Shown here piece after piece: positions 1 to 64,000 of a stretch of DNA of 64,000 nucleotides (the first letter of the stretch is position 1; every line of letters starts with the position of its first letter). Source of the stretch: Spirulina sp. (lineage in GTDB: Bacteria > Cyanobacteriota > Cyanobacteriia > Phormidesmidales > Phormidesmidaceae); the NCBI GenBank assembly GCA_044070495.1, contig JBIPSI010000006.1, positions 32,001 to 96,000 on the forward strand, read 5' to 3'. The translations under genes and the position numbers were made by a program. The notes beneath the pieces are model-generated. The model saw nothing but the letters and a program-made list of their open reading frames with translations, was not told the origin of the DNA and made no database searches.

Positions 1-3000
1 CCTCACTGCGAACCTGAATCTGCCCCCCATGCAGATCTATAATGCGCTGCACCAGGGCTAGGCCCAGTCCGGTACCGCTGTACTGACGATTGAGGGTGCT
101 ATCAATCTGCACAAAGGGCTTGAAGAGCTTTTCTAGGTGCTCTGGGGCAATACCAATGCCCGTATCGCCCACGGTGATCCGCACCCAGGGGGTATCCGTC
201 GGGTCTGTGGTTTCCAGACGTTGGGCCGTCAGGGTGATGGTGCCATCGGTGGGGGTAAATTTGACGGCATTGTTGAGCAGATTAATCAACACCTGGCGCA
301 GACGACGCTCATCCACCAGCAAGTCGGGCAAGTGATCGGGCACATTCACCTTGAGGGTAATGGCCTTGGCTATGGCCTGAGGTTGCACAAAGGCGAGGCT
401 AGAGGAGCACAGGTAGGTTATCGCCACAGGGGCGAGATCGAGGCTCATTTGCCCCGCTTCAATTTTGGCGAGATCCAGAATATCGTTGATCACTTCTAGG
501 AGGTGGGATCCGCTGCTTTCAATGGTGCCCAGGGCCTTGTGCTGCCGATCATTGAGGGGGCCAAATACGCCATCCTGCAAGCCCTCGGCCATCCCTAAAA
601 TGGCGTTGAGGGGAGTGCGTAGTTCGTGGCTCATGTTGGCCAAAAACTCGTCCTTCATGCGGGTGGCCCGCGCCAGTTCCTGGTTTGTTTGCTGGAGCAC
701 CGCCTCGGCCTGCTTGCGATCACTAATATCCGTGACGCGCACCAGCTTGAGTTGCTGTCCACCCACGGTAATCAACTTAGCGGCAATGTTGCCCCAAAAC
801 CGCTGACCGGAGAACGTGCGGTACTCAACCTCCTGGCTCCAAACCCCGCTACTGGAGAGGATGGTGTAAATGGCCCGGAGGTCGTTCTCGGAGAAGGGGT
901 GAACCTGAAGCCTGTGGCCTTCAATGTTAACTAACTGGTGTTTCTTTGAGGCTTCAAAGAGATCAACGGCGCGCTGGTTGCAGTCTAGGGTTCTTCCGGT
1001 TTGGACATCCACCAAGAACAGGGCATCGGTGGATTCGTTGAAAATGGCCTCCCGCAAATCCCGACTGCGAATCAGTTCTAGCTCGGCGCACTTGCGGTCG
1101 CTAATGTCTCGGATGAAAAAGACCACCTCATCGGGGCCGCAGGGGGCCACGCGCACCTCCTCGTAGCGGGGCCTGCCGTTAAGGGGGATGACCTGTTCGT
1201 AGCACTGCACCGTTTGGGTGTCTAGGGCGTGATGGATGGTCGTCAGCTTTTGGGCGAGGTGATCCTGGGAAGTGCCAAAGGGCAGCGCCTCCGAGAGATG
1301 CTTGCCCACCGCCTGCTGGGGATCCACCAAATTGCCGAGGGCCGGGGAGACCATAAAGTCGAGGTAAACGCCCTCGCGATTGACCCGGAAGATTAGGTCG
1401 GGGAGCGCCAGCAGGGTGGCGCGGACTCGTTCCTCGCTCCGTTGCAGGGCGTGCTGCATGGCCTTGCGTTCGCTTACATCCATGGCAATGCCAAAAATAC
1501 GGGTGATCTCCCCCCGGTGAGAACGATGGGAGGTCGCCTTCACAAATAAATAGCCCTGGCTGCCATCGAGGCGAACAACGGGGAGGTCGTCGGAACAGGG
1601 TTCTCCGGTGGCTAGGACCTGGTCAATCAGGCGGTTGAACCGATTCCAGGTGGCCTCAGACACATGGGGGCGCAAATCCCCGCAGCCCTGCCCCGGAGGA
1701 TGCCCCAGCAGCACCATAATCTCCTCCGACCAGGTGATCTGGCGGGTTGGGCCATCCATTTCCCAGCGCCCTAGGTGGGCCACCTGCTGGGCCTCCTTGA
1801 GGCGAGCTTTGCTGTACCGGAGTGCCTCTGTACGCTGGGTCACCCGATCCTCGAGTTCTCGGTTGAGGCATTCTAGGGCTTGGGTGGCCTGGTCTTTTTC
1901 GATGGCAATCTTGACTAAGTTCGCCGCCAACTGAAGGGTGTCCAAGTCGTAGGGGTAGGGTTTTTGGGGCTGTCGATAGTAAACGGCAAAGGTGGCCAGC
2001 ACAGGGCCATCGCTGGCAAAGACGGGGATCGACCAGCAGGCCCGTAGCCCATGGGCCAGGGCCAGGTCTCGAAAGTCAGCCCAGAGGGGATCGGTGGCAA
2101 TGTCTTCGACAATCACGGGTTGCCGTCGCAGGGCCGCCGTACCACAGGATCCCATCGCTTCTCCCACCGCCGTTCCCCGCAGGGCCTCGCTGTAGGCATC
2201 GGGCAGGTGCGGGGCGACCGCTGGATAAAGACGATTATCGTCCCGGCAGAAGAGGATGGAGCAGAGGCTCCCCGGCAGGTGATCCTCCAGGGCGACCACC
2301 AGATCCGTCAGAATATCCCCTAGGGGTTCGCTGCGGGCAATGCTAGCTAGGATGGCGCTTTGTAGGGCTAGGCGCTGTTCTGTGCGGTTGCGTTCCGTGA
2401 TGTCGATAGCCACGCCGCCCACCAGGGTTTTGCCATTGGGTTGCGGCAGGGGAAATTTAAACGACAGGAACTCCCCTGGGCTGTGATCGGGGTGAACCCC
2501 TGGCTCGACGACCTCCAGCCCTTCGTCATGATCCACGACCCAGCGGTTGTGGTGGGCATAGACCTGGGCAATCTCTGCGGGAAACAGGTCGAAGAGCGAT
2601 TGCCCCTGGGGGGTCGGGGAGATCGGGGTTAGTGATGCATAGTTACGGTACCAGCCCCGGCTGGCATACTCTAAACGATGGGTTTCTGGATCCACAATCC
2701 AGGCCACCATAGGGCTGTTATCCATAAAGGTGCGGAATCGGATCTCGCTGGCCCGCAGCGCGGCTTCAGCCTGCTTGAACTCGTCGATATCCGTATGGGT
2801 ACCCAGCATTCGTAGGGGCCGACCCTCCTCATCCCAGGCCACAATTTTGCCCAGGGAAAGCAGCCACTTCCAGTTTCCGGCCTGGGTTTTGAGCCGAAAC
2901 TCTAGCCGATAGTTGGGGATTGCTCCGGCGATATAGGCATCGTAGGTCGCCAGGGCGGCTTCCCGATCCTCCGGGTGCAGCATACTGCGCCAATGTTCCT

Positions 3001-4150
3001 CGGTTTCTTCAAAGGTAGCGGGATCGTAGCCCAGCATAGTGGCATACTCTGGGCTGATCACCACCTTGCCCGTGGTGAGATCGACATCGTAAAGCCCTTG
3101 GTTGGTAGCACTGAGGGCCAGCCGTAGCCGCGCCTCGCTTTCCTGAAGCCGATGCTCATCGGCTAGGCGCTGTTGGGTGGACACCAGCATTTTGCCGAGC
3201 ACCTGCAACATCTGAATCGTTTCCGCCAACCACCAAGCCCTAGGCCGACGGGCCACTAAGCCAATCGCACCTACCACCGCCGACCGATGCACCAGGGGCA
3301 AACTCAGGATGGCCCCCACCCCCTGGCGTTGCCACTGATCCCGATCCCCAGCCGCCGCCGCCGGCAGGTCGGCAACCTTAGGCACATAGACCATTTGATC
3401 CTGCCGCAATAGCCCATAGCTCCAAGGCAGGTGGGTAGGGCCAGGGATCACCTGGTCCATCTCGGCTTCGCTAAGCCCATCGACCCAGACCTGATGGGTG
3501 TTGTCAGGAGCCTCTGACGGGTTGTAAAAACTGAGGTAGCTGGCCTCCACCTGGGCCACCTCACAGACCAAAGCCAGGGTGCGGCGGATCTCCTGGGCCA
3601 GATCATCGGCATCAATGTCCACAAAGCGGCTGATAATGCTCGCGATCAGGTGGTTGTAGTTACGCTGGGTTTGCAGCGCCTGCTGGGTGCCCTGGCAGAG
3701 GTTCGTTGAGCAGCGAGGAATAGCGGCATCCCTGGCACCCATGACGGCAATCACCCCAAGCAGTTGCCCTTGGCACCCCGTCACCAACAGGTAGGGATGG
3801 GGTTGCGCGGCCCCCACGGCTTCCCCCGTAGGCAGCGGATCGCCTAGTTTAATAGCCATGGCATTGACCATCAGCGCCTCGGCGGTCAGAGGTTCAGATG
3901 GTTGGCCCTGGGCACAGGCCCGCACAATCTCAGCTTCGGTGATCACCCCCAGGGGTCGCATTTCACGCTTTTCTACCCAGGCCGTCAGGGGCCTCACCAC
4001 TACCACCACCCTATCCCTAGTGGCCATGAGGTGTTGAGCCACCTGGGACAGTGGCGCATCAGAATCTATCCACGCTGCTTCTATCACAGCATGGTCTATA
4101 GCGGGCCACCATCGGTTATCCCCTAGGGGGAATTCATCGGTTGTGGTCAT
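1..4150 (-). CDS. Multi-sensor histidine kinase (CBS-like, GAF, multiple PAS, HisKA, HATPase); 3' end runs off the window edge
   Basis: Absent from the ORF track because it is truncated by the edge. Manual translation from ATG at 4150 (MTTTDEFPLG...) stays in the same frame at checks near 1980 and 60. It contains PAS motifs (LHPEDRE, GTHTDI), GAF segments (GLRACWSIPV), an H-box SHELRTPLNAILG near 630 and a G2 box GTGLGLALVQRII near 60. Confidence 0.9.
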   Translation of the reverse strand, partial: MTTTDEFPLGDNRWWPAIDHAVIEAAWIDSDAPLSQVAQHLMATRDRVVVVVRPLTAWVEKREMRPLGVITEAEIVRACAQGQPSEPLTAEALMVNAMAIKLGDPLPTGEAVGAAQPHPYLLVTGCQGQLLGVIAVMGARDAAIPRCSTNLCQGTQQALQTQRNYNHLIASIISRFVDIDADDLAQEIRRTLALVCEVAQVEASYLSFYNPSEAPDNTHQVWVDGLSEAEMDQVIPGPTHLPWSYGLLRQDQMVYVPKVADLPAAAAGDRDQWQRQGVGAILSLPLVHRSAVVGAIGLVARRPRAWWLAETIQMLQVLGKMLVSTQQRLADEHRLQESEARLRLALSATNQGLYDVDLTTGKVVISPEYATMLGYDPATFEETEEHWRSMLHPEDREAALATYDAYIAGAIPNYRLEFRLKTQAGNWKWLLSLGKIVAWDEEGRPLRMLGTHTDIDEFKQAEAALRASEIRFRTFMDNSPMVAWIVDPETHRLEYASRGWYRNYASLTPISPTPQGQSLFDLFPAEIAQVYAHHNRWVVDHDEGLEVVEPGVHPDHSPGEFLSFKFPLPQPNGKTLVGGVAIDITERNRTEQRLALQSAILASIARSEPLGDILTDLVVALEDHLPGSLCSILFCRDDNRLYPAVAPHLPDAYSEALRGTAVGEAMGSCGTAALRRQPVIVEDIATDPLWADFRDLALAHGLRACWSIPVFASDGPVLATFAVYYRQPQKPYPYDLDTLQLAANLVKIAIEKDQATQALECLNRELEDRVTQRTEALRYSKARLKEAQQVAHLGRWEMDGPTRQITWSEEIMVLLGHPPGQGCGDLRPHVSEATWNRFNRLIDQVLATGEPCSDDLPVVRLDGSQGYLFVKATSHRSHRGEITRIFGIAMDVSERKAMQHALQRSEERVRATLLALPDLIFRVNREGVYLDFMVSPALGNLVDPQQAVGKHLSEALPFGTSQDHLAQKLTTIHHALDTQTVQCYEQVIPLNGRPRYEEVRVAPCGPDEVVFFIRDISDRKCAELELIRSRDLREAIFNESTDALFLVDVQTGRTLDCNQRAVDLFEASKKHQLVNIEGHRLQVHPFSENDLRAIYTILSSSGVWSQEVEYRTFSGQRFWGNIAAKLITVGGQQLKLVRVTDISDRKQAEAVLQQTNQELARATRMKDEFLANMSHELRTPLNAILGMAEGLQDGVFGPLNDRQHKALGTIESSGSHLLEVINDILDLAKIEAGQMSLDLAPVAITYLCSSSLAFVQPQAIAKAITLKVNVPDHLPDLLVDERRLRQVLINLLNNAVKFTPTDGTITLTAQRLETTDPTDTPWVRITVGDTGIGIAPEHLEKLFKPFVQIDSTLNRQYSGTGLGLALVQRIIDLHGGQIQVRSE

Positions 4151-4419
4151 ACGATATGCCTTAAGTTCGCCCGTTTTGGGCGGTTCCTAGACCACTGGGG
4201 TCAGGGCGTTATCAAGGCCATACCCTGGCCGACACGTCCTGGTTCAGGAAACTTGATATCCAACCTGAGTTTAAATTTCCCAGACTTGCGAAAGTCTGAC
4301 CTCAATTTTAGAACTTAAATACTTTTATGACCTTTTTTGTATCGTTTCCATGAAGCAAGGGAAACAACCAGACTAAAACCTACATCCTGATGATATTAAA
4401 ATCGTCTCCTAGGGTTCTC

Positions 4420-4728
4420 CTAGGCCGCTGGCCTCAGCCGTTGCCAAAGGAGCTGAAGCCCCAGTAGAAACAGCCCTAACGCCGCCATGCCAAAGACTCC
4501 AGCCCCTAGGGCCACCATGCCCACCACCAGGGTTCTCACGGCGGAGGCAATATTCATCACCGCCGGATTGTCAGACACGATGGGCTTGGCGGCAAAGGTA
4601 GTGGCAATGCCCACCATCAGACGGTAGGCCAGCAGGGCAATGGTGCCCGCCATGAAGGATCCGCTAAAGCACTTGAGGATTTTGGCGGTGGGCGTTGGTA
4701 GTGCGGAATCGGCGATGTCGTTGGGCAT
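4420..4728 (-). CDS. Small membrane protein, DUF3082-like
   Basis: Two hydrophobic helices with an NIASAVRTLVVG motif typical of this cyanobacterial family. Confidence 0.7.
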   Translation of the reverse strand: MPNDIADSALPTPTAKILKCFSGSFMAGTIALLAYRLMVGIATTFAAKPIVSDNPAVMNIASAVRTLVVGMVALGAGVFGMAALGLFLLGLQLLWQRLRPAA

Positions 4729-4777
4729 AGGGGATTTTTGGGAACGGTGCGGAGAAGGGCATCTTCAGACCCTAGGG

Positions 4778-5722
4778 CTAGGGAGCCAGCCGTACGCCAG
4801 TGGGGCAACACTGAGCGACCCAAAGGCCAAGATCAGGATCGGTGATCTGGGTTCTCAGCCGTTGGGCCATGGCATCGGCCTCTGCCTGAGATTCTACCAG
4901 GGTAAACACGGTGGGGCCAGAGCCGGACATCAGGGTGCCCAAGCCCCCCAGGGTGACCATGGTTTCCTTCAGGTGAGCCGTTTTGGGGTGGACTGGCAAC
5001 ACCACCTTCTCTAGGTCGTTGTAGAGATGCTGACCCAGGGCCGCTTTATCGTGCTGGGCCAGGGCCGCCACCATCGCCCCCGACCTCACCTGATGTTGAC
5101 GGGCTGCAAAGTCTGCGGCATCGGCCAGGTAGGTGTGTTCAAACTCGGCACGGTAGGTTTGGTAAGCCCAGGGGGTAGAGACAAATTCCGACTCATACTT
5201 GGCCAGCACCACATAGAGATCGTCGATTCCCCGCAGCGGATCGAGATGTTCCCCCCGCCCGGTGGCTAGGGCGGTGCCGCCGCTAATACAGAAGGGCATA
5301 TCCGACCCCAGTTCCGCCGCCAACTCCTGAAGTTCGGCCTGGGTGAGGCCCAGTTGCCACAGCATATCCAGCCCCACCAAAACCGCTGCCCCATTGCCCG
5401 ACCCTCCCGCTAATCCGGCCCCCACGGGAATGTGCTTTTCTAGGGTAATTTCTACCCCCCCAAGCTTGGCCACAATGCCAGGGAAGCGCTGGATCAGCAG
5501 ATTCGCGGCTCGATAGGCTAGGTTCGTTTCATCCGTAGGCACTAGGGGATGAGAACACTGCACCCGAATCTCATCGGTGCCAATGCTGCGTACCGTCACT
5601 CGGTCGGCCAAACTAATGCTCTGCATTACCATGATCAATTCATGGAAGCCATCGGGACGACTCCCCACAATTTCCAGGTAGAGATTAATTTTGGCCGCAG
5701 CCAGCAGCGAATACAGACGCAT
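4778..5722 (-). CDS. ispE: 4-diphosphocytidyl-2-C-methyl-D-erythritol kinase
   Basis: AKINLYL, KHIPVGAGLAGGSGN and MSGSGPTVF motifs; start set at MRLYSLL (5722). Confidence 0.95.
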   Translation of the reverse strand: MRLYSLLAAAKINLYLEIVGSRPDGFHELIMVMQSISLADRVTVRSIGTDEIRVQCSHPLVPTDETNLAYRAANLLIQRFPGIVAKLGGVEITLEKHIPVGAGLAGGSGNGAAVLVGLDMLWQLGLTQAELQELAAELGSDMPFCISGGTALATGRGEHLDPLRGIDDLYVVLAKYESEFVSTPWAYQTYRAEFEHTYLADAADFAARQHQVRSGAMVAALAQHDKAALGQHLYNDLEKVVLPVHPKTAHLKETMVTLGGLGTLMSGSGPTVFTLVESQAEADAMAQRLRTQITDPDLGLWVAQCCPTGVRLAP

Positions 5723-5845
5723 GGGACACCAAATGGGAAATGGGTTGCTACAGGATTTTAGCCCCTCCCCGCCCATTCCCCGTCAGCCCAGGCTCAGGAT
5801 TGGGCACTCCCAAATTCGGCAGCCCCCTATGACGGCTGTCCTGTT

Positions 5846-6700
5846 CTAATCCTGTGCCAAGCCCTGCCCCAAACGATTACTCAGAGCCACCCACTGATCT
5901 ACGCTTAAGTCCTCCGCCCGCGACGTTTCTGGGATGGCCAAATCCGTCATAGTGGCTAGTAAGTGATCCCGATCCACCGTGCTTTTTAGGTTGTTGCGCA
6001 GCATCTTACGCTTGCTGGCAAAGCCTAACCGCACCAGGCGATCTAACGCATCGGGCTGGTTGGCCACCACCGAGAGCGGACGGGGGGTGAGCTTCACCAC
6101 CGCTGAATCAACCTTGGGAGGGGGCTGGAACGCCTTGGCAGGTACCGGACACACAAGCTCGCAGTCTGCTAGGTATTGCACCCGCACCGAAAGGGCACCG
6201 AAGGATCGGTTACCCGGTTTGGCATAGAGTCGTTCTGCCACCTCTTTTTGCACCAGCAAAATAATGGAATCGTAGGGATGGGGATTCGGATTCGCAATAG
6301 TGCCCAGCAGCTTTTCTAAAATTGGCCCCGTGATGTAGTAAGGAATGTTGGCCACAACTTTATTAGGCCAGGATCGCCAAGGTTCAGCAGGGTTGTCGTG
6401 GGGGGCAGGAAAGGCCAAAGCCGATGGTTCAACCCCTAAAAAATCGCCCTGAACTAGCCGAAAGTTAGGGGTCTTAGCAAAGGTCTGAGTCAATTGACGG
6501 CAGAGATCTCGATCAATTTCCACCGCAACCACGGCCTGGGCTTGGGGTAGTAACGACTGGGTGAGGATGCCCGTTCCAGGGCCAATTTCAAGAACACAGT
6601 CCTGGGGCGTGACCGCCGCCGCTACCACGATATTACGCAGCACCTTATCGCTCCTCAGCCAGTGCTGACCAAACCGTTTGCGGGTAGGCTGGAAAACCAT
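5846..6700 (-). CDS. rsmA: 16S rRNA adenine dimethyltransferase KsgA/RsmA
   Basis: KRFGQHWL, VLEIGPGTG, VVANIPYYIT and FQPPPKVDSAVV motifs. Confidence 0.96.
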   Translation of the reverse strand: MVFQPTRKRFGQHWLRSDKVLRNIVVAAAVTPQDCVLEIGPGTGILTQSLLPQAQAVVAVEIDRDLCRQLTQTFAKTPNFRLVQGDFLGVEPSALAFPAPHDNPAEPWRSWPNKVVANIPYYITGPILEKLLGTIANPNPHPYDSIILLVQKEVAERLYAKPGNRSFGALSVRVQYLADCELVCPVPAKAFQPPPKVDSAVVKLTPRPLSVVANQPDALDRLVRLGFASKRKMLRNNLKSTVDRDHLLATMTDLAIPETSRAEDLSVDQWVALSNRLGQGLAQD

Positions 6701-7051
6701 GAACTGCTCCTAAACCACTCACTCACTACCCTACACCCATCCCTCGCCCCACCCTGCTCTCCCTTCAACAACCACCGTATTTACCGCAACTTTGGTGGCT
6801 TTCTTTCCCTAAAATGTGCTGATTTTGGGTTTCAAGACTGTGGCATCTACCCAAGTCAGGCGACTAGGCCTCCCTCTACATTGGAAGCTACCAACCTTAA
6901 CGGATAGCCTCGGCCCCGACTCTAGGGATATCTGTCCACTATTCTCTGGCTCCAATGTGTTGGTAAAGACCCCAACCGCTTTCCCAGTTCCCTGTATTAC
7001 AGATTTCTAAGGTTCTCGTCAAACGAATTGCCATCCAAGGATCTCAATTTT

Positions 7052-7915
7052 ATGTCTATGCGTCACTCAGTTCTAGGTATTGGAACGGCAGCAGTTGCGG
7101 CCCTATCCGCTATAGTGCTGACGGCTCCCTCTGCCCAAGCTACCCTGTCCAGCGCAAGTCTCAGCCCCACAGAGTTTTCCCAGGATCTAGGTTTTGATAA
7201 TCTCAAGGACATGGGGTTGCTCGAATCCTCCGAAACCCTCAGCACGGTGCGAGGACTGGTGAAGGGTGAGCGTAACGCCCTGTCTTCTGAATTCTTGGGG
7301 CGCTACCAGCTAGATGCCAGCAAACTGTTCTGGAACGGGGCAGATCCGGTGGAGGTGTACTTCATCAACGAAGGGGCAGGCTATCGCAACCAATTGGTCT
7401 ACAGCGCCACCGATGGCGAGGGCAACCCCGTGCGGTCGGAGATGATCTTTAACGATGTCTCCTCACCCAACAGCATCCTATCCAACAGCAACGGCCCGCT
7501 GGCCCTGGGGCAAGGGGTGAGCCTGGGTAGCTTTAGCGGCCCCACCCAACTGAACTTTTCGATTATTTCCGATGGCTTTAACCTAGCCAAACCTAAGGCC
7601 AATGCGACCGCCAGCCAAATAGCTAAGTACGAGCAGGAAGTCGCCCGTCGCACCCTTGGTGGCAACCCCACCCAAAACGTAGATGGTCTGCAACATATCG
7701 TCGCCTTCCAGCACAATGACTGGGTCATCCTCGGATTTGAGGACATCATCGGCGGCGGCGACCTCGACTACAACGACGTGGTCTTTGCGGTGCGCGGCAT
7801 TCAGCAAGGCCCCCCAGTTGAAGATGTGCCTGAGCCTGCGGCCCTCATTAGCCTGCTAGTCGTGGGGCTTGGTGGCTTTACCACCCTACGGCGGAAATCC
7901 ACTTCGGAAGCCTAA
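7052..7915 (+). CDS. Secreted DUF4114-like protein with PEP-CTERM sorting signal
   Basis: Signal peptide ending ...SAQA; GFEDIIGGGDLDYNDVVF motif; C-terminal VPEP followed by a TM segment and LRRK. Confidence 0.85.
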   Translation: MSMRHSVLGIGTAAVAALSAIVLTAPSAQATLSSASLSPTEFSQDLGFDNLKDMGLLESSETLSTVRGLVKGERNALSSEFLGRYQLDASKLFWNGADPVEVYFINEGAGYRNQLVYSATDGEGNPVRSEMIFNDVSSPNSILSNSNGPLALGQGVSLGSFSGPTQLNFSIISDGFNLAKPKANATASQIAKYEQEVARRTLGGNPTQNVDGLQHIVAFQHNDWVILGFEDIIGGGDLDYNDVVFAVRGIQQGPPVEDVPEPAALISLLVVGLGGFTTLRRKSTSEA

Positions 7916-7993
7916 GTCAACGCAGCAAACCAAGCCCTGACGTCAACCTCGGCCAGGGCTTTGATCCAATCTCCTAAATCGTCCACTCTCAGG

Positions 7994-8021
7994 GGTAGCC
8001 ATGATCCATGGCTACCTTTTT
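7994..8021 (+). terminator. Intrinsic terminator after the PEP-CTERM gene
   Basis: GGTAGCCATG-atc-CATGGCTACC followed by a T-run. Confidence 0.75.
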
Positions 8022-8183
8022 ATTGCGGTTGTGGGCACCCCCAGACGCTGTCTTCGAGGAAACTGGCCATGGCCTGGAGGTTCCTGATTTCAAGCCTAGC
8101 GAAGCGGTGGCCGACCTGGGACATTCAGCCGTGGCGCAGGGCCAAGATGGATCTAGGTCAGCCTCAAGGCGCGAAACCGCAGC

Positions 8184-10091
8184 CTAAACCGCTAAAACCG
8201 GCTTTTCCACCTTAAAGGTGCTGAGGATGCGATCTGCCATTTGGGGAGGAGTCAGTCCTAGGGCTGCCTTTGACTGGTCAGGGCTGGCGTGGTCTACCAA
8301 AATATCCGGCACGCCAATCCGCAGCACCGAGGCGGGCACCTGGGCATCCAGAATCGACTCGGCCACGGCGGAACCAAAGCCGCCCATCAGACAGCCTTCC
8401 TCAAAGGTGACGACCTTACCGATTTGCTTGGCTAGGGGCAGAATCAGTTCCTCATCCAGGGGCTTGGCAAAGCGGGCGTTCACCACCGTGGCCTCGATGC
8501 CGTGTTCGCTGAGGATTTCGGCGGTTTGCATGGCGGGATAGACCATGGAGCCGTAGCCCAACAGCAGCACATCGTCGCCCTGGCGTAGGACTTCCGCCTT
8601 GCCGATGGGCAGCGGTTCCCAGCCCTCTTCCATCAGCGGTGCGCCATAGCCATTGCCCCGTGGGTAGCGCATGGCGATGGCCCCATCGGTGTAGTTAATT
8701 CCGGTGACGAGCATCCGCTGGAGTTCGGCCTCGTCCTTGGGAGCCATCAGCACCAGGTTGGGGATGCAGCGTAGGTAGGCGATGTCGTACATGCCCTGGT
8801 GGGTGGGGCCATCGGCACCGACGATTCCGGCCCGATCTAGGCAGAAGAAGACGGGAAGCTTTTGGATGCAAACGTCGTGGACGATTTGGTCGAAGCCCCG
8901 TTGCAGGAAGGTGGAGTAGATCGCCACCACCGGACGCACCCCTTCGCAGGCGAGGCCAGCGGCCAGGGTAACGGCGTGCTGCTCGGCAATGCCCACATCC
9001 ACGTATTGGTTGGGGAGAGCCTGCTGGAGCTTATCCAACCCGGTGCCCGTGGCCATGGCAGCGGTGATGCCGATGATCTTAGGATCGTTTTCCGCCAAGG
9101 TGATCAGGGTTTCGGCAAACACCTTGGAATAGCTGGGGGGCTTGGGTTTAGTCGAGGGAATGCCCTTGCCCGTGGCTAGGTTGAAGGGGGACTGGGCGTG
9201 GTAGCCGACCTGGTCTTTTTCGGCGATGGCGTAGCCCTTGCCCTTGGTGGTAGACACATGCACCAGCACTGGCCCCGTGTGCTTGTGGGCTTCTTTGAAG
9301 GTGGTGATCAGTTCTTGCAGGTTGTGGCCATCCACAGGCCCCATGTAGAGGAATCCCAGTTCCTCAAACACCGCCCCTACCTTGGGCACCGCAAGGCGCT
9401 TCATCCCTTCCTTGACCCGATCCAGTTCTGGCGAGAGGGAATCGCCCAGGAAGGGCAGGTGCTTGAACTGCTCCTCCAGGTTGTCGGTGAGGAACTGCAC
9501 CGGGGGGCTAATCCGCATTTTGTTGAGGTAGCGGGGAATCGCGCCCACGTTGGGGGAAATCGACATTTCGTTGTCGTTCAGCACCACCAACAGGTTGGTA
9601 TTGGGCAAATGTCCGGCATGGTTGATGGCCTCTAGGGCCATGCCCCCGGTCAGGGCACCGTCGCCGATGATCGCCGCTACTTTGTAGTTCTCTCCGGCCA
9701 TATCCCGCGCCAGGGCCATGCCCAGGGCGGCGGAAATGCTGGTGGAAGCGTGGCCCGCCCCGAAGTGGTCAAACTTGTTTTCGCTGCGCTTTAGATATCC
9801 GGCAACACCGTCTTTTTGGCGCAGGGTGTGGAAGTCATGGAAGCGCCCGGTGATCAGCTTGTGGGGGTACGCCTGGTGCCCCACATCCCAAACCACCTTG
9901 TCATGGTCGAGATCCAGGGTTTGGTACAGCGCCAGGGTCAGTTCCACCACCCCCAGCCCCGGCCCCAGGTGCCCACCGCTGGCGGCCACGGTTTCCAGGT
10001 GCTTCTCGCGAATTTGACGGGCAATATCCTCAAGCTGCCGGATGGTAAGGCCGTGCAGTTGGTTGGGATGAGTTACATCACTCAGGCGCAT
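8184..10091 (-). CDS. dxs: 1-deoxy-D-xylulose-5-phosphate synthase
   Basis: [38 protein letters not shown] and [15 protein letters not shown] motifs. Confidence 0.98.
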
Positions 10092-10302
10092 ACTAAATTA
10101 ACCTCTGGGTCACGCAATGGACTTTTCCTGCTATCTTCACTGTAGAAGATTCAGCGTCTAGAATCCGACCGCATGGGCAACCCCAGCCCGGAAGACAACC
10201 GTGGTGAAGCGATCCCATGTCTTGTACTGATTATCTTGATCCGCAGTCGGTAACGGTTGATGACAATCGTTAACCAACCGATATAACCCTTAACGTTCTG
10301 TT

Positions 10303-10827
10303 ATGGTTCATTTTCCTGTGTTTAAGTCCCTCAGCCCGTGCCTTACGCTACCGTTTACCCTGTTTAGTGCCGTTTTGGCCCCATTAACCTTGGCATCCTC
10401 TGGGTTAGCCATTGACTATAACTATGGTCAATGCGTTGCGGATTTGCTGGAGGTGGGGCTGTCTGCCCAGGCGGTAGGTTCGGCCTGCGCCAGTGCCCTG
10501 CGGCCCGAACAGGTGGGGAGTTGCGTCTTTGATGTCACCGCCGTCACGGAACTCAGCGCCGAAGCCGCCCTCGCCGCCTGTAGCCGAGATCGCCGCCCCC
10601 TGGAGGTGGCCTCCTGTGTGGTGGATATCCACGACTTTTTGGACGTATCTAACTCCGCCGCCGTGCTCAACCACTGCCACCGCAGCATTCTGCCCGTGCG
10701 CTACGCCGACTGCGTGATTGACACCGCCCTGGTTGCCGAACTCGCCACCACCGAATCCATGGCCCTCTGTATTGCGGCGGGCTACCGTCCGGTGGATGTG
10801 GCTCCTAGCTTCATTCCTGCCCGTTAG
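10303..10827 (+). CDS. Secreted cysteine-repeat hypothetical protein
   Basis: N-terminal hydrophobic signal followed by four ~31-aa units, each with two Cys. Confidence 0.7.
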   Translation: MVHFPVFKSLSPCLTLPFTLFSAVLAPLTLASSGLAIDYNYGQCVADLLEVGLSAQAVGSACASALRPEQVGSCVFDVTAVTELSAEAALAACSRDRRPLEVASCVVDIHDFLDVSNSAAVLNHCHRSILPVRYADCVIDTALVAELATTESMALCIAAGYRPVDVAPSFIPAR

Positions 10828-10848
10828 GAACAATCTATCAGCGATACC

Positions 10849-10872
10849 GTACGGGCGCACCGCCGTGCGCCC
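10849..10872 (+). repeat. REP-like palindrome
   Basis: GTAC-GGGCGCAC-cgcc-GTGCGCCC between convergent genes. Confidence 0.5.
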
Positions 10873-10926
10873 TTTCCCTCAACTCGTGATTGAGGGAAAG
10901 GGCTGCTTCTGATAATAGAGAAGCCG

Positions 10927-11397
10927 CTATCCCCGTCCGCTGAGTGCCCGATCCGTTTCCCGTTTTTCCTGCTTACGCTTGAGGGACTCCCGCTTGTCGT
11001 GGAGTTTTTTGCCTCGCGCTAGGGCAATGCTGACCTTAATCCAGCCGCCCTTCAAATACATCTTGAGGGGCACTAAGGTCAGCCCCTTTTGTTCCACCTT
11101 GCCGATCAGCTTGCGAATTTCGTCCCGGTGCAACAGCAGGCGGCGGGGGCGCTTGGCCTCGTGGTTGTAGGCTTTGTTGGTCATGGTGTGGGGCGAAATG
11201 TGGATATTCTGAAGCCACATCTCGCCGTCCTTGAGTTGGGCATAGCCATCCCGCAGGTTCACCTTGCCCTGGCGAATAGACTTCACCTCCGACCCCAGCA
11301 GTTCAATGCCCGCCTCGTAGGTCTCTAGAATTTCATACTCGTGGCGGGCCTGACGGTTATCGCTAACGACCTTAAACCCTTTGCTCTCGTCCGCCAT
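10927..11397 (-). CDS. smpB: SsrA-binding protein SmpB
   Basis: [29 protein letters not shown] and GKKLHDKRE motifs; start set at MADESKGF. Confidence 0.97.
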
Positions 11398-11446
11398 ACG
11401 GCCCTCCTTCCCCGGTGACAATGATGTCCAAGCTGTCCAAATCTTC

Positions 11447-11713
11447 CTACTCCACCACCACCCGCCACTCGTGGAGTTCGTAGTTAACGCAGTGGTGTTT
11501 AACCAGCGGATCCGCCGCTACAATCGCTTCCGCCTCGGCCCTAGACTCGGCCCAGAACATCAGCATACCACCCCCATATTCGGCCCAGTAGCCCGTTTTG
11601 GCCCGGTGCCCCTGGGCGATCAGGTCTTTCACGTAGGCCACATGGGCGGGCACAAATTGATCGAAAGTGGGCTTATCTACGATCCCGCTCTCAATTTTGA
11701 CAAACCAGGGCAT
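11447..11713 (-). CDS. YciI family protein
   Basis: MPWFVKIE...AHVAY...GGGML...DPL pattern of cyanobacterial YciI proteins. Confidence 0.8.
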
Positions 11714-11924
11714 AGGCAAAGGGGCAGAACGCAGCAGATAGGTCAGAGGATCGGGGCAGGAAGCGGATGCAAGGGGCGGAGAACAGAACACGCCCTACTT
11801 TCCATCATGCCATTGGGTTTACCCAGCACCATCCAGGACAGGGAAATTTAGCGCAGCGCACAGTCCTGTAGCCGAATTCGTCCTATAACAATTGTTAACA
11901 CGTCCTCCGTTTTGCCCTACTGCC

Positions 11925-13301
11925 ATGCAAACCCTGCAAGATCCTGCCCTTGATCTGACCTCCGAACCATCCCCCGTGCCCCCACCCTCCGGTAAGCATC
12001 GGGTGGTGATTATTGGCGGCGGCTTTGGCGGGCTCTATGCCGCTCAACGATTGGGACGGGCCACCAACGTTGAAGTCACGCTGATCGACAAGCGCAACTT
12101 TCACCTGTTCCAGCCCCTGCTTTACCAGGTGGCGGTGGGGGGCTTGTCGCCCGGAGACATTGCCTCACCGCTGCGGGGGGTGCTCAGTCGGCAGAAAAAC
12201 ACCCAGGTACTCATGGGTGAAGTGGTGGATGTGGATCCCCAGGCCAAAACCGTGAGCCTCAAAGGGGACAGTAGTTTGCCCTACGATACCCTCTCCTACG
12301 ACACGCTGATCGTGGCCACAGGCATGAGCCACTTTTATTTTGGCCGCGACGACTGGGCCGACATTGCCCCCGGTCTCAAAACCGTGGAGGATGCCCTGGA
12401 AATGCGGCGACGGATTTTTGCCGCCTTTGAGGCCGCCGAGAAAACCACCGATCCTGACTTGCAAAAAGCCCTGCTCACCTTTGTAATTGTGGGGGCTGGC
12501 CCCACCGGGGTAGAACTGGCCGGAGCCTTGGCCGAACTGGCCTACCACACCCTCAAGCCCGATTTTCGCCAAATTGACACCAGCCAAACCCGCATTTTGC
12601 TGGTCGAAGGCATGGATCGGGTGCTGCCGCCCTTCCCCGCAGAGCTTTCTCAGCGGGCCTACCAAGACCTCGAAGGTATGGGCGTGGAGATTTTGACCCA
12701 AACCCTGGTCACCGACATTGACGGCCACCAGATCACCCTCAAGCAGGGCGACGAGATAACCACCGTGCAATCGGCCACTGTGCTGTGGGCGGCAGGGGTG
12801 CGAGACCCCGGCATGGGCGGCATTTTGGCCGAACGCACCGGGGCCGAACGGGATCGGTCTGGGCGCGTCATCGTGGCCGAAGACCTGACGGTGCCCAACT
12901 ATCCCGACATTTTTGTGGTGGGCGACCTGGCACACTTTGCCCACCAAGACGATAAGCCCCTCCCCGGCATTGCCCCCGTTGCCATGCAGGAGGGGCAGTA
13001 TGTGGCCAAACTCATCCAAAATCGGATCAAGCAGCGATCTATGGCCAAGTTTGAATACAAGGACACGGGCGGCCTGGCGGTAATTGGCCGTCACTCGGCG
13101 GTGGTCAATTTCCCCTGGATGCGGCTAACGGGCTTCCCGGCCTGGTTTGTGTGGCTGTTTGTCCACATCTTTTTCCTGATCGAGTTCGACAATAAAATCA
13201 TCGTCATGATCCAGTGGGCGAGCAACTACATCACCCGTAAGCAAGGCTCGCGGCTGATCACCATCCCACCAGATCCAGCCCCCAAAAGTGCCGTTACCTA
13301 G
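11925..13301 (+). CDS. Type II NADH dehydrogenase (FAD-dependent oxidoreductase)
   Basis: Dinucleotide motifs GGGFGG and VGAGPTGVELAG; FQPLLYQVA; WAAGV; PVAMQEG. Confidence 0.9.
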   Translation: MQTLQDPALDLTSEPSPVPPPSGKHRVVIIGGGFGGLYAAQRLGRATNVEVTLIDKRNFHLFQPLLYQVAVGGLSPGDIASPLRGVLSRQKNTQVLMGEVVDVDPQAKTVSLKGDSSLPYDTLSYDTLIVATGMSHFYFGRDDWADIAPGLKTVEDALEMRRRIFAAFEAAEKTTDPDLQKALLTFVIVGAGPTGVELAGALAELAYHTLKPDFRQIDTSQTRILLVEGMDRVLPPFPAELSQRAYQDLEGMGVEILTQTLVTDIDGHQITLKQGDEITTVQSATVLWAAGVRDPGMGGILAERTGAERDRSGRVIVAEDLTVPNYPDIFVVGDLAHFAHQDDKPLPGIAPVAMQEGQYVAKLIQNRIKQRSMAKFEYKDTGGLAVIGRHSAVVNFPWMRLTGFPAWFVWLFVHIFFLIEFDNKIIVMIQWASNYITRKQGSRLITIPPDPAPKSAVT

Positions 13302-13535
13302 GGGGCATGGCTACCCCCATCATGTCGCACCGACGAGCCCTCCTGGGTCACCTAGGGTGAGGTGACGGTCGCAGACAGCAATGGCAAATGAAGCACAGGT
13401 TACTCCCCTGTCTTTTCTGATGTGTAGTTGCCAGAGTAAGAGCTTGGCAACTGACGCTAGACCAGGTAGACAGGGTAGGGGGCAGGGCTAGGAGCGGTCA
13501 GACTACACAAACCGTATCCCAGATCACGGCTGAGG

Positions 13536-13544
13536 TGCTATGAT
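13536..13544 (+). promoter_or_regulatory. Extended -10 promoter of the SRP RNA
   Basis: TGcTATGAT located 6 nt before the predicted 5' end of the RNA. Confidence 0.65.
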
Positions 13545-13550
13545 AAAGAA

Positions 13551-13645
13551 GACTCGGACCCATGCGGTCGCAACGCCCAAATCATGTCAGGACCGGAAGG
13601 TAGCAGCATTACGGGATGCTTGTGACAGGCGTGGACTCCGGGTCT
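13551..13645 (+). ncRNA. ffs: Signal recognition particle RNA (4.5S, small bacterial SRP)
   Basis: Conserved helix-8 core TCAGGACCGGAAGGTAGCAGC; the 5' GACTCGGA pairs with the 3' TCCGGGTC; a T-run follows. Confidence 0.93.
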
Positions 13646-13802
13646 TTTGCATTTTCAGGGCTTTTACAGGGTAGGGTTGTCCTTGGCAATCGTTGATGCT
13701 GGCGTAGACGGTTCTGATATCCCCCCTAGGCGTTCGTCCCGATGGCCTCCTAAGCTAGTGATGTCGTCGATACGCATCGGTTAATCAGCAAGGGAGGAGA
13801 GC

Positions 13803-14174
13803 ATGGCTGGTTTTGGAGATGTCGTTAAAAAAGCGTTTTATTTGGGGGTGGGGGTAGCCTCCTACGCCGGTGAAAAAGCCGGACATACCCTGAAAGACTT
13901 GCAAGAGCAAACCCAAGTGGTCGTCAACGAGTTGGTAGCCCGTGGGGAAATGACCGCCGAAGAGGCCCAACGTCTTGTCAATGACATGGTGAGTCGCGCC
14001 CAGGAAACCATGCCCGAAAATAAAACTCCATCTGAGCCCCGCCGCATTGAGATCCTAGACGACGAGCCCAGTTCCCCAGCCACACCGGAAGATCCTGCCG
14101 AAGCCCTGCGTCAACAGGTGTCGGCCCTGCGCCAAGAACTGGATGCCCTTCAACGGAAGGCCAGTAACTCCTAA
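13803..14174 (+). CDS. Phasin-like family protein
   Basis: KKAFYLGVG...ELVARGEMTAEEA motif, C-terminal coiled coil, and SD GGAGGAG. Confidence 0.8.
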   Translation: MAGFGDVVKKAFYLGVGVASYAGEKAGHTLKDLQEQTQVVVNELVARGEMTAEEAQRLVNDMVSRAQETMPENKTPSEPRRIEILDDEPSSPATPEDPAEALRQQVSALRQELDALQRKASNS

Positions 14175-14218
14175 GCCAGCAATTCCCAAACAAGTAATTC
14201 TTAAGCGAGACAGCCCGA

Positions 14219-14731
14219 ATGGATGATTGGTCTAAACAAATTCTTAATGCCTTTGGCGATGCGGTTCAGGAATTTGCCCAACAGCTTTCCCAGGATACCG
14301 AGCGCTGGATGGAGGACATCATTGACCAGATCGCCCAGGCGTCAGACCCGTTGGTGCAGGCAGCAGATCAATGGGCTGAGCAGGTGCAAGATGCCCTAGA
14401 GCCGGAGATTGAACGCTTGATCGACGATGTCAATCAGGTGATCCAGCCCCTCGAAATTACTATCACCCACCAAGTAGACGAGGTGGCCGAACAACTGGAC
14501 ACCCTGATCGAGCCGATGGTGGCCAGGCTGCTGGAGCTAGATCCCTGGCTGGATCGGGTGTCGGCCCCCATCAACAGCGTAGTAGAGCCGATGATTCAGG
14601 ACCATCCCGCCTGCGTGGGCTGTCGCAATTTCTACGGCCAAGCCCACGGCGGCAATACCTTGGTTTGCGCCATGCACCCCTTTGGCCCCGATGAAGACCG
14701 CCACTGCCCCGACTGGGAAGGGTTTTATTAG
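14219..14731 (+). CDS. Hypothetical protein with acidic helical repeats and a C-terminal Cys/His motif
   Basis: Amphipathic acidic repeats followed by CVGC...CAMHP...CPDW. Confidence 0.75.
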   Translation: MDDWSKQILNAFGDAVQEFAQQLSQDTERWMEDIIDQIAQASDPLVQAADQWAEQVQDALEPEIERLIDDVNQVIQPLEITITHQVDEVAEQLDTLIEPMVARLLELDPWLDRVSAPINSVVEPMIQDHPACVGCRNFYGQAHGGNTLVCAMHPFGPDEDRHCPDWEGFY

Positions 14732-14761
14732 GGCTTGGCGAGGTGACAAGCGAGGCATGAC

Positions 14762-14875
14762 TCACTCCACATCGCAGAATAATCTTTTGAACGTGGCTAC
14801 GGTAACAATGGCTGCATCCATCAAGCTTTCACCGTCCGCTAAGTCGGTGTCTCCGGTGTCGATGATGACTCTCAT
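14762..14875 (-). pseudogene. Internally deleted PIN-domain toxin remnant (37 aa)
   Basis: ATGA overlap with the upstream gene; translates MRVIIDT-GDTDLADGESLMDAAIVTVATFKRLFCDVE*, which is a PIN N-terminal strand joined directly to the C-terminal TGDxD motif. Confidence 0.7.
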
Positions 14876-15111
14876 TCGCCCCTACGGTAAGCGTCAATCT
14901 CCGCTGTAATGTCCTCCTCAGTAACCTCACTGACCCCAGGCAAAATTTGGGTCGCTCGGCATAGCTGACGAAACTTTTGGCTGGCTATGCCCCGCTCGTT
15001 ATCTTCAGCCAAAATGACAACCCTAACCCGCAGTCCTTTGTGAAAGGGTAAGTTGGACAGAACAACCTGATCAGGGTCTTCGATAGTAAGAAAGGCTTTA
15101 TAGGTTGTCAT
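14872..15111 (-). CDS. Putative antitoxin partner of the PIN toxin
   Basis: 79 aa with LSNLPF..G.RVRVVIL and EEDITAEIDAYRRGE; translationally coupled to the PIN remnant. Confidence 0.65.
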   Translation of the reverse strand: MTTYKAFLTIEDPDQVVLSNLPFHKGLRVRVVILAEDNERGIASQKFRQLCRATQILPGVSEVTEEDITAEIDAYRRGE

Positions 15112-15219
15112 ACTGGTATGGTTGACGTGACTCAACTATAGCAATCCTATGCAAATTCAGGGATTGCGTAGCGTGGATCGCTCGCCTGAATTCATCCTCG
15201 ATAGGGTGCTGATAGTGAC

Positions 15220-16224
15220 CTACTTGTCGGGCTGAAGGACTTGTTGATAGTCTTCGGCTTTCAGTTTGCGTTCCATTAGTTCGGCAACGGCCTCTTCGGC
15301 GGAAATGTCGCCTTTCAGTAAGCGATAGACCTGTTGGGAAATGGGGGCCGAAACCTGTTCCCGCTGGGCAATGGTCATCAACACTTTGGCGGTGTTCACC
15401 CCTTCGGCGGTGCTGCCCAGTTCGTCAAGGATTTGTTCTAGGGATTTGCCCTGGGCGAGGCCATAGCCGACGCGATAGTTGCGGCTGAGGGGGCTGGTGC
15501 AGGTGGCCAGCATATCTCCCAGACCAGAGAGGCCCAAAAAGGTTTCGGGCTGTCCGCCCAGGTGGGTGCCGACGCGCATCACCTCCGGCAGGGCACGGGT
15601 AATTAGGGCGGAGCGGGCGTTGGAGCCGAGGTTCAGCCCTTCGCAGACGCCGACGGCAATGGCGATCACGTTTTTGAGGGTGCCCCCCAGTTCGGCCCCT
15701 AGGGGGTCGGTGCTGCGGTAGGTACGGAAATTTTCTGAGGCAAAAACGTGCTGTACGGCCTCGGCGGCGGTTTCGTTTTCGCAGGCGATCACCGTGGCGG
15801 CGGGGAGACCCTGTTCAATTTCCTTTGACAAATTGGGGCCAGAGAGGACGGCGACCGCATGGTTTGGGAAAGCGTTTTGAAAGATGCGGGAAGGGGTCAG
15901 AGTAGTTTCAGGATCTAATCCCTTGGTAGCAGTGACGAGAATCGTAGTTTCAGGAATATTGAGTTCCTTGAGTTGACTAACCAAATCCGGCACACCCTTC
16001 ATGGAAATAGCAGAAATGATCACCTCAGCCCCATCAACGGCTTCTTTTAAGGATAGATTCCCCCGCCGCGACCAAAGCCTGACGTTGTGATCGTTGCTGT
16101 TGGCAATGTGAGCCAGGGCGCTACCCCAAGCTCCAGATCCCAAAATGGTCAGGGCAATTTGGCGATGTTTATAGGACTCGAAGGTGTCGTTGGGGGTTTG
16201 GGTCGTGGGGAGAGTGGCAGTCAT
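15220..16224 (-). CDS. gpsA: NAD(P)H-dependent glycerol-3-phosphate dehydrogenase
   Basis: GSGAWGSALA, TKGL, SGPNLSKEI, GGTLKNVIAIA, GLGDMLATC and SRNY motifs. Confidence 0.95.
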   Translation of the reverse strand: MTATLPTTQTPNDTFESYKHRQIALTILGSGAWGSALAHIANSNDHNVRLWSRRGNLSLKEAVDGAEVIISAISMKGVPDLVSQLKELNIPETTILVTATKGLDPETTLTPSRIFQNAFPNHAVAVLSGPNLSKEIEQGLPAATVIACENETAAEAVQHVFASENFRTYRSTDPLGAELGGTLKNVIAIAVGVCEGLNLGSNARSALITRALPEVMRVGTHLGGQPETFLGLSGLGDMLATCTSPLSRNYRVGYGLAQGKSLEQILDELGSTAEGVNTAKVLMTIAQREQVSAPISQQVYRLLKGDISAEEAVAELMERKLKAEDYQQVLQPDK

Positions 16225-16318
16225 GGTGATTGGGGGTTGGTTATTGGGGGTTGGTTATTGGTTATTGGTTATTTGGGGTTGGTTATTGGTTATTAGGGAT
16301 TGGTTATTGGGGATTGGA
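16225..16318 (-). repeat. Degenerate heptamer tandem repeat (CCAATAA)n, STRR-like
   Basis: Repeated ttggttatt/ttggggg units directly upstream of the gpsA ATG. Confidence 0.8.
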
Positions 16319-16402
16319 CGTACTGTGGTGAGTTCGTCTAAAAACTTTGGGATGGCTTAACCTATACCTAAATTTTGCCTTTTGCCTTTTGCCTTTTACT
16401 TT

Positions 16403-18073
16403 CTAGGCTTCTTGCAGCGCGGCCTCCTGCCCCAGGGCATAGTCGGGGATGCAGTTGGTTTCCATAAATCGATGGTACGCCTGGATGTTGCGGTCGCAGC
16501 GTTCCTCGCTCCAGCCACAGTGGTGGCGCAGAACTTGAGCGACGGTGGGTAGGGCGTTGAAGCCGTAGTCGTGGTGCATGGACAGGGTGGTGCGACGGCG
16601 CAGGATATCCACGAAGGTCTGGGCCATTTCGGACTGGACGGCAAAGACAATCTGGGCCTGGATGTCGGGATAGTCGGGGTGGATGGGTTGGGCGAGGGTG
16701 GGGGTTTCGTCCACCAGGGCCAGCACTTGGGGGGTTAGGGCACCGTAAATACTGAGCAGGTGGTTAAGGATGGGGGGCGCGATGCGATCCCGGTAGCGTT
16801 CGGTGAGGGGAAGCACCTGGGGATCATCCAGGCGCAGGGCACCGGGCAGGGGGCGGCGATGGGTGGGGCAGGGGGGCACGGGTTCGCCACGCTTGCGGAA
16901 GGTGGCATCGACAAATTCTTCCCCCACCTGGCGATGGGTGGTGAGCTTGCCGCCGATGAGGGAAATCAGGTTTTCTGCACCCTCGCGGCTGTGGTCGTGC
17001 AAAATGTGGGCGCGGGTGATGCTGCCTGCTTTTTTGCCCTCGGCGTAGGGCAGGGGACGGACGCCAGAGTAGGTAAAGCGCACGTCCTTGCGGGTGAGGT
17101 GGGCGGCGGGTAGAACGCGGTTGGTTTCGGCAATCAGGTAATCCACCTCGGCATCATCGGCTTTGATCGGGTCGAGGGGGCCGTTGTAGCGTTCGTCGGT
17201 GGTGCCGATCAGGAATTGCCCCAGCCAGGGCACGATGAAGAAGGGCCTCCCGTCGGTTTTAGCCTCCACATACAGGGCCGAATCCGGCGCACCGGGGAAG
17301 CGATCCACAATAATATGACTGCCCTTGGTGCCACCAATTTTGCGCCCTTGGCTGAGGGGAGACTTGCTTAGCCCACAGACCGCATCCACCCAGGGGCCGG
17401 AGGTGTTGACCACCACGGTTTTGGTGTGGGTCTGTACCTGGGCCGTATCTTGACCGCAGACATCCCGTACCGTTAGCCCCACAATCCGCTGATCCTGCAC
17501 CTGAATATCGGTGACTTCGGCGTAGTTCAACACCGTGGCCCCGGCATTGTGGGCATCTAGGATGTTTTCCCAACAGAGGCGCTCGGCGTATTCCACCTGG
17601 GCATCGTAGTATTGGCCGGATCCAGCCAGGTCATCGCTATCCATGGCGCGGAACAGTTGCCGGGTGCTCTGGCGCGACAGCATCCGGTGGTTGGGCAAGG
17701 ATTTGTCGTAGCTCAGTACGTCATACAGCACCATTCCGGTTTGGATCACCCGGTAGTGGCGCGACCCGCTGCGGTAGATGGGAATCGTCATCTGCACAGG
17801 TTTGACCAGGTGGGGCGCGTTCCGCAGTAAAACTTCTCGCTCGTGGAGCGATTCTCGCACTAAATGAAACTCAAAATATTCTAAATAACGCAACCCACCA
17901 TGCACTAATCGGGTAGACCAACTGGTCGTCCCCCCGGCAAAATCACCCTTTTCAAGGAGTAGTGTTTTAAGCCCTCGCAGGGCCGCATCCCGTGCCGTGG
18001 CTGCACCGTTAATGCCGCCGCCAATGATGATTAAATCGTAGGGTTGGGTGGCGATTGCCTGGAAGTTTCGCAT
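16403..18073 (-). CDS. glpD: FAD-dependent glycerol-3-phosphate dehydrogenase
   Basis: IGGGINGA, GTTSWSTRLVHGGLRYLE, SGVRPL and GGKLTT motifs. Confidence 0.95.
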   Translation of the reverse strand: MRNFQAIATQPYDLIIIGGGINGAATARDAALRGLKTLLLEKGDFAGGTTSWSTRLVHGGLRYLEYFEFHLVRESLHEREVLLRNAPHLVKPVQMTIPIYRSGSRHYRVIQTGMVLYDVLSYDKSLPNHRMLSRQSTRQLFRAMDSDDLAGSGQYYDAQVEYAERLCWENILDAHNAGATVLNYAEVTDIQVQDQRIVGLTVRDVCGQDTAQVQTHTKTVVVNTSGPWVDAVCGLSKSPLSQGRKIGGTKGSHIIVDRFPGAPDSALYVEAKTDGRPFFIVPWLGQFLIGTTDERYNGPLDPIKADDAEVDYLIAETNRVLPAAHLTRKDVRFTYSGVRPLPYAEGKKAGSITRAHILHDHSREGAENLISLIGGKLTTHRQVGEEFVDATFRKRGEPVPPCPTHRRPLPGALRLDDPQVLPLTERYRDRIAPPILNHLLSIYGALTPQVLALVDETPTLAQPIHPDYPDIQAQIVFAVQSEMAQTFVDILRRRTTLSMHHDYGFNALPTVAQVLRHHCGWSEERCDRNIQAYHRFMETNCIPDYALGQEAALQEA

Positions 18074-18315
18074 GGATGGTTAAAGTGTTTTTGTGAAGGG
18101 TTATTGGTTATTTGTTGTTGGCTACTGTGGAAAAATTGGAGTCTGCTGAAGCAGATTTTGCGCTGAACCAGGGAGCTTATTCCCTGGTGGTCGGGGCTGG
18201 TGAGCCAAGGACTAAAAGTCCAAGGCTCACAGTGGAAATCCTCTCAAGAGGATTGGGAGGAGGGGCGTAGATAATGGTGAACCCTTTGGTCTGCCCGGTT
18301 AGGGAAGCAGGAAAT

Positions 18316-19833
18316 CTACGCCAGAGCCAGTTCCTTTTCGGGTTCTGTGCCATCGGCAATGCCGACGGCGTTGGCTTCTCGGAACATGTGGTTGGCCCAC
18401 TGTTGTACGTCGTAGCGGGTGATGGCGGCGTGAAGTTTCTGCATCCGGCGGCGCTGTTCTTCGGGGGACATGGCCAGGGCTTGGTTGATACAGTCGTCCA
18501 TATTCTTGTCAGAATAGGGGTTGGTGAGGATGGCTTCGGGCAGTTCCACCGCCGATCCGGTGAATTCCGACAGCACTAGCACCCCATCTTCTCCGTCGTG
18601 GGCGGCGATGTATTCCTTGGCCACCAGGTTAAGGCCATCGCGCAGGGGCGGAATCCAGGCAATGTCAGCGGCCTTGTATAGCGCCATCAAATCATCAAAG
18701 GGAATTGGCTCCGTGAAGAGGGAAATGGGGTTCCAAGTAAGGGTGGAATATTTGCCGTTAATTTGCCCCACCAATTGCTCAATTTCGCTTTGGGCGGTTT
18801 TGTAAACCCGCATTCCGGCAGCGGCCTTCACAGCGGTCATAATCAGGTTCACTTTGCCACGCATTTCGGGCCGACGCTCTAGCAAGCGTTCGTAGCAGAG
18901 CAGCATTTCCTTTGCGCCCTTTACATAGTCCACCCGACCAGCGGAAACAATCAGTTTGTTATCGCCAATATCGGCGCGAATTTGGGCAATGCGTTCCTTT
19001 ACCGAGGGCTTATTGACCATTTCGTAGATGTAGCCGGGATTCGTGCCCACCGGGAAGGCATCCACATTAACGGTGCGGCCCTGGTACTCCAATTTAGTCG
19101 TCATATCCGGCTCAGAAAGAGCGGTACCAAAGGGGGTAAAGGCTTCGGGGACGGGCTTGCGTTCCACCAGTTTTACATCGCGCAAACTGCGGGCAGCAGA
19201 TACAAAATTTTCCACATAGCGGGGGATATGAAAACCGCAAAGATCGCAGCACAGTAGGCTATCCACAATCGCCTCACGCCAATGCAGAATGTTGAACACA
19301 TCCGCCGCCGGAAAGGGCGTGTGGTGGAAAAAGGCAATTTTCACATTGGGCATCTTCTGCCGAATGTAATAGGGCGTGAGCCACAGGTTGTAGTCGTGAA
19401 TCCAAATTAGCGCATCATCAGCCGCTTCTTCGCAGGCCGCTTCAGCAAATAGCTTATTGATGTGCTGGAAATTCTCCCAATCTGAACTTTCGTAGGTGAA
19501 GTGGGAGGGAAAGGAATGCAGAATCGGCCAGATCGATTCTTTAGCCGTAATGTAGTAGAAATCCTTAACCCGTTCAGCGTTTAGGGGAATCCGGCGGATG
19601 ACGGCATTATCACTCCAGCCCTCCATCGTCACCCGGTCTTCAAAGTTATCTTCTTGCCCTGGCTTTACCTGTTTCCAAGCCACCCATGTACTGCTGTCGG
19701 CATTGGCAAAGAAACTTTTTAGCGTCGGCACAATGCCGTTAGGGCTTTTCTTTTCCCGGTAATAGGTCTTGCCATTCTCCACCACCTCATCGTAGGGTTC
19801 GCGGTGATAAAGAATGACCAAAGAGGATTTCAT
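18316..19833 (-). CDS. ggpS: Glucosylglycerol-phosphate synthase (GT20)
   Basis: N-terminus MKSSLVILYHREPYDE...KSPNGIVPTLK; WIHDYNLW, FHHTPFP and RDGLNLVAKEY motifs; clustered with glpD and gpsA. Confidence 0.95.
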   Translation of the reverse strand: MKSSLVILYHREPYDEVVENGKTYYREKKSPNGIVPTLKSFFANADSSTWVAWKQVKPGQEDNFEDRVTMEGWSDNAVIRRIPLNAERVKDFYYITAKESIWPILHSFPSHFTYESSDWENFQHINKLFAEAACEEAADDALIWIHDYNLWLTPYYIRQKMPNVKIAFFHHTPFPAADVFNILHWREAIVDSLLCCDLCGFHIPRYVENFVSAARSLRDVKLVERKPVPEAFTPFGTALSEPDMTTKLEYQGRTVNVDAFPVGTNPGYIYEMVNKPSVKERIAQIRADIGDNKLIVSAGRVDYVKGAKEMLLCYERLLERRPEMRGKVNLIMTAVKAAAGMRVYKTAQSEIEQLVGQINGKYSTLTWNPISLFTEPIPFDDLMALYKAADIAWIPPLRDGLNLVAKEYIAAHDGEDGVLVLSEFTGSAVELPEAILTNPYSDKNMDDCINQALAMSPEEQRRRMQKLHAAITRYDVQQWANHMFREANAVGIADGTEPEKELALA

Positions 19834-19953
19834 GATGTTCACTCCGCTGTAGAACGGGTTGTCGTGTACCGCTATACACCTTAGGTCATTGGACTGAGCC
19901 TGCCATCTGCCAGGGGATGGATTTAGAGGCCGCACCATTCAGGAAAGCGACTA

Positions 19954-19979
19954 CAATTATATCAGATCTGATATAATTG
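19954..19979. promoter_or_regulatory. Perfect 26-bp palindrome containing TATAAT on both strands (probable TA operator/promoter)
   Basis: CAATTATATCAGA|TCTGATATAATTG. Confidence 0.75.
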
Positions 19980-19983
19980 AACC

Positions 19984-20325
19984 ATAGGATATCCAGATAA
20001 ACCTCTAGCTTGGCTGCACAGCGAGGTGAAGACGCCTCCTTTCAGCCAGGAAGCACGGATAGAAACAGGGATTTTGCTGAGGCGGCTACAGAAAGGCGTA
20101 ACCCTTGGGTTGCCCCATTCGCGACCGATGCCCGGTATCGGTGTCCGTTGCCATGAAATCCGTGTCCGGGATGCGGATAAAAACTGGCGAATCATTTACC
20201 GGGTTGATGATGATGCCATTGTGATCGTCAGTGTCTTTAATAAAACCACGAAAACCACACCCAAAAATATTATTGAAATTTGCAAGAAGCGTTTACGTCA
20301 ATACGATTCTGATCAACAGGAATGA
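19984..20325 (+). CDS. RelE/ParE-superfamily (HigB/Gp49-like) toxin; start codon uncertain (ATA at 19984 or GTG at 20026)
   Basis: DKPLAWLHSEVKTPPFS...LPHSRPMPGIG..CHEIRVRD...WRIIYR...VFNKTT.TTP. Confidence 0.8.
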   Translation: MGYPDKPLAWLHSEVKTPPFSQEARIETGILLRRLQKGVTLGLPHSRPMPGIGVRCHEIRVRDADKNWRIIYRVDDDAIVIVSVFNKTTKTTPKNIIEICKKRLRQYDSDQQE

Positions 20326-20329
20326 AATT

Positions 20330-20644
20330 ATGGAGCAAGCTAAGAAGGAAAGATTGGAATCTAAGGGCTGGAAAATTGGGACAGTCTCAGACTTTTTGGA
20401 GTTAACCCCAGAAGAAAATATCCTAGTAGAAATTAAGCTGGCCCTGAGTCGCAGCCTCAAGGAGCGTCGGCAAGAAACGATGACTCAATCTGAACTGGCA
20501 GCTAAAATTGGCTCTAGTCAGCCCCGAATTGCTAAGGCTGAAAATGGCGATGCCTCAGTTTCGACTGACCTATTAATTCGTGCCATGGTAGCCACAGGGG
20601 CAACGCCAGAGGACATTGGCCAGGTGATTGCCAGTGTCGGTTGA
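20330..20644 (+). CDS. HTH (XRE/HigA-like) antitoxin
   Basis: MEQAKKERLESKGWKIGTVSDFL N-terminus and MTQSELAAKIGSSQPRIAKAENG helix-turn-helix; lies directly after the toxin. Confidence 0.85.
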   Translation: MEQAKKERLESKGWKIGTVSDFLELTPEENILVEIKLALSRSLKERRQETMTQSELAAKIGSSQPRIAKAENGDASVSTDLLIRAMVATGATPEDIGQVIASVG

Positions 20645-20704
20645 CGATATTCAGCGGGCAGGCAACAGAACCTCTATCCATCAGGCTGAACAAAGTTTTA
20701 ATCT

Positions 20705-20858
20705 CAGTAGATCGCAAAGCCCTTGCCGCCCTCGCCCTAAATCCCTCTCCCTAAGGGAGAGGGACTTGGAAGACCGTTTCCGGCTCCCCTCTCCTCGTGG
20801 GAGAGGGGTTGGGGGTGAGGGTTAGATCGTGGCTGAATAGCACGTTTGGGATCTACTG
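20705..20858. mobile_element. MITE (154 bp) with terminal inverted repeats and a 5-bp target-site duplication
   Basis: TIRs CAGTAGATCGCAAA / TTTGGGATCTACTG, both flanked by AATCT; internal CCCTCTCCC..GGGAGAGGG hairpins. Confidence 0.8.
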
Positions 20859-20869
20859 AATCTAGCTGA

Positions 20870-21793
20870 TCAAGGGTCAATGGTGGGCTGCGAACTCACC
20901 CAAAGGATCGATTTCACCGGACGCTGCACCCATTCCCCTGTTTGGTTGAGGCGTCCGTAGTGGGTGGTGCCCTCGGCCATTAGGGTAGACGAACTACCGC
21001 CATCGAGGTTGAGGGCTTGCACGACGCCACGCTCGGCCATCAGGGCGGCTAAGTCTGGCAAACTCAGCCCCGACGGAGACACCCCCGGCACCTGGGCCAC
21101 CATCGCCAGCACCACGGCTCCATGGGCGGTTAGCCCCACGGCGGATCGGGCGTTGGCGGACTGGCTACCGATGGCGTCGCGGCCCGTGGCGGGGTCGAGA
21201 AACCCTTCTTCGATGGCGGTACTTTCGGGCAAGATCTGAGGCCCAGCCCCCACGGATTCCGCTAGGGCACAGCCAGCCGGGATGGGATCTTGGTGAAAGG
21301 TGATGGCGTAGCTGGGCATTCCATCGCAGGTGTAGCGGCGAAACTCGGAGCGATTGAGGATGTTGTCTAGATAGCTGGCCAGGTCTGGATTGCCCACCAG
21401 ACGTTCATTTTGGCGAGGATCGGCCACCAACTTACCGTCCATGACCACCGCCGAGGTGGTGAGGCCATTGTTGGGGTCGAAAAAGCCCGCATTGATCGCC
21501 GCCGCACAGCCTTCGGTGCCACAGACCTGATCGGCCATGGCCTCCACCGGGGTCAGACTTTCCGTGACGGCCACCCGCACGGGATAGCGCACCGGATCGG
21601 GAATGGTGACCCAATGCACTGTGGCCGAGGGTAGGCTCAGGGTTTCGTAGGTGGGCGAAGGCGAGGGCAGCACCTCCGAAGCCGTCGTGGCATCTGTGTC
21701 AGCAGGGGGGCTACAGGCGACGAGTCCTAGAACCGCTATCGCCAAACATCGACCGAAGGGCCTAGAGAGCCATGGCAAGACGAGTATGGGCAT
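20870..21793 (-). CDS. Phosphodiester glycosidase (NAGPA-like) lipoprotein
   Basis: Lipobox LVAC; AINAGFF, ARSAVG and ALNLDGGSSS motifs. Confidence 0.85.
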   Translation of the reverse strand: MPILVLPWLSRPFGRCLAIAVLGLVACSPPADTDATTASEVLPSPSPTYETLSLPSATVHWVTIPDPVRYPVRVAVTESLTPVEAMADQVCGTEGCAAAINAGFFDPNNGLTTSAVVMDGKLVADPRQNERLVGNPDLASYLDNILNRSEFRRYTCDGMPSYAITFHQDPIPAGCALAESVGAGPQILPESTAIEEGFLDPATGRDAIGSQSANARSAVGLTAHGAVVLAMVAQVPGVSPSGLSLPDLAALMAERGVVQALNLDGGSSSTLMAEGTTHYGRLNQTGEWVQRPVKSILWVSSQPTIDP

Positions 21794-21870
21794 GGTGGGT
21801 ATTGCGTTGACCTGGCCTGATTGTAGGTGAGCTGTGGTGCCCTGACACCAGGGGATGGTGTGCGGTTTGG

Positions 21871-22254
21871 CTAAAGGGATACCGTCGAGTCGGTGGCTTC
21901 GGCGGCGGCAATGGTTTCGAGGGCGGCCTCAATCACATCCATTGAGGGTTGCCAGCGGTAGCGCTTCAGATCAATGCGGCCCTTGGCGTCAAACTCAATG
22001 CCCTCGTCTTCTAGGATGACCCGCTGAAGGTCGTCGGTGCCGTTGCGAAAGGGTGATTGGGATACTTCCCCCTTGGCGTTGATCACCCGCTGCCAGGGTA
22101 CCTCGTCCTTGTCCATATCCACCCGATAGAGGGCATAGCCTACTAGTCGCGGTTTGCCGAAGAGTCCTGCCAGTTCTGCGACTTGGCCATAGGTGGCGAC
22201 TTGTCCGGGGGGAATTTGTCTCACAATGGCGTAAATGCGCTCATAGGTCAGCAT
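21871..22254 (-). CDS. Alkyltransferase-like (MGMT family, Atl/YbaZ-type) protein
   Basis: IPPGQVATYGQVAELAG, and PWQRV with Trp in place of the catalytic Cys. Confidence 0.88.
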   Translation of the reverse strand: MLTYERIYAIVRQIPPGQVATYGQVAELAGLFGKPRLVGYALYRVDMDKDEVPWQRVINAKGEVSQSPFRNGTDDLQRVILEDEGIEFDAKGRIDLKRYRWQPSMDVIEAALETIAAAEATDSTVSL

Positions 22255-22348
22255 GGCAGGTAAGTCCTTGAATTCATGGCTAACCCCGCTCCACCGGGGA
22301 GAGGGCAGAGAGACCTCGCGCATCGTGGGCTATCTCCATGGCAGACGC

Positions 22349-24496
22349 TTACTGGAAGCACTGTTGGCAGCGCAGCACCACCACAGAAAAATCCGCCAGG
22401 GTGACGACTTCATCGGGGATGTAGCTGTGGGCATCCTCCACAAAGCCTGTGTCCTTTTGGGTGTCGAGCACTAGCGTCCAAGTGCGTTGTTTGAGGGTGG
22501 GGGGAATGTGAAATTCTTGGGCGTTGGGCTGGGCATTGAACATCAGCAGAAAGCTATCGTCCACCACGCGCTTCCCTTGGGGATTGGGGGCCATCAGTTC
22601 GGCACCGTTGAAAAAGACGCAGATGGCCTTGACGGATCCATCGTGCCACTGTTCCTCGGTAATTTCCTGGCCGCTGGGGTTATACCAGCCGATATCGTGG
22701 ATGCCGGAGCCGTGGATGGCTCGGCCCTGGAACCAGTGGCGGCGGGAGAGGTTGGGGTGCTGGCGGCGAAGCTGGATTAGGCGACGGGTGAACGCTAAAA
22801 GCTGCTGATTTTCTGGCGTGAGATGCCAGTTGTACCAGGAGATTTTGCTGTCTTGGCAGTAGGAGTTGTTGTTGCCGCCCTGGGTGCGCCCCAATTCGTC
22901 GCCCCCCAATAGCATGGGCACGCCTTGGGAAAGCAGCAGCGTCACCAACAAGTTGCGCTGTTGCCGCTGACGTAGGGCCAGGATTTCAGGATCGTCGGTG
23001 TCGCCCTCTGCGCCGCAGTTCCAGGAGCGGTTGTAGCTTTCGCCGTCGCGGTTGTCTTCTTGGTTGGCCTCGTTGTGCTTTTCGTTGTAGCTCACCAGAT
23101 CCCGCAGGGTAAAGCCGTCGTGGCAGGTGATGAAGTTGATACTGGCATGGGGGCGCTTGCCGTTGGCCTGGTAGAGGTCGGAACTGCCCGTAATCCGAAA
23201 GGCAAATTCCCCCAAACGACAGTCGTGATCGCGCCAAAAGTCTCGCAAAGAGTCGCGATATTTGCCGTTCCACTCTGACCACAGCAGCGGAAAGTTGCCC
23301 ACCTGATAGCCGCCTTCGCCAATGTCCCAGGGTTCGGCAATCAGCTTGGTGGTGGAGAGGACAGGGTCTTGGTGAATGATGTCGAAAAAGGCGGCGAGGC
23401 TGTCCACTTCGTAGAGTTCCCGCGCCAGGGCCGAGGCCAGGTCAAACCGGAAGCCATCGACGTGCATCTCCTGCACCCAGTAGCGCAGGCTGTCCATAAT
23501 CAGCTTTAGCACCTGGGGATGGCGCACGTTGAGGGAATTGCCGCAGCCCGTGAAGTCCATATAATATCGGGGGGCGTCCTCCACCAGGCGATAGTAGGCG
23601 GCGTTGTCAATGCCGCGCAGGGTCAGGGTTGGCCCCAGGTGGCTGCCCTCCCCCGTGTGGTTATACACCACGTCGAGGATGACCTCAATTCTGGCCTGGT
23701 GCAGCGCCTTCACCATATGCTTAAACTCGTTCACCTGCTGGCCTGCCGTTCCGGTGGAGCTATAGCCCGTGTAGGGGGCAAAGTAGTTCAGGGAATCGTA
23801 GCCCCAGTAGTTCCGCAATCCGGTTCCGGCTAGGTGCCCCGGAAAGGCGTGGAAATGGTGTACCGGGAGCAATTCAATGGCGGTGATGCCGAGGGACTTC
23901 AGGTAATCGATCATCACCGGATGGGCCAGCCCTGCGTAGGTGCCGCGTAGTTCCTCCGGCAGATCGGGGTGGCGCTGGGTGATGCCCTTCACATGGGCTT
24001 CGTAGATCACCGTGCGATGCCAGGGGGTGGCGGGGTGGCGGTCGTCGCCCCAATCAAAACTAGGGTCGATGACAATTCCCTTGGGCATGTAGGCGGCGCT
24101 GTCGGCGTCCGAGAAAGACAGATCCGTGTCCTCTTCGGCAATTTCCGCCATGTTGTAGCCAAAGGTGGCGGGATGCATCTGCACATCGCCGTCCAGGGCG
24201 CGGGCGTAGGGGTCGATCAATAATTTATGGGCGTTGAAGCGATGGCCCATGTCTGGATCGTAGGGGCCATGGACACGATAGCCGTAGCGTTGCCCCGGAT
24301 TCACCCCCGGCACATAGCCATGCCAAACGTAGTTTTCGACTTCCGTTAAGGAAAGTCGGGTTTCCTGGCCCCGGTCATCAAATAAGCACAGTTCAACGGC
24401 GGTGGCATTTTCGGAAAACAGCGCAAAGTTGGTACCTTGCCCGTCCCAGGTTGCGCCTAGGGGGTGGGGACGCCCAGGCCAGACTGTCATGGTCAT
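22349..24496 (-). CDS. glgX: Glycogen debranching enzyme
   Basis: PLGATWDG, NYWGY, DVVYNHTGEG, DGFRFDLAS, IAEPWD and CHDGFTL motifs. Confidence 0.96.
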   Translation of the reverse strand: MTMTVWPGRPHPLGATWDGQGTNFALFSENATAVELCLFDDRGQETRLSLTEVENYVWHGYVPGVNPGQRYGYRVHGPYDPDMGHRFNAHKLLIDPYARALDGDVQMHPATFGYNMAEIAEEDTDLSFSDADSAAYMPKGIVIDPSFDWGDDRHPATPWHRTVIYEAHVKGITQRHPDLPEELRGTYAGLAHPVMIDYLKSLGITAIELLPVHHFHAFPGHLAGTGLRNYWGYDSLNYFAPYTGYSSTGTAGQQVNEFKHMVKALHQARIEVILDVVYNHTGEGSHLGPTLTLRGIDNAAYYRLVEDAPRYYMDFTGCGNSLNVRHPQVLKLIMDSLRYWVQEMHVDGFRFDLASALARELYEVDSLAAFFDIIHQDPVLSTTKLIAEPWDIGEGGYQVGNFPLLWSEWNGKYRDSLRDFWRDHDCRLGEFAFRITGSSDLYQANGKRPHASINFITCHDGFTLRDLVSYNEKHNEANQEDNRDGESYNRSWNCGAEGDTDDPEILALRQRQQRNLLVTLLLSQGVPMLLGGDELGRTQGGNNNSYCQDSKISWYNWHLTPENQQLLAFTRRLIQLRRQHPNLSRRHWFQGRAIHGSGIHDIGWYNPSGQEITEEQWHDGSVKAICVFFNGAELMAPNPQGKRVVDDSFLLMFNAQPNAQEFHIPPTLKQRTWTLVLDTQKDTGFVEDAHSYIPDEVVTLADFSVVVLRCQQCFQ

Positions 24497-24575
24497 GGTG
24501 CCACAGCGGGATAAACGGCTACGTTCAGCTTAACAGGCTTCCCCAATCTGGCCATCTAGGGTTATCGGGGTTCCA

Positions 24576-25394
24576 TCAAGACTGATGCGCTTGAATTTGT
24601 TCGGCGCTCCAAAAGCAACGATCCATGGGAAACCGTTGAAGGGTTTCCGCCACCAATTCCGGAAACTGTTCGGGTGAGGATTGCCGAAATCGACCCAGCA
24701 GGGCATAGCTCACTAACCCAAGGTATTCCCGAATGGCCAGAAAAGATCGCTCGTGGTGGGGCACCCAGTCGGCCCAGGGTTCCATACGGGGGATGACCTC
24801 AAAGCCATAGCCCTTAAACAGCAGCCAAGCTCGCAGCATGTGAGGCTGGTCGGTAATTAGGATGATGCGACGTGCCCCTTGGGAAACCAGAAAAGCGGTG
24901 GCCGATTCCGCCTCATGTTTGGTGGTTTTCACGCACACCGCCCCGGTAATCTGATCCGCAGATTGATGCGTCTGCTGAAGTTGCTCCCATACATGAACCG
25001 CTGCGATTCTTCCCATGACGAGCATTTGGGGAGCGCGTCCTGCCGACAGCATGGTAATGGCGGTGCGGTAGCGATCTCCCTCGGCCTCACGGGGGCGCGC
25101 CAAAACCACAATGGCATCGGCAGACTGGCCCTGATCTGCGGGCACAAATTGGGTTAAAAGGGCAGTGGCGGGCACCGAGAACAAGGGCGAAATCAGCAGC
25201 CAGTAGGCTCCGAGTAGCCCCAGTCCCGTGGCCACGAGTCGTCGTCGATAGCGCCTCCCCCCCGCAAATAGGGCAACGATGATCAAAACACCGAGCGTCA
25301 GGGTCATGAGTTTGGCGCTAGCCAAGTAGGTGTAGATTCCCCAGGAAAATTTTGGCCAGTAGGAGCCAACCAAGGCTCGCAGCATTTCTACCAT
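24576..25394 (-). CDS. YdcF/DUF218 family membrane protein
   Basis: N-terminal TM segments; DAIVVL, ILITDQPHMLRA and REYLG motifs. Confidence 0.75.
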   Translation of the reverse strand: MVEMLRALVGSYWPKFSWGIYTYLASAKLMTLTLGVLIIVALFAGGRRYRRRLVATGLGLLGAYWLLISPLFSVPATALLTQFVPADQGQSADAIVVLARPREAEGDRYRTAITMLSAGRAPQMLVMGRIAAVHVWEQLQQTHQSADQITGAVCVKTTKHEAESATAFLVSQGARRIILITDQPHMLRAWLLFKGYGFEVIPRMEPWADWVPHHERSFLAIREYLGLVSYALLGRFRQSSPEQFPELVAETLQRFPMDRCFWSAEQIQAHQS

Positions 25395-25677
25395 AGTGGA
25401 TGCCCCATACTTTGAGCAGGCAATAACCGTTCACAGCCTGCAACCGTTTTTCCATTTCAGTGTATTGACGGAGCTCTTCCAACCGAACAGGAGCCTAGGG
25501 AATGGCGAAAATTTTATGCAATGTTGAGTAAATGCTGAAGTTATTCCCTAAAACAACACTACCTAGGCAAATGTCCTAGGCAGCAAGAAAAAGACTAGGA
25601 TGAACCGGGCACAACAGGAATCCATGAAATTCGGCTAACAATTCATGCGGCTCACCATCCAATTGCCGGGGCTGGAC

Positions 25678-26061
25678 TTAATTTTCAGGGCTAGGCATGG
25701 CGGGGATAGCTTCCTGTTCAGCGGCTTCTAGGCCAGCCTGCTGACGCCGAATGGCTTCCTGTTGAAGGGCACGAAAGTTAGCCGCTTCAGTGCTCATGCG
25801 GTTTTGGTGCATCCGGCTAAAGTCGGACAAGCTCATTTCGTTCATCAACACGGCCCGATGAATCAGGTCAAAGGGCGAATTGGTATTGCCGCCAAAGGGA
25901 CTCTCGCTGCTTTCGTTGCTGCCAAAGCCCTCATTGGGATTCACCACCACGGGCGCGGTGGGGTCGCTGGTGGGGGTGGGGGATTGAGCCAAGGCACCGG
26001 GAGCCGCCAACAGGACGGCAACTAGACCCAGGCCAGCGGCCAAAGGATGTCGATTAGCCAT
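25678..26061 (-). CDS. Hypothetical secreted protein
   Basis: Signal peptide ending ...ALAQ; SPFDLIHRA motif. Confidence 0.65.
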   Translation of the reverse strand: MANRHPLAAGLGLVAVLLAAPGALAQSPTPTSDPTAPVVVNPNEGFGSNESSESPFGGNTNSPFDLIHRAVLMNEMSLSDFSRMHQNRMSTEAANFRALQQEAIRRQQAGLEAAEQEAIPAMPSPEN

Positions 26062-26182
26062 AGAAAGCCTCCTTAACACCATCACTGTCATTAGACGAAC
26101 ATGGTTCCTCGTCTGTTCCAAACTATAGCAAATCTCTCCTAGAAGACATCAGACCGCTAACCAATGCGGGGGTAGCCCAGAC

Positions 26183-27109
26183 CTAGGCCATGCGGCGGCG
26201 CAGGAGGGGCTGAATTATCCCTAGGGCCAAGCCACAAAACGCCACCAACACCACCAAGGCTACCCCTAGGGACACATCCCAGAAGGGTGTATTCAGTACT
26301 GTGCTACCCAAGCTCCAATCGGGGTGGAGATAGACGTAGCGGATAGGCTCGATGGCGTAGGTCAGCGGATTCAGGCTGGCCACCACCTGGAGCCAATCGG
26401 GCATGAAATCCAGCGGTACCAGGGCGGTGCTGGAAAAGAGCAAGGGCAGGTTGGTGACGAAAATGACGGCCAACAACTCAATATGGCCTGGCAGGGCAAA
26501 GGTAAGGCCCAGGCTGAGGGCGGTGACACCGAGCACGAGGGTCATGACGATAAATAGCACCAGGACAAGGCCCAAACCCTGGGGTAATCCGGCCCCCAGC
26601 AAGGCGCTGAGGCCCAAAATCGCGGCGGTTTGCACCAGGCTAAGGGCCGCAATAAAGATGGCCGAGGCCAGCACGATGGAATAACGAGAGGCCAGGGGAG
26701 CCACCAGGAAACGGTTCAAAAAGCCAAACTCCCGGTCGAACATAACGGGCAGGCCGGCATTGAGGGCACCGCCAAAGGCCGTAAACACCAGGATGCCTGC
26801 CCCTAGAAACTGGCCGTAGTTGCGGCTTTCCCCAAATAGTCCAGCGGGGACATTTTGAAACAAGGCCCCAAAAAGCACCAGCCAAATCAGCGGCTGAATG
26901 ATGCCTGCCACTAGGGTGGCAGGGCGACGCTGAAGTTGCAGGAACAGTCGGCGGGCCATGGCTAGGGTTTCTTGGAGAAAAGCCCCAGAAAACAGACCGG
27001 GATCGGCCTCGGCTTGGGCTTGACGGTCTTTCCACGCCTGAAGATCGCTGTTGTCGAGGGGCTTAGCGCCATTAAGGGCTGTGGATCGGTTCGGTAAGGT
27101 GGTGCTCAT
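26183..27109 (-). CDS. ABC-2 type transporter permease (Ycf38-like)
   Basis: DREFGFLNRFLVAPL and NPLTYAIEPIR motifs; about six TM segments. Confidence 0.9.
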   Translation of the reverse strand: MSTTLPNRSTALNGAKPLDNSDLQAWKDRQAQAEADPGLFSGAFLQETLAMARRLFLQLQRRPATLVAGIIQPLIWLVLFGALFQNVPAGLFGESRNYGQFLGAGILVFTAFGGALNAGLPVMFDREFGFLNRFLVAPLASRYSIVLASAIFIAALSLVQTAAILGLSALLGAGLPQGLGLVLVLFIVMTLVLGVTALSLGLTFALPGHIELLAVIFVTNLPLLFSSTALVPLDFMPDWLQVVASLNPLTYAIEPIRYVYLHPDWSLGSTVLNTPFWDVSLGVALVVLVAFCGLALGIIQPLLRRRMA

Positions 27110-27121
27110 GGTGTTTGCCTC

Positions 27122-28147
27122 TTAGCTTCCCTTCATCGCCTGTTTCTTTTCTTTTTTCAAATCTCGCTGACCCACGGCGGCCAGTTCAGCATCCATCAGG
27201 GTGCGGCCCGTGGCGGCTAAGTACACGTCATCTAGGCTGGGTCGCGATTGAGAAATTCCAAAAATCGGCAAACCTGCCTTTTCCATGGTGGTTTGGACTG
27301 CCGTCAGCGCCCCAGGATCCCGTTCTACAACTAAATTCAAGGAATTGCCCTGGGCGGCATTGAGGATCACCCCCTGGACAAAGGGTAGATCCAGCAGCAG
27401 AGCCTTGACCTGCTCGGCCTCGTCATCGGGGGTAAACTCGCGTACCCGCAGGGTAATGCGATCTCCGCCCAGCCTGTCTTTCAGATCGCTCGGGGATCCC
27501 GACGCAATCACCTGACCCTGGTCAATGATGGCCACCCGATCCGCCAAGGCGTCTACTTCTTCGAGGTAATGGCTGGTGATCAGCACCGTGGTGCCCGCAG
27601 CTCGCAATTGGCGTAGAAAGTCCCACACCGCCGAGCGGGTTTCAATGTCCAGGCCCACAGTGGGTTCATCCAACACCAACACATCGGGCTGATGCAGCAG
27701 CCCCAGGGCCAAATCCAGCCGTTTACGCAGACCGCCGGAGTAGGTGCCCGTCTTGCGGTCGGCCCAGTCCCCCAGTTCTAGCAGGGCAATCATTTGGTCA
27801 ATGCGCTGGCGGGCAATGGCCTTGGGCATGTGGTACAAATCCGCTTGCAGTTGCAGCAGTTCCCGCCCGGTCAACACCTTATCCAGGGCAATTTCCTGGG
27901 CAATATAGCCCAACCGCTGGCGCACCCGTCGGGGTTGATCTACCACCGGAATGCCCATCACCTCTAGCCGTCCTTCGTCGGGGCTGGCCAGGGTGCAGAG
28001 GCAGCGAATGGTGGTGGTTTTACCGGCCCCATTGGGCCCCAGCAGCCCAAAAATCTCCCCTGGTTGGATGTTTAAGGACACACCCCGCACCGCCTGCACG
28101 GAACCGTAGGATTTTTTCAGATTTTCAATGGTAACAGCGGCATCCAT
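27122..28147 (-). CDS. ABC transporter ATP-binding protein (DrrA-like)
   Basis: GPNGAGKTT, YSGGLRKR, LDEPTVGLD and SLDDVYL motifs. Confidence 0.93.
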   Translation of the reverse strand: MDAAVTIENLKKSYGSVQAVRGVSLNIQPGEIFGLLGPNGAGKTTTIRCLCTLASPDEGRLEVMGIPVVDQPRRVRQRLGYIAQEIALDKVLTGRELLQLQADLYHMPKAIARQRIDQMIALLELGDWADRKTGTYSGGLRKRLDLALGLLHQPDVLVLDEPTVGLDIETRSAVWDFLRQLRAAGTTVLITSHYLEEVDALADRVAIIDQGQVIASGSPSDLKDRLGGDRITLRVREFTPDDEAEQVKALLLDLPFVQGVILNAAQGNSLNLVVERDPGALTAVQTTMEKAGLPIFGISQSRPSLDDVYLAATGRTLMDAELAAVGQRDLKKEKKQAMKGS

Positions 28148-28498
28148 GTCGCCTATCTAGCCCCAGAAACATCCGTTGATTAAACGCATTGGCCATAGGC
28201 CGTTTGTCATAACAGGTCGTTTGTAACAATCCGTTGATAACCGTAAATTCATTGTACAGAACTCACCGACTACAGGCAGGAATCCCCAGGTTGATTAGAC
28301 GTAACTTTGAATCTGTACCCAGAATTTTATGGCGGGAGGGTTGGGCGAAAACGATACGGAAACGCCGATCCAGGGGCGAATAGAGTTTGAGGTGAACCGC
28401 TGCTTGGCTGTATCGGGAGCAGGCCCATGGCCGAGTCTACCCATCATTCCAAGGATGGTAGTTCCCTAAGGTGTCCTAGTCACTCATCTATTACTGCC

Positions 28499-29050
28499 AT
28501 GGGGTTTAAATTTGTCCTAGCGATCAGCCTATCCCTACTGACCTCTGTGCCTGTGGCTCCAGCGGCCAATCGAATCGGTCTAGCCGCTGAAGCCACAGGT
28601 CAGAACAGCGATATCGCGATCACCAAGGGGATATCCACCACCCCGCGATTCACCGTCGCCTATCCCGACCACTGGTTCGAGTACTCCAATAACCAGCGAG
28701 ACTACGTCATTATCTACAACCAACGACCTACGGAGGCCTACAGCGAAACAGCCCCGCCCTACCTGATCAAGACCGACCTATCTATCCAAAACACCTCCCT
28801 CCGCGATGCTCTTCAGATGTACCGAGACGAGCCTGGTCGCGCCCGACGCATTGAAGAGGTGACCATCAATGGACGACTGGGGGTGCGGGTGTGGGAAGAC
28901 AGCCAGGGCTGGGCCTTTCCTAACGTCCTGATCACCTATATCCCGCTGGACGACAGGGAAGTGCTTACCATCGCCAGCTACTACAGCCGTCAGAATCAAG
29001 ACGCCGAGGCTGCCATCCTGCGGGTGCACGACTCCGTTCAGTTGAGATAG
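28499..29050 (+). CDS. Secreted hypothetical protein, possibly PsbP/Mog1-like fold
   Basis: Signal peptide; FTVAYPDHW and EEVTINGRLGVR patterns. Confidence 0.6.
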   Translation: MGFKFVLAISLSLLTSVPVAPAANRIGLAAEATGQNSDIAITKGISTTPRFTVAYPDHWFEYSNNQRDYVIIYNQRPTEAYSETAPPYLIKTDLSIQNTSLRDALQMYRDEPGRARRIEEVTINGRLGVRVWEDSQGWAFPNVLITYIPLDDREVLTIASYYSRQNQDAEAAILRVHDSVQLR

Positions 29051-29054
29051 GGCT

Positions 29055-30044
29055 CTAGGGAAGCAGGCTCACCAAGGAAGCCAATTGACTCCCTAGGTGT
29101 CCCGAAAGCTGTGCTGTCCAACCCTGGGTGATGGGCCAGCTATCCACCACCATCCCCGCCGACAGCAGCATCATATAGAGGATGGAGTACTTGAATAGCC
29201 CCTTGGCCAAATCCCGGTCGCTGGGGGCTTTCAGCAAGGCCCAGGCCTTCTGCATAAACTTGGCCCCCAGCCCCAGCGCCACCACGGCATAGACTGCCCC
29301 CGTCGCCCCCAGGGGATAGCTCATCATCAGGGTGAGGGGAACCAGAACCAGGGTGTAGTACCAAATTTGGCGGGCGGTGGCTTCGTCGCCCACAATCACG
29401 GGCATCATCGGCACGTTGACCTTCGCGTAGTCGTCCTGGATCAGCAGGGCTAGTCCCCAAAAGTGGGGAGGCGTCCAGATAAACACAATGAAGAAGAACA
29501 ACCAGGCGGCAAGGCTTAGGTCTCCCGTCACGGCGGCCCAACCCACCAGGGGTGGAATGGCTCCAGCAGCTCCCCCAATCACAATATTCTGGGGCGAAGA
29601 CCGCTTCAGCCAAGTGGTGTAGACCCCTACGTAGATAGCGATCCCCACCATGGCCAGAAGGGCGCTGAGCAGGTTGGCCACCCAAGTCTGCAACCCAAAG
29701 GACAGAGCCGCGAGGATGCCTGCAAACACCAGGGCATCCCGCACCTGAATCCGCCCGGAGGGAATGGGGCGATGGCGGGTGCGCTCCATATCAAAATCAA
29801 TGTCTCGGTCGTAGACGCAGTTAATGGTCTGGGCAGAGGCCGCCGCCAGGGTGCCGCTTAGCAGCGTTACCAGCACCAGCACCGGATCAACCTGGCCCTG
29901 GCCTGCCACCCACATTGCCGCCGCCGTTTCAATCAGCAGCAGAGGAATAATCCGGGGCTTGGTGAGCTGCACATAACTGCGGATAACGGATCCAATGGAA
30001 TCGTGATGCCGGGTGGCCTCGTTCCAAGTCGTCGTTTGATTCAT
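29055..30044 (-). CDS. ctaB: Heme o synthase (protoheme IX farnesyltransferase)
   Basis: LTKPRII, DRDID..MERTRHRPIPSG and WTPPHFW motifs. Confidence 0.96.
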   Translation of the reverse strand: MNQTTTWNEATRHHDSIGSVIRSYVQLTKPRIIPLLLIETAAAMWVAGQGQVDPVLVLVTLLSGTLAAASAQTINCVYDRDIDFDMERTRHRPIPSGRIQVRDALVFAGILAALSFGLQTWVANLLSALLAMVGIAIYVGVYTTWLKRSSPQNIVIGGAAGAIPPLVGWAAVTGDLSLAAWLFFFIVFIWTPPHFWGLALLIQDDYAKVNVPMMPVIVGDEATARQIWYYTLVLVPLTLMMSYPLGATGAVYAVVALGLGAKFMQKAWALLKAPSDRDLAKGLFKYSILYMMLLSAGMVVDSWPITQGWTAQLSGHLGSQLASLVSLLP

Positions 30045-30149
30045 GCGGAGGAAGTCCTTCCTTAGGGGTTTGGGGCTAGTCGAGGAGTAGGGCTAATCAG
30101 GTCTAGTTAGAATGGGATCCTTCCAGAATGGAGAGACTTCAGGGAGACC

Positions 30150-31136
30150 CTAGGCGGGGCCGGTGGGCGGGGTGGGGGCTGAGGTTTCCCACATCCGCCC
30201 CAAGAACAATTCCCGCAGGGCCAGGGTGGTAAAGCAGACCAGGGTGCCCAGCAGAGCAGCCCCTAGGGTGTGGTGAATCACCGTCAGGGTTTCCACTTGT
30301 AGGTGGAGGCGGAAAGTCGTAATCCCCATCACCAGTTGAAACACCAGCAGAACACTGGCCAGGTTACCTAACTGCCGCAGGGGATAGCTGAGCGCTGGGG
30401 TACGCCAGACCGCCTGAGTCAGGGCCAGCACCGCCACGGTGGACGGAAGAACACCCAGCAGGTGGCTGTTCATCACCTGGCAGAGTTCCCCCAAACCAAA
30501 GCACTGGTGAGCCGCCCAACGAGACCCCACCAGACCTCCCAGCAAGCACTGACCATAGACCAGTAGTGTGGCTCCCAAGCCCAGCCAGGGCAACCGTCCC
30601 ACTGTCCCCGTTGGGGTGCAGGGCAGTAAACTGGTGCCGATGATCAGCATGGTGCTAAAAAATAGGAGCGCCGTGCCGAGGTGGGCGGTGACAATGTCAA
30701 ACCGCAGCAGTTGAGTCACCGTCAGCCCTCCGAGCACACCCTGGAAGCCAATCAGAGCCAGCGCCCCCACCGTTGCCCAGAGCAACCATCCCGGCACCTG
30801 TCGCCGATACCACCCACTGAGGGCCACCAGCCACAGCGTACTAAGGCCAATCAGGGCCGCATCCAGCCGATGGAACCATTCCAAAAACACCTGAAGATTC
30901 ATCTGGCTTTGGGGCACCAGTTGGCCATAGCACAGGGGCCAATCGGGACAGGCCAAGCCCGCATTCATCACTCTAGTAGCGCTGCCCACCGCCATCAGAG
31001 CTAAGGTGGCCAGGGCAATTTTCCACACCAGCCGCCGAATTCGATCGGTCGGTTCCGCCGAGGTAGCCCGTCGCCAGCCAGGAAAGTGGCCATGCACTCC
31101 TGGAACGGAGGAAAAGGAAGAAAGGTTGGTTGCCAT
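30150..31136 (-). CDS. ctaA: Heme A synthase (COX15/CtaA); start could extend to 31202
   Basis: AGLACPDWPLC and EWFHR motifs, multiple TM segments, adjacent to ctaB. Confidence 0.92.
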   Translation of the reverse strand: MATNLSSFSSVPGVHGHFPGWRRATSAEPTDRIRRLVWKIALATLALMAVGSATRVMNAGLACPDWPLCYGQLVPQSQMNLQVFLEWFHRLDAALIGLSTLWLVALSGWYRRQVPGWLLWATVGALALIGFQGVLGGLTVTQLLRFDIVTAHLGTALLFFSTMLIIGTSLLPCTPTGTVGRLPWLGLGATLLVYGQCLLGGLVGSRWAAHQCFGLGELCQVMNSHLLGVLPSTVAVLALTQAVWRTPALSYPLRQLGNLASVLLVFQLVMGITTFRLHLQVETLTVIHHTLGAALLGTLVCFTTLALRELFLGRMWETSAPTPPTGPA

Positions 31137-31630
31137 GGCGTTTGTCGATATTGATTTGAACAGACTTGTCTTAAATGAGAAAACTGAACCTACAGTCCTC
31201 ATGGTGAGGAGTCAAAATAGCGGTCTTAAGGTTGGATTCTCTTAAGATTTGCTTCATAGAGGTGAGAGTAAATACCTCAATCGTTGAACCCCACCGTTGG
31301 TCGCAATCTCGTCCCTCGTCTCACCGCCCTATCCATGCCTATGCCAACGCAGAACATTGATTGCTTATCACTGTAGAGAGGACAACTCAGAAATCAACCC
31401 AGCTTTAGGAATTTCTTCGGAATTCAAGACACCTCACCCCCGTCACCGGGGATTTTTTCCTCTCCTTGCTTAATAGTTCGTTACCTTTCGCGACATTCCG
31501 TATCTAGAGATACCGGCCCCCCTGCACCACTTAATTTCCCGCCCATCTAAGTGCATCTAAGCCGCCCCGGCTTCCCGCAACGGCCAAGGAAGATGCCAGA
31601 ATGACAGCGTTCTTTCTCTATCCGCCCCCC

Positions 31631-31972
31631 ATGTCCCAGGCCATCACCCTGAACCTTGCCGATGGATCCATCCAGTTCAGTTTTTCCGCCGCCGCCGCCC
31701 AAGCCCTCAAAACCGATCTGGACGCCCTAATCGGCCAAATGAAAGCCGCCAGTGCAGCCGGTTCCCCTCGCCGCACCCCCCTGCCCCCCACGGAACACCG
31801 CCACAGCGGTGACGTTTTCTTAGAAGTTTTTTGCAACCCCAATCTCTGGGCCAGTCCCTTCGCCGCCAAGGTACTAATCACCCTGCGCGACGACCGCATC
31901 CGCATCACCACCGAAACCGGTCTATCCCAACTCTACGACGACCTCACCACCTACCTCGACCAAGCCACCTAA
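31631..31972 (+). CDS. Conserved cyanobacterial hypothetical protein
   Basis: FLEVFCNPNLW.SPFAAKVLITLRDDRIR motif. Confidence 0.7.
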   Translation: MSQAITLNLADGSIQFSFSAAAAQALKTDLDALIGQMKAASAAGSPRRTPLPPTEHRHSGDVFLEVFCNPNLWASPFAAKVLITLRDDRIRITTETGLSQLYDDLTTYLDQAT

Positions 31973-32170
31973 TCGCCATCTGGGCCGCCTTCCCGTCAAT
32001 CGCCACCATCGGGCTAGAATCAGGGCATTCCCGACCTGGGTGTCCACCAAGAACCCTCCCAGCCTGTCTAGGTCTGCTATCTTTTGCCCATCTCCCGACT
32101 CCCATTTCCCTGGTCTGATCCCTTTTTTCTATTCAATTCAATAAAGCGACACAACAACGAGGACAACACC

Positions 32171-32551
32171 ATGACCCCCGACACCGTGACCACCACGCTA
32201 CAAAAGGGCTTCCGCGTTACCCTAGGCGCAACGGCCACCCTGCTGGAGGCTATCCAAGATCCCCAGTCCTCCGGTCAGCGATTTTCAGATCTCAGTAACG
32301 ATGTCAGTCGCCTCACCGAAACCCTGGAGTCTAAGGGGGAAGTAACGGAACGGGAAGCCCGTCAATTTGTCGATACCCTGCTGAGCCAACTGCCCAGTCC
32401 CTTCTCCGAGGGATCCGCTAGTCCGCCCACCGTTGATACCGTGGCTACTCCCGTTGCTGATCCCACCGTCCAGAGTGACCTCGCTGCCCTCACCCAAGAG
32501 TTGGCCAACATTCGCCAAGCTATTGAAGCCCTCAAAGGGAAGGAGTCCTAG
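32171..32551 (+). CDS. Phasin-like hypothetical protein
   Basis: LQKGFRVTLGA...KGEVTEREARQFVD resembles the protein at 13803-14174. Confidence 0.7.
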   Translation: MTPDTVTTTLQKGFRVTLGATATLLEAIQDPQSSGQRFSDLSNDVSRLTETLESKGEVTEREARQFVDTLLSQLPSPFSEGSASPPTVDTVATPVADPTVQSDLAALTQELANIRQAIEALKGKES

Positions 32552-32695
32552 GCTGATTCATGGGGGCAATGTAATGGAAATCGGCCCTTTGAACCAGCCA
32601 CCAACCCACGGAAAAATCTGGAAAATTGTCATTGCCAGTAGTCATAGCAGACGTCCATGGTCTATAATTATAGACCGTGCACATTCGCAGGCCCT

Positions 32696-33061
32696 ATGAA
32701 CGCAGAGGAAATCATCCGCTCAATTGAAGCGGAGCAGCTAAAGACAGACCTGCCTGAGATTTATGTCGGCGACACCATCCGCGTCGGCGTTCGTATTCAG
32801 GAAGGCGGCAAAGAGCGGATTCAACCCTACGAGGGTACCGTGATTGCCATGCGGAATGGCGGCATTAACCGCTCTATCACGGTTCGCAAAGTTTTCCAGG
32901 GAGTTGGTGTAGAACGAGTATTTTTGCTCCATGCTCCCAAGCTCGCCGACATCAAGGTCTTGCGTCGCGGTAAGGCCCGTCGTGCTAAGCTGTATTACCT
33001 GCGCGACCGTGTTGGTAAAGCGACTCGCCTCAAGCAGCGATTTGACCGCCCAATCAAGTAA
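32696..33061 (+). CDS. rplS: 50S ribosomal protein L19
   Basis: [23 protein letters not shown] and RRAKLYYLR motifs. Confidence 0.98.
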
Positions 33062-33112
33062 GCTGGGTATAGAACTGCCATCCAGCTTTAGGCCAGTGAT
33101 TGGCGGCCCTAT

Positions 33113-33185
33113 GCGTCCTTAGTTCAGTTGGTAGAACGCGGGTCTCCAAAACCCGATGTCGGGGGTTCGAGTCCTCCAGGGCGCG
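33113..33185 (+). tRNA. trnW: tRNA-Trp (CCA)
   Basis: Cloverleaf GCGTCCT...AGGGCGC-G with anticodon loop CTCCAAA and T-loop TTCGAG; located between rplS and secE. Confidence 0.96.
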
Positions 33186-33351
33186 CTGAGTAACCCAGAT
33201 AGTGAGTGCCCAATGACCTTGTTTCCAGAGGTTTCTGGAACTGGTTCTGCGGGCACTTCTACTGACTCCACTCTACGCCGTTAATTGCTTGGGTTCTTCG
33301 CACCGGATGGCATCCCAGTTCTGGCTAAACGTCCAGGAGGAGCTAGTACCA

Positions 33352-33597
33352 GTGGCAAAAAAAGACGCGGCAGTTGAATCAAGCCGAAAAGGAACCGTAG
33401 CAGCTGAGGCTGACAATAGCTTTAGCGCAACTGAGTTTTTCAAAGGCACAAAGGAAGAGCTGGGTAAGGTCGTTTGGCCCAGCCGTCAGCAGTTGATCAG
33501 TGAGTCGGCGGCGGTCATTTTAATGGTTAGCCTCTCTGCCACGCTCATTTACTTAGTCGATCAACTCTTTAGATGGGTTTCACAGCAGGTGTTTTAA
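33352..33597 (+). CDS. secE: Preprotein translocase subunit SecE
   Basis: EELGKVVWPSRQQL plus a TM segment; GTG start after an AGGAGG SD. Confidence 0.93.
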   Translation: MAKKDAAVESSRKGTVAAEADNSFSATEFFKGTKEELGKVVWPSRQQLISESAAVILMVSLSATLIYLVDQLFRWVSQQVF

Positions 33598-34316
33598 TGG
33601 CGTTGACCTCAGACGACTTGAACGACGATCTATCCGCCTTCGGCATGGACGAAGACAGCGAGATCATGCGTGGCACAGAGGAAGAATCCGCTGAGGAGGG
33701 GGCTTCCGGGCAGTCTCGTCATCGGGCTCGGTGGTACGCCGTCCAGGTCGCTTCAGGCTGCGAAAAAAAGGTGAAAACCAACCTGGAACAGCGTCGCCAA
33801 ACCCTCGACGGGGCCGATCATATTCTCAAGATTGAGATTCCCCAAACGCCAATCCGTAAGGTTAAGAAAGACGGTAGCCATCAGACCGCTGAAGAGAAGG
33901 TCTTTCCTGGCTACGTACTATTGCAAATTCGCCAAAAGTGGGACGATCTACTCAAGGAGTGGAAAGTACCAGAGGACGCTTGGCTGGTGGTTAAAAACAC
34001 GCCCCATGTGATCAACTTTGTTGGTGCCGAGCAACGTCGGGCCTACGGGCGCGGTCGGGGGCACGTTAAACCTATGCCCCTCAGTGAGGGTGAGGTGAGG
34101 CGAATCTTCAAGCGCACCGAGGAGCAGAAGCCCATCATCAAGATTGATATGGCTCCTGGCGACAAAATTACCGTCCTCTCTGGCCCCTTCAAGGACTTCG
34201 AGGGTGAAGTGGTGGAAGTTAGTCCAGAACGAAGCAAGTTAAAAGCATTGCTGTCTATTTTTGGGCGCGATACTCCAGTGGAACTGGAGTTTAATCAAGT
34301 GGAAAAAGAGAGTTAA
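33597..34316 (+). CDS. nusG: Transcription termination/antitermination factor NusG
   Basis: WYAVQVASGCEKKV, FPGYVL, and KOW motif GPFKDFEG...IFGRDTPVELEF; TAATG overlap with secE. Confidence 0.97.
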   Translation: MALTSDDLNDDLSAFGMDEDSEIMRGTEEESAEEGASGQSRHRARWYAVQVASGCEKKVKTNLEQRRQTLDGADHILKIEIPQTPIRKVKKDGSHQTAEEKVFPGYVLLQIRQKWDDLLKEWKVPEDAWLVVKNTPHVINFVGAEQRRAYGRGRGHVKPMPLSEGEVRRIFKRTEEQKPIIKIDMAPGDKITVLSGPFKDFEGEVVEVSPERSKLKALLSIFGRDTPVELEFNQVEKES

Positions 34317-34319
34317 TCG

Positions 34320-34745
34320 ATGGCCAAAAAAGTTGTTGCGTTGATTAAGCTAGCCATTCCGGCTGGCAAGGCTAACCCTGCTCCTCCGATTGGCCCCGCC
34401 TTGGGTCAGCACGGGGTCAATATCATGGCATTCTGCAAAGAATACAATGCCAGAACCCAGGATAAAGTGGGCCTCGTGGTGCCGGTAGAAATTTCGGTCT
34501 TTGAAGATCGGAGCTTCACCTTTATTCTCAAAACCCCTCCTGCCTCGGTTTTGATCAAGAAAGCAGCTGGCATCGAAAAGGGTTCTGGTGAGCCTCGGAC
34601 GAAGAAGGTCGGCTCGATTAGCCGTGCCCAACTGCGGGAAATTGCTGAAACCAAGCTGCCCGACCTCAATGCCAATGACGTTGAAGCGGCGATGAAGATT
34701 GTTGAAGGTACGGCCCGCAATATGGGTGTCACCGTGGCCGACTAG
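34320..34745 (+). CDS. rplK: 50S ribosomal protein L11
   Basis: [22 protein letters not shown] motif. Confidence 0.98.
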
Positions 34746-34863
34746 GTGAATTCACCTTGAGTCTCCCGGTTCTAACCCTAGCTTGTTGATTTTTTGATTG
34801 CCGAGTTTTGTCATTTATTACGGGGGAGAAGAACACCTTCGCCAGTACCCCAAGGAGTAAACC

Positions 34864-35580
34864 ATGTCTACGAAAGTATCCAAACGGCTGAGAGATGCCC
34901 GTGCCAAAGTTGAAGATCGGTTGTACGAACCCCTAGAGGCGCTGGAACTGCTGAAGGAAACCGCTACGGCTAAGTTCACGGAATCCGTGGAAGCCCACAT
35001 TCGTCTAGGGATCGATCCGAAGTACACCGACCAACAACTGCGGACGACGGTAATTCTGCCTAAGGGCACCGGGCAAACGATCCGGGTCGCCGTCATTGCC
35101 AAGGGCGAAAAAGTGGCCGAAGCCACCGCTGCCGGGGCTGATATCGTTGGGTCTGAGGATCTAATTGAGGATATCCAAAAGGGTATGATGGACTTTGATG
35201 TTCTGATTGCCACCCCCGATGTGATGCCCCAGGTGGCAAAATTGGGTCGGCAACTTGGCCCCCGTGGTCTGATGCCCTCCCCCAAGGGTGGCACCGTGAC
35301 TTTTGACCTACCCCAGGCCATCACCGAATTTAAAGCCGGGAAACTCGAATTTCGGGCTGACAAAACGGGCATCGTCCATGTTATGTTTGGAAAGGCCGAT
35401 TTTAGCGTTGAGGATCTGATGGTCAATCTCAAGGCACTGCAAGAGTGCATTGACCGCAATCGTCCTTCTGGTGCTAAGGGGCGTTACTGGCGCACGGTGG
35501 CCATCGCCTCTACCATGGGGCCATCCATTCGGTTGGATGTAAGTGCTCTGCGGGACTATAAGCTGCCCGAAGCCGTTTAG
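34864..35580 (+). CDS. rplA: 50S ribosomal protein L1
   Basis: [16 protein letters not shown] and STMGP motifs. Confidence 0.98.
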
Positions 35581-35653
35581 TTGCCTCAGCGCCCAAGTTT
35601 CAAGTTTTCACGAAGGAGCCGCGATTGCCCTAACCCCTCACAACTGCATAGAC

Positions 35654-35785
35654 GACCGTAGACAGCAGGTGCATTTTTCCTGCATAAATCCTGCCGAGGT
35701 TGACGTTGCGATGGAGGTTTCCAGTTCTGGACTGGAAACGGCTAATCGTGGGTCTGCCCCGGCGAACTGGTCGGGGCTTTGTTTT
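35654..35785 (+). promoter_or_regulatory. Ribosomal protein L10 leader RNA
   Basis: ACCGTAGACAGCAGG...AATCCTGCCGAGG core upstream of rplJ, followed by a GCCCCGGC..GTCGGGGC-TTT hairpin. Confidence 0.75.
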
Positions 35786-35871
35786 GGGAAAAATCGGGAC
35801 ATCATCACCAGCGGCCCTCTGCCCGTGAGTATCCAGTTTTCTATCCCCGCTATAAAGGAGGTGAGATTGAT

Positions 35872-36438
35872 ATGGGGAGAACCCTAGCGAATAAGAAAGA
35901 GATTGTGGGTGAAATTCAGGATCTCCTGAAGGAAGCTCAACTGGCCTTTGTGATTGACTACAAAGGGCTTAGTGTTGCTGAAATTACCAATCTGCGGAAC
36001 CGTCTGCGGCCCAAGGGTGCGGTGTGTAAAGTCACCAAAAATACCCTGATGCGGATTGCCGTGGAGGGCGACAGCAATTGGGAACCGATGACCGAGTTTC
36101 TGAAGGATTCCTCAGCCTTTGTGCTGGTGAAGGAAGACTTTAGTGGCGCGATCAAAGAATACCAAGCGTTCCAGAAGGAATCTAAGAAAACCACCCTGCG
36201 GGGTGGGGTGATGGAAGGTCAGGCGCTGACCGAAGATCAGGTCAAGGCGATCACCGAACTGCCGACGAAGGAAGAACTGATGGCCCGTTTGGCGGGTGCT
36301 ATTAAGGCCATGCCGACCCGTCTGGCGGTGGGTGTCAAGGCGGTGCCGACCAAGCTGGCGGTGGGTATCAACGAAGTTCCGGCTTCGCTGTCCCGTGCCA
36401 TCAAGGCGGTCTCCGAGCAGGGCCAGGACGCGGCCTAA
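35872..36438 (+). CDS. rplJ: 50S ribosomal protein L10
   Basis: MGRTLANKK, DYKGLSVAEI..LR, KNTL and LPTKEEL motifs; SD AAGGAGGTGA. Confidence 0.97.
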   Translation: MGRTLANKKEIVGEIQDLLKEAQLAFVIDYKGLSVAEITNLRNRLRPKGAVCKVTKNTLMRIAVEGDSNWEPMTEFLKDSSAFVLVKEDFSGAIKEYQAFQKESKKTTLRGGVMEGQALTEDQVKAITELPTKEELMARLAGAIKAMPTRLAVGVKAVPTKLAVGINEVPASLSRAIKAVSEQGQDAA

Positions 36439-36516
36439 AAGCCCTGGTCTGCTTCAGTTTGACCACAAGTCCGACAACCAACTTTGTTTTTTGTACACAG
36501 GAGTTAAGTCTTAACG

Positions 36517-36927
36517 ATGTCTGCTAAAACCGATGAAATTCTCGAACAGCTAAAGTCTCTGTCTCTGCTGGAAGCTTCTGAACTGGTTAAGCAAATCGAA
36601 GAAGCCTTCGGCGTGGACGCTTCTGCCTCCGCTGGTGGCGGCATGATGATGATGGCCCCTGGCATGATGGGTGGTGGCGCAGGTGCCGCTGCTGCTGAGC
36701 CCGAAGAAGAGAAGACCGAATTCGATGTGGTTCTCGAAGACGTGCCCGCCGATAAGAAGATCGCCATTCTGAAAGTGGTGCGTGGCCTCACCGGTCTAGG
36801 TCTGAAGGAAGCCAAGGAGATGGTGGAAGCTGCTCCTAAGGCTGTGAAGGAAGGCGTGACCAAGGACGACGCTGAAGCCGCTAAGAAAGAACTTGAGGAA
36901 GCTGGCGCTAAGGTGACCGTTAAGTAG
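36517..36927 (+). CDS. rplL: 50S ribosomal protein L7/L12
   Basis: [10 protein letters not shown] and [12 protein letters not shown] motifs. Confidence 0.98.
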
Positions 36928-36960
36928 GTTTAGCCTAAGGTCTGACCCTCAAGGTTTGAG

Positions 36961-36992
36961 AAGCCTCCTGTCATGGTACGGGGGGCTTTTTT
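36961..36992 (+). terminator. Intrinsic terminator of the rplJL operon
   Basis: AAGCCTCCTGT...ACGGGGGGCTT followed by a T-run. Confidence 0.75.
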
Positions 36993-37120
36993 GTGGCTTC
37001 GCCCCGGTGAAGGGAATTTCCACCAGCCCCACCTTGACGAATGATGGTGCGACTCGCTAGCGTGAAGACTAATCATCATCAAATGGCGACCGAGCCTTTG
37101 GTCGCATTGAGGAGGACACC

Positions 37121-37342
37121 ATGGCGCAACGGTTGAAGCGATGGGAATCCCCCCGTCGCCCAGGTCGCAACGATAAGGGGCGGGGTGGCAGTGCCCGTCA
37201 ACGACAGCTTCGCAAACGACATCAGGAACTGCGAAACCGCCTTCGCCAGGGGGATACCCCTGCGGAGACAACTAGCACTAGGACGCACGATTCTGGGGAG
37301 GGCCAAGGCTCTCCCTTTTTTGTATCCTTGGATTGTTTCTAA
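37121..37342 (+). CDS. Small basic protein; candidate alternative ribosome-rescue factor (ArfA/BrfA-like architecture)
   Basis: SD GGAGG 5 nt before the ATG; putative promoter TTGACG-N18-TAGCGT (37034-37063); Arg/Lys-rich with KGRGGS; intrinsic terminator inside the ORF. Confidence 0.65.
   Translation: MAQRLKRWESPRRPGRNDKGRGGSARQRQLRKRHQELRNRLRQGDTPAETTSTRTHDSGEGQGSPFFVSLDCF
37295..37321 (+). terminator. Intrinsic terminator located inside ORF 37121-37342
   Basis: GGGAGGGC-CAAG-GCTCTCCC followed by TTTTTT, ending 18 nt before the TAA. Confidence 0.75.
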
Positions 37343-37365
37343 CTGCGCTCTCGGGCAGTTCATTC

Positions 37366-37450
37366 TAAATCCGGCTGGTTTGCCCTCGGTATCAGTGGAC
37401 GAGGAGACCTCGCCCCTACGGCTTGTCGGGTGGGGCATCAGGGTTTTCTA
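37366..37450 (+). repeat. Dispersed ~85-bp repeat with a GTAG-type REP core, copy 1
   Basis: TAAATCCGGCTGG...GAGGAGACCTCGCCCCTAC...GGGTTTTCTA; matches the copies at 38413, 43603 and 48627. Confidence 0.85.
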
Positions 37451-37795
37451 ATGCAGATTTGCTCTAAAAATAGATTGTTATCTTTGGGGTGTCGCGCTAG
37501 CGGCATGGACGATTGGTATCGGGAGCATTTGTCACTCGGCTATGGTCTACGGTTGTCTGGGTTAGGTGTTGAAGTTCTCTTCTGCGAGTTTGGCATGGCC
37601 CTAGGCTGAATCGGAACTCGATTGTTACCATAGGCGTCAACAGACGCTAGGCTAAATCGATTTAGGTTTAGCTAGTTTGCATCATGGATCGGGATGTCCG
37701 CCAATGGCATCCACGGGAGGCTACCCTTCTCCGGGGAGAGGTGATCCCACCTTATTCGCCACTGCTACTTCGCTACCCAGATATTTCTTGGTTTT

Positions 37796-38275
37796 ATGGT
37801 TAATCCCTCCGCCCTTGGTGTTGCGTTTTTGGTGCTTCTGGCGACGACCACGGTCGTGGGCTCTTCGCCGCCTACTCAACCCTCCTTCCAGGTTGCCCAT
37901 CCCTCCCTTAGCGACTTGATTGACAAGGACCCCATGGGAGGCAAAGCCGAGTTGCTACCAGCAGATACGATTCACCTCGATCAAGAGGGATTAAAAGAGC
38001 CCCAGTGGCTATCGGTACAGGTACCAGAGGGGGCGAGTTTTGAGGGAACCTTGGCGGTGAATGGTGAGGTCAAGTATCGCTTTGGGGCGGAGGGAATCCG
38101 CTTGGATCTGAAGGATATCCTGGCCTTGGGGGCAACGGACGTGGTCCTAGCCGGGAGCTATAGCCCTGGCGATGGGTCAGTTGTGGTGTCTTTCAACAAT
38201 TCAGAAACCACCGTACGTCAGCAGGTGGGGCAACGGGGACAGGTTCACTATCAGATTAATTTTTGGGTAGATTAG
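37796..38275 (+). CDS. Hypothetical secreted protein
   Basis: Hydrophobic N-terminus and a beta-rich domain; upstream of wza. Confidence 0.6.
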   Translation: MVNPSALGVAFLVLLATTTVVGSSPPTQPSFQVAHPSLSDLIDKDPMGGKAELLPADTIHLDQEGLKEPQWLSVQVPEGASFEGTLAVNGEVKYRFGAEGIRLDLKDILALGATDVVLAGSYSPGDGSVVVSFNNSETTVRQQVGQRGQVHYQINFWVD

Positions 38276-38412
38276 AGGCCGTCTCCGATGGCGTCTAGGA
38301 TCGAGAACGCTAGGATAGGCCTGATGATGCGGCGGTGTAGGATGTTGCGCTTCCAGGGTGTCAATCACGGCGGGTGGGCGAGGAATTTGCGACATTGGTT
38401 TGGGGCTAATCC

Positions 38413-38497
38413 TGAATCCGGTTTGCTTCCCCCTGGTATCGATGGGCGAGGCGACCTCGCCCCTATCGTTTGTCGGGCTGGGAATTGGGGTTTTCTA
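38413..38497 (+). repeat. Dispersed repeat, copy 2
   Basis: TGAATCCGG...GGGCGAGGCGACCTCGCCCCTAT...GGGAATTGGGGTTTTCTA. Confidence 0.85.
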
Positions 38498-38560
38498 ATT
38501 CGGACTTGGTATAGACCGTGGTTTGAGCTGTGCCCTGCGGGACGCCTAGGTTGGGGTGGA

Positions 38561-39820
38561 ATGTTGGGGTGCGGGGTGGCGATTGTCGTTAGTTATCCTG
38601 CCTTGGCCCAGGATCGCCTCCCACTGACGGAGCCTCTCAATCCAGCCCAGCAGCGGTTTGACGATGCCGAGGATGCGGCGACTCCTATTACAGAATGGAC
38701 GGACTCTGGGGGGATGGAGTCGGAACGGCCCTCCGCTCCCCTGGTAACTCCCATTCCTGCCGAAGCGGAGCCTAGGTTCCAGGCTCCTCGGTTGCCCGAT
38801 CCCCTGGGCAATTCTTCCCGCCAACCTAGACCGGATCACTTTGCTCCAGCGGCGACGGATCCCCCCTTTGATCGCTATCGCTTGGGGCCGGGGGATGGCA
38901 TTTTTGTTGGGGTACAGCGGTTTCCGGATCTCAGTTTCCAGGCCACCCTCGATCTACAGGGCAACATTGTTTTACCCTTGGCGGGATCTGTGAACCTGGC
39001 GGGTCTTACCCTCGACCAGGCCCAGGAGCAGATTCGACAGCGGTACGACCAGTATGTGGTTGATCCCGACGTGTCGCTGACTCTGGTGGCCCTGCGTCCT
39101 GTGGAGGTCACCATTGTGGGGGAGGTGCCACGACCGGGGTTTTATCCGCTCCAGGCTCCGCAACTGTCCGTGGCGTTGGTAACGGCGGGCGGGGCCTCTG
39201 CCCTGGCGGATTTGCGGGCTATTGAGATCCAGCGCACCCTCCAGGACGGCACGGTGTTAAGGGAAAACATAGATCTGTTTACGCCGTTGCGTTTGGGACA
39301 GCCGATCCCCGATCTGCGCCTCCAAAGCGGCGATGTGATTTCGGTGCCGCGCCTTGATCCCACCCGCCTAGACGAGTATGACCGGAATCTGGTGGCTACC
39401 TCCACCTTAGCCAAGCCTGAAATGGTGGTGCGTATTCTCAACCGGGCCTCTGGGGCGCGGGGCACGGAGGCCCGCTTTGGGGCCATCACCCTGCGTAATG
39501 GGGGGCGGTTTTTAGATGCCTTGGCCCAGGCTGGGGTAAACCCCGATTTGGCGGCCTACCATCGCATTGCCGTGCTGCGATTTAACCCTGAAAGGGGATC
39601 CGCCGATACGATTGTGGTGGATGCGCGGGCGGCGGTGCAGGGAGACCTCAGCCAGAATATTCCCCTCCAGGAAAATGATGTGATTGTGGTAGATCGCAAT
39701 TTGCTGGCCAATGTCACCTATGCCTTGAACACCTTCACCCAGCCCTTCCGGGATGTGTTAGGCTTTCTGCTCTTTTTCGATTCCCTCACCAATGCTGCCG
39801 AGTCTCTGTTTAGGCCCTAG
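38561..39820 (+). CDS. wza: Polysaccharide export protein (Poly_export/SLBB, Wza-like); start uncertain
   Basis: YRLGPGD, GEVPRPGFY and LQSGDVISVP motifs; signal peptide ending PALAQ. Confidence 0.85.
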   Translation: MLGCGVAIVVSYPALAQDRLPLTEPLNPAQQRFDDAEDAATPITEWTDSGGMESERPSAPLVTPIPAEAEPRFQAPRLPDPLGNSSRQPRPDHFAPAATDPPFDRYRLGPGDGIFVGVQRFPDLSFQATLDLQGNIVLPLAGSVNLAGLTLDQAQEQIRQRYDQYVVDPDVSLTLVALRPVEVTIVGEVPRPGFYPLQAPQLSVALVTAGGASALADLRAIEIQRTLQDGTVLRENIDLFTPLRLGQPIPDLRLQSGDVISVPRLDPTRLDEYDRNLVATSTLAKPEMVVRILNRASGARGTEARFGAITLRNGGRFLDALAQAGVNPDLAAYHRIAVLRFNPERGSADTIVVDARAAVQGDLSQNIPLQENDVIVVDRNLLANVTYALNTFTQPFRDVLGFLLFFDSLTNAAESLFRP

Positions 39821-39910
39821 CTATCTTCTGGTAGGCCTACCCTGATTGTTTGAAGTTCTGGATGTGGTGTTTGTCGTCTTTCCCCGTCCTTTCTGTCCCC
39901 CGCTGAGTCC

Positions 39911-42124
39911 ATGCCCTCCCCCCTGATCAGTCGCTACCTACTTGCCCTCGACCGCTACAAATGGCCCGCCTTGGCCAGTTTGCTGGGGGTGTTGGGGCTG
40001 TCAACGGTGGTGGCCCTACAACCGCCGCCGCCCCCCGTTTATCGGACGGAGGGAATGCTCGTGATGAACGCCCCCGTGGTGGCCCTCACCGCCACGGGAA
40101 CCGAGGTGCAAGAGCGAGGCCAGGGGATTATTTCCACGGAGTTTCTGCTGGCGGATGTGCTCCTAGACCAGGTGGCTAAGGAATTGGCTAGGCGGGAAAT
40201 TTCCCTGTCTTCCCAGGCCATTCGAGACTCGACGACCCTCAAACTAGAGGGCGAAGAAAACGTGGTGCAACGGGTGGTGGTGGTGGTGAAGCGGCCATCA
40301 GCGGAGGAGGCCCAGATCGTCTCGGATTTGCTGGTGGAGGGCATGGTGGAACTGAGCCGAGTCACCAATCGGGCTAGGCTGCGGGCCATTATTACGGCCC
40401 TAGATGATCGATTGCCAGCGGTGGAGGCGGATCTTCGGGCCGCCGAACAGGCGTTGGAAACCTACGACCGCCAGGAAGGCCCTGCGATTCAGGCGGCCCT
40501 AGACGGCAGTTTGCTAGGGGCGATCTCTGGAGGGCAACAGCAACAGCGCCAGAACCAGATCACCCTGGCGGGGCTAGACTCACAAATTCAGAGTTTGCAG
40601 CGGCAACTGGGCCTCACCCCCGGCGAAGCTCTCACCGCCTCAGCCTTGAGTGCCGATCCCATCATTGCCCAACTGCGGGCTCAGATTTTGCAGACGGAAA
40701 CCCAACTGCAACTGCTGGCCCCCACCCTACGAGCGGCCCATCCCACCATTCAGGAATTGCAAACCAGCCTTGCGGCCTACAACCGGCTATTGGCCGAGCG
40801 GGCCTCCGAGGTGGTTGGTGGAGAGGATCTTGCCGCCCTGCCCAGCGTCAGCCAAGTCCGTCAAAGGAGTGCCCTGGATCCGGCCCGCGCCGCCCTCGCT
40901 AACCAACTGGTGGTGCTCTCCAATCAGCGGGAAGCGCTCCTACGGCAGCAGCAAATTTTGGTGGAGGCCGATGGTCAACTGCGGCAGCAGTATGCCAGCC
41001 TGCCCAACAAACAACTGGAGCGCAATCGCCTCGCCCAGCAGGTGGCCCGCACCCAGGCCCTCTACGATCAAATTCAGGCCAGACGCATTGATGCCGAGTC
41101 CGCCGAGGCCGAAACCGTCAGCAGCTTAACCGTGGCCCAGCCCCCCATCACTGCCCTGCAACCCCAGGATGTCACCAGTCCGCTGGTGGTTGTGGCCCTG
41201 GGCGGCGTGATGGGGGTGATCGCAGCGGCGGGCGTCGTATTTTTGTTAGATCTCCTGGATGGCACCGTACGCATCGCGGACGATCTGGAGGCGATTTTTC
41301 GGGATCAAGACATCCCTGTGCTGGGGGTGATTCCCGCCCTGCCCAAGCTGCCCCATCAGCGCCATCCCGTCTTGGTCTCTGCCCAAGCCCCTCACCTGGC
41401 CAGCTACGAGGACCTGCGCACCAACCTGCGCCGCAGCCCCAACCGCCCAGAGGGTGACCAGCACCCTAAGGTGGTTCTGGTCACCAGCAGCCGAGACCAG
41501 GAGGGCAAGACCACCACGGTGATGAACCTGGGTATTGCGGCGGCCCGGGCCGGACGACGGGTGCTAATTGCTGAATGCGATCTCCAGCATCCCTCCCACG
41601 GCACGGCCCTAGGGCTAACCCTACCTCCGGAGGCCGTGGCCTCTCCCCGCCGCTACTACGCAGGCTATCCCAGCGATCCCGTGCAAATGGTGCCCCAGGT
41701 GGAGAGCTTGTACATGGCCCTAGCCCCCGGCCCCCAGTCCCATGCGGCGGCGGTGCTAGAATCCAGCGAAATGCATCAATTTTTGGCCTCCGCTAGGGCC
41801 AGGTTTGATCTGGTGTTACTCGATGCACCGCCCCTCAGCCGCAACAACAACGCCATCACCCTAGCCGCCGAGGCTGATGGGCTGCTGATCGTCAGCCGCG
41901 TGGATTATACGGAAAAGCCCGTCTTGGAGGCCATCCTAGAGGAACTGCTGGAGATGGACGATATCGTGCTGTTGGGGGCTGTGGTTAATGCCGCCCCAGA
42001 AAGCCGTGCCGTGGTGGTCGAGGCTAGCCCACCTTCACCTCAGCCCACGGTAGCTGAACCCGTGCATAGGGCTCCGACTCCAACCCCAGAACCCGCCAGT
42101 CCGCCTTCCATAGACTTCTTCTAG
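39911..42124 (+). CDS. wzc: Polysaccharide chain-length determinant / BY-kinase-like protein (Wzc/GumC)
   Basis: Two TM segments flanking a coiled coil with an HP motif; Walker A-like EGKTT; LLDAPP. Confidence 0.85.
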   Translation: MPSPLISRYLLALDRYKWPALASLLGVLGLSTVVALQPPPPPVYRTEGMLVMNAPVVALTATGTEVQERGQGIISTEFLLADVLLDQVAKELARREISLSSQAIRDSTTLKLEGEENVVQRVVVVVKRPSAEEAQIVSDLLVEGMVELSRVTNRARLRAIITALDDRLPAVEADLRAAEQALETYDRQEGPAIQAALDGSLLGAISGGQQQQRQNQITLAGLDSQIQSLQRQLGLTPGEALTASALSADPIIAQLRAQILQTETQLQLLAPTLRAAHPTIQELQTSLAAYNRLLAERASEVVGGEDLAALPSVSQVRQRSALDPARAALANQLVVLSNQREALLRQQQILVEADGQLRQQYASLPNKQLERNRLAQQVARTQALYDQIQARRIDAESAEAETVSSLTVAQPPITALQPQDVTSPLVVVALGGVMGVIAAAGVVFLLDLLDGTVRIADDLEAIFRDQDIPVLGVIPALPKLPHQRHPVLVSAQAPHLASYEDLRTNLRRSPNRPEGDQHPKVVLVTSSRDQEGKTTTVMNLGIAAARAGRRVLIAECDLQHPSHGTALGLTLPPEAVASPRRYYAGYPSDPVQMVPQVESLYMALAPGPQSHAAAVLESSEMHQFLASARARFDLVLLDAPPLSRNNNAITLAAEADGLLIVSRVDYTEKPVLEAILEELLEMDDIVLLGAVVNAAPESRAVVVEASPPSPQPTVAEPVHRAPTPTPEPASPPSIDFF

Positions 42125-42222
42125 GTCGCTGGTGACTTGACTTCTTCTAAGTTGCTGGACTGGCCCTTGCCCATTGGTTTGGCCATGGGTTTGCGATAGG
42201 ATCGAAGAGACACTGTACTGAA

Positions 42223-42972
42223 ATGCCGGGAGCGAATCGCTTGCCAACCCTAGGAGTCAACATTGATCACATCGCCACCGTACGGCAGGCTCGTCGCACC
42301 GTGGAACCGGATCCGGTAGCGGCAGCAGTACTGGCGGAATTGGCCGGAGCCGATGGCATCACCGTCCACCTGCGGGAGGATCGCCGCCACATGCAAGACC
42401 GTGATGTGCGGCTGTTGCGCCAAACGGTACGCACCCACCTCAATTTAGAAATGGCCGCCACCGATGAAATGGTCGCCATTGCCCTGGAGGTAAAGCCAGA
42501 TTATGTGACCCTGGTACCCGAACGGCGGGAGGAAGTGACCACTGAGGGCGGACTAGACGTGGCAGGGCAGCTTGACCGGATGGCCCAGGTGGTAGACAGG
42601 CTTCAGTCGGCTAACATCCCCGTGAGCTTGTTTATTGATGCCGATGCCGCCCAAATTAAAGCCTCGGCCCAGGTTAAGGCCCAGTTTATCGAACTCCACA
42701 CGGGCCCCTACGCCGAAGCTAAGGGTGAGGAGGAACACGCCCAACAGTTAGGGATCCTGCAAAGGGGCACCGCCCAAGCCCTCGATCTGGGCCTGCGGGT
42801 AAACGCGGGCCATGGCCTCACCTACTGGAATACCTACCCCGTGGCCTGCATCCCCGGCATGGAGGAACTCAACATTGGCCACAGCATCATCAGTCGGGCG
42901 GTATTGGTGGGCCTAGAACGGGCGGTGCGCGAGATGAAGCAGGTGATCTACGGAGTCCCGCTCAGTCTCTAG
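42223..42972 (+). CDS. pdxJ: Pyridoxine 5'-phosphate synthase
   Basis: [30 protein letters not shown] and ELNIGH motifs. Confidence 0.97.
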
Positions 42973-43207
42973 TCCTGACCATTCCCCTTACTTTGTGACC
43001 TTACCTACCGTTTTTCTCCTGTTGGGGGCAAGGCTAGGGCTAAAATGTGATGGTGCTAGGGGAATTTTCCCCCTGGGCAAACCACGGTGCCCGCGAATTT
43101 TTAGGACTGATCGCAGGATGGATCGATAGGGATCGACGCTGAATCGATCTAATCCTTCCCATCCCCGTCACGCTAGACCAACGGTTAGAGATCTTTAGGA
43201 GAACCCG

Positions 43208-43540
43208 ATGACAACCTACTACTACGCTGTTGCCAGTGAAAAGTTTTTGCTCGAGGAAGAACCCTTCGAGGAAGTGCTGAAGGAGCGTCGCCGCTACTAT
43301 CAAGAGCAGGAGCAGGCCCTTGATTTTTGGCTGGTCAAAGCTCCGGCGTTCCTCGACGCCCCTGAATTGGCCTCGGTGAAAGCAAGCTGTCCTCAGCCCG
43401 CCGTAGCGGTGCTTTCCACCAATAAAACCTTCATCACCTGGCTGAAGCTGCGCCTAGAGTATGTGGCCACCGGGGAATTTGAGGCTCCCTCCGCTACCAT
43501 TCCCGATCCCCTGGCTTCGGCGACGGCCCTCCCAGCCTAG
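43208..43540 (+). CDS. ycf54: Mg-protoporphyrin IX monomethyl ester cyclase auxiliary protein Ycf54
   Basis: ASEKFLLEEEPFEEVLKER, DFWLV and FITWLKLRLEYV motifs. Confidence 0.93.
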   Translation: MTTYYYAVASEKFLLEEEPFEEVLKERRRYYQEQEQALDFWLVKAPAFLDAPELASVKASCPQPAVAVLSTNKTFITWLKLRLEYVATGEFEAPSATIPDPLASATALPA

Positions 43541-43602
43541 GTCTCCCTGGGGGCAGAGGCCAAGATCCGCTGCCCCTAAAGCGTCCCATATACGTCTAAG
43601 AT

Positions 43603-43687
43603 TAAATCCGGCTGGGTTGCTCCCGGTATCAGCAGGCGAGGAGACCTCACCTCTACGGTTTGTCAGGCTGGGAATTGTGGGTTTCCT
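43603..43687 (+). repeat. Dispersed repeat, copy 3
   Basis: TAAATCCGGCTGG...GGCGAGGAGACCTCACCTCTAC...GGGAATT. Confidence 0.85.
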
Positions 43688-43860
43688 GTCCGGCTTTGGT
43701 ATCACGTCTTTCGATGACAGGCCCCCCGTTACGGATTTGCCAATCTGAGGTTGAAACCCGCAGGTTTGGGCTAGAATCGCTGGCAGATTGTGGCATCGCG
43801 GCGGCGTAACCTTAGGAGCGTCGTCTAGAGTGCGTATTCAGTAAGGCAGACACAACGGCA

Positions 43861-44703
43861 ATGAGTAACTGGTTTGGGTTATCCACAACAGCGGCTCCCC
43901 ATCGTTCCCTAGGGCGACGAGGATGGCGAACAACCTTCACGCTGGCAACGCTTGGGACGCTGATTACTCCCTGGATGGGTGCCGCCTCGGCCCAGGTGGC
44001 CTTTCCCGCCTGTCCTCCCCCCCAAGCCAACGAGTATCTGCTGTTGGTGCGGGGCAATACCGAGGCCGAGCGGGATCGCGTCCAAGACCTACTGCCCTCT
44101 AGCAGTACGGTGATGGTTTGCAACTACCTCAGCGATACGGTGGTGCGGGCTGGGGGATTTACCAGCCTGGAAAACGCCAACGCCTGGGCACAGTACATGA
44201 CCGAGGTGGAAGGGTTGCAAGCCTTTGTGGCCCGCCCCGCCGCCACCACCGCCACCAATCCCCCGACAACAACCAGCCCAACGCCGACCTCCCCAACGCC
44301 GAGCACCAATCCGGCGGTGCCGCCGACCACCCCCTCTACGGCTAATCCCTCTACAGCTAGCCCTTCAACGCCCACACCGTCTACCGCACCGCCGACATCG
44401 TCGTCTACCGCAGGAAACCCGACCCCCATTGCCTATGCGCCCCAACCCCTCAATACAGGGTTTGCGGTATTGGTGGACTATCAATATCAACCGGAGGCCG
44501 CCCGATCGGTGCAGCGCCAAATTGGGCAGGCGGTAGGTTTGGCGGTCTATCGGCAGCGTCCCTACCTGCTGATTGCCTATAGTCCTAGCCTAGAGGGAGC
44601 CGCTACTACCCTCCAGGTTCTAGGGGGCTACGGCATCTCTGGCTTCATTGTGGACAGCCGTGAGGTGGTGATGCTGACTCCGGCGGTGGCGCTGGCGGAG
44701 TAG
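43861..44703 (+). CDS. Secreted hypothetical protein with two small domains joined by a Pro/Thr/Ser linker
   Basis: Signal peptide ending ...ASAQ; low-complexity TTSPTPTSPTP linker. Confidence 0.7.
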   Translation: MSNWFGLSTTAAPHRSLGRRGWRTTFTLATLGTLITPWMGAASAQVAFPACPPPQANEYLLLVRGNTEAERDRVQDLLPSSSTVMVCNYLSDTVVRAGGFTSLENANAWAQYMTEVEGLQAFVARPAATTATNPPTTTSPTPTSPTPSTNPAVPPTTPSTANPSTASPSTPTPSTAPPTSSSTAGNPTPIAYAPQPLNTGFAVLVDYQYQPEAARSVQRQIGQAVGLAVYRQRPYLLIAYSPSLEGAATTLQVLGGYGISGFIVDSREVVMLTPAVALAE

Positions 44704-44733
44704 AGGATCGGCCCAGAAATCAAGCTGCCGAAT

Positions 44734-44763
44734 GGGTGCATTGCTTCGCGAATGGCACCCTAC
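44734..44763 (-). repeat. GTAG-type REP-like palindrome
   Basis: Minus strand reads GTAGGGTGCCATTCGCGAAGCAATGCACCC, between convergent genes. Confidence 0.55.
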
Positions 44764-44794
44764 GTTGAGCGTGGTGGTACGTCTCTGATTAAAC

Positions 44795-45265
44795 CTAGAA
44801 GCCGTAGGCGGGGGCGGCGAGCCAGGAAATAAACACGCCCAAAATTGACCCGGCGATCACCTGAAAGGGGGTGTGGCCTAGGAGTTCCTTGAGGCGATCT
44901 TCGTTGAATTCGGGCTTTTCTTGGAAGAGTTCGTCGATGATTTGGTTTAATACGCGGGCCTGTTTGCCAGCGGCTTGGCGTACCCCAGCGGCATCGTACA
45001 TGACGATGATGGCAAAGACGCAGGTGGCGGCAAAGAATGGACTGGCCCAGCCGAGGGTTTGGCCAACCCCACAGGCTAGGGCGGTGACTAGGGCCGAGTG
45101 GGCGCTGGGCATTCCCCCGGTTTCCACCATCACCTTGAGGTTGAGCTTGCGGTGGCGCACCAGTTCAATGATGGCCTTGAGAATTTGGGCCGTGACACAG
45201 GCCACCAAAGCCACCAGTAGAACGTAGTTATCGAGGATGTCGCTAAAGTTTTCCATCGTTGGCAT
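44795..45265 (-). CDS. Divergent PAP2 family protein (DUF212)
   Basis: TGGMPSAHSA, VMYDAAGVR and LKELLGHTP motifs. Confidence 0.92.
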   Translation of the reverse strand: MPTMENFSDILDNYVLLVALVACVTAQILKAIIELVRHRKLNLKVMVETGGMPSAHSALVTALACGVGQTLGWASPFFAATCVFAIIVMYDAAGVRQAAGKQARVLNQIIDELFQEKPEFNEDRLKELLGHTPFQVIAGSILGVFISWLAAPAYGF

Positions 45266-45274
45266 GGCTAATCC

Positions 45275-46195
45275 CTAGTAGGTACGGGCAACAATGTAGT
45301 CGGCAATCGCCCGTAGGGGCTGGTTGGCAGGCCCAAAGCCATCCAGGGCCGCCTTGGCTTCGTCAATCAGTTTATCCGCCTGCCGCCGCGATTCCTCCAG
45401 ACCCCATAGGCTGGGATAGGTGGCTTTTTGGGCGGCTACGTCCTTGCCAATGGACTTGCCCAGGGTTTCGGCGGTGGAGGTGATATCTAGAATATCGTCC
45501 ACAATTTGGAAGGCAAGGCCAATGCGCTGGGCGTAGTCCCGCAGATTTTGGATTTGATCGTCGGTGGCCCCGGCCAGGATGGCCCCGGAGGTGACGGAAA
45601 TTTCTAGCAGGGCTGCGGTTTTATGGTTGTGGATGTAGTTGAGGGTTTCTAGGGTGGTATCGGGGTTGCCTTCACTAGCCAAATCCACAATTTGCCCGCC
45701 GACCAGACCTTCGCCACCGACGGCCTTGCCCAGCCCCGCAATCACCCGCAGTACGCGATCCGCCGGAACTCCCTGGGTAGCGGTTGCCACATGCTCAAAG
45801 GCGTAGGTGAGCAGGGCATCTCCGGCCAAAATCGCCACATCGTCGCCGTAGACCTTGTGGTTGGTCAGCCGTCCACGCCGATAGTCGTCGTTGTCCATGG
45901 CGGGCAGATCGTCGTGGATCAGCGACATGGTGTGGATCATCTCCAGGGCGCAGGCGGTGGGCATAGCCACCTCAGAATTGCCACCCATCAGTTCGCAGGA
46001 AGCCAAACACAGAATGGGCCGCAGCCGCTTCCCCCCCGCCAGCAGCGAATAGCGCATGGATTCGTAGAGCGTTTCGGGGTACTGCATCGGCACCGCCGCA
46101 TCTAGGGCCGCCTCCACCTGCGGGCGACGTTCCTCCAAATAGGCTGACAGGTCAAATTCAGTCAGATTCGGGTCGAGGGAGTTTGCGGACACCAT
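45275..46195 (-). CDS. crtE: Geranylgeranyl diphosphate synthase
   Basis: [22 protein letters not shown] and FQIVDDILD motifs. Confidence 0.93.
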
Positions 46196-46306
46196 AGCGG
46201 CAAAACGGGGCTAAACAGGACGAGGGACAGGAAGGTGAACCAATGCGAGGCTATCTCTGGGATGGCATGGCCTAGGGTGAGGACGGCCTAGGGCGTCGGG
46301 GAACCC

Positions 46307-47173
46307 TCAAATTTGAAGGCGTTGACGGTAGCTGGTGACGGTATTTTCCAACAGCATGGCCACGGTCATAGGGCCAATGCCACCGGGCACCGGGGTAATG
46401 GCGCTGGCCATGGGAGCCACGGCGTCGTAGTCTACATCGCCCACCAGACGGGCCTTGCCATCGGCACTGTCCACCCGGTTAATGCCCACGTCAATCACCA
46501 CGGCACCGGGCTTCACCCAGTCGGCGGTGATCATATTGGGTCGGCCTACCGCCGCCACTAGAATATCAGCTTGGCGGGTCAGGGCTGGCAGATCGACGGT
46601 GCGGGCATGGGCCACAGTAACGGTGGCGTTGGCCTCTAGCAGCATGATGGCCATGGGTTTGCCCACCAAAATACTCCGCCCCACCACCACCGCCCGCTGA
46701 CCCGTGAGGTCAATATGATGGGCCGCCATCAGCCGCATCACACCGTAGGGGGTGCAGCTTCTTAGGCCCTGTTCCCCCCGCAGCAAGCGGCCTAGGTTAA
46801 TGGGGTGCAGCCCGTCCACGTCTTTATCGGGGTCGATGGTGTTCAGCAGAGCCACCGCATCGAGGCCATCGGGTAGGGGCAACTGCACCAAAATGCCGTC
46901 CACATTGGGATCATTGTTGAGGTGCTGAATGAGCGCCATCACCTCAGACTGGGGTACCGTGGCATGGAGGTGATGCACCTGGGAAGCAATACCCACTTTG
47001 CCAGAGGCCCGCTCCTTGTTGCGCACGTAGGCGGCACTCGCGGGGTTATCGCCCACCATAATGACCGCTAAACCAGGGGGACGATGGCCCTGGGCGGTGA
47101 GAGACTGCACCTGCTGCGCGAGTTCATCCTGCACCTGAGCCGCCAGGGCTTTACCGTCGAGAATCTGAGTCAT
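46307..47173 (-). CDS. folD: Methylenetetrahydrofolate dehydrogenase/cyclohydrolase
   Basis: [23 protein letters not shown] and [15 protein letters not shown] motifs; start set at MTQILDG. Confidence 0.96.
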
Positions 47174-47446
47174 GGCACAGACTACTGCTAAACAAAGGGA
47201 TGGAGGGTAAGGGAACACCGACAATGCCTTGATCCCCAAAAGGGCCGGGGTTGCCGTCAGCGCCCAGAGAATTTTGTCACCTTGACAGGATCCTGCGCTA
47301 AGCCTGGGCCGCAAAGCTAGGATAGGACAGGCTGACCTAGAGCCTTTCCCAGTGTCTCAGATTTTGCCCGTTTCGCGGCAGCGGCGCGTCTAGGTTCCTG
47401 ATCTAGGTTGGCTAGCGTTTTGTCCTTGTTTTCCCCGTTCCCTGCC

Positions 47447-47860
47447 ATGTTTAAACGGCTTGCCTACCCCGGTGTGCTTGGGTTAATCCTGATTTCGCTC
47501 ACCCTGGGCGGCGCTAGGGCCAATCCTAGTTTGGGGCTTCTCCTGCGGGAACAGTTGGGTAGCCTGCCTGGAATGGGTTGGCTTAACCCCGCCACCCCCA
47601 TTGCCGATCTAGGCCAACACCGGGGCGGCACCGCCTATTTTGAGGGCCAAGTCACTCGGCATTTGCCCTTGCTAGATGGCGTGTTGTACCAGGTCACCGA
47701 TCCCTCAGGGGCCATTTGGGTGAAGGCCACCACGCCGCCGCCGGATCTCGGTCAACAGGTTTCGCTACGGGCCACCATCCGCTACGAGTCGATTTTGATG
47801 CGGGGTCAGGACATTGGCGAAGCCTACGCCGAAGAACTAGAGCGCACGGTGAGGAACTAA
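47447..47860 (+). CDS. Hypothetical secreted OB-fold-like protein
   Basis: Signal peptide; YQVTDPSGAIWV motif typical of small OB folds. Confidence 0.6.
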   Translation: MFKRLAYPGVLGLILISLTLGGARANPSLGLLLREQLGSLPGMGWLNPATPIADLGQHRGGTAYFEGQVTRHLPLLDGVLYQVTDPSGAIWVKATTPPPDLGQQVSLRATIRYESILMRGQDIGEAYAEELERTVRN

Positions 47861-48029
47861 TCTCCTGGGCCTAGGGGGATAGGGTACTCGCACGTCTTTT
47901 AGGCATTTTCCTAACGAAAGTCCTGGCGAAATTCCTAACTAAACCCAGGCCGTCCTAAGGGCGATGGAAAATGGTAGTCTCTTAGAAACGCTGTGTAATG
48001 CTTAATTTTGTAGGAGAGGAAAAGGGGAT

Positions 48030-48449
48030 ATGAAACGATTGGTTGGCCTGCTGATTGCCATTGGAGTTCTGGTGGGTTGGTTTGGTGGGTTTGGCATGGC
48101 CCAGCCAGCACTGGCCGCTGGTGGATCTAGCGCCTTTGCCCTGCTGGCCGAGCGCCCCCTCGTCAACGCCGTTGATGCGAAACTGGGCACCGAGTATGGT
48201 GCTAAGCTCGACCTCAACAATGCCAACGTGCAAAACTTCCGCAAATACCCCGGTCTGTATCCCACCCTGGCGGGCAAAATCGTGCAAAATGCCCCCTTTG
48301 ATGCGGTGGAAGACGTGTTGGATATGCCCGGTCTGTCCGAGAAGCAGATCGAAATTTTGGAAGCCAACCTAGACAACTTCACGGTCACCGTGCCCGATCC
48401 GGCTCTGGTGGAAGGGGCCGACCGCTTTAACAACGGTGTCTACAAGTAG
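48030..48449 (+). CDS. psbU: Photosystem II extrinsic protein PsbU
   Basis: [18 protein letters not shown] and [11 protein letters not shown] motifs. Confidence 0.96.
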
Positions 48450-48626
48450 GTCAAAGTCAAAGCGCTAAGGAATTCCCTTCGCTTGCCCTATCCTGAACGG
48501 ATTCAGGAAAACGGTTCTAGAAAAGAGATTAAGCCCTTGTCGGTAGCCACTCTAATGGTGGGTTTGTTGACAGGGGCTTTCTCACATCTATCCAGGATGG
48601 CTGCTACCAATACCAAATACCGAGTC

Positions 48627-48687
48627 AGCAAACCCCGATTCCCAGTCCGATGAACCGTAGGGGTGAGATCTCCTCGCCCGCTGATAT
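48627..48687 (-). repeat. Dispersed repeat, copy 4 (inverted, partial)
   Basis: AAACCCCGATTCCC...CCGTAGGGGTGAGATCTCCTCGCCCGCTGATA. Confidence 0.8.
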
Positions 48688-48711
48688 TTCTAGTACCCAC
48701 AGGAGCACCCT

Positions 48712-50409
48712 TTGGCCCAGCCTATCCCTTCTCCGGCAGTGGCAACCCCGCCCTGGGATTTTGATGTCCTGGTTGTGGGAGGCGGAGCCGCAGGGCTGTA
48801 TGCCGCCCTCTCCATTCCTGAGCAGTGGCGGGTGGGGCTGATTACCAAAGATAATCTCTCCCTCTCGGCCAGCGATTGGGCACAGGGGGGTATCGCCGCC
48901 GCCCTAGGGCCAGATGATTCCGCCCATCTCCATGTGGCCGATACCCTACGGGCCGGAGCCGGACTGTGTGACCCCGATGCGGTGGAACATTTGGTTACCC
49001 ATGCCGCAACTTGCATCCATCGCCTAGTGGATTTGGGCGTGGCCTTTGACCGCAGCGGCCCCGACTTGGCCATGACCCTAGAGGCGGCCCACTCCCGTAA
49101 GCGGGTGCTCCACGCCGCCGACACCACCGGACGGGCCATTGTCTCCATCCTGGCGGAGGCGGTGCTGCGACGGCCCAACATCACCGTGTACGAGGCGGCC
49201 TTTGCTCTAGATCTATGGCTGGAGGACGGCCACTGTCGAGGCATTTCCCTGGTGCAGGGCCACACCCTACGCTGGATCTCGGCCCAGGCCACGGTGTTGG
49301 CCACGGGGGGCGGAGGTCAGGTCTATGCCCAAACCACCAACCCCACCGCCAGCACCGGGGATGGCGTCGCGATGGTGTGGCGGGCCGGGGGACAACTGCG
49401 GGATCTAGAGTTCTTCCAGTTTCACCCCACCTCCCTCTCCCAGCCCGGAGCACCGCCGTTTCTGATTAGCGAAGCCGTGCGTGGCGAGGGGGCGCACCTG
49501 GTGGATAAAGATGGCCGACGGTTTGCCTACGACTACCACCCCGATGGCGAACTGGCCCCCCGTGATGTGGTCAGTCGGGCGATTTTCCACCATCTGCAAA
49601 AAACCGGGGATCGACAGGTGTGGCTGGATATGCGCCCCATCCCCGCCGACAAACTGAACTACCGATTCCCCAACATCATCCGAGTCTGCCGCACCTGGGG
49701 CATCGACCCGCTGACTCAGCCCGTGCCCGTGGCCCCCGCCGCCCACTACTGGATGGGGGGCATTCCCACCGACTGCCACAGCCAAACCCAAATTCCCGGT
49801 CTCTATGCCGTGGGCGAAAATTCCAGCACGGGTGTCCATGGGGCCAACCGTTTGGCCAGCAACTCCCTGTTGGAATGCCTAGTCTATGGGGCGGAACTGG
49901 CGAATCTGCCGCTGCAAGCGGGCTTAGTGAAATCAGATATCCCCACTCCACAATCCCCGCAATCCCCAGAAGTCGATTCCAGTCCTGATCCCCGCCTTGC
50001 GGTTCTCGAACAACAACGGCAGCAATTGACCCAATTGATGTGGGACTATGCCGCCATCAGCCGCCACCAAACCGGGCTAGAAACCGCCATTGCCACCCTC
50101 TCAGACTGGCGCAAAGAAGCCGAACACCGGGAGCTTGACCAAATTTTGCAGCGCCTAGCACCCGATCTTCAGCAGAAGTTACCGGGCCACCTCAGTCTTC
50201 CGGTGCTGCGGGCTTGGGGCGAACTGCGTAATCTGTACGACGTGGCTTGGTTAGTGCTCAACAGTGCCCTATTTCGCACCGAAAGCCGAGGGGGCCACTA
50301 CCGCCGAGACCATCCCAACACCGACCCCGCATGGCAGGCTCACACCCTGGTGCAGGGCAACCAATGGCAGCGGTCGGCCCCGGTGTCTGCCCAGATTTCC
50401 CCGGAGTGA
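48712..50409 (+). CDS. nadB: L-aspartate oxidase
   Basis: SDWAQGGIAA, EAAHSR, QFHPT, SEAVRGEG, ELAPRDVV, HGANRLASNSLLE and ESRGGH motifs. Confidence 0.95.
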   Translation: MAQPIPSPAVATPPWDFDVLVVGGGAAGLYAALSIPEQWRVGLITKDNLSLSASDWAQGGIAAALGPDDSAHLHVADTLRAGAGLCDPDAVEHLVTHAATCIHRLVDLGVAFDRSGPDLAMTLEAAHSRKRVLHAADTTGRAIVSILAEAVLRRPNITVYEAAFALDLWLEDGHCRGISLVQGHTLRWISAQATVLATGGGGQVYAQTTNPTASTGDGVAMVWRAGGQLRDLEFFQFHPTSLSQPGAPPFLISEAVRGEGAHLVDKDGRRFAYDYHPDGELAPRDVVSRAIFHHLQKTGDRQVWLDMRPIPADKLNYRFPNIIRVCRTWGIDPLTQPVPVAPAAHYWMGGIPTDCHSQTQIPGLYAVGENSSTGVHGANRLASNSLLECLVYGAELANLPLQAGLVKSDIPTPQSPQSPEVDSSPDPRLAVLEQQRQQLTQLMWDYAAISRHQTGLETAIATLSDWRKEAEHRELDQILQRLAPDLQQKLPGHLSLPVLRAWGELRNLYDVAWLVLNSALFRTESRGGHYRRDHPNTDPAWQAHTLVQGNQWQRSAPVSAQISPE

Positions 50410-50552
50410 TGCCCCCAGAGTGATGGACGCCTACTCATTAGGATCAGAGTTATGGTCTACCCCATCATTTCCTCTGAGCAAGGCGGAATCTAGTCATCCT
50501 GGACTGGGCTTGCTAGGCTAAACGCAGTTGCCCTTCCCCTGTGATACCGCCC

Positions 50553-51449
50553 ATGGTGACCTCCTCCAAACCCCTGTTTGACCAGTTTTTGATGCCCATC
50601 TTCGAGCGGCTGATTGACCGTGAGGCGATTATTCGTCTGCGCCAGCGCATCGACTGGGACACCGAACTAGCCCGCTTCACCAATCCTCAGGTGGCCTATC
50701 CCGACTACTACACCGCCCACAATTTCCATGGGGTGAAAAATGGCTACCTGAATATCGATGCCGCCATCACCTACGACCCTATCACCCAGTACGTGCTGCC
50801 ACCGGGGGAAACCTGGGTACGGGAGAGCCTGGTAAACGCTATCCAGGGCCAACCCCGCCGCATTTTAGACTTGGGCTGCGGCACGGGCAGCACCACCCTG
50901 CTGCTGAAGCGTCGCTTTCCCCAAGCGGAGGTGATCGGGCTAGATCTGTCGCCGCAAATGTTGGTGATGGCCGCCGACAAAGCCAAGGTCGCCCATCTGG
51001 ATATCACCTTCCGCCACAGCAATGCCGCCGAAACTGGATTACCGGAGGACTCCTTTGATGTGGTGTGCATGACGCTGCTGTTCCACGAAACACCCCCCGC
51101 CGTTGCCAAGGCCATCCTAAAAGAGAGCTTCCGATTACTGAGTCCCGGTGGGCAAGTGCTAATTTTGGACGGCAACCAGCGCACCCTAAGGGCCACAGAC
51201 TGGCTCAACCAAATTTTTGAAGAACCCTTCATCCGCGACTACGCCCAGGGCAATGTAGAAGCTTGGCTAGGCTGGGCTGGCTTTGAAACGGTGCGTTCAG
51301 AAGACGTGTTTTGGCTAAATCAGCTCAGCTATGGCCGCAAACCCTTACCCGTCAACGACTACACCAGCACCTCCAAAAACAACTCCGCCGACCAGGATGC
51401 TTCCCCAGCGGCGGAGTGGAACGGCGGATTTACGCCTCAGATCGCCTAG
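50553..51449 (+). CDS. Class I SAM-dependent methyltransferase
   Basis: ILDLGCGTG, GLDLSPQML and LLFHETP motifs. Confidence 0.88.
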   Translation: MVTSSKPLFDQFLMPIFERLIDREAIIRLRQRIDWDTELARFTNPQVAYPDYYTAHNFHGVKNGYLNIDAAITYDPITQYVLPPGETWVRESLVNAIQGQPRRILDLGCGTGSTTLLLKRRFPQAEVIGLDLSPQMLVMAADKAKVAHLDITFRHSNAAETGLPEDSFDVVCMTLLFHETPPAVAKAILKESFRLLSPGGQVLILDGNQRTLRATDWLNQIFEEPFIRDYAQGNVEAWLGWAGFETVRSEDVFWLNQLSYGRKPLPVNDYTSTSKNNSADQDASPAAEWNGGFTPQIA

Positions 51450-52084
51450 GGACAGGGAATCGACGTGACATTGCTACCCTGACCATAGGTGCCCGTGCGG
51501 GCCACCCAGCCCGTGCCGCCACTGCTAAGGGTAACGGCCAGCCAAACGCGGCTGTAGTCGGGGGGGGAATTGGGAGAGGTTTGCTGGGTGGGTGGATTGG
51601 TGGTGGCCACCAGGGTGCTGCCAGCGGGGAAGGCGGTGATCAGGGCCGCATTCGACGAGGCCGCCGTTCGGACATTCAAGGCCGTATTGGCTCGGAAACA
51701 AGCCTTGGTCACCGGGGGCGGGGGCGTACTGCCGCAGGTAGTCAGGGCTGAGGCCGTGATCCAACCCACGGGCTGCACCGAGGACAGGTTTTGGCCTGCC
51801 AAAAAGATTTGGGCGCGACCACTGGCCAACACCCCCGTCAGCCGCACTTGAGTTCCGGCATTTAAGGTTCCAATGCGGTTGGCGGCGGGGCCGAGGTTCG
51901 TGTTGTCAAAAACCTCTACCCCACGGTTGAGTTGGCGACAGCCTCGGATGTAGCTCTGATTTTCGGATAGGCCCCCAACGGTGGTTTGGGCAGTTTGTCC
52001 CCAGGCAGACGTCATCGATAGCGTGCCGAGGGAGAGCGTTGTTGCAATCCCTAGGGCCACAGAGCGTAGGAGGTTGGAGCGCAT
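51446..52084 (-). CDS. Secreted protein with two bacterial SH3-like domains
   Basis: Signal peptide; ALNVRTAAS and GWV/GWI motifs; paired cysteines. Confidence 0.75.
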   Translation of the reverse strand: MRSNLLRSVALGIATTLSLGTLSMTSAWGQTAQTTVGGLSENQSYIRGCRQLNRGVEVFDNTNLGPAANRIGTLNAGTQVRLTGVLASGRAQIFLAGQNLSSVQPVGWITASALTTCGSTPPPPVTKACFRANTALNVRTAASSNAALITAFPAGSTLVATTNPPTQQTSPNSPPDYSRVWLAVTLSSGGTGWVARTGTYGQGSNVTSIPCP

Positions 52085-52406
52085 AGCAGTCCTCAGAGAA
52101 ATGAGTGAGCAGATGTAGATCGACAGTCAGGGAGAGACAATCAGGGAAAGACGGTCGGGTAAGGATGACACACCCAGCACCCAGGATAAAAACCGCCAGA
52201 AAGCGGATCTGCATGACGAGAGGCTTGAAAATGCGGTAGAAATCCTGATTTTTGGGTAACTTGGGCCTAGAACCTCACCCATCCAGACTGGCTGTTATCC
52301 TACCATTTGCCCCTTATTCCCTGCGCCAGCCTGTCACATTGCGTAGCGAACACCTAACCCCCCAATCCCCCCCAACAGCCAATAACGAATAACCACCCCC
52401 CCCACC

Positions 52407-54872
52407 ATGCCCACCCCCCTTCCCTTCAACGCCGAACAACAACAAGTCATCCAGCGCCTCCAAGGCAGTTTGCTGGTGCTGGCCCCGGTGGGAACGGGTA
52501 AGACCTCGGTGCTGTCGGCGCGGGTGGTTCATGCTTTGACCAAGGGGGTAGATCCCAATCGAGTCCTGTGCCTGACATTTACCAACCGGGCGTCCAAGGA
52601 AATGGGGGATCGCCTCCAGACAGAGCGACAGGTCACGATCAAAACCTTCCATGGATTGTGTGTGCGAATTCTGCGCATGGGGGCCGAAGCCCTGGGCTTG
52701 CCGTCGGATTTTGTCATCTACGACGCCGACGACAGCGCAGATATTCTGAGGGGCTTTATGCGGCAGAAAGAGAAGGATCGTCTGGAGGATCGGGTGAAGG
52801 AGGTGAAAACAGCGATTAGCCAAGCCAAGGCCAAGGCCCACCCTGACCAACTCACCCTAGATCTGAGCCTAAAGGGGTTGTTTGTCCCCGTGGATGACCA
52901 GGATCGACCCTGGGCCGAACGCTACCAGGCGGAATTGCAGCGCCGCCAAGCCCTGGATTTTGATGATTTGATTTTCTTCACCCGATCCCTACTGCGGTTG
53001 GTGCCAGCGGTGGCGGACTATTGGGCTAACCGCTACCACTTCATTCAGGTGGATGAGGTGCAGGATACCCACCTGGGCGAGTATGAGGTGGTGCGCCACC
53101 TGGCCCAACGCAGTAAAAACCTGGCGATGATTGGCGACCTCGATCAGACCATCTACGCCTGGAGAGGGTCGGAGCCGGAGGTGGTGCTGAATCACTTTCG
53201 GGCGGAGTTTGCCCCCACGGAATACAGCCTCTCGGAGAACTATCGGGCCACCCGTAGCCTGCTGCAAACCGCCGATGCCTTTGCCAACGCCTTTGCCGAC
53301 CGCTACACCCGCATCACCATTCCCGCCGCTAGTGCCCCTGGTAATCCGGTGGTGGTGCACACCGCCGCCGATGAGGATCAAGAAGCCGCCTGGATAGCCC
53401 AGCGCATTAAAGCCCTGGCCCAACACCAGTCCAACTTTGCCTATAACCGCGTGGCGGTGCTCACCCGCACCAATCGGCGTACCGATACCATCGCCCAGGG
53501 GTTGCAACGGCAGAACGTCCCCTGCCTCACCGTGGAGCGCTACCAGTTTTTTATGCGTCAGGAAATTAAAGACGCCCTAGCCTACCTGCGTTTTTTGGTC
53601 AATCCCTTTGATACGGGGGCTTTCAAGCGGCTGTTGGGTACTCCCAATCGGAATATCGGCCTAGAAACCCTGCGCCAAATCTACGGAGAAGGGCGGCCCT
53701 GCGGCCTATGGCTAACGGATATGGCCCTACCCCAACCCTTTGTCAACGACGATCCCCTCGGTGCGGTGATGGATGCCTATCGCCACGGCACCCTAGTGGT
53801 GTTTGACGTAGAGACCACGGGGGTTGCCATTGAGGATGAGGTGGTGGAAATCGCCGCCCAAAAACTGGTAAACGGTCAGCCCGCCGAAACCTTCCATGCC
53901 TACATTAGCGATGCCGCCGACGTGGGCGACTCTGAGCAGGTGCATGGCTACAGTAATGAGTTTTTGCGGCAGCATGGCCAACCCGGTCGTCGGGTTTTGG
54001 AGCAGTTTTTCCAGTTCGCCGAAAACGTCCTGATTGTGGGGCACAACGTGGGCTTTGATATCGGCATGGTGACCACCCAGGCTCAACGGCTGGGGTTGCC
54101 TGCCCCAAATTGGGCCTGGGCCGATACCCTCAACCTGGCCCGTCGTTTTGTGGAAGCTGAAAACTACCGTCTAGGGCACCTAGCCCAAGTGTTGAACCTG
54201 CCCACCACTCCCACCCACAACGCCATGGACGATGTGACGACCACCGTGGAATTGCTTCACGCCTTGATCCCCAAGCTAGAAGCCACCGCCGCCGACCGCA
54301 CCGCCCTGTATTACCGCTATGGCGAGACCTTTGAACCCCTAGCCGAAGCCATTGCCCAATGGAAAACTCTCAGCCATACCCTGCGTCCGGCTGACCTGCT
54401 GAGCCACATTCTAGAAACCTCCGGCCTGCTTCGGCACTACCACCGCGAACCCCAGCGACTCCAAAACCTGGAGCAGATGGTGGACATGTTTGCAAACCAA
54501 GACGACCCCGCCCTGCCCCCCGATCTGTCCCTCCGAACCCTGCTGGAATATACGGCCCTGAGCAAAAACCTGGATCGGGTGTCTGCCCAGGATAACCAAG
54601 TGCTCATCATCACCGCCCATCAGTCCAAGGGGTTGGAATTTGACCATGTTTTTATCGCAGGCTTAGTCGAAGGAGAATTCCCCGACTTTCGTTGCCGCCG
54701 CCCTGAGGAATTGGAGCAGGAAAAGCACCTGTTCTACGTCGCCCTCACCCGTGCCAAACAGTCCCTTTATCTCTCCAGTTTTGAGGAGGATAACTATGGC
54801 CGATCCAAGGATCCCAGCCAATTCATTGCCGCCCTGTCTGACGGTAGGGGCAAGGTCTCCTTACCCTTCTAG
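52407..54872 (+). CDS. UvrD/PcrA-family SF1 helicase with an inserted DEDDh 3'-5' exonuclease domain
   Basis: Helicase motifs APVGTGKT, TFTNRA, VDEVQD, GDLDQTIY, ENYR, TAHQSKGLEF and YVALTRAK; exonuclease motifs FDVETTG, GHNVGFD and HNAMDD. Confidence 0.92.
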   Translation: MPTPLPFNAEQQQVIQRLQGSLLVLAPVGTGKTSVLSARVVHALTKGVDPNRVLCLTFTNRASKEMGDRLQTERQVTIKTFHGLCVRILRMGAEALGLPSDFVIYDADDSADILRGFMRQKEKDRLEDRVKEVKTAISQAKAKAHPDQLTLDLSLKGLFVPVDDQDRPWAERYQAELQRRQALDFDDLIFFTRSLLRLVPAVADYWANRYHFIQVDEVQDTHLGEYEVVRHLAQRSKNLAMIGDLDQTIYAWRGSEPEVVLNHFRAEFAPTEYSLSENYRATRSLLQTADAFANAFADRYTRITIPAASAPGNPVVVHTAADEDQEAAWIAQRIKALAQHQSNFAYNRVAVLTRTNRRTDTIAQGLQRQNVPCLTVERYQFFMRQEIKDALAYLRFLVNPFDTGAFKRLLGTPNRNIGLETLRQIYGEGRPCGLWLTDMALPQPFVNDDPLGAVMDAYRHGTLVVFDVETTGVAIEDEVVEIAAQKLVNGQPAETFHAYISDAADVGDSEQVHGYSNEFLRQHGQPGRRVLEQFFQFAENVLIVGHNVGFDIGMVTTQAQRLGLPAPNWAWADTLNLARRFVEAENYRLGHLAQVLNLPTTPTHNAMDDVTTTVELLHALIPKLEATAADRTALYYRYGETFEPLAEAIAQWKTLSHTLRPADLLSHILETSGLLRHYHREPQRLQNLEQMVDMFANQDDPALPPDLSLRTLLEYTALSKNLDRVSAQDNQVLIITAHQSKGLEFDHVFIAGLVEGEFPDFRCRRPEELEQEKHLFYVALTRAKQSLYLSSFEEDNYGRSKDPSQFIAALSDGRGKVSLPF

Positions 54873-54883
54873 CTAATCCCTAC

Positions 54884-55807
54884 CTAATATCCAGACAGCC
54901 CCGGATCCCAGTATTGCTCTTGGCGACGGGTGGGTTCGACCCAAATTTGGGTGCGTAGGGGGCCATACTGACGCCGCAGCAGGGCTTCGATTTGCTCGCC
55001 AATGGCGTTGGCCACCTCCATATATTCAGGGTGCAGGGCCAGATGCAGTTCCACCCACACCTGACGGCCCACCATGCCCCGTGATCGGATGCGCTGGCAG
55101 TGGGTGACGCCCTCCACCTGGCCGACCAAATGGGCGATGGCTTCGGGGGCAATGGCCGTGGGTCGCAAGAGCATCGGGAGTTGTTCATTCAGCACCCGCC
55201 ATAGACTGCGGGCCACCAAGGACAACAGCCCCAGGGCAAAAACTGGATCCAGCCAGTGCTGATTGTAGTGAATGGCCATCAACACCGCCACCATCACCAG
55301 GCTCAGCCAAACATCGGCCAGAAAATGCTGGGTGTTCAACCGCAGGGTAAGGCTGTTGAGGTTCCGGGCTTGGTAGTTGGCGTAGACCCCTAGGGCAATG
55401 TTCACAATCACCATCAGCGCCGTTAGCCTCAGAACATGGCCATCCAGGGTAACTGGGAAGGGGTTAGCCGCGCCATTGATGCCCGCCCAAAGCTGCCGCA
55501 GGGCAATGAAGACCAGACTAATTCCCGTAAATCCCAAAAAAGCACAGAGGATCAGCGTTGCCGCCACTTCTCCCCGCCCGTGGCCCCACACCTCTCGGCC
55601 CATTTGGCGCTGGGGGGAAGTGACCGCCACCAAGCTTAGGACGGTGCTAAAACCGTCGATCAAGGTATGCAACGACTCCGCCAGCAGGGTTAAGGAATGG
55701 GTCGCCCATCCCCCAAATACCTCCACCGCCAGCAGCAGCAGCGTAGCCCAAAGGGTAGCTAACAGCAGGCGATAGCTGGTACGACGTTGATATGCGCCTT
55801 CGTTCAT
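54884..55807 (-). CDS. Cation diffusion facilitator family transporter
   Basis: AESLHTLID, WGHGRGE and HFLAD motifs; C-terminal dimerisation domain. Confidence 0.88.
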   Translation of the reverse strand: MNEGAYQRRTSYRLLLATLWATLLLLAVEVFGGWATHSLTLLAESLHTLIDGFSTVLSLVAVTSPQRQMGREVWGHGRGEVAATLILCAFLGFTGISLVFIALRQLWAGINGAANPFPVTLDGHVLRLTALMVIVNIALGVYANYQARNLNSLTLRLNTQHFLADVWLSLVMVAVLMAIHYNQHWLDPVFALGLLSLVARSLWRVLNEQLPMLLRPTAIAPEAIAHLVGQVEGVTHCQRIRSRGMVGRQVWVELHLALHPEYMEVANAIGEQIEALLRRQYGPLRTQIWVEPTRRQEQYWDPGLSGY

Positions 55808-56052
55808 AGACAGACGCCCAGGGGGGTACTCCAGCCTGCAAGTCTACCGCCGTGTGACCGATGTGGTGCAGCCAGTTCTCAGTTTGAGAAATTTCCGACC
55901 AACACCACCTTTTGCTGACCTCCGAACGTAGGGTGGACGCCGCCCACCACCAAGGACTATCGCACCACGACAGACAATCCGGCCAGAAGGCAGGGCACCG
56001 CCCATCACCAAGGCCGATCTTGTTGTTCACCCCCGATGGTTCAACCCTGACC

Positions 56053-56901
56053 TCAAGCCACCGCACCGCGAAAAACAAGCTGGGCGGGGCCAGTCATATA
56101 AATGCGATCATCCGCCGCCGACCATTCAATTTTGAGGGGGCCACCGGGCAATTCCACCGTCGCCGCCCGATCACAACGGCCATTCAGCACCCCTGCCACC
56201 AGGGAGGCACAGGCTCCGGTACCGCAGGCGAGGGTAATGCCAGCTCCCCGTTCCCACACCCGCATTTTGAGGTAATCGGGCCGCACGACTTGGATAAACT
56301 CGGTGTTGATGCGCTGGGGGAAGGCGGGGTGATGCTCAAACTGGGGGCCAATTTTCTCTAGGTCAATGGCGGCGACATCCTCCACAAAGGTGATGCAGTG
56401 GGGGTTGCCCATGCTGACGCAGGTGACCGCCCAATCTTGCCCCGCCACCGACAGCGGCAGACTTACGACTTTGTCATCAGGCGTTCCTAAGGTGGTCGGA
56501 ATATCCTTCGCCAGCAGGATGGGAACCCCCATATCCACGGTCACCTGGCCATCGGCTTGCAGGGTGGGGGAAATTACCCCGGCCAGGGTGTGAATGCGGT
56601 AGGTGTGGGGAGCCTGGGGAGCCTTGCCATCGGCGGTTTCTAGGGCTTCCAGGAACTTGGCCAAACAGCGAATGCCGTTGCCACACATCTCCGGTTCCGA
56701 GCCGTCGGAGTTGTAGATGCGCATGGTGTAGTCGGTGCCGTTTTGCCCTGGCAACGCAAAAATCACCCCATCGGCCCCAATGCCAAAGTGGCGATCACAC
56801 CAGGTCGCCGCTGTTTCGGGGCTGATTAGCGGATCGGCCTGATGGCGATTGTCCACCAGAATAAAATCGTTGCCTAAACCGTGATATTTACTGAACTCCA
56901 T
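56053..56901 (-). CDS. dapF: Diaminopimelate epimerase
   Basis: [18 protein letters not shown] and [14 protein letters not shown] motifs. Confidence 0.97.
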
Positions 56902-57298
56902 CGACCGCCCCTTAGCCTGCAAAACATGAATGCTCCCATTATTCATCAAAATTCATCAAAACCCATCTCCCCTGGCCCTGGTTCACCCCCATCGGCCCCG
57001 GTCTAGCGGTGGCCTGTCTGCGGTCCTCCACCCATTGCCCCGGTCATTCCTTTTGCTGATCGTCCTGAGAGGTGCTTGAAAAGGGTTGTCTCAGGGGCGA
57101 TTAGTCTCTAGATTTGGTGTAAATCTACGGAATCCTTGACGGCTGAGGCTGACCTCATCGGTATAACTTGGAATACGCTTTGGCTTTTCAAACCTCCTCT
57201 GAACGGATTACTTCGTCTTAAGAAATTCCCATGCCGTGCGCTGATTGAACGAGATCGAGTTAACGTAAAGGCAGCAGATGTCAAGGGTCTCAGCCACC

Positions 57299-57508
57299 AT
57301 GTCCCAGGAGTTCGCTACCGGCTTTCCCAGCGTTCGGCAAATTCAGACGCTGATCCGCGACAAGACCACCGTCGAGGTCAAGCTACTAACGGGGGACACG
57401 ATCTCCGGACGGGTGCTCTGGCAAGATCCGCACTGCGTCAGTCTGGAGGTGGAAAACCAAGGAAAATACCAAATCTGGAAGCAAGCCATTGGCTTTTTGA
57501 AGTATTAA
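57299..57508 (+). CDS. hfq: Cyanobacterial Hfq
   Basis: TGFPSVRQIQ, EVKLLTGD, LWQD and IWKQAI pattern; divergent from dapF. Confidence 0.88.
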   Translation: MSQEFATGFPSVRQIQTLIRDKTTVEVKLLTGDTISGRVLWQDPHCVSLEVENQGKYQIWKQAIGFLKY

Positions 57509-57666
57509 TTTCTCCCCAGACCGTGTAAATCCTTTAGGTTCCCTGTTGCCTGTCCCAGGGTGCATGGGCACAATAAGTCCCATAGACGCCTAAAGGAATG
57601 GCACCGACAGTTTTCTGGCAGCAGCGGCTGCTCACCGTGTTCTTGTTGAATGGAGCGTTTGGCCAA

Positions 57667-58215
57667 ATGACTATTGAAAAAATCGTTGAGCAGGCCCTAC
57701 AGGATGGCTACTTAACCCCGGCCATGGAGGCGGAAGTTGGCCGTATTTGCGATACCGCCTCAGAACTCTCCATTGAAGAGTACATGGCCCTCGACCGTCT
57801 GATGGGAGCCCTGCTGACCGGGGAAGTGGTGGCGGTGCCCCGCAAACAGTTCATCAACGTGATGGAAGAACTGGTGCTGACGGAGGCGATCTCGCGGGTG
57901 GCCGAGATCGAAGCCGCCTCCGATACCACCCTCGATCTGGGCGACATCGCCGCCTATGCCCTCAACCGTTTGCCGCCCCTCTACGCCACCACCGAGGAAG
58001 GGGCCAACTTCCAACGGGAAACGGCTCGCGGCGAACTCGCAACCTTGATTGCCGATCAGGTGGGTCAAGCCATTGCCCGCAACATGGACAAGCCCGAATT
58101 CTTCCCCGAACGTCAAACCATCCAGAAGAAAGGCGGCGACAGCGTCCTCAATCAGGTCAGTTCTCTGCTGCAAGACCACGCCCACAAATTTGAAACCGCC
58201 GACCAAAAGAGCTAA
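57667..58215 (+). CDS. ComFB-domain protein (CdgR-like c-di-GMP receptor)
   Basis: IEKIVEQALQDGYLTP N-terminus; INVMEELV and DIAAYALNRLPPLYATT ComFB motif. Confidence 0.88.
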   Translation: MTIEKIVEQALQDGYLTPAMEAEVGRICDTASELSIEEYMALDRLMGALLTGEVVAVPRKQFINVMEELVLTEAISRVAEIEAASDTTLDLGDIAAYALNRLPPLYATTEEGANFQRETARGELATLIADQVGQAIARNMDKPEFFPERQTIQKKGGDSVLNQVSSLLQDHAHKFETADQKS

Positions 58216-58328
58216 CCCCTGGGGGTTAGCCTAATAACCGAAAAATTCAGCCTCACGCCCACGCCCCAGGGGTTGTTACACTTAAGCCCAACCAATCCTC
58301 AACCACGCTGTTGATCGGCAGGAACGCT

Positions 58329-59663
58329 ATGGGCTATGAGTGGCTATCCATTGTCATGTTCGTGGGCTTTTTCGTCATTTTGATGACGGGCTATCCGGTG
58401 GCCTTTTCCTTTGCAGGAACGGGCCTTGTTTTTGGGCTAATCGGCTGGCTGGTGGGAGCCTTCGACCCGGCTCGCCTATTGCTGCTGCCGAACCTTTGGT
58501 TTGGCACCATGGCTAACTTCACCCTGCTGGCCATCCCCTTCTTTGTCTTTTTGGGGGCGGTGCTCGAAAAGTCTGGCTTGGCGGAGGAATTGCTGGAGAC
58601 CATCGGCATTGTTTTGGGGCCGTTGCGGGGGGGCATGGCCCTGGCGGTGGTGCTGGTGGGTACCCTGCTGGCGGCGGCGACGGGGGTGGTGGCGGCCACG
58701 GTCATTTTGATGGGGCTGCTGTCCCTGCCGATCATGCTGCGCTACGGCTACGACAAACAACTGGCGGCGGGTACCATTGTGGCGGCGGGTACCCTGGCCC
58801 AGCTCATTCCCCCCAGTTTGGTGCTGGTGGTGCTGAGCGACCAGATCGGCGTGTCCGTGGGCGATTTGTTTTTGGGTGCCCTCATCCCAGGGCTGCTCCT
58901 GGCCGGATCCTACGCGGCCTACGTGCTGGCGGTGGCCTTCCTCAAACCCCACACTGCCCCGGCCCTGCCCCTAGAGATGCGCCAAGTGGCAGGGCGCGAT
59001 CTATTCCTCCGTACCCTCAAGGCTGTGGTGCCGCCAATTGGGCTAATTGTGCTGGTGCTGGGCAGTATTTTCTTTGGCCTAGCCACCCCCACCGAGGCGG
59101 GATCTGTAGGAGCCGTGGGAGCCTGCGCCCTAGCCGCCCTCAATGGTCGGCTCAACGCCAAGCTGCTTGCCGATGCCGCCCATGCCACCGCCCTTGTCAC
59201 CGGGGTAGTGATGATCATTCTGATTTGCTCGTCTTTCTTTGGGCTGGTGTTTGATGCCCTGGGGGGCAAAACCCTGATTACCAACTTGCTGGTGAATCTC
59301 CCCGGCGGCTACCTCAGCTTTATGGTAGTGGCCAACCTCACCATTTTTCTGCTGGGGGTGTTTTTAGAATTCATTGAAATTTGCTTTATCGCCCTGCCCC
59401 TGTTAGTGCCCGCCGCCCAAGCCCTAGGGTTGGATATGGTGTGGTTTGGGGTGGTGATGGCCCTGAATCTGCAAACCGCTTTTATCTCGCCGCCGGTGGG
59501 TTTTTCTCTGTTTTACCTGCAAAGCGTCGCCCCAGAGGAAATCTCCACCGAAGATATCCATCGCAGCGCCCTGCCCTTTATGGCCATTCAATTGGCGGTG
59601 CTGCTGCTGGTAATTTTTGTGCCCCAAACCGTGAGTTGGCTAGTGAATCAGGCCTGGCAGTAG
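58329..59663 (+). CDS. TRAP transporter large permease (DctM-like)
   Basis: [27 protein letters not shown] and ISPPVG motifs. Confidence 0.92.
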
Positions 59664-59679
59664 GTGGATCTGCGGCCCC

Positions 59680-60105
59680 CTAGGAAGACCGATGAATTTC
59701 AAAGGAAATGGAGTCGGCCTTAGCGTTGACTCTGCGACGACCTTTTGTTTTTGGCTTCACCGAAGGCGAGTCGATCCCTGGGCTAGCCTTGGTTGTCGTT
59801 TTCGTCTGGGGTTTGGCCTGAGTTGCAGACAGATCCTGCGCCTGGGCGTCCGCTGAGGGGGGCGTAGGGGGGGAGGGCAGGGCCGCTGTATCCGGCGGTA
59901 GGGTAACGGATTTTAGCTGGTCAGGAGTGCGGTTGGCTCCTAACCCCAGGGCCTCGGCATTGGAGAGCACCGCTAACCCAATCCCAGCCAGCACCGTTAG
60001 GGGATGCCAGAGGGGACTTGATCCTAGATCGGGCCAGCCGCCCAAACTTTGCAGCCCCTCAACGGCGGCGAAGATCAGCACAAAACAGAGCAGCCAAAGT
60101 TTCAT
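59680..60105 (-). CDS. Hypothetical membrane protein
   Basis: Two hydrophobic segments, a low-complexity tail and a C-terminal SISFEI. Confidence 0.6.
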   Translation of the reverse strand: MKLWLLCFVLIFAAVEGLQSLGGWPDLGSSPLWHPLTVLAGIGLAVLSNAEALGLGANRTPDQLKSVTLPPDTAALPSPPTPPSADAQAQDLSATQAKPQTKTTTKASPGIDSPSVKPKTKGRRRVNAKADSISFEIHRSS

Positions 60106-60375
60106 GACTTGTTCGGTCTTAGCGGGACATCGGGAACCAGGGGCCAACCGAAAAGCAGGGATCGAGCGGGGGTGATCCCTCCCCAGACGGGTATACCCAA
60201 ACGGGTGTTCTACTTTGGGCCGTTTTGATTATGCCACCGTTAGCCCTAGATGGTGCTGTCTTGGTCATGGGTTTTGGATGTTAGGGATTCTAAGCCGTTA
60301 GGGATTCTAAATCCAACCATGGTGAGGGGGCCAACTCATGGAACGATTGAAAGGTGCCATGGGTTAATTAAGGCT

Positions 60376-61710
60376 ATGACCGTATCACGAACCATTTGCC
60401 TGGGTTTTCTAGTATTTATCTCAGTGGGTACGCTGCTGCTGCTGCTGCCCTGGGCCAATGCCAGCGGCGAGTGGGGCAATCCTCTGGTGGCCCTGTTTAC
60501 TGCGACCTCCGCCGTGTGTGTAACGGGGCTAATTGTGGTGGATACGGGCACCTATTTCTCGCCCCTGGGGCAGGGGATTATTCTGGCCCTGATTCAGATC
60601 GGCGGTCTTGGTTATATGACCGCCAACAGCTTTCTCATGCTGCTGGTGGGGCGGAGACTCAAGCTCAAGGATCGGGTGGCCATTCAGCAATCGATGGACA
60701 ACAGCGAACTGGCGGGCGGTAGTTCGCTGATTGTGTCCATCATTGCCATGACCTTGGTGTTTGAACTCACGGGTATCTTTTTCCTGTATCCCACCTTTCA
60801 GCGAGACTTTGGGGCTGGGTTTGGCCTGTGGCTATCGATTTTTCACAGCATCAGCGCCTTTAATAATGCGGGCTTTAGCCTCTTTGCCGACAGCATTGTG
60901 GGCTATGCCCTCAATCCCTGGGTCAACGTCACGATTACAGGGCTGGTGATTTTGGGAGGGATTGGCTACCAAGTGATTATGGAAATGTTTCTATGGGCGC
61001 GGCACCGCCTCCGAAGAGACCAGCGACGCACCAATTTCTCCCTCAACTACAAGGTGGCGACCAGCACCACCCTCGCCCTGCTCGCCATTGGCACCGGAGC
61101 CTTTTTCCTAATTGAGTTCAACAATGCCGCAACCTTGGGGGGGCATTCTCCCGCTCAAAAGCTGCTGATGGCCTGGTTTCAGTCGGTGATTGCCCGGACT
61201 GCTGGGTTTAACAGCATCGACATTGGGGCCATGGGCGAGGCCTCCCTGTTTATTATGATTGCCCTGATGTTTGTGGGGGCTAGTCCGGGGAGTACCGGGG
61301 GCGGCATTAAAACCACCACCCTACGCATTTTGCTGGCCTGCACCCGCATGGTGCTACAGGGCAAGGAGGATGTGTTGAGCTATCGACGGCAAATTCCCCC
61401 TAGTCGGGTGCTGAAGGCCATTGCCGTGGTGATGGGATCGGGGCTAGTGGTGCTGTCTGCCACCACCCTGGTATCGATTAGCAATCCCACGATCAGCTTC
61501 ATTGCCGTGCTGTTTGAGTCGGTGTCGGCCTTTGCTACCGTTGGCCTTAGCACCGGCATTACAGCGGATTTGTCCGATGTGGGCAAATACGTCATCATTA
61601 TCACGATGTACCTCGGTCGGGTGGGCATACTGTTATTTATGGCCTCCCTGCTGGGCGATCCCAAGCCCACCGCCATTCAGTACCCCGAAGAGGATCTGCT
61701 GATTGGCTAA
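60376..61710 (+). CDS. ktrB: Trk/Ktr K+ uptake permease (KtrB/NtpJ)
   Basis: TSAVCVTGL, SAFNNAGF, RTAGFN, STGGGIKTTT and SAFATVGLS motifs. Confidence 0.92.
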   Translation: MTVSRTICLGFLVFISVGTLLLLLPWANASGEWGNPLVALFTATSAVCVTGLIVVDTGTYFSPLGQGIILALIQIGGLGYMTANSFLMLLVGRRLKLKDRVAIQQSMDNSELAGGSSLIVSIIAMTLVFELTGIFFLYPTFQRDFGAGFGLWLSIFHSISAFNNAGFSLFADSIVGYALNPWVNVTITGLVILGGIGYQVIMEMFLWARHRLRRDQRRTNFSLNYKVATSTTLALLAIGTGAFFLIEFNNAATLGGHSPAQKLLMAWFQSVIARTAGFNSIDIGAMGEASLFIMIALMFVGASPGSTGGGIKTTTLRILLACTRMVLQGKEDVLSYRRQIPPSRVLKAIAVVMGSGLVVLSATTLVSISNPTISFIAVLFESVSAFATVGLSTGITADLSDVGKYVIIITMYLGRVGILLFMASLLGDPKPTAIQYPEEDLLIG

Positions 61711-61835
61711 GGCCAGACCTCGTCCCCAATCCGACTTAGAAAACCCCGATTCCTAACCCAGCCAACGGCGTTGTCTCCCCCCCGACCGCTGTTGCCCCAA
61801 CCTTGACCTAGCCTGTTTTGTTTCTGTCCCTAGCC

Positions 61836-62477
61836 ATGACGGTTTCCTCCTCCCTGCGCCCTACCCTCAAGACCGAACTCCTGACCCGCATTCACCATCT
61901 GGATTCGGCGGAGGCCCTACTTCCCACCAGCCATCCCGACATTGATCAACTGATCCACGACCTAGAGGCCATCACACCCATCGCCCAACCCCTCCAGCCC
62001 GACCACTGGCCCACCCTGCTGGGCACCTGGGATTTGATCTACGCCTCCCAGGGCACCGTGGTTACCCGCCGCATGCCGACCCTGTGGCCCGTGGGTATCC
62101 GGCGGGTGTGGCAGCGGCTCACCCAGTCCTCTCAGGCCACAGCCCCCATTGCCGCTGAGAATGGGGCCGTTGTTAGCCTTCCCCTGGTGGGCGAACTAAC
62201 GGCCATTGCCCAAGGGCTTTGGCGGCCCTACGAAGAAGCCGAAAGTGCCAGTGTGAGCTTTGGAGCCTTTAGCCTGCAACCCACACGACTGTTGGGGGTG
62301 GCGGGGTTACATCTGCCCAAGCTCACCCTGCCCATTTTTGAAACTCTGCGGCGGGAGGCCCTATGGATTACCTCCTACCTGGATGACGATCTCCGGGTGG
62401 GGCGCGGCGCAACGGGAAACCTGTTTGTGTTTCAGCGCACTCCGGTAGAACGCCCTGCCTGGGCCAGTAAAACTTAG
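61836..62477 (+). CDS. PAP/fibrillin family protein
   Basis: LEAITP, LLGTWDLIYAS and ITSYLDDDLRVGRG..GNLFVF motifs. Confidence 0.88.
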   Translation: MTVSSSLRPTLKTELLTRIHHLDSAEALLPTSHPDIDQLIHDLEAITPIAQPLQPDHWPTLLGTWDLIYASQGTVVTRRMPTLWPVGIRRVWQRLTQSSQATAPIAAENGAVVSLPLVGELTAIAQGLWRPYEEAESASVSFGAFSLQPTRLLGVAGLHLPKLTLPIFETLRREALWITSYLDDDLRVGRGATGNLFVFQRTPVERPAWASKT

Positions 62478-63256
62478 GCAGATCGGGTGCGTTTGCCCTG
62501 GGTGGCCGGAATAGTGTTTTTGCTGCGTAGGGTAACGTTGACACCATCGTTGGATTGTTCCACCACGAGCAGCGGGGTGGGTTTGGCCTTTTGATCCCAG
62601 TGCATATAGGCGAGGCGGCCTTGGATGGTGGGCTGCCAGTGGCAATCATCCGACTGAGGACTCATGAAGTTTTCGATGCAGGCAATCAACTGCTCGATGG
62701 TGGCGGAGGTCGCCTGGGTAGGTAGTTTGGCCAGTTTGATTTGGATGCGGAACAGTACCCGTTTCCGGGCCGAGGGGTTGTCGCTGAGGTTGTACTCTAC
62801 GTCAAAAATTTCATCGACGATGCGGGTTTTCGCAGCAACCCCCACCAGCCCAATTTCCGCTTGCTGGGGCCGCAGGGCTACGGTGATTTTTTGCTTCACC
62901 TTCACTTTTAACTGGTTCACAATGGCGGAGTGGAAGCCGTCTTCCTCCATCCGCATCCGCAGATAGTCGAGGTTGCACTCACGGGAGTGAACCAAGTCGG
63001 GGTTGCGCTCCATGCGGGTGATGGTCTCTAGGGCCATCTTGACTTTCTTTTGCAGTTCCTGGTTTTTGTAGGTTTGGAACTTGAGCTGCTTCACCAACTG
63101 CTTGGTTTTGAGGTGAGAGACAATGCCCAGGGCGATGAGCAGAACTCCCAAGCCTCCGGTGGCCAACATCCACGGATTTTCGAGGATCTGCGGGGATTTG
63201 CTAGGAGCAGGGGCCTGAGCAACCGAGGTATATAGAACAACTGAGGAGGTAGTCAT
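62474..63256 (-). CDS. Conserved hypothetical protein with a single TM segment and a coiled coil; start uncertain
   Basis: TM segment followed by a coiled coil; NPDLVHSRE and WDQKAKPTPLL motifs. Confidence 0.7.
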   Translation of the reverse strand: MTTSSVVLYTSVAQAPAPSKSPQILENPWMLATGGLGVLLIALGIVSHLKTKQLVKQLKFQTYKNQELQKKVKMALETITRMERNPDLVHSRECNLDYLRMRMEEDGFHSAIVNQLKVKVKQKITVALRPQQAEIGLVGVAAKTRIVDEIFDVEYNLSDNPSARKRVLFRIQIKLAKLPTQATSATIEQLIACIENFMSPQSDDCHWQPTIQGRLAYMHWDQKAKPTPLLVVEQSNDGVNVTLRSKNTIPATQGKRTRSA

Positions 63257-63446
63257 CGCAGGTTCGCCGCAAAGGGTTTTCTTGGACTTAGGCTTAGGTT
63301 GCCCTGATCTGGCCCAAAGCCATCTACGTTCTACACATTTAGTCGTAATTTCGCGATGCTTTAGCATTTCCTTTATAAAGCCGATTGGAGCGGTCGGGGG
63401 GTAACTGAGGCTGTCTCCGATCCCCAGCGGAGTTTGATGGATCACG

Positions 63447-63809
63447 TTATCCGCGATTCTTACTTTGAATCGAGCTGGATCGAACCCTACCGTGGAAAGC
63501 ACTACTACCGAGGGCTTCGGCCCCGGTCTGAGCGGCAGTCAGAGGATCTCCAGGATTTCCTGTGCGACGGTGGAGGGTGCCGAAATCCTGGTTGACCGAC
63601 AAACTCGCCAGCATCCAGATCCCTCGTAGGGTCAGGAGACCTGCCCCCTGCATTATCCAAAGGATATAGGGGCGCGGTTGCTGTGCCCGGTGCAACGTCT
63701 GTGAGTCAAGCAGGCCGAAATCATCCGGAGCCCTCACCTGTTGCTTTAGGTTATCGGTAGCGGTGGCCAGGGCAACGGCTCCGCACCGTGGACACACCTT
63801 AGACGCCAT
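63447..63809 (-). CDS. Possible hypothetical protein
   Basis: 120-codon ORF with an N-terminal CPRCG; no recognisable family. Confidence 0.25.
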   Translation of the reverse strand: MASKVCPRCGAVALATATDNLKQQVRAPDDFGLLDSQTLHRAQQPRPYILWIMQGAGLLTLRGIWMLASLSVNQDFGTLHRRTGNPGDPLTAAQTGAEALGSSAFHGRVRSSSIQSKNRG

Positions 63810-64000
63810 GAATCAGACGGAAACGGCTTGATCCGAGACCCACCCGTGTTGGGTCATGGGCCAACATGGCAAATTGGCACCTGCTTTATCAGAAGAGTTG
63901 TTAGATTCAGCTTTGCCTACGGCGAATTGTCAGACAAAACTTGTTAGCTAGATCCTCGGAAGCCCTCACCCTAGCCCTCTTTCTCAGGAAGAGGACACTG

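Follow-up and report, generated by a model that had tools for sequence, protein, structure and literature searches.

A cyanobacterial family of small basic proteins encoded with an intrinsic terminator ahead of the stop codon: candidate back-up ribosome-rescue factors

The locus analyzed here raises the question of why a small gene would be terminated ahead of its own stop codon, and what its protein might do. The gene lies in a stretch of 64,000 nt from Spirulina sp. (GenBank assembly GCA_044070495.1, contig JBIPSI010000006.1, positions 32,001 to 96,000), referred to as the window, and all coordinates given below for the locus are positions in this window. A preliminary description proposed that it encodes a cyanobacterial alternative ribosome-rescue factor produced from a self-truncating nonstop mRNA. 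We found the open reading frame (ORF), the Shine-Dalgarno sequence and the in-ORF terminator all at the positions given there, and the translation is identical. The features of the locus are collected in Table 1.

Table 1. Features of the small gene and its upstream neighbor in the window
Feature	Position	Strand	Basis or remark
rplL (ribosomal protein L7/L12), upstream neighbor	36517..36927	+	Pfam Ribosomal_L12 (2.1e-28), L12_N
rplL terminator hairpin and U-run	36958..36997	+	Sets the small gene apart from the rplJL unit
Putative weak promoter, TTGACG(37034)-N18-TAGCGT(37063)	37034..37063	+	Read from sequence
Hairpin in the presumed 5' leader, of doubtful significance	37086..37105	+	Fold of 37070-37125
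Shine-Dalgarno sequence GGAGG	37111..37115	+	ATG 5 nt downstream
Formal ORF, 73 codons and TAA	37121..37342	+	Translation as quoted in the preliminary description
Conserved basic block, codons 5-41, LKRWESPRxxGRNDKGRGGSARQRQLxKxxQxLRxxL	37133..37243	+	Invariant columns, alignments A1 and A3
Predicted basic alpha-helix, residues 24-43	37190..37249	+	AlphaFold2 on A3
Variable polar linker, codons 44-58	37250..37294	+	Unalignable, N/K/Q-rich across the family
Intrinsic terminator hairpin in the ORF, codons 59-66 (GEGQGSPF)	37295..37316	+	Folding
U-run, predicted 3' end of most transcripts	37316..37321	+	Six U counting U37316
Unconserved tail VSLDCF and TAA	37322..37342	+	On read-through transcripts only

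The hairpin of the rplL terminator (36958-36991) folds with a dG of -20.1 (z -3.87; 0 out of 200 shuffles equally good) and is kept in most of the nine aligned members of the genus. The proposed promoter is indeed present in the sequence, but it is weak: a consensus scan of 36400-38400 returned no promoter-like site, and among the nine aligned genus members the two hexamers are common only to the closest relative (L002). The leader fold has a dG of -16.2 (z -1.75), with ten of 200 shuffles equally good, and the genus alignment reveals no conservation of its hairpin. A Shine-Dalgarno-like motif occurs at 40 of 97 family loci. The placement beside a ribosomal-protein operon, which had been counted in favor of the rescue proposal, turned out to be a genus-specific trait, with rplL upstream of the gene at ten of the 97 loci, all in the genus of the window.

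Within the ORF, the hairpin consists of nine pairs (including two G-U pairs) closing a 4-nt loop, CAAG, and has a dG of -16.9 kcal/mol (z -2.67), with one of 200 shuffles folding equally well. Together with the U-run directly after its G+C-rich stem, it has the hallmarks of an intrinsic (Rho-independent) terminator, and the U-run ends 18 nt ahead of the TAA (37340-42). A terminator scan by itself does not exceed chance in this region (three sites vs 2.2 expected), so the case that the in-ORF terminator exceeds chance relies on its conservation across homologous loci. From the sequence, most transcripts of the window gene are predicted to end about 67 codons in, without a stop codon.

The gene belongs to a sizeable family. 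We found 1102 homologues at E<=0.01 and, in a set clustered at 50% identity, 453 cluster representatives at E<=1e-3. Within the cyanobacterial class, 114 of the 178 sampled genomes have a member, with one match per genome at E<=1e-5, and none of 223 sampled genomes from other classes of the phylum has one. Over 37 codons of the conserved block, identity at codon positions 1, 2 and 3 amounts to 0.72, 0.84 and 0.42, respectively, and the codon differences comprise 71331 synonymous vs 38968 nonsynonymous ones. Judged by these comparisons, the family is real, translated and selected at the protein level. Its invariant residues are L5, K6, W8, E9, P11, R12, G15, R16, N17 and onward; the motif DKG(R/K)GGS, located N-terminal to the helix, is near-invariant (K in 92, G in 94, G in 92 and G in 92 of 95 sequences). 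The linker behind the block has a median length of 13 aa (range 0-31). No Pfam-A family was hit by hmmscan of the 73-aa protein at E<=10, NCBIfam gave no significant match, and the ESM Atlas matches are unnamed cyanobacterial clusters only. Our literature search retrieved nothing describing this small basic family or any cyanobacterial ArfA-like factor.

An intrinsic terminator lies within the ORF, ahead of the first in-frame stop, at 94 of the 97 family loci. The evidence for these hairpins comes from folding each sequence separately, with shuffle and coding-sequence controls: hairpins at dG<=-12 were found at 87 of 97 loci, in none of 194 shuffles and in 10 of 181 windows from neighboring coding sequences. 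The family hairpins have a median dG of -15.4, and 89 distinct hairpin sequences occur among the 94 loci. Of the 91 distinct hairpin stretches, 73 were aligned with MAFFT (the other 18 being mostly near-duplicates), and RNAalifold predicted no pairs in that alignment, because MAFFT misaligns the register of stems that differ in length. Measured from the ATG, the median position of the hairpin end is 186 nt; the stop follows 1-249 nt further, and the predicted nonstop products have a median length of 64 aa (IQR 61-67). The preliminary description had asked whether the terminator is conserved among homologues but the tail behind it is not, and this is the pattern that emerged: the tail is 0-81 aa long and shows an identity of 0.07-0.09 between family members, and of 0.09 even in 175 pairs with a conserved block at least 90% identical.

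Rare members with an ordinary stop codon (L071, L078, L133 and L134) end just past the helix. L071 has 51 aa and L078 50 aa, and forms of 43 and 42 aa are found on two IMG/VR contigs, which indicates that the linker and the hairpin are dispensable for the protein. The two contigs are putatively viral by the label of that collection; a PHROGs search with 11 ORFs around these two homologues returned one dCMP-deaminase-like match only.

RNA reads were available for family member L059, which belongs to another genus than the window (four raw-read runs from two studies). A 5' end is seen 19 nt ahead of the ATG, and the transcript is short (~175-200 nt) and terminator-ended. In run X24 the depth across the hairpin, ahead of the stop, falls four- to five-fold (346 to 85 to 65), and in runs X21-23 it falls 1.3-1.8-fold (110/171/75 to 86/126/50 to 76/133/50). 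Termination is thus incomplete in three of the four runs, and a stop-containing read-through mRNA exists. The claim that a signal within the coding sequence truncates the mRNA ahead of its stop is borne out by the window, by the 94 of 97 loci and by this drop in depth.

In the reading that we prefer, the in-frame terminator would leave most transcripts stop-less at about 67 codons, and ribosomes on them would reach the 3' end. The tmRNA-SmpB complex would free these ribosomes and tag the peptide with ANNIVPFARKAAPVAA for degradation, as follows from established knowledge of trans-translation, and a product marked for degradation would build up only under saturation or loss of trans-translation. 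The protein would then act as a back-up rescuer of nonstop ribosomes: the basic helix and the Lys/Arg-Gly motif may bind the empty mRNA channel and the decoding center, and the N-terminal segment may recruit a release factor, the protein itself having no GGQ motif. We consider the nonstop architecture with control by tmRNA highly probable. That the protein binds the ribosome, recruits a release factor and is active in rescue is what we infer, and the whole statement, with architecture, tmRNA control and back-up rescue taken together, is in our judgment evenly poised. Slightly short of that balance stands the fullest version, which we advance tentatively: the first release-factor-dependent rescue family of cyanobacteria, independent of ArfA, BrfA and ArfT, would be kept low by trans-translation by means of a conserved in-ORF terminator, would ancestrally reside in the 3' trailer of tRNA-Leu(CAA), and would have constitutive, stop-bearing copies on putative viral contigs.

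The rescue inventory of the window genome comprises a tmRNA (121.7 bits) encoding the tag named above, SmpB and an RqcH-type NFACT_N domain. Only two RF-1 domains are encoded, and ArfB was not found since these are RF1 and RF2; a search with ArfA (PF03889) against the whole genome gave no match at E<=10. A survey of 15,259 genomes reports arfA in 0 of 162 cyanobacterial genomes, ArfB in 90 of 162 and RqcH in 161 of 162 (PMC11633108). Among the 178 class genomes, 59 have both the family and a third RF-1 domain, 55 the family without a third, 38 a third domain without the family and 26 neither, so no complementarity between the family and ArfB is seen, and the 26 genomes with neither imply that the factor is not indispensable. 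The rescue-factor reading of the preliminary description is thus supported in part, by the nonstop gene architecture, the presence of tmRNA-SmpB and the failure to find ArfA or ArfB in the genome; the motif likeness discussed below is a short match of low probability, the rplL context is confined to one genus and complementarity with ArfB is absent.

The AlphaFold2 model contains the helix as its sole regular element (pLDDT block means of 76 for residues 21-30 and 90 for residues 31-40) and is disordered outside it (mean pLDDT 66.6). The functional unit spans about 42-50 residues, in which an N-terminal LKRWESPR..GRNDKG(R/K)GGS segment is followed by the basic helix. Among all PDB chains, the family profile matched only Nop14 and Nro1 at E<=10, neither significantly; the top match, to the rRNA-contacting N-terminal segment of Nop14, is weak (E 0.083). 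Significant likeness to ArfA was not found either, as hhalign of the family profile vs E. coli ArfA gave a probability of about 1% over 13 columns, pairing a single stretch, RPGRNDKGRGGSA with RVEKNKKGKGSYM. The resemblance of KGRGGS to KGKGS on which the proposal had drawn comes down to this alignment, in which the DKG(R/K)GGS motif is paired with KKGKGSY of ArfA. Co-folding of the 67-aa product (A3) with RF2 of the same genome (A4, an alignment of 28 of 30 RF2 loci, two having been dropped for internal stops) scored 0.00 in two runs without controls, which speaks neither for nor against an interaction.

To our knowledge, deliberate production from stop-less mRNA has been described for two protein families only, ArfA and BrfA, which both act in back-up rescue and have a narrow range. 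The window gene is like brfA (YqkK, Bacillus subtilis; product about 62 aa) in being small and in carrying a terminator within the coding sequence, here of 73 codons with a product of ~67 aa. No sequence similarity to BrfA was found when the family profile was compared with PDB chains, among which the BrfA chain was presumably included. BrfA homologues are limited to a subset of Bacillaceae, whereas the present family occurs in 114 of 178 cyanobacterial genomes, and RF2 dependence is shown for BrfA, whereas for the window family the use of a release factor is a proposal. As described for BrfA, the intrinsic terminator lies within a CDS of 71 codons, the product is tmRNA-tagged and it accumulates only without trans-translation; a structure of BrfA on the ribosome is also reported (PMC6881298).

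ArfA (YhdL, Escherichia coli, PF03889) shares with the window family the nonstop mRNA, a small basic protein, a Lys-Gly-Lys-Gly-Ser-type motif and the dispensability of the tail of the full-length read-through product, but its nonstop mRNA also arises through RNase III cleavage. The KGKGS motif of ArfA is reported to bind the empty mRNA channel (PMC6299226). In ArfA and ArfT the motif is C-terminal, whereas the basic motif of the window family lies in the N-terminal third, with the helix after it. ArfT of Francisella is described as a basic protein of 40 aa with the sequence KKGGSTNKK, independent of ArfA and missed by homology searches; according to the same source it is not controlled through nonstop mRNA (PMC6299226). 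The window protein is like ArfT, compared by its printed motif only, in being very small and basic with a Lys/Gly motif; in having no nonstop control, ArfT resembles the four stop-bearing forms rather than the window gene. ArfB (YaeJ), a back-up rescuer whose basic C-terminal helix is reported to sense the empty mRNA channel (PMC6299226), has its own RF-1/GGQ catalytic domain, whereas the window protein has neither a Pfam domain nor GGQ.

Another small cyanobacterial protein was considered and rejected as the identity of this family. The protein cS24/bS24 (Ssr3189, Asl3888; COG5794, PF30515) is described as ribosome-associated, 54-55 aa long, very basic and cyanobacteria-wide, predicted to contain a single helix and otherwise disordered; its signature consists of 23 conserved first residues with invariant K9, R14 and N15, and its helix falls within the first 26 residues (PMC13640635). 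The window family is likewise small, very basic and cyanobacterial, with a single predicted helix and disorder elsewhere, but it has different invariant residues and a helix at residues 24-43, and a separate cS24-type protein is encoded in the window genome. A signature scan gave one candidate, a 60-aa protein with K9, R14 and N15 (G000:C1:21790-21969, minus strand), which we call cS24 on the published signature only. Of 61 class genomes, 55 contain this protein, some of them without the window family, to which it is unrelated (hhalign probability 0.08%). A cS24 gene downstream of the four RRM genes was looked for in the window genome, and only S21 was found there. cS24 is reported to be abundant and well expressed with a C-terminal tag (PMC13640635), so it is not made from nonstop mRNA.

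The alternative that fares best, although we think it clearly less likely than rescue, keeps the same nonstop and tmRNA logic and gives the protein another job, as a ribosome- or RNA-binding factor that becomes active when trans-translation is overloaded. It might damp initiation, promote hibernation, stabilize or recruit the RQC/MutS2 pathway, or act as a translation-stress signal. All evidence for the nonstop architecture fits this equally well, a disordered basic one-helix peptide resembles many rRNA-binding peptides, the weak Nop14 match concerns an rRNA-contacting segment, RqcH is found in the window genome as in nearly all cyanobacteria, and the complementarity with ArfB is absent. What tips the balance toward rescue is that the known deliberate nonstop products, ArfA and BrfA, are both rescue factors, that the Lys/Arg-Gly-Gly-Ser motif is similar to the one with which ArfA and ArfT bind the channel, and that no alternative function has specific support.

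We regard it as unlikely that the gene encodes an ordinary small basic protein translated mainly from read-through, stop-containing mRNA, with nonstop translation and tagging as a tolerated by-product. The hairpin would then have another purpose: to attenuate expression, to end the transcription unit of a tRNA-Leu gene located upstream, or to terminate transcription in both directions for this gene and a convergent one. The substantial read-through in three of the four L059 runs fits such a gene, and so do its neighborhoods. At 24 of 48 loci with a convergent neighbor, the stop codon of that neighbor is located within 0-60 nt of this hairpin, which makes it a terminator shared between both genes. 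At 25 of the 97 loci a tRNA-Leu(CAA) gene lies 21-142 nt upstream, so that the hairpin also terminates that unit. (A functional link between this tRNA and UUG codons was discarded, as UUG occupies the four conserved Leu sites in only 8, 4, 14 and 2 of 95 sequences.) Against this explanation, a stop ahead of the hairpin would be costless, yet it is missing at 94 of 97 loci, whereas the convergent neighbors, which provide an internal control, stop ahead of the same hairpin in 47 of 48 cases. The tail is moreover random in sequence and length, and the formal stop falls inside the convergent ORF at 18 of the 48 loci, where the tail overruns the coding sequence of the neighbor. Finally, the hairpin stays within the ORF independently of the downstream neighbor, which is convergent at 50 loci and co-directional at 44.

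A leader peptide, riboregulator or small RNA acting in cis or as RNA, with a functionless peptide, would suit the short, terminator-ended transcript (~175-200 nt) and the hairpin ahead of the start codon in the window, but is very improbable given that the amino acids are maintained despite freely varying third codon positions, that downstream neighbors vary and are convergent at 50 of 97 loci, that Rfam returned no family match at a meaningful score over the ORF (window and ten family loci), and that the 5' hairpin is unconserved.

If the preferred reading of a tmRNA-controlled back-up rescuer holds, the family is of interest beyond the window. The authors of the BrfA study expected unidentified rescue systems in many bacteria (PMC6881298). 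As a third family built to this design, unrelated to the other two and found in roughly two thirds of the sampled cyanobacteria, the present one would show that this circuit has evolved repeatedly. It would offer a testable candidate for how oxygenic phototrophs respond when trans-translation fails, and a sequence-only signature by which more such factors may be found, namely a conserved basic block followed by a terminator and an unconstrained tail. Location in a tRNA trailer would make a tRNA transcription unit the source of the back-up for tmRNA as well, and with the stop-bearing copies seen on putative viral contigs a phage could provide rescue capacity independent of host tmRNA. Even without a role in rescue, a widely conserved protein with a level that depends on tmRNA capacity would constitute a new read-out of translation stress.

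The small gene starts 193 nt downstream of rplL, beyond the terminator of rplL itself, and its translation is identical to that quoted in the preliminary description. The SD sequence and the terminator within the reading frame were both found where that description had placed them; a transcript ending at the U-run encodes 67 residues and has no stop codon. The promoter proposed with them stood only in part. Its hexamers are present, but a consensus promoter scan returned no sites and did not pick them up, and among nine aligned genus members this putative promoter is common only to the closest relative, with six others showing TAGCAT or TATGAT about 35 nt ahead of the ATG. The L10 leader before rplJ is of the ordinary kind by which the rplJL operon regulates itself.

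Coordinates of the features discussed (window positions unless a locus is named; L handles denote loci from other genomes, G000:C1 a contig of the window organism's genome)
Feature	Position	Strand	Details
smpB	10942-11364	-	Pfam SmpB, 207 bits
Ribosomal protein L10 leader	35638-35792	+	Rfam RF00557, 51.9 bits, above gathering score
rplL	36517-36927		Pfam L12; upstream of small gene
rplL terminator	36958-36991		dG -20.1, z -3.87
Putative promoter	37034-37063		TTGACG-N18-TAGCGT, read in the sequence
GGAGG (SD)	37111-37115		5 nt ahead of ATG
Small-gene ORF	37121-37342	+	73 residues, translated from sequence
In-ORF hairpin	37295-37316		9 pairs including two G-U, CAAG loop; dG -16.9, z -2.67
U-run after hairpin	ends 37321		18 nt ahead of TAA
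Small gene of L059	ATG 2644, hairpin 2491-2512, U-run 2485-2490, stop 2453-2455	-
tRNA-Leu(CAA), example L058	2389-2470		ATG 2495
tRNA-Leu(CAA) ahead of small gene	L017, L019, L020, L025, L029, L031, L033, L034, L036-L039, L055, L057, L058, L067, L068, L073, L076, L083, L084, L087-L090
tRNA-Gln(UUG) behind formal stop	L011, L012, L020, L022, L023, L024, L026, L027, L030
IMG/VR homologue	L133:1501-1629		43 aa; contig 208 kb
IMG/VR homologue	L134:1501-1626		42 aa; contig 119 kb
cS24-like protein	G000:C1:21790-21969	-	60 aa, very basic; outside window; one match in K9/R14/N15 signature scan
arfA, E. coli K-12	L132:5432-5650

The small gene is a real gene. A word-indexed search returned 1102 homologous proteins at E ≤ 0.01, with all named homologues being hypothetical proteins and nearly all named sources cyanobacteria; the window organism has rarely been sequenced, and its exact protein was found on one contig. 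Among 1.84 billion cluster representatives, a profile search gave 453 at E ≤ 1e-3 and 394 at E ≤ 1e-10; the top 150 are 66-172 aa long and carry the conserved part N-terminally. Of 401 genomes sampled evenly across the phylum, 114 encode the protein, each with one match at E ≤ 1e-5. All 114 belong to the window's class, which contributes 178 genomes to the sample; the 223 genomes of other classes gave no match, nor did the 29 small genomes of one taxonomic family (f2). Pfam, NCBIfam and Rfam contain no family for the gene or its protein. Residues 5-41 are near-invariant in the family alignments (LKRWESPRxxGRNDKG[RK]GGSARQRQLKKxxQxLRxxL). Over the 37 conserved codons, mean pairwise identity is 0.72, 0.84 and 0.42 at positions 1, 2 and 3 (95 of 97 loci, leaving out two without the ESP anchor), with 71331 synonymous versus 38968 nonsynonymous differences. 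Since third positions are free and synonymous differences prevail, the codon pattern reads as the signature of selection on the translated protein rather than on the RNA. Together with the number of homologues, these identities bear out the proposal that the ORF is conserved and translated.

The terminator was followed through 97 loci from 97 genomes, in which the ORF was placed by tblastn, and was defined as a single stem-loop with a minimum of 5 pairs, dG ≤ -7 and four or more T among the next 7 nt. In 94 loci, a hairpin with T-run lies inside the ORF ahead of the first in-frame stop. Counted from the ATG, its median start is at 158 nt (range 117-246) and its median end at 186 nt; the median dG is -15.4, and the stop comes 1-249 nt past the hairpin (median 52). 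The exceptions are L067, whose hairpin is followed by an interrupted T-run, and L071 and L078, the two members that diverge most, which stop at codon 51 and 50, respectively, and have no hairpin. At dG ≤ -7 these criteria are not very specific (94/97 loci versus 7/194 shuffles and 38/181 windows of equal size in adjacent coding sequence); with dG ≤ -12 the counts become 87/97 versus 0/194 and 10/181. Because the 94 hairpins comprise 89 distinct sequences (77 distinct 5' arms), the structure rather than its sequence is conserved, and the seemingly conserved 'GE...SPFF' at the end of the protein alignment is a mere translation of GGGGAG...CTCCC-TTTTTT.

The tails behind the hairpin measure 0-81 aa. 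Tails of at least 6 aa, aligned ungapped from the U-run, are 7-9% identical, also in 175 pairs with a conserved block at least 90% identical, and the median distances from hairpin to first stop are similar in the three frames (52, 32 and 39 nt); this part is unconstrained. The terminator is thus kept ahead of the stop while the tail is not, which is the outcome that the proposed check looked for, and homologues do not usually stop before the hairpin. With a 3' end about 7 nt past the stem, the predicted product has a median length of 64 aa (IQR 61-67, range 52-92). A convergent downstream ORF was found in 48 loci and stops before the hairpin in 47 of them. In 24 its stop is 0-60 nt from the hairpin, making the terminator common to both genes, and in 18 the formal stop of the small gene lies inside the neighbour's coding sequence. 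Neighbour genes at the same hairpins follow the rule of stop first and terminator second, which the small gene breaks.

Four raw-read RNA runs from two studies (X21-X24) were placed on L059, a family locus from another genus. Expression is from the expected strand, and many RNA molecules have an end at 2663, 19 nt ahead of the ATG (75 in X24). Depth in that run falls from 346 immediately upstream of the hairpin (2512-2535) to 85 across hairpin and U-run (2488-2511) and then to 65 from U-run to stop (2464-2487). X21, X22 and X23 give 110, 171 and 75, then 86, 126 and 50, and finally 76, 133 and 50 in the same bins, with preceding peaks of 126, 201 and 89. The transcript level drops 4-5-fold at the in-frame terminator in one library and 1.3-1.8-fold in three. 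Standard libraries under-represent an RNA of about 175 nt, and this, together with a renewed rise in depth further downstream, makes the terminated fraction inexact. Read-through past this terminator is real. The claim that most transcripts lack a stop is supported in part by these reads from a relative, with termination incomplete. The L059 hairpin is common to a convergent 819-aa ORF. Minus-strand depth climbs again below 2400, pointing to a further transcript; in three runs it reaches 181, 344 and 191 at 2200-2420, antisense to the 3' end of this ORF, which may represent read-through that has been stabilised, or a separate antisense RNA initiated near 2400.

Four members carry an ordinary stop just past the helix: L071 (51 aa), L078 (50 aa) and two homologues on IMG/VR contigs (L133 and L134), one of which has a terminator behind its stop. 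The first 42-50 residues are therefore a sufficient protein, and what the cellular genes have beyond them, linker and hairpin, is an add-on, which fits a regulatory role. L133 and L134 would be constitutive versions free of nonstop control. Their contigs are viral by collection label, and the only PHROGs match near the homologues is dCMP-deaminase-like. AlphaFold2 (120 sequences) predicts one helix at residues 24-43 (block mean pLDDT 76 for residues 21-30 and 90 for 31-40), with disorder outside the helix (mean pLDDT 66.6). The family linker is N/K/Q-rich, and the small-gene protein contains no GGQ motif. By resemblance, the small protein would share the build of ArfA, BrfA and ArfT, which are short, basic and unfolded until bound.

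The argument from the rplL neighbourhood did not survive for the family, as rplL is upstream in only 10 of 97 loci, all from the window's genus. More widespread is a tRNA-Leu(CAA) gene on the same strand, 21-142 nt (mostly 21-33 nt) ahead of the ATG, seen in 25 loci that span at least 13 GTDB families, two further genera of the window's family among them. This gap leaves no room for a promoter, so in these loci the tRNA precursor probably supplies the small-gene mRNA as its 3' trailer, and the in-frame hairpin probably doubles as terminator of the tRNA unit. The arrangement looks ancestral, the gene having been relocated behind rplL in the window's genus. Of 51 upstream ORFs scanned (out of 94, leaving out opposite-strand calls and near-duplicates), 17 encode an M48 (HtpX-like) peptidase, often ahead of the tRNA. 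In about ten loci tRNA-Gln(UUG) follows the formal stop on the same strand at 28-147 nt, placing the small gene between or close to tRNA genes. Such a translation-related neighbourhood (tRNA genes; rplJL here) mildly supports a translation-related job. A role as leader peptide, acting on what lies downstream, is disfavoured, since the neighbour is convergent in 50 of 97 loci (co-directional in 44, absent in 3).

The family has its gene design in common with BrfA and ArfA, but not its sequence. BrfA is described as having 71 codons and a typical intrinsic terminator within its reading frame; unless trans-translation fails, the resulting protein of about 62 aa is tagged and degraded, and the authors consider BrfA independent of ArfA in origin (PMC6881298). 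The KGKGS motif of ArfA binds the empty mRNA channel, and ArfT has a KKGGSTNKK stretch and, in the account given there, no nonstop-mRNA control (PMC6299226). The Pfam ArfA model matched nothing in the small protein or the genome at E ≤ 10, a search of all PDB chains with the family profile at E ≤ 10 yielded just Nop14 (E 0.083) and Nro1, and hhalign against E. coli ArfA gave a probability of about 1% with a single 13-column alignment (RPGRNDKGRGGSA against RVEKNKKGKGSYM). Given these results, the family would be filed in no known family. Full-text literature searches gave no description of it, or of any ArfA-like factor in cyanobacteria, and Table 1 of a 15,259-genome survey gives arfA in 0 of 162 cyanobacterial genomes (PMC11633108). 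In E. coli K-12, rplQ, which closes the alpha ribosomal-protein operon, is about 1 kb away from arfA, whose 3' end overlaps an annotated arfA-derived small RNA (yrdG); the likeness to the window gene near rplL is probably a coincidence.

Identity with Ssr3189/cS24 was rejected. A 2026 preprint describes this 55-aa basic ribosome-associated protein from most cyanobacteria as having K9, R14 and N15 invariant, a helix within residues 1-26 and an RRM gene upstream, and as well expressed with a C-terminal tag (PMC13640635). The window organism encodes a separate protein with the published signature, a candidate cS24, which is unrelated to the small-gene family (hhalign probability 0.08%). Of 61 class genomes examined, 55 encode such a protein, including genomes without the small-gene family, and in none of three other sampled genomes of the window's own family.

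The genome (97% complete) contains tmRNA (121.7 bits, tag ANNIVPFARKAAPVAA) and an RqcH-type NFACT_N protein. The smpB gene is also present; it is not adjacent to the small gene but some 26 kb upstream, and its place in the same window is probably a coincidence. No ArfA was found in the genome. ArfB was not found either, as the only two RF-1 domains belong to RF1 and RF2 (NCBIfam). With a third RF-1 domain as stand-in for an ArfB-like protein in the 178 class genomes, 59 genomes with the family have one and 55 do not; without the family the counts are 38 (29 in f2) and 26. There is no complementarity across these genomes. E. coli has ArfA and ArfB together, which makes this neutral, not contrary, to rescue. 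The 26 genomes with neither show that the factor is not indispensable.

We regard the self-truncating nonstop-mRNA architecture as very probable, given strong comparative evidence and, in part, the RNA reads from L059. Control of the product by tmRNA follows from established knowledge. The small protein appears to be made like BrfA and ArfA, and by this analogy ribosome rescue is our best single guess for its function, with a chance of about even or slightly below. The absence of both family and third RF-1 domain from some genomes, the near-universal RqcH in the phylum (161 of 162 cyanobacterial genomes in Table 1 of PMC11633108) and the read-through in L059 weigh against rescue. The small gene represents a new, unrelated and widespread family on a known kind of circuit, and is directly testable.
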